DNA of 1,450 nucleotides from Naegleria gruberi (lineage: Eukaryota), in NCBI GenBank assembly GCA_000004985.1, contig GG739420.1; one strand, given 5' to 3'. The notes beneath the pieces were generated by a model. It was not told the DNA's origin. It searched no databases and saw only the letters and a program-made list of their open reading frames with translations. How positions within the stretch are numbered: position 1 is the stretch's first letter; the number at the start of each line of letters is the position of its first letter. The position numbers and the translations under genes were made by a program. Shown one piece after another: positions 1 through 1,450 of this stretch.

Positions 1-170
1 TTTTTGCCATTTTTTTTTGATATTTAATAGCCAATCATATTTAGAACTGGATTATAAAAGTCAGTTTGAAAGGTTACACAGTTGACAAAGTGACATTCAT
101 GAGAGATCTACATGAAAACAGAGGAAGATAACAAGGTAAACAACGTGTTAAAAATGTGTGGCTTCTCTGT

Positions 171-178
171 GTTTACTT
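171..178. repeat. Left copy of the 8-bp target-site duplication gtttactt.
   Basis: It is identical to 1009-1016 and lies directly outside the left TIR. Confidence 0.6.
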
Positions 179-210
179 CAGGGGGGCGGAAAGTGAAGAA
201 AAATGTTGAG
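179..210. repeat. Left terminal inverted repeat of the element (16-bp perfect core plus an 11-bp subterminal block).
   Basis: See the mobile_element entry. caggggggcggaaagt (179-194) and aaaatgttgag (200-210) are mirrored at 993-1008 and 966-976. Confidence 0.6.
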
Positions 211-329
211 TAAAGGAAAAAATGAACAATAAACAAATATTTTGTAATCCGTAGTTTATTTTTGAGTTTGACATTTTTTGCAGCAAGAAAAGTAACTCAA
301 TGAATTCATACACTATTAAACTTTGTAAT

Positions 330-421
330 CAGCTACCACGAAATGGTAGAATTATTTAAATTAAATCGTCTTTTTTAACAGTAAACAAGATTTAGAACGA
401 TTTGAGAATAGCTATTTTTTT
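330..421 (+). repeat. Internal direct subrepeat, copy A (~92 bp). It is bounded by cagctaccacgaaa at its 5' end and gatttgagaatagctattttttt at its 3' end.
   Basis: The 14-nt block cagctaccacgaaa (330-343) recurs exactly at 515-528. The 23-nt block gatttgagaatagctattttttt (399-421) recurs at 583-605 with one mismatch. Spacing is conserved at 55 versus 54 nt, but the middle sequence has diverged. Confidence 0.5.
334..350. repeat. Short perfect hairpin: ctacca-cgaaa-tggtag (6-bp stem, 5-nt loop) inside subrepeat copy A.
   Basis: ctacca (334-339) is the exact reverse complement of tggtag (345-350). In copy B the 3' arm has degenerated (cgaaagaaaggtta), so the hairpin is present in only one copy. 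Confidence 0.35.
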
Positions 422-514
422 GTTTTTGCTCATATCTCAAGAACGAATGTTGGTTATCAACCTCAAACTAGTAAAGTAACAACCAAGCGAAAAACACTGA
501 TTTTTAAAATTACG

Positions 515-605
515 CAGCTACCACGAAAGAAAGGTTAAAATGTTTCATATCTTCAAATATTGGAGTAAATGCAATTTAAAATGATTTGAGGATAGCTATT
601 TTTTT
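515..605 (+). repeat. Internal direct subrepeat, copy B (~91 bp), paralogous to 330-421.
   Basis: See copy A. The shared end blocks are cagctaccacgaaa and gatttgagGatagctattttttt. Confidence 0.5.
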
Positions 606-965
606 AATTCACCATATTTATTGTTTTTGAAACTTCCTAATCAGTCAATATTTTTATGGCTCAAAATTTAAATAAGAAATTTACTTGTTCACAACATCTG
701 CTTCATAAAAACAAATTATTCCAGGACAAGTAATCTATTAACATATATAATAATGCAATAAAATCTATACAATATTATTATATATTATGTTCGTCCCAGA
801 ATGGACTAGTTTGGTTTAGTTTCTCTTAAAATAGATTATTTATTTAATATTTAAATCAATAATAGTAAAATTCAAGTAGTTTATGATAAGTTATGAAGCG
901 ATTGTAGTTTAGCATTCTATATTGATTGTAAAAACATATATCAACTTGGAATCACTTTGAAGAAT

Positions 966-1008
966 CTCAACATTTTCGCTGGGCTGATACCAACTTTCCG
1001 CCCCCCTG
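966..1008. repeat. Right terminal inverted repeat of the element.
   Basis: The reverse complement of 966-1008 reads caggggggcggaaagt-tggtatcagcccagcg-aaaatgttgag. This matches the left end except for one indel of 8 versus 16 nt. Confidence 0.6.
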
Positions 1009-1016
1009 GTTTACTT
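1009..1016. repeat. Right copy of the 8-bp target-site duplication gtttactt.
   Basis: It is identical to 171-178 and lies directly outside the right TIR. Confidence 0.6.
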
Positions 1017-1040
1017 TCGCTGGCGTTGTCAAAATTGTTC

Positions 1041-1048
1041 TATAAATA
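1041..1048 (+). promoter_or_regulatory. TATA box (TATAAATA) of the RWP-RK gene core promoter. The predicted TSS is ~1073-1085, followed by a CA-rich ~50-60 nt 5' leader.
   Basis: An exact match to the plant-type TATA consensus ctaTATAAATAc lies 84-91 bp upstream of the first in-frame ATG. The interval between the TATA box and the ATG contains no ATG in the gene frame (the only ATG there, at 1067-1069, is out of frame) and is C/A rich (acaacagcacacaacatctcccacc), as is typical of plant 5'UTRs. Confidence 0.55.
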
Positions 1049-1131
1049 CATCCGTACAAAAAACACATGGTAAAAAAAATGTTCAAAACAACACCGTACC
1101 TATTAACAACAGCACACAACATCTCCCACCA

Positions 1132-1450
1132 ATGTCCTTCATTCACTACAATCCACTGGATGGAACTTCACCAAAGAAGAAGCAATTAACATTGGATGAA
1201 CTGAAGTCCGTTCTTCACTTAAGCCAAGAGCAAGCTGCTAAAGTACTTGGTACATCTTCTTTCAAACTTCGCTCTTTATTCAAGAAGCATAGAGAGGAGC
1301 TTTCTATGGTTAGATGGCCAACACAAAAGGCTAGACAACAAATGCTAACCAATAACAACAACATCATAGTGAAGGAAGAAGAAGAATTTCCTAGAGATGA
1401 AAATGACTTTCCAATCTTTAAAAAATCTCTCATATACAAGCAACAAATCA
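1132..1450 (+). CDS. 5' part of an RWP-RK domain transcription factor gene (3'-truncated by window end). Translation: MSFIHYNPLDGTSPKKKQLTLDELKSVLHLSQEQAAKVLGTSSFKLRSLFKKHREELSMVRWPTQKARQQMLTNNNNIIVKEEEEFPRDENDFPIFKKSLIYKQQI...
   Basis: By hand translation, frame 1 (positions = 1 mod 3) is open from the in-frame TGA at 985-987 to the window end. The first in-frame ATG is at 1132, and no stop follows through 1449. Residues ~18-70 match the RWP-RK domain consensus (L.L.DL.K..HL...EAAK.LG......LK.......RWP..K), including the diagnostic RWP tripeptide at residues 61-63. GC content rises and sequence complexity increases relative to the upstream AT-rich DNA. A TATAAATA box lies 91 bp upstream. The ORF track missed this ORF, presumably because it has no stop inside the window. 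Confidence 0.8.
   Translation, partial: MSFIHYNPLDGTSPKKKQLTLDELKSVLHLSQEQAAKVLGTSSFKLRSLFKKHREELSMVRWPTQKARQQMLTNNNNIIVKEEEEFPRDENDFPIFKKSLIYKQQI

What the first reader, a model, noticed from the sequence alone, without database searches (positions are those of the whole stretch)
171..1016. hAT-like non-autonomous transposon with intact 8-bp TSD inserted ~25 bp upstream of the TATA box of a transcription-factor gene
Perfect 16-bp TIRs (caggggggcggaaagt / actttccgcccccctg) are flanked by a perfect 8-bp duplication, gtttactt. This is direct sequence evidence of a transposition event, and the undegraded TSD suggests it is relatively recent. The insertion displaces all native upstream regulatory sequence of the RWP-RK gene more than ~830 bp away. 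It places element-derived sequence directly against the core promoter, which begins with the TATA box at 1041. Transposon insertions in promoters are a well-known source of altered expression. Here the gene is a putative developmental or nitrogen-response regulator, so a regulatory consequence is plausible. The TIR is unusual in carrying a G6 run, and no family name can be assigned from the sequence alone.
Basis: partly seen in the sequence, partly recalled or inferred. Interest (0 to 1): 0.7.

Follow-up and report, generated by a model that had tools for sequence, protein, structure and literature searches.

The report
Small transposon upstream of Naegleria gene
An 830-bp non-coding cut-and-paste DNA transposon, most likely of the hAT superfamily, sits 115 bp upstream of the start codon of an RWP-RK-like gene of the amoeba Naegleria gruberi; the insertion is real but ordinary, and its effect on the gene is untested.

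Summary
Perfect 16-bp terminal inverted repeats (179-194 / 993-1008) are flanked directly by a perfect 8-bp duplication, GTTTACTT (171-178 / 1009-1016). The joint chance probability is about 1e-8. An 11-nt subterminal inverted motif also links the two ends.

The 830-bp element is AT-rich with GC-rich tips. It has no ORF over 46 aa, no Pfam match in any frame, and a diverged internal duplication. It meets every hAT criterion I could test: 8-bp TSD, terminal YARNG (CAGGG) and a short TIR. Its TSD has TA at positions 4-5, as in Buster-type hAT. Merlin is excluded.

The downstream ORF is 100% identical, apart from poly-Asn length, to predicted proteins of Naegleria gruberi. It carries a borderline RWP-RK domain.

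Not shown:
- Other copies or a transposase partner, because no N. gruberi DNA was reachable.
- An empty allele.
- That the TATAAATA motif is a promoter; the hexamer TATAAA is no more frequent here than chance predicts.
- Any effect on expression.

"Recent" only means less than about 6% divergence.

Verdict: a genuine non-autonomous DNA transposon, a new member of a known kind, of modest interest.

The parts
171..178 (.). Left copy of the 8-bp target-site duplication, GTTTACTT
   Evidence: identical to 1009-1016 and directly abuts the left TIR. TA at positions 4-5.
179..1008 (.). 830-bp non-autonomous DNA transposon (whole element)
   Evidence: Bounded by TIRs and TSD. GC is 27.6% with GC-rich tips. 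Longest ORF lying wholly inside the element is 46 aa. No Pfam match in six frames. No Rfam or tRNA hit. No plasmid match.
179..194 (+). Left terminal inverted repeat, CAGGGGGGCGGAAAGT
   Evidence: (I6); perfect 16/16 complement of 993-1008. The first five bases, CAGGG, fit the hAT terminal motif YARNG (PMC3014272).
200..210 (+). Left subterminal inverted motif, AAAATGTTGAG
   Evidence: (I24); perfect 11-nt complement of 966-976, at 21 nt versus 32 nt from the respective tips. 16 of 2000 shuffles reach this score.
305..440 (+). First unit of a diverged internal duplication (approximate limits)
   Evidence: (D1, D6). Exact or near-exact cores at 330-343 = 515-528 and 380-421 ~ 564-605. About 79% identity over 141 aligned positions; score 80 versus 32.7 +/- 6.6 for shuffles.
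490..625 (+). Second unit of the internal duplication (approximate limits)
   Evidence: Same as the first unit; start-to-start spacing is 184-185 bp.
966..976 (-). Right subterminal inverted motif, CTCAACATTTT
   Evidence: (I24).
993..1008 (-). Right terminal inverted repeat, ACTTTCCGCCCCCCTG
1009..1016 (.). Right copy of the 8-bp target-site duplication, GTTTACTT
1041..1048 (+). TATAAATA motif (candidate TATA box, unverified)
   Evidence: It lies 91 nt upstream of the ATG, but TATAAA is no more frequent than composition predicts, and there are no transcript data.
1132..1450 (+). 5' part (106 codons, runs off the window) of an RWP-RK-like gene of Naegleria gruberi; the domain is at residues 18-68 (nt 1183-1335)
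   Evidence: PF02042, 31.4 bits, gathering score 29.3; 100% identity to the 370-aa protein P0001. P0001 = EFC47857.1/EFC35929.1, N. gruberi; same start codon as the annotated proteins; poly-Asn is 4 here versus 6, 7 and 6.

Best explanation
Positions 179-1008 are a non-autonomous class II (cut-and-paste) DNA transposon of Naegleria gruberi, most likely of the hAT superfamily and possibly Buster-like.

Inferred mechanism: a transposase supplied in trans by an autonomous relative bound the CAGGGGGGCGGAAAGT termini and the subterminal AAAATGTTGAG motifs. It excised the element and joined it to staggered nicks 8 bp apart at GTTTACTT. Gap repair then produced the two TSD copies.

The element carries no gene. 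Its interior is AT-rich filler with an old internal duplication.

The insertion point is 115 bp upstream of the start codon of a conserved RWP-RK-like gene. All DNA formerly upstream of -116 is therefore now 838 bp further away, and element DNA abuts the proximal promoter or 5' UTR.

Shown: the TIR, TSD and subterminal structure; the absence of coding capacity; the host and gene identity; and the insertion position.

Inferred: the superfamily, mobilisation in trans, and any regulatory consequence.
For: - TIR plus TSD: joint chance about 2e-8.
- Subterminal inverted motif: 16 of 2000 shuffles.
- Non-coding.
- hAT criteria from the literature, all met: 8-bp TSD and terminal YARNG (PMC3014272); TIR 10-25 bp (PMC3942097) or 5-27 bp (PMC3517528).
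- The TSD GTT-TA-CTT fits the Buster target consensus nnnTAnnn. The TIR starts CAGGGG, like the Buster-type Mar MITE CAG(G/A)GGTAGGC (PMC3517528).
- Size and structure resemble the 532-927-bp non-autonomous BuT2 derivatives (PMC3942097).
- Host and gene.
- Not vector or plasmid; not a known RNA.
Against:
- One TSD cannot establish a target consensus. TA at two fixed positions has a chance of about 0.12 in this composition.
- The TSD only half fits the Ac consensus nTnnnnAn.
- No paper in the held library reports hAT in Naegleria.
- Other superfamilies also make 8-bp TSDs.
- At 830 bp the element is large for a MITE.
Confidence: 0.7

Rival explanations
1. It is a genuine non-autonomous DNA transposon, but of another superfamily that also makes 8-bp duplications (P, Zisupton, Novosib, or a short-TIR Mutator-like element) rather than hAT.
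For: TSD length and a CA...TG terminus are not unique to hAT (own knowledge: P elements have 8-bp TSDs and CA termini; Zisupton and Novosib have 8-bp TSDs). No transposase or family consensus was available. hAT is not documented for Naegleria in the held literature, and most N. gruberi repeats are unclassified (PMC12344493).
Against: The full terminal pentamer CAGGG fits YARNG, and a 16-bp TIR together with an 8-bp TSD is the classic hAT combination. The TIR start is identical to that of a known hAT MITE. hAT is by far the most widespread of these superfamilies (PMC3942097).
Confidence: 0.2
2. It is a Merlin-superfamily element. Merlin makes 8-9-bp TSDs and has been reported in Discoba.
For: An 8-bp TSD is compatible. 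Merlin occurs in Euglena and kinetoplastids (PMC8101967).
Against: All Merlin families start 5'-GG and have TIRs of 24 bp or more. Here the terminus is 5'-CA and the TIR is 16 bp. The TSD fixes the boundary, so the element cannot be re-phased to start at GG. The Merlin survey text never mentions Naegleria.
Confidence: 0.02
3. It is not a mobile element: the inverted and direct repeats are a coincidence, or the segment is a vector or assembly artefact.
For: The TIR core TCAGGGGGGCGGA coincides with a 13-mer of the pMB1/pUC origin (own knowledge), which is why the 11-mer hits papers that print plasmid and construct sequences. The 16-mer alone occurs by chance in many prokaryotic contigs.
Against: The joint probability of TIR plus an abutting TSD is about 2e-8. 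There is an extra subterminal inverted motif. There is no similarity to any of 72,556 plasmids. The interior composition, 27.6% GC, matches the AT-rich host flanks. All collection hits end within about 21 nt, or lie inside a 3218-aa viral ORF.
Confidence: 0.01

Closest known systems
Mar MITEs of Drosophila willistoni (hAT superfamily, Buster family; PMC3517528)
   Same: Non-coding element with short TIRs beginning CAGGGG, 8-bp TSDs, and a target with TA at positions 4-5 (nnnTAnnn). Often found near genes.
   Different: Beyond the first 6 nt the TIRs differ (GGCGGAAAGT versus TAGGC). The host is a heterolobosean amoeba, not an insect. Copy number and the parent transposase are unknown here. The Buster assignment rests on a single TSD.
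Internally deleted non-autonomous hAT derivatives such as the BuT2 short copies (532-927 bp; PMC3942097) or maize Ds (own knowledge)
   Same: Several hundred bp long; keeps the termini needed for transposition but has no transposase; 8-bp TSD; mobilised in trans.
   Different: No residual similarity to any transposase, so a deletion-derivative origin is not shown. The interior carries a diverged duplication with 184-185-bp spacing instead.
Merlin / IS1016-like elements (PMC8101967)
   Same: An 8-bp TSD is possible, and Merlin is present in Discoba.
   Different: Merlin requires a 5'-GG terminus and TIRs of 24 bp or more. Neither is met.

Membership tests
hAT superfamily (non-autonomous member) | 8-bp target-site duplication | tested here: met
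   GTTTACTT at 171-178 and 1009-1016, perfect and abutting the TIRs. Criterion from PMC3942097 and PMC3014272.
hAT superfamily (non-autonomous member) | Terminal motif 5'-YARNG | tested here: met
   The termini read CAGGG...CCCTG. Criterion from PMC3014272.
hAT superfamily (non-autonomous member) | Short TIRs (about 5-27 bp) | tested here: met
   16-bp perfect TIR. Criterion.
hAT superfamily (non-autonomous member) | Termini shared with an autonomous element encoding a hAT transposase (DDE with a C-terminal hAT dimerisation domain) | not testable with these tools
   No transposase trace in the element. The collection scans gave only chance hits.
hAT superfamily (non-autonomous member) | Several genomic copies with the same ends and different TSDs | not testable with these tools
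   The 16-mer scans of the metagenome and viral collections, and a 21-mer scan of the prokaryotic genome collection, found no related copy. None of these collections holds the host genome.
Buster family of hAT | Target consensus 5'-nnnTAnnn-3' | tested here: inconclusive
   This one TSD has TA at positions 4-5 (criterion). A single site has about a 0.12 chance of matching.
Ac family of hAT | Target consensus 5'-nTnnnnAn-3' | tested here: inconclusive
   T at position 2 fits, but position 7 is T, not A (criterion). A single site is not decisive.
Merlin superfamily | Terminal 5'-GG and TIRs of 24-462 bp | tested here: not met
   The terminus is CA and the TIR is 16 bp (criterion).
MITE (miniature inverted-repeat element) | Small size, no coding capacity, high copy number | tested here: inconclusive
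   Non-coding, but 830 bp is at or above the usual size limit, and copy number could not be measured.
RWP-RK transcription factors (Pfam PF02042), for the downstream gene | Domain match at or above Pfam's gathering score, and the RWPxRK signature | tested here: inconclusive
   The fragment scores 31.4 bits and the full-length P0001 28.7 bits, against a gathering score of 29.3. The signature reads RWPTQK. Homology is supported by a phmmer hit, E = 5e-7, to P0004, which scores 66 bits for RWP-RK.

The most novel reading that the evidence does not exclude
The element may belong to a recently active, so far undescribed hAT (Buster-like) family in Heterolobosea. The insertion may also be polymorphic among the near-identical copies or alleles of this RWP-RK-like gene in N. 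gruberi. In N. gruberi, younger TE insertions are more 5mC-methylated and methylated genes are mostly silent (PMC12344493). The locus would then be a natural filled-versus-empty series for testing transposon-driven promoter displacement or silencing in a deep-branching eukaryote.
Probability: 0.2. Interest if true: 0.5.

Novelty: new member of a known kind. Interest (0 to 1): 0.3.

Why it matters
N. gruberi is a gene-dense, repeat-poor genome: 5.1% repeats (PMC6125883), of which only a small fraction can be classified (PMC12344493). A transposon with pristine hallmarks is direct evidence that cut-and-paste transposition has operated there. It also gives a precise terminal sequence for finding the family and its transposase.

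Its position 115 bp from the start codon of a conserved putative DNA-binding regulator makes an expression effect possible. Otherwise this is an ordinary kind of event, and nothing about the mechanism is new.

Tried and rejected
- Scan of metagenome contigs with the 16-mer TIR. It gave 120 hits, all GC-rich prokaryotic contigs (lowest locus GC 39%), with no similarity beyond about 21 nt.
- Viral-contig scan. Two related contigs share 35 nt at 83% identity, but the match lies inside a 3218-aa ORF at about 50% GC with no partner TIR, so it is chance.
- 21-mer scan of prokaryotic genome contigs: nothing.
- Word-indexed protein search with the 106-aa fragment: nothing, although the identical protein is in the collection; it was found only by the exhaustive HMMER search.
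- The look-up of encoding contigs for P0001, P0009 and P0010: not on record. For the environmental homologs P0003 and P0011, no DNA is held. The empty-site and promoter-conservation comparisons were therefore impossible.
- The RWP-RK gene as a viral or mobile gene: no relative in viral contigs.
- Transposase remnants in six frames of the element: none.
- Known RNA or tRNA: none.
- Plasmid or vector origin: none.
- Literature: the TIR string only hits papers that print plasmid or construct sequences. No paper links hAT with Naegleria. The N. gruberi genome paper is not held.
- An in-frame upstream exon or intron for the gene was considered by eye and dropped: the annotated proteins and the homolog P0002 start at the same Met.

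Full report
**Observation.**
- CAGGGGGGCGGAAAGT (179-194) is the perfect reverse complement of 993-1008. It is the only perfect inverted repeat of 16 nt or more in the window.
- GTTTACTT occurs at 171-178 and 1009-1016 and abuts both arms.
- Only 1 of 2000 composition-preserving shuffles contained any perfect inverted repeat of 16 nt or more.
- With the base frequencies, an 8/8 direct repeat at the two fixed flanking positions has probability about 5e-5. The combination is therefore expected about 2e-8 times per window.
- The two ends are related beyond the 16 bp. AAAATGTTGAG (200-210) is repeated in inverted orientation at 966-976, offset by an 11-nt indel; 16 of 2000 shuffles reach that score, and the direct-orientation control scores lower.

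**Anatomy of the element.**
- Positions 179-1008 span 830 bp at 27.6% GC, with GC-rich tips.
- No ORF lying wholly inside the element exceeds 46 aa, and every frame has 12-27 stops.
- The six stop-masked translations match no Pfam family even at E = 1.
- There is no Rfam family or tRNA and no similarity to 72,556 plasmids.
- The interior holds a diverged duplication, roughly 305-440 versus 490-625, with 184-185 bp spacing. Its cores are 330-343 = 515-528 and 380-421 ~ 564-605. Identity is about 79%, and the alignment score is 80 against 32.7 +/- 6.6 for shuffles.
- The element is therefore non-autonomous and non-coding, with a rearranged interior that predates the pristine ends.

**Host and neighbouring gene.**
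- The ORF from ATG 1132 runs off the window after 106 codons.
- It matches Pfam RWP-RK at 31.4 bits, just above the gathering score of 29.3.
- The word-indexed protein search found nothing. The exhaustive HMMER search found a 370-aa protein that is 100% identical over the whole fragment.
- That protein is a predicted protein of Naegleria gruberi, EFC47857.1 = EFC35929.1, recorded on two contigs. It clusters with two further near-identical N. gruberi proteins, EFC39325.1 and EFC35445.1.
- All start at the same methionine. They differ from the window in the length of a poly-Asn tract: 4 residues here against 6, 7 and 6.
- The full-length protein scores 28.7 bits for RWP-RK, just below the gathering score, and the signature reads RWPTQK. 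Homology to the family is still credible, because the fragment hits a protein that scores 66 bits for RWP-RK.
- An environmental homolog aligns over its full length at 35% identity, E = 7e-75. The gene is therefore a conserved cellular gene, with an N-terminal RWP-RK-like helix-turn-helix and an unannotated C-terminal region.
- No relative was found in viral contigs.
- An RWP-RK factor has been noted in Naegleria fowleri transcriptomics (PMC8296547).

**Which kind of transposon.** The published hAT criteria are an 8-bp TSD and terminal YARNG (PMC3014272), with TIRs of 10-25 bp (PMC3942097) or 5-27 bp (PMC3517528). All three are met.
- The TSD GTT-TA-CTT fits the Buster-family target consensus nnnTAnnn. 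The TIR begins CAGGGG, like the Buster-type Mar MITEs, CAG(G/A)GGTAGGC. One site cannot establish a consensus, because the chance of a match is about 0.12.
- The TSD only half fits the Ac consensus nTnnnnAn.
- Merlin also makes 8-9-bp TSDs and occurs in Discoba, but it requires a 5'-GG terminus and TIRs of 24 bp or more (PMC8101967). Neither is met, and the TSD fixes the boundary.
- Kolobok is known in Naegleria but makes TTAA duplications (PMC9587614).
- P, Zisupton, Novosib and short-TIR MULEs cannot be formally excluded without a transposase. I give them about 0.2 together.

**What could not be tested.**
- All need the N. gruberi genome, which none of the searchable collections holds.
- The 16-mer scan of metagenome contigs returned only chance matches in GC-rich prokaryotic DNA.
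- The viral hits lie inside a giant ORF.
- The prokaryotic genome scan was empty.
- The annotated proteins are not in the gene-position index, and contigs of the environmental homologs have no DNA held.
- No paper in the held library mentions hAT in Naegleria. Repbase could not be consulted.

**Promoter claims.**
- The right TSD copy ends at 1016, 24 nt before TATAAATA (1041-1048) and 115 nt before the ATG.
- The motif is no evidence of a promoter on its own. TATAAA occurs twice on the + strand against 2.9 expected from composition.
- ATGs at 1067 and 1079 open a 40-codon out-of-frame ORF between the motif and the start codon. This sits awkwardly with a transcription start about 30 nt downstream of that motif.
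- The left flank (1-170) has stops in all six frames, so the pre-insertion upstream region was non-coding for at least about 285 bp.
- The insertion certainly moves everything upstream of -116 away by 838 bp.
- Whether that matters is untested. One concrete route is suggested by N. gruberi methylomes: repeats accumulate 5mC, younger insertions more so, and methylated genes are mostly silent (PMC12344493). This is inference only.

**Age.** Intact hallmarks cover 48 positions. The probability of no change falls to 0.05 at about 6% divergence per site. 'Recent' is therefore only a loose upper bound.

**Verdict.** This is a genuine non-autonomous cut-and-paste transposon, about 0.95 certain. It is most likely hAT (about 0.7), inserted in the proximal upstream region of a conserved RWP-RK-like gene of N. 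gruberi. It is a new member of a known kind, or possibly already catalogued in Repbase. It has modest interest, mainly because N. gruberi is repeat-poor (5.1% repeats, PMC6125883; few classifiable) and because the near-identical gene copies may offer filled and empty sites for comparison.

Noticed in passing
window 1132-1450 (poly-Asn at 1351-1362): The gene exists in at least four distinct near-identical versions in N. gruberi: poly-Asn of 4 in the window, and 6, 7 and 6 in EFC47857/EFC35929, EFC39325 and EFC35445, plus a few substitutions. One version sits on a 2,389-bp scaffold. That is more than a diploid's two alleles, so the locus is recently duplicated or split into haplotigs. A heterozygous 830-bp insertion could itself cause such assembly splitting.
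   Followed up: partly
P0001 residues ~110-370 (beyond the window): The region C-terminal to the RWP-RK-like domain is conserved at 35% identity over its full length in an environmental homolog (P0003), including a strongly conserved C-terminal block, GW(D/E)H(V/I)RNMVYRL(S/T)V(S/T)HN. It has no Pfam family and no solved-structure relative. It is an uncharacterised domain.
   Followed up: partly
window 1067-1189: An out-of-frame 40-codon upstream ORF (ATG at 1067, second in-frame ATG at 1079) lies between the TATAAATA motif and the main start codon and overlaps it. If it is transcribed, it would be a uORF; otherwise the transcription start lies downstream of 1079.
   Followed up: no
window 974-982 / 1015-1023 and 812-826 / 1007-1021: Two short direct repeats link the interior of the element with the right junction. 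TTTCGCTGG occurs inside the element and again spanning the TSD and flank. A 15-mer with 87% identity overlaps the TIR tip plus the TSD. This is probably chance, given that 17 such repeat families exist in the window, but it is unexplained.
   Followed up: no
window 178-190: TCAGGGGGGCGGA is identical to a 13-mer in the pMB1/pUC replication origin (own knowledge). This explains why the literature search for the TIR returned papers that print plasmid and construct sequences. The element has no other similarity to plasmids.
   Followed up: yes
L121 1365-1398, L122 6200-6233: Two related IMG/VR contigs share 35 nt at 83% identity with window 161-195 (flank, TSD and TIR). The match lies inside a 3218-aa ORF at about 50% GC with no partner TIR, so I judged it chance.
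   Followed up: yes
tool behaviour: The word-indexed protein search reported no hit for the 106-aa fragment, although a 100% identical protein (P0001) is in the same collection. Only the exhaustive HMMER search found it. Negative results from the indexed search should be treated with caution for short queries.
   Followed up: yes

What the first reader, a model, noticed from the sequence alone, without database searches (positions are those of the whole stretch)
1132..1450. Real gene is on the + strand and absent from the ORF track: a divergent RWP-RK domain protein with the domain at the extreme N-terminus
The only ORF in the supplied track (minus strand, 1215-1439) is antisense to a plus-strand frame that encodes a recognisable RWP-RK domain. 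The plus-strand ORF was presumably omitted because it runs off the window without a stop. The domain occupies residues ~18-70, immediately after a short basic stretch (SPKKKQ, possible NLS). In characterised plant RWP-RK proteins the domain is central (NLP/NIN-like) or C-terminal (RKD). An N-terminal placement would therefore be an atypical architecture. Alternatively, upstream exons could exist, but the TATA box 91 bp upstream and the in-frame stop at 985 argue that 1132 is the true start. After the domain comes low-complexity sequence (NNNN, KEEEE), consistent with an activation or disordered region.
Basis: partly seen in the sequence, partly recalled or inferred. Interest (0 to 1): 0.6.

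Follow-up and report, generated by a model that had tools for sequence, protein, structure and literature searches.

The report
Naegleria RWP-RK gene start, already annotated
The plus strand at 1132-1450 is the start of a real gene for an RWP-RK-type DNA-binding protein of the amoeba Naegleria gruberi, but near-identical proteins are already in public databases and this family is known to be large in Naegleria, so the finding is correct and ordinary.

Summary
The plus-strand frame from ATG 1132 is open to the window end (106 codons). Residues 18-68 match Pfam RWP-RK (PF02042) at E 1.8e-7, 31.4 bits against a 29.3 cut-off.

The source is not a plant. The 106 residues are identical, apart from the length of an Asn run, to the N-terminus of 370-371-aa "predicted proteins" of Naegleria gruberi (XP_002680601, XP_002668673, XP_002672069, XP_002668189). 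Those gene models start at the same Met.

Relatives keep the same order: a short F-H-x-Y-N/D-P motif, then the RWP-RK domain, then about 250 conserved residues with no known domain. The N-terminal placement is therefore real.

It is not remarkable in context. Published tables list 39 RWP-RK proteins in N. gruberi. In N. fowleri the domain starts anywhere from residue 0/11 to 812.

The domain is a divergent subtype. It has RWP-TQK instead of RWPxRK, four extra residues before RWP, and KLRS-LF in place of TLKRRF. A profile comparison with Naegleria RWP-RK domains gives 99.4% probability.

The "in-frame stop at 985" lies inside an 830-bp hAT-like non-autonomous transposon (179-1008). It has perfect 16-nt terminal inverted repeats and an 8-bp target duplication, and ends 33 bp upstream of the TATA box.

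The parts
1132..1450 (+). First 106 codons of a protein-coding gene, open at the window end. It is the N-terminus of a roughly 368-aa Naegleria gruberi RWP-RK family protein.
   Evidence: Translation. It is 100% identical, except for a run of 4 Asn instead of 6 or 7, to residues 1-108 of P0001 (XP_002680601 / XP_002668673, 370 aa), and likewise matches P0009 and P0010.
1138..1158 (+). Conserved N-terminal motif F-(I)H-Y-N-P-L, residues 3-9, which precedes the domain in all N-terminal family members.
   Evidence: Alignments A3 and A6. P8 is invariant, and F3, H and Y/F are conserved in 5-6 of 6 sequences.
1183..1335 (+). RWP-RK domain, residues 18-68. Predicted helices are 21-26, 32-39 and 43-52 (+54-57). 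RWP is at residues 61-63 (nt 1312-1320), followed by TQK instead of xRK.
   Evidence: Pfam PF02042 at 31.4 bits, E 1.8e-7. hhalign against N. fowleri RWP-RK domains gives 99.4%, E 2e-21. The AlphaFold2 model has pLDDT of about 91 for residues 21-60.
1351..1362 (+). Asn run (AAT AAC AAC AAC, residues 74-77) in a low-complexity linker. Its length differs between gene copies.
   Evidence: The window has 4 Asn, P0001 and P0010 have 6, and P0009 has 7.
1041..1048 (+). TATAAATA, 91 bp upstream of the ATG. It is a candidate core promoter element and has not been tested.
   Evidence: Read from the sequence. No transcript data are available.
1067..1189 (+). Upstream ORF of 40 codons (ATGs at 1067 and 1079, in the +1 frame) that overlaps the main ATG. 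It matters only if transcription starts upstream of it.
   Evidence: No family match.
179..1008 (.). An 830-bp non-autonomous DNA transposon (MITE-like, hAT-like) inserted in the upstream region. It has perfect 16-nt terminal inverted repeats, CAGGGGGGCGGAAAGT at 179-194 and its complement at 993-1008. It contains the in-frame stop at 985.
   Evidence: Inverted repeat I1 and reading of the ends. No ORF longer than 46 aa lies inside. An 8-nt inverted repeat plus an 8-nt target duplication occurs in only 2 of 2000 shuffles, whereas the observed pair is 16 + 8 nt.
171..178 (.). Left copy of the 8-bp target-site duplication, GTTTACTT.
1009..1016 (.). Right copy of the 8-bp target-site duplication, GTTTACTT.
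1215..1439 (-). Antisense ORF of 74 aa, the only ORF in the supplied track. It is judged spurious.
   Evidence: It has no family match (best E 0.032) and lies antisense to a frame with a 100% database match.

Best explanation
Bases 1132-1450 are the 5' end of a protein-coding gene of Naegleria gruberi, or a nearly identical strain. It belongs to the large Naegleria expansion of RWP-RK transcription factors.

The protein is about 368 aa. It starts at ATG 1132, opens with a short conserved F-H-Y-N-P-L motif and a basic patch, and then carries a three-helix helix-turn-helix domain of the RWP-RK type at residues 18-68. The remainder lies beyond the window: a low-complexity Asn/Glu linker, a conserved FP-x-F/Y-x-K/R-S-L-x-Y ... 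P-F-T-S ... L-P motif, and a conserved C-terminal region of about 200 residues with no known domain.

The most likely mechanism is inferred, not shown. The N-terminal domain would bind DNA sequence-specifically through its third helix, as RWP-RK domains are thought to do in plants and algae. The C-terminal module would supply regulation, dimerisation or effector contacts.

This copy is one of at least five near-identical copies or alleles. It has a hAT-like miniature transposon inserted 124 bp upstream of the ATG and 33 bp upstream of the TATA box.
For: Shown:
- The open frame and the Pfam RWP-RK hit above the gathering score.
- 100% identity over the aligned residues to N. gruberi predicted proteins whose models start at the same Met.
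- The database's precomputed annotation already assigns PF02042 to that protein.
- Profile-profile comparison of the window's subfamily with published N. fowleri RWP-RK domains gives 99.4% probability and E 2.1e-21 over 50 columns, and includes the four-residue insertion type.
- The same N-terminal architecture and C-terminal region occur in relatives P0003/P0011/P0012, P0014+P0006, and in locus L008. P0003 and P0011 are called as single uninterrupted genes.
- AlphaFold2 predicts three confident helices at residues 21-52, with pLDDT of about 91.
- All top structural neighbours are HTH DNA-binding domains of the LuxR/GerE/NarL and LysR types, though the scores are weak. A profile search of PDB sequences gives a weak hit (E 0.047) to an NtrC-family (Fis-type) HTH.

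Context: RWP-RK is the third largest transcription-factor family in Naegleria (PMC8296547 Table S3).
Against: - The Pfam score is borderline: 31.4 bits for the fragment and 28.7 for the full-length paralogue, against a cut-off of 29.3.
- The name-giving RK is absent (RWPTQK), and the TLKRR stretch of the third helix reads FKLRSL. DNA binding could therefore be altered or lost.
- No transcript, transcription start site or expression evidence could be obtained.
- The C-terminal region could not be modelled (pLDDT 36.9), so its role is a guess.
- With at least five near-identical copies and a transposon next to the promoter, this particular copy could be silent or a recent pseudogene beyond the window end.
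Confidence: 0.82

Rival explanations
1. This copy is a non-functional duplicate: a pseudogene, or a copy silenced by the transposon. Its intact-looking 5' end would reflect only recent duplication.
For: At least five near-identical versions exist: the window, two contigs carrying P0001, P0009, and P0010, the last on a contig of only 2389 nt. The window's version with 4 Asn is not among the deposited proteins of the cluster. An 830-bp transposon ends 33 bp upstream of the TATA box. A relative from a metagenome carries in-frame TAA and TAG codons in the conserved C-terminal region, so decayed copies of this family may exist.
Against: All 106 codons are intact. They are identical in protein sequence to the annotated copies except for a microsatellite-type change in Asn-run length. 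The TATA box and about 115 bp of upstream sequence are left undisturbed by the insertion.
Confidence: 0.12
2. The true start lies in an upstream exon, so the RWP-RK domain is not at the extreme N-terminus.
For: The frame stays open for 48 codons upstream of the ATG (988-1131). One AG (1111-1112) could serve as a splice acceptor. Other family members carry 8-30 more residues before the F-H-x-Y-N-P motif. A relative has an intron elsewhere in the gene.
Against: - There is only one AG in the whole 144-nt stretch, and no clear pyrimidine tract precedes it.
- The deposited N. gruberi models and the 62%-identical P0002 begin at the same Met-Ser.
- P0003 and P0005 share their own MPK start just before the motif.
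- P0003 and P0011 are called as uninterrupted genes.
- Even with extra residues, the domain would still be N-terminal.
Confidence: 0.05
3. The domain is a generic helix-turn-helix that only resembles RWP-RK by chance or convergence, so the protein is not a true family member.
For: The Pfam score is borderline. RK is missing and the recognition-helix residues diverge. Weak hits to other HTH families appear, such as Xre-like and NtrC/Fis-type.
Against: hhalign gives 99.4% and E 2e-21 against Pfam-called Naegleria RWP-RK domains, end to end, including the VLHLSQ-x-A, LG-S and RWP blocks and the same four-residue insertion. Intermediate sequences link the two: P0004, which has three RWP-RK stretches scoring 66.4 bits in total and a canonical RWPRRRR, and N. 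fowleri P0007. Both were found directly by phmmer with the window protein.
Confidence: 0.03
4. The minus-strand ORF 1215-1439 (74 aa) is the real gene.
For: It is the only complete ORF of that size inside the region.
Against: It has no family match. It is Ser/Leu-rich and of low complexity, as expected for the antisense of a Glu/Lys-rich frame. The opposite strand has a 100% match to an annotated protein.
Confidence: 0.01

Closest known systems
Naegleria gruberi predicted proteins XP_002680601 / XP_002668673 (EFC47857 / EFC35929, UniProt D2V5U5; NAEGRDRAFT_76407), XP_002672069 (NAEGRDRAFT_59275), XP_002668189 (NAEGRDRAFT_54907)
   Same: The sequence is identical over the 106 window residues apart from the Asn run, and the start codon is the same. 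The collection's precomputed annotation already gives them PF02042.
   Different: The window has 4 Asn where these proteins have 6 or 7, so it is a further copy, allele or strain variant. None of these proteins has a name beyond "predicted/uncharacterized protein". No paper in the searchable library mentions their identifiers.
The Naegleria RWP-RK transcription-factor expansion catalogued by Herman et al. 2021 (PMC8296547, Table S3)
   Same: It has the same Pfam domain and the same VLHLSQ-x-A ... LG-S ... RWP blocks. Many N. fowleri members share the four-residue insertion before (R/K)WP. One N. fowleri gene, g3092, also has the domain at residue 0/11.
   Different: The window's subfamily replaces the invariant S-T-L-K-R-R-F/Y of the N. 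fowleri domains with x-K/Q-L-R-S/T-x-F. It also has its own N-terminal F-H-x-Y-N/D-P motif and a conserved C-terminal region of about 250 aa without a Pfam match. No N. fowleri protein with that C-terminal region was found.
Plant RKD proteins and Chlamydomonas/volvocine MID and VSR1 (small RWP-RK regulators of gamete or egg-cell identity)
   Same: They carry a single RWP-RK domain as the only recognisable domain and lack the PB1 and GAF-like modules. They are presumed sequence-specific transcription factors (PMC7399023 and PMC10629530, seen, plus general knowledge).
   Different: In RKD and MID the domain is C-terminal and keeps RWPxRK without the four-residue insertion. Here the domain is N-terminal, reads RWPTQK, and has the insertion. 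The lineage is also different (Discoba versus Archaeplastida).
NIN-like proteins (NLP/NIN) of plants
   Same: An RWP-RK DNA-binding domain.
   Different: NLPs have an N-terminal nitrate-responsive region and a C-terminal PB1 domain, with RWP-RK in the middle (PMC7399023). No PB1 or other Pfam domain is found in the full-length protein here.
hAT-superfamily non-autonomous transposons (MITEs). This entry concerns the upstream element, not the gene.
   Same: An 8-bp target-site duplication, short perfect terminal inverted repeats that begin CAGGG (the YARNG pattern I recall for hAT ends), small size (830 bp), and no coding capacity. PMC12730594 states that 8-bp duplications are usual for hAT.
   Different: No transposase or other copy was available for comparison. 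Other superfamilies such as Zisupton/KDZ also make 8-bp duplications, so the superfamily call is provisional.

Membership tests
RWP-RK domain family (Pfam PF02042) | Match to the family HMM at or above the curated gathering score (29.3 bits) | tested here: met
   The window fragment scores 31.4 bits, E 1.8e-7, residues 18-68 to profile 1-47 of 49. The extended fragment scores 30.6 bits. This is borderline: the full-length paralogue P0001 scores 28.7 bits with this Pfam release, although the collection's precomputed annotation lists PF02042.22 for it.
RWP-RK domain family (Pfam PF02042) | Homology to accepted family members shown independently of the Pfam model | tested here: met
   hhalign of the window-subfamily profile (A6) against eight N. 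fowleri domains called RWP-RK in PMC8296547 (A5) gives 99.4% probability and E 2.1e-21 over 50 aligned columns. phmmer with the window protein also finds P0004 (three RWP-RK stretches, 66.4 bits in total) and N. fowleri XP_044559374.
RWP-RK domain family (Pfam PF02042) | The name-giving motif R-W-P-x-R-K | tested here: inconclusive
   RWP is present at residues 61-63, but it is followed by T-Q-K rather than x-R-K. The RK is variable or absent in the whole subfamily (TKT, KQS, MNR, VHK). It is also absent in Pfam-called N. fowleri members (RWPQF, KWPSY, RWPGQ). In Naegleria the full motif therefore does not delimit the family.
RWP-RK domain family (Pfam PF02042) | Helix-turn-helix fold of about 50 residues | tested here: inconclusive
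RWP-RK domain family (Pfam PF02042) | Sequence-specific DNA binding and transcription-factor activity | not testable with these tools
   This needs PBM, DAP-seq, EMSA or reporter assays.
NIN-like proteins (NLP) | C-terminal PB1 domain and N-terminal nitrate-responsive (GAF-like) region flanking a central RWP-RK | tested here: not met
   The full-length P0001 and P0003 have no Pfam hit other than RWP-RK at E <= 0.1. The domain is at residues 18-68 of 370.
RKD / MID-type RWP-RK proteins | RWP-RK domain in the C-terminal part with canonical RWPxRK | tested here: not met
   The domain is N-terminal and the motif is RWPTQK.
hAT-like non-autonomous transposon (upstream element 179-1008) | 8-bp target-site duplication directly flanking terminal inverted repeats | tested here: met
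   GTTTACTT lies at 171-178 and 1009-1016, directly outside perfect 16-nt inverted repeats. An 8-nt inverted repeat plus an 8-nt duplication occurs in 2 of 2000 dinucleotide shuffles.
hAT-like non-autonomous transposon (upstream element 179-1008) | Multiple copies in the genome, and an autonomous partner encoding a hAT transposase with matching ends | not testable with these tools
   N. gruberi genomic DNA is not in any searchable collection. The two exact hits to the 16-mer in viral contigs are chance matches in unrelated GC-rich sequence.

The most novel reading that the evidence does not exclude
The window's subfamily could be a lineage-restricted class of regulators, apparently heterolobosean. 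Its members combine the N-terminal F-H-x-Y-N-P motif, an RK-less RWP-RK domain with an altered third helix, and a conserved C-terminal module of about 250 residues that has no Pfam, PDB-sequence or confident structural match. Under this reading the C-terminal module is a new domain that couples an unknown signal to an RWP-RK DNA-binding head. RWP-RK proteins set gamete or mating identity in green algae and plants, and Naegleria is suspected of cryptic sex. The several near-identical but distinguishable copies could then mark a differentiation or mating-related regulator. One copy's regulation could also be altered by the promoter-proximal transposon.
Probability: 0.12. Interest if true: 0.55.

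Novelty: already known. Interest (0 to 1): 0.18.

Why it matters
It matters little beyond correct annotation.

- **Track artefact.** The supplied ORF track missed the real gene only because the ORF runs off the window.
- **Already recorded.** The gene is in GenBank and UniProt with the RWP-RK domain assigned, and the RWP-RK expansion in Naegleria is published.
- **Modest value added here:**
  - The organism is identified, which removes the plant-based "atypical architecture" argument.
  - A small, rare subfamily is delineated. Only 8 cluster representatives among 1.84 billion matched. It has a distinctive recognition helix and an uncharacterised C-terminal region.
  - A clean hAT-like miniature transposon insertion next to the core promoter is recognised. 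It could serve as a marker for distinguishing copies or alleles and as a natural test of promoter requirements.

Tried and rejected
1. A word-indexed protein search with the 106-aa fragment found nothing. Only the exhaustive search found relatives.
2. Fetching N. gruberi genomic DNA for the annotated copies failed. P0001, P0009 and P0010 are not on record as gene positions. I therefore could not compare upstream regions or check whether the transposon is present in the other copies.
3. Scans of metagenome contigs found no relatives. The two DNA hits, L002 and L003, match only the GRVANGFKK back-translated pattern itself. The viral contig scan also found none.
4. The two exact matches to the 16-nt inverted-repeat sequence in viral contigs (L006, L007) are chance hits in GC-rich sequence with no further similarity.
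5. The full-length structure prediction was unusable for the C-terminal region (mean pLDDT 36.9), so it was not used for fold search. The afdb50 library was unavailable.
6. PDB sequence searches gave no hit for the C-terminal region and only weak HTH hits for the domain.
7. Rfam and tRNA scans of the window found nothing.
8. The minus-strand ORF, the upstream ORF and ORF 967-1146(-) have no family matches.
9. I considered whether the multi-copy gene could be a transposase, given an N-terminal HTH plus an unknown C-terminal domain. Nothing supports this: there is no DDE or other catalytic match, and the neighbouring transposon ends lie upstream of the gene rather than around it.
10. I considered stop-codon reassignment for the in-frame TAA and TAG in relative L005. 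It is unlikely, because the neighbouring 274-codon ORF on the same contig has none.
11. The window's domain sequence is not listed in the supplement of PMC8296547. Its per-gene sheets, as far as read, cover N. fowleri.

Full report
**1. What the sequence shows**

- The plus-strand frame starting at ATG 1132 runs without a stop to the window end, giving 106 codons: MSFIHYNPLDGTSPKKKQLTLDELKSVLHLSQEQAAKVLGTSSFKLRSLFKKHREELSMVRWPTQKARQQMLTNNNNIIVKEEEEFPRDENDFPIFKKSLIYKQQI.
- The frame is open back to TGA 985-987 and has no in-frame ATG upstream of 1132.
- The ORF lister omits this frame because it runs off the window, and lists only the antisense 74-aa ORF at 1215-1439.
- TATAAATA lies at 1041-1048, exactly 91 bp before the ATG.
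- ORF length alone is not strong evidence. At least 106 stop-free codons occur in 7-21% of shuffled windows. The whole 154-codon open stretch occurs in 0.2-1.4%.

**2. The domain call**

- Pfam PF02042 (RWP-RK) matches residues 18-68 at E 1.8e-7 and 31.4 bits, against a gathering score of 29.3.
- All other Pfam hits are far below their cut-offs.
- The antisense ORF, the upstream ORF and the other local ORFs match nothing.

**3. Identity of the gene**

- The word-indexed search found nothing.
- The exhaustive search of 1.84 billion cluster representatives found only eight proteins.
- The best hit, P0001, is 100% identical (E 5e-60) and 370 aa long. It is a Naegleria gruberi "predicted protein": EFC35929.1/EFC47857.1, XP_002668673/XP_002680601, UniProt D2V5U5, NAEGRDRAFT_76407. 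PF02042 is already assigned to it in the precomputed annotation.
- Two more deposited N. gruberi proteins are near-identical: P0009 (371 aa, NAEGRDRAFT_59275) and P0010 (370 aa, NAEGRDRAFT_54907).
- All of them start with the same MSFIHYNPLDG.
- The window differs only in having 4 Asn where they have 6 or 7.
- The window is therefore from N. gruberi or a nearly identical strain. This fits its roughly 22-40% G+C. It represents a further copy or allele of an already annotated gene.
- No plant is involved.

**4. Is the domain really N-terminal?**

Evidence that it is:
- (a) The deposited gene models start at ATG 1132.
- (b) P0002, 62% identical and from an unrelated read set, also starts MS-LHFNPLDGTS.
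- (c) P0003, P0011 and P0012 (378-379 aa, 40% identical over the full length) carry the domain at residues 29-79. P0003 (1137 nt) and P0011 (1140 nt) are called as uninterrupted genes.
- (d) P0005 and its contig L008 show the same order. The contig has an MPK start like P0003, and the C-terminal region follows in another frame.
- (e) All six N-terminal members share a F-H-x-Y-N/D-P motif a few residues from the start.
- (f) Between the stop at 985 and the ATG there is only one AG dinucleotide (1111-1112) that could act as a splice acceptor.

The stop at 985 lies inside a transposon (section 8). When the insertion is removed in silico, the frame still meets a stop (TAA 129-131) with no in-frame ATG, so the conclusion holds.

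No transcript evidence was available.

**5. Is that architecture unusual?**

- Relative to plant NLP and RKD proteins it is unusual, but that is the wrong comparison.
- Herman et al. 2021 (PMC8296547) list RWP-RK as the third largest transcription-factor family in Naegleria. There are 39 proteins in N. gruberi and 26-27 in the N. fowleri strains (Table S3).
- In the part of their N. fowleri table that I read, domain starts range from 0/11 (g3092) through 67-474 to 812 (g4131).
- N. fowleri P0007 has the domain at residues 281-326 of 356. A second RWP-RK gene lies 2.7 kb downstream of it.
- N-terminal placement is thus one of many arrangements in this genus.

**6. What kind of RWP-RK domain is it?**

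- Compared with the N. fowleri domains, the window's subfamily keeps (I/L)-x-x-VLHL-x-Q-x-x-AA-x-x-LG-x-S and L-x-x-RWP.
- Like about half of the N. fowleri domains, it has four extra residues between helix 3 and RWP.
- It replaces their invariant S-T-L-K-R-R-F/Y with x-K/Q-L-R-S/T-x-F.
- It lacks the RK (RWP-TQK here; TKT, KQS, MNR and VHK in relatives). Many Pfam-called N. fowleri domains lack RK too.
- A profile-profile comparison of the subfamily with the N. fowleri domains gives 99.4% probability and E 2.1e-21 over 50 columns. Homology is therefore not in doubt despite the borderline Pfam score (28.7 bits for the full-length P0001).
- AlphaFold2 on the 106 residues with ten homologues gives a confident three-helix unit: helices 21-26, 32-39 and 43-52, with pLDDT of about 91 for residues 21-60.
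- A profile search of PDB sequences gives a weak hit to an NtrC-family (Fis-type) HTH (E 0.047).

**7. The rest of the protein (outside the window)**

- After the Asn/Glu-rich linker, relatives share a motif FP-x-F/Y-x-K/R-S-L-x-Y-x(3)-K-K/R-x(3)-P-F/L-T/S-S-x(2)-P-x-I-x-F/Y-LP.
- A conserved C-terminal region of about 200 residues follows (LEKD, GRVANGFKK, RK-LGY, EFPYLP-F, W-T-N-YS, GW-H-RN-VYRL-V-HN-IT-VTVSFGM).
- This region has no Pfam hit and no PDB sequence hit. It could not be modelled (pLDDT 36.9).
- Its function is unknown. Regulation or dimerisation is a guess.

**8. The upstream region**

- An exact 16-nt inverted repeat, CAGGGGGGCGGAAAGT at 179-194 and its complement at 993-1008, is flanked directly outside by the same 8-mer GTTTACTT at 171-178 and 1009-1016.
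- Even the weaker combination of an 8-nt inverted repeat plus an 8-nt duplication arises in only 2 of 2000 shuffles.
- The 830 bp between the repeats are AT-rich and have no ORF above 46 aa.
- They contain an internal duplicated segment (about 323-421 versus 508-605).
- This is the signature of a non-autonomous DNA transposon. The 8-bp duplication and the CAGGG ends point to hAT. Other superfamilies also make 8-bp duplications (PMC12730594), and no other copies could be examined.
- The element ends 124 bp upstream of the ATG and 33 bp upstream of the TATA box. The core promoter region is left intact.

**9. Mechanism, and what is shown versus inferred**

- Shown: the gene, the domain homology, the conserved N-terminal placement, and the predicted helical unit.
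- Inferred from what is known about RWP-RK proteins in plants and algae: nuclear, sequence-specific DNA binding through the third helix, and a role as a transcription regulator.
- Unknown: the target sites, the biological process, and whether this particular copy is expressed.
- Herman et al. report one RWP-RK gene upregulated in mouse-passaged N. fowleri. That is a different gene.

**10. Verdict**

- The claimed interest does not hold. The organism is Naegleria, and the protein is already deposited with the domain assigned. RWP-RK proteins with many architectures are a published feature of the genus.
- What remains open is the uncharacterised C-terminal module of this small subfamily and the role of any Naegleria RWP-RK protein.
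- Interest is low (0.18) and the finding counts as already known.

Noticed in passing
window 171-1016: An 830-bp non-autonomous DNA transposon (179-1008). It has perfect 16-nt terminal inverted repeats, CAGGGGGGCGGAAAGT, and an exact 8-bp target-site duplication, GTTTACTT. It looks hAT-like and ends 33 bp upstream of the gene's TATA box.
   Followed up: partly
window 323-421 and 508-605: An internal direct duplication inside the transposon, with about 184-185 bp spacing. It includes the exact 14-mer CAGCTACCACGAAA and a 42-nt block at 83% identity. These may be subterminal or internal repeat units of the element.
   Followed up: partly
window 974-982 and 1015-1023: The 9-mer TTTCGCTGG occurs just inside the right end of the transposon. 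It occurs again spanning the right target-site duplication and the flank. This could be chance or a trace of the insertion history; it is unexplained.
   Followed up: no
window 1067-1189: Two upstream ATGs (1067 and 1079) open a 40-codon ORF in the +1 frame that overlaps the main ATG at 1132. Whether it lies in the mRNA depends on the unknown transcription start site.
   Followed up: no
window 1351-1362; proteins P0001, P0009, P0010: The Asn run (AAT/AAC codons) has 4 residues in the window and 6, 6 and 7 in the deposited N. gruberi proteins. P0001 sits on two contigs. There are thus at least five near-identical copies or alleles of this gene, on scaffolds from 2.4 kb to 696 kb. Whether they are haplotypes or paralogues could not be resolved.
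   Followed up: partly
L005 (ENA ERZ27237359 k141_428597), frame 1, about 970-1100 and about 1-190: A metagenomic relative (P0014) has in-frame TAA and TAG codons at sense positions inside the conserved C-terminal region (FPG*DALYQFIEEEA*FEDGWEH). It also seems to have an intron inside the RWP-RK domain, ending ...GATGAG just before SRYQLRT. A pseudogene or assembly errors are more likely than a variant genetic code, because the neighbouring 274-codon ORF has no such codons.
   Followed up: partly
L004 (ENA ERZ27237304 k141_233984), from about 1205 to the end: This contig matches L005 exactly for 289 nt. Its tail is then the reverse complement of a later part of the same gene (131-nt match), so the contig is a palindromic assembly chimera. 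The last residues of P0006 (HCEYAPIHLQTLLLLQ) are therefore not real.
   Followed up: partly
L008 (NCBI GCA_021155195.1, JAJNPV010000005.1) 324-1380: A full-length relative is split over two frames. The N-terminal RWP-RK part is at 324-641 in frame 3 and the C-terminal region at 682-1374 in frame 1. This implies a short intron or a frameshift near 641-682. The source organism of this assembly was not identified.
   Followed up: partly
L001 (N. fowleri VFQX01000051.1) 5001-6192 and 8897-9583: Two RWP-RK genes of the KWP type with the four-residue insertion lie 2.7 kb apart on the same strand. They flank a GRF zinc-ribbon/uracil-DNA-glycosylase gene. They correspond to g10375 and g10377 in PMC8296547.
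   Followed up: no
protein P0004 (Logan assembly, 246 aa): A single small protein carries three consecutive RWP-RK-like domains (YWP, RWPRRRR, PWP), with a total of 66.4 bits to PF02042. A tandem triple RWP-RK arrangement seems unusual. The organism is unknown.
   Followed up: no
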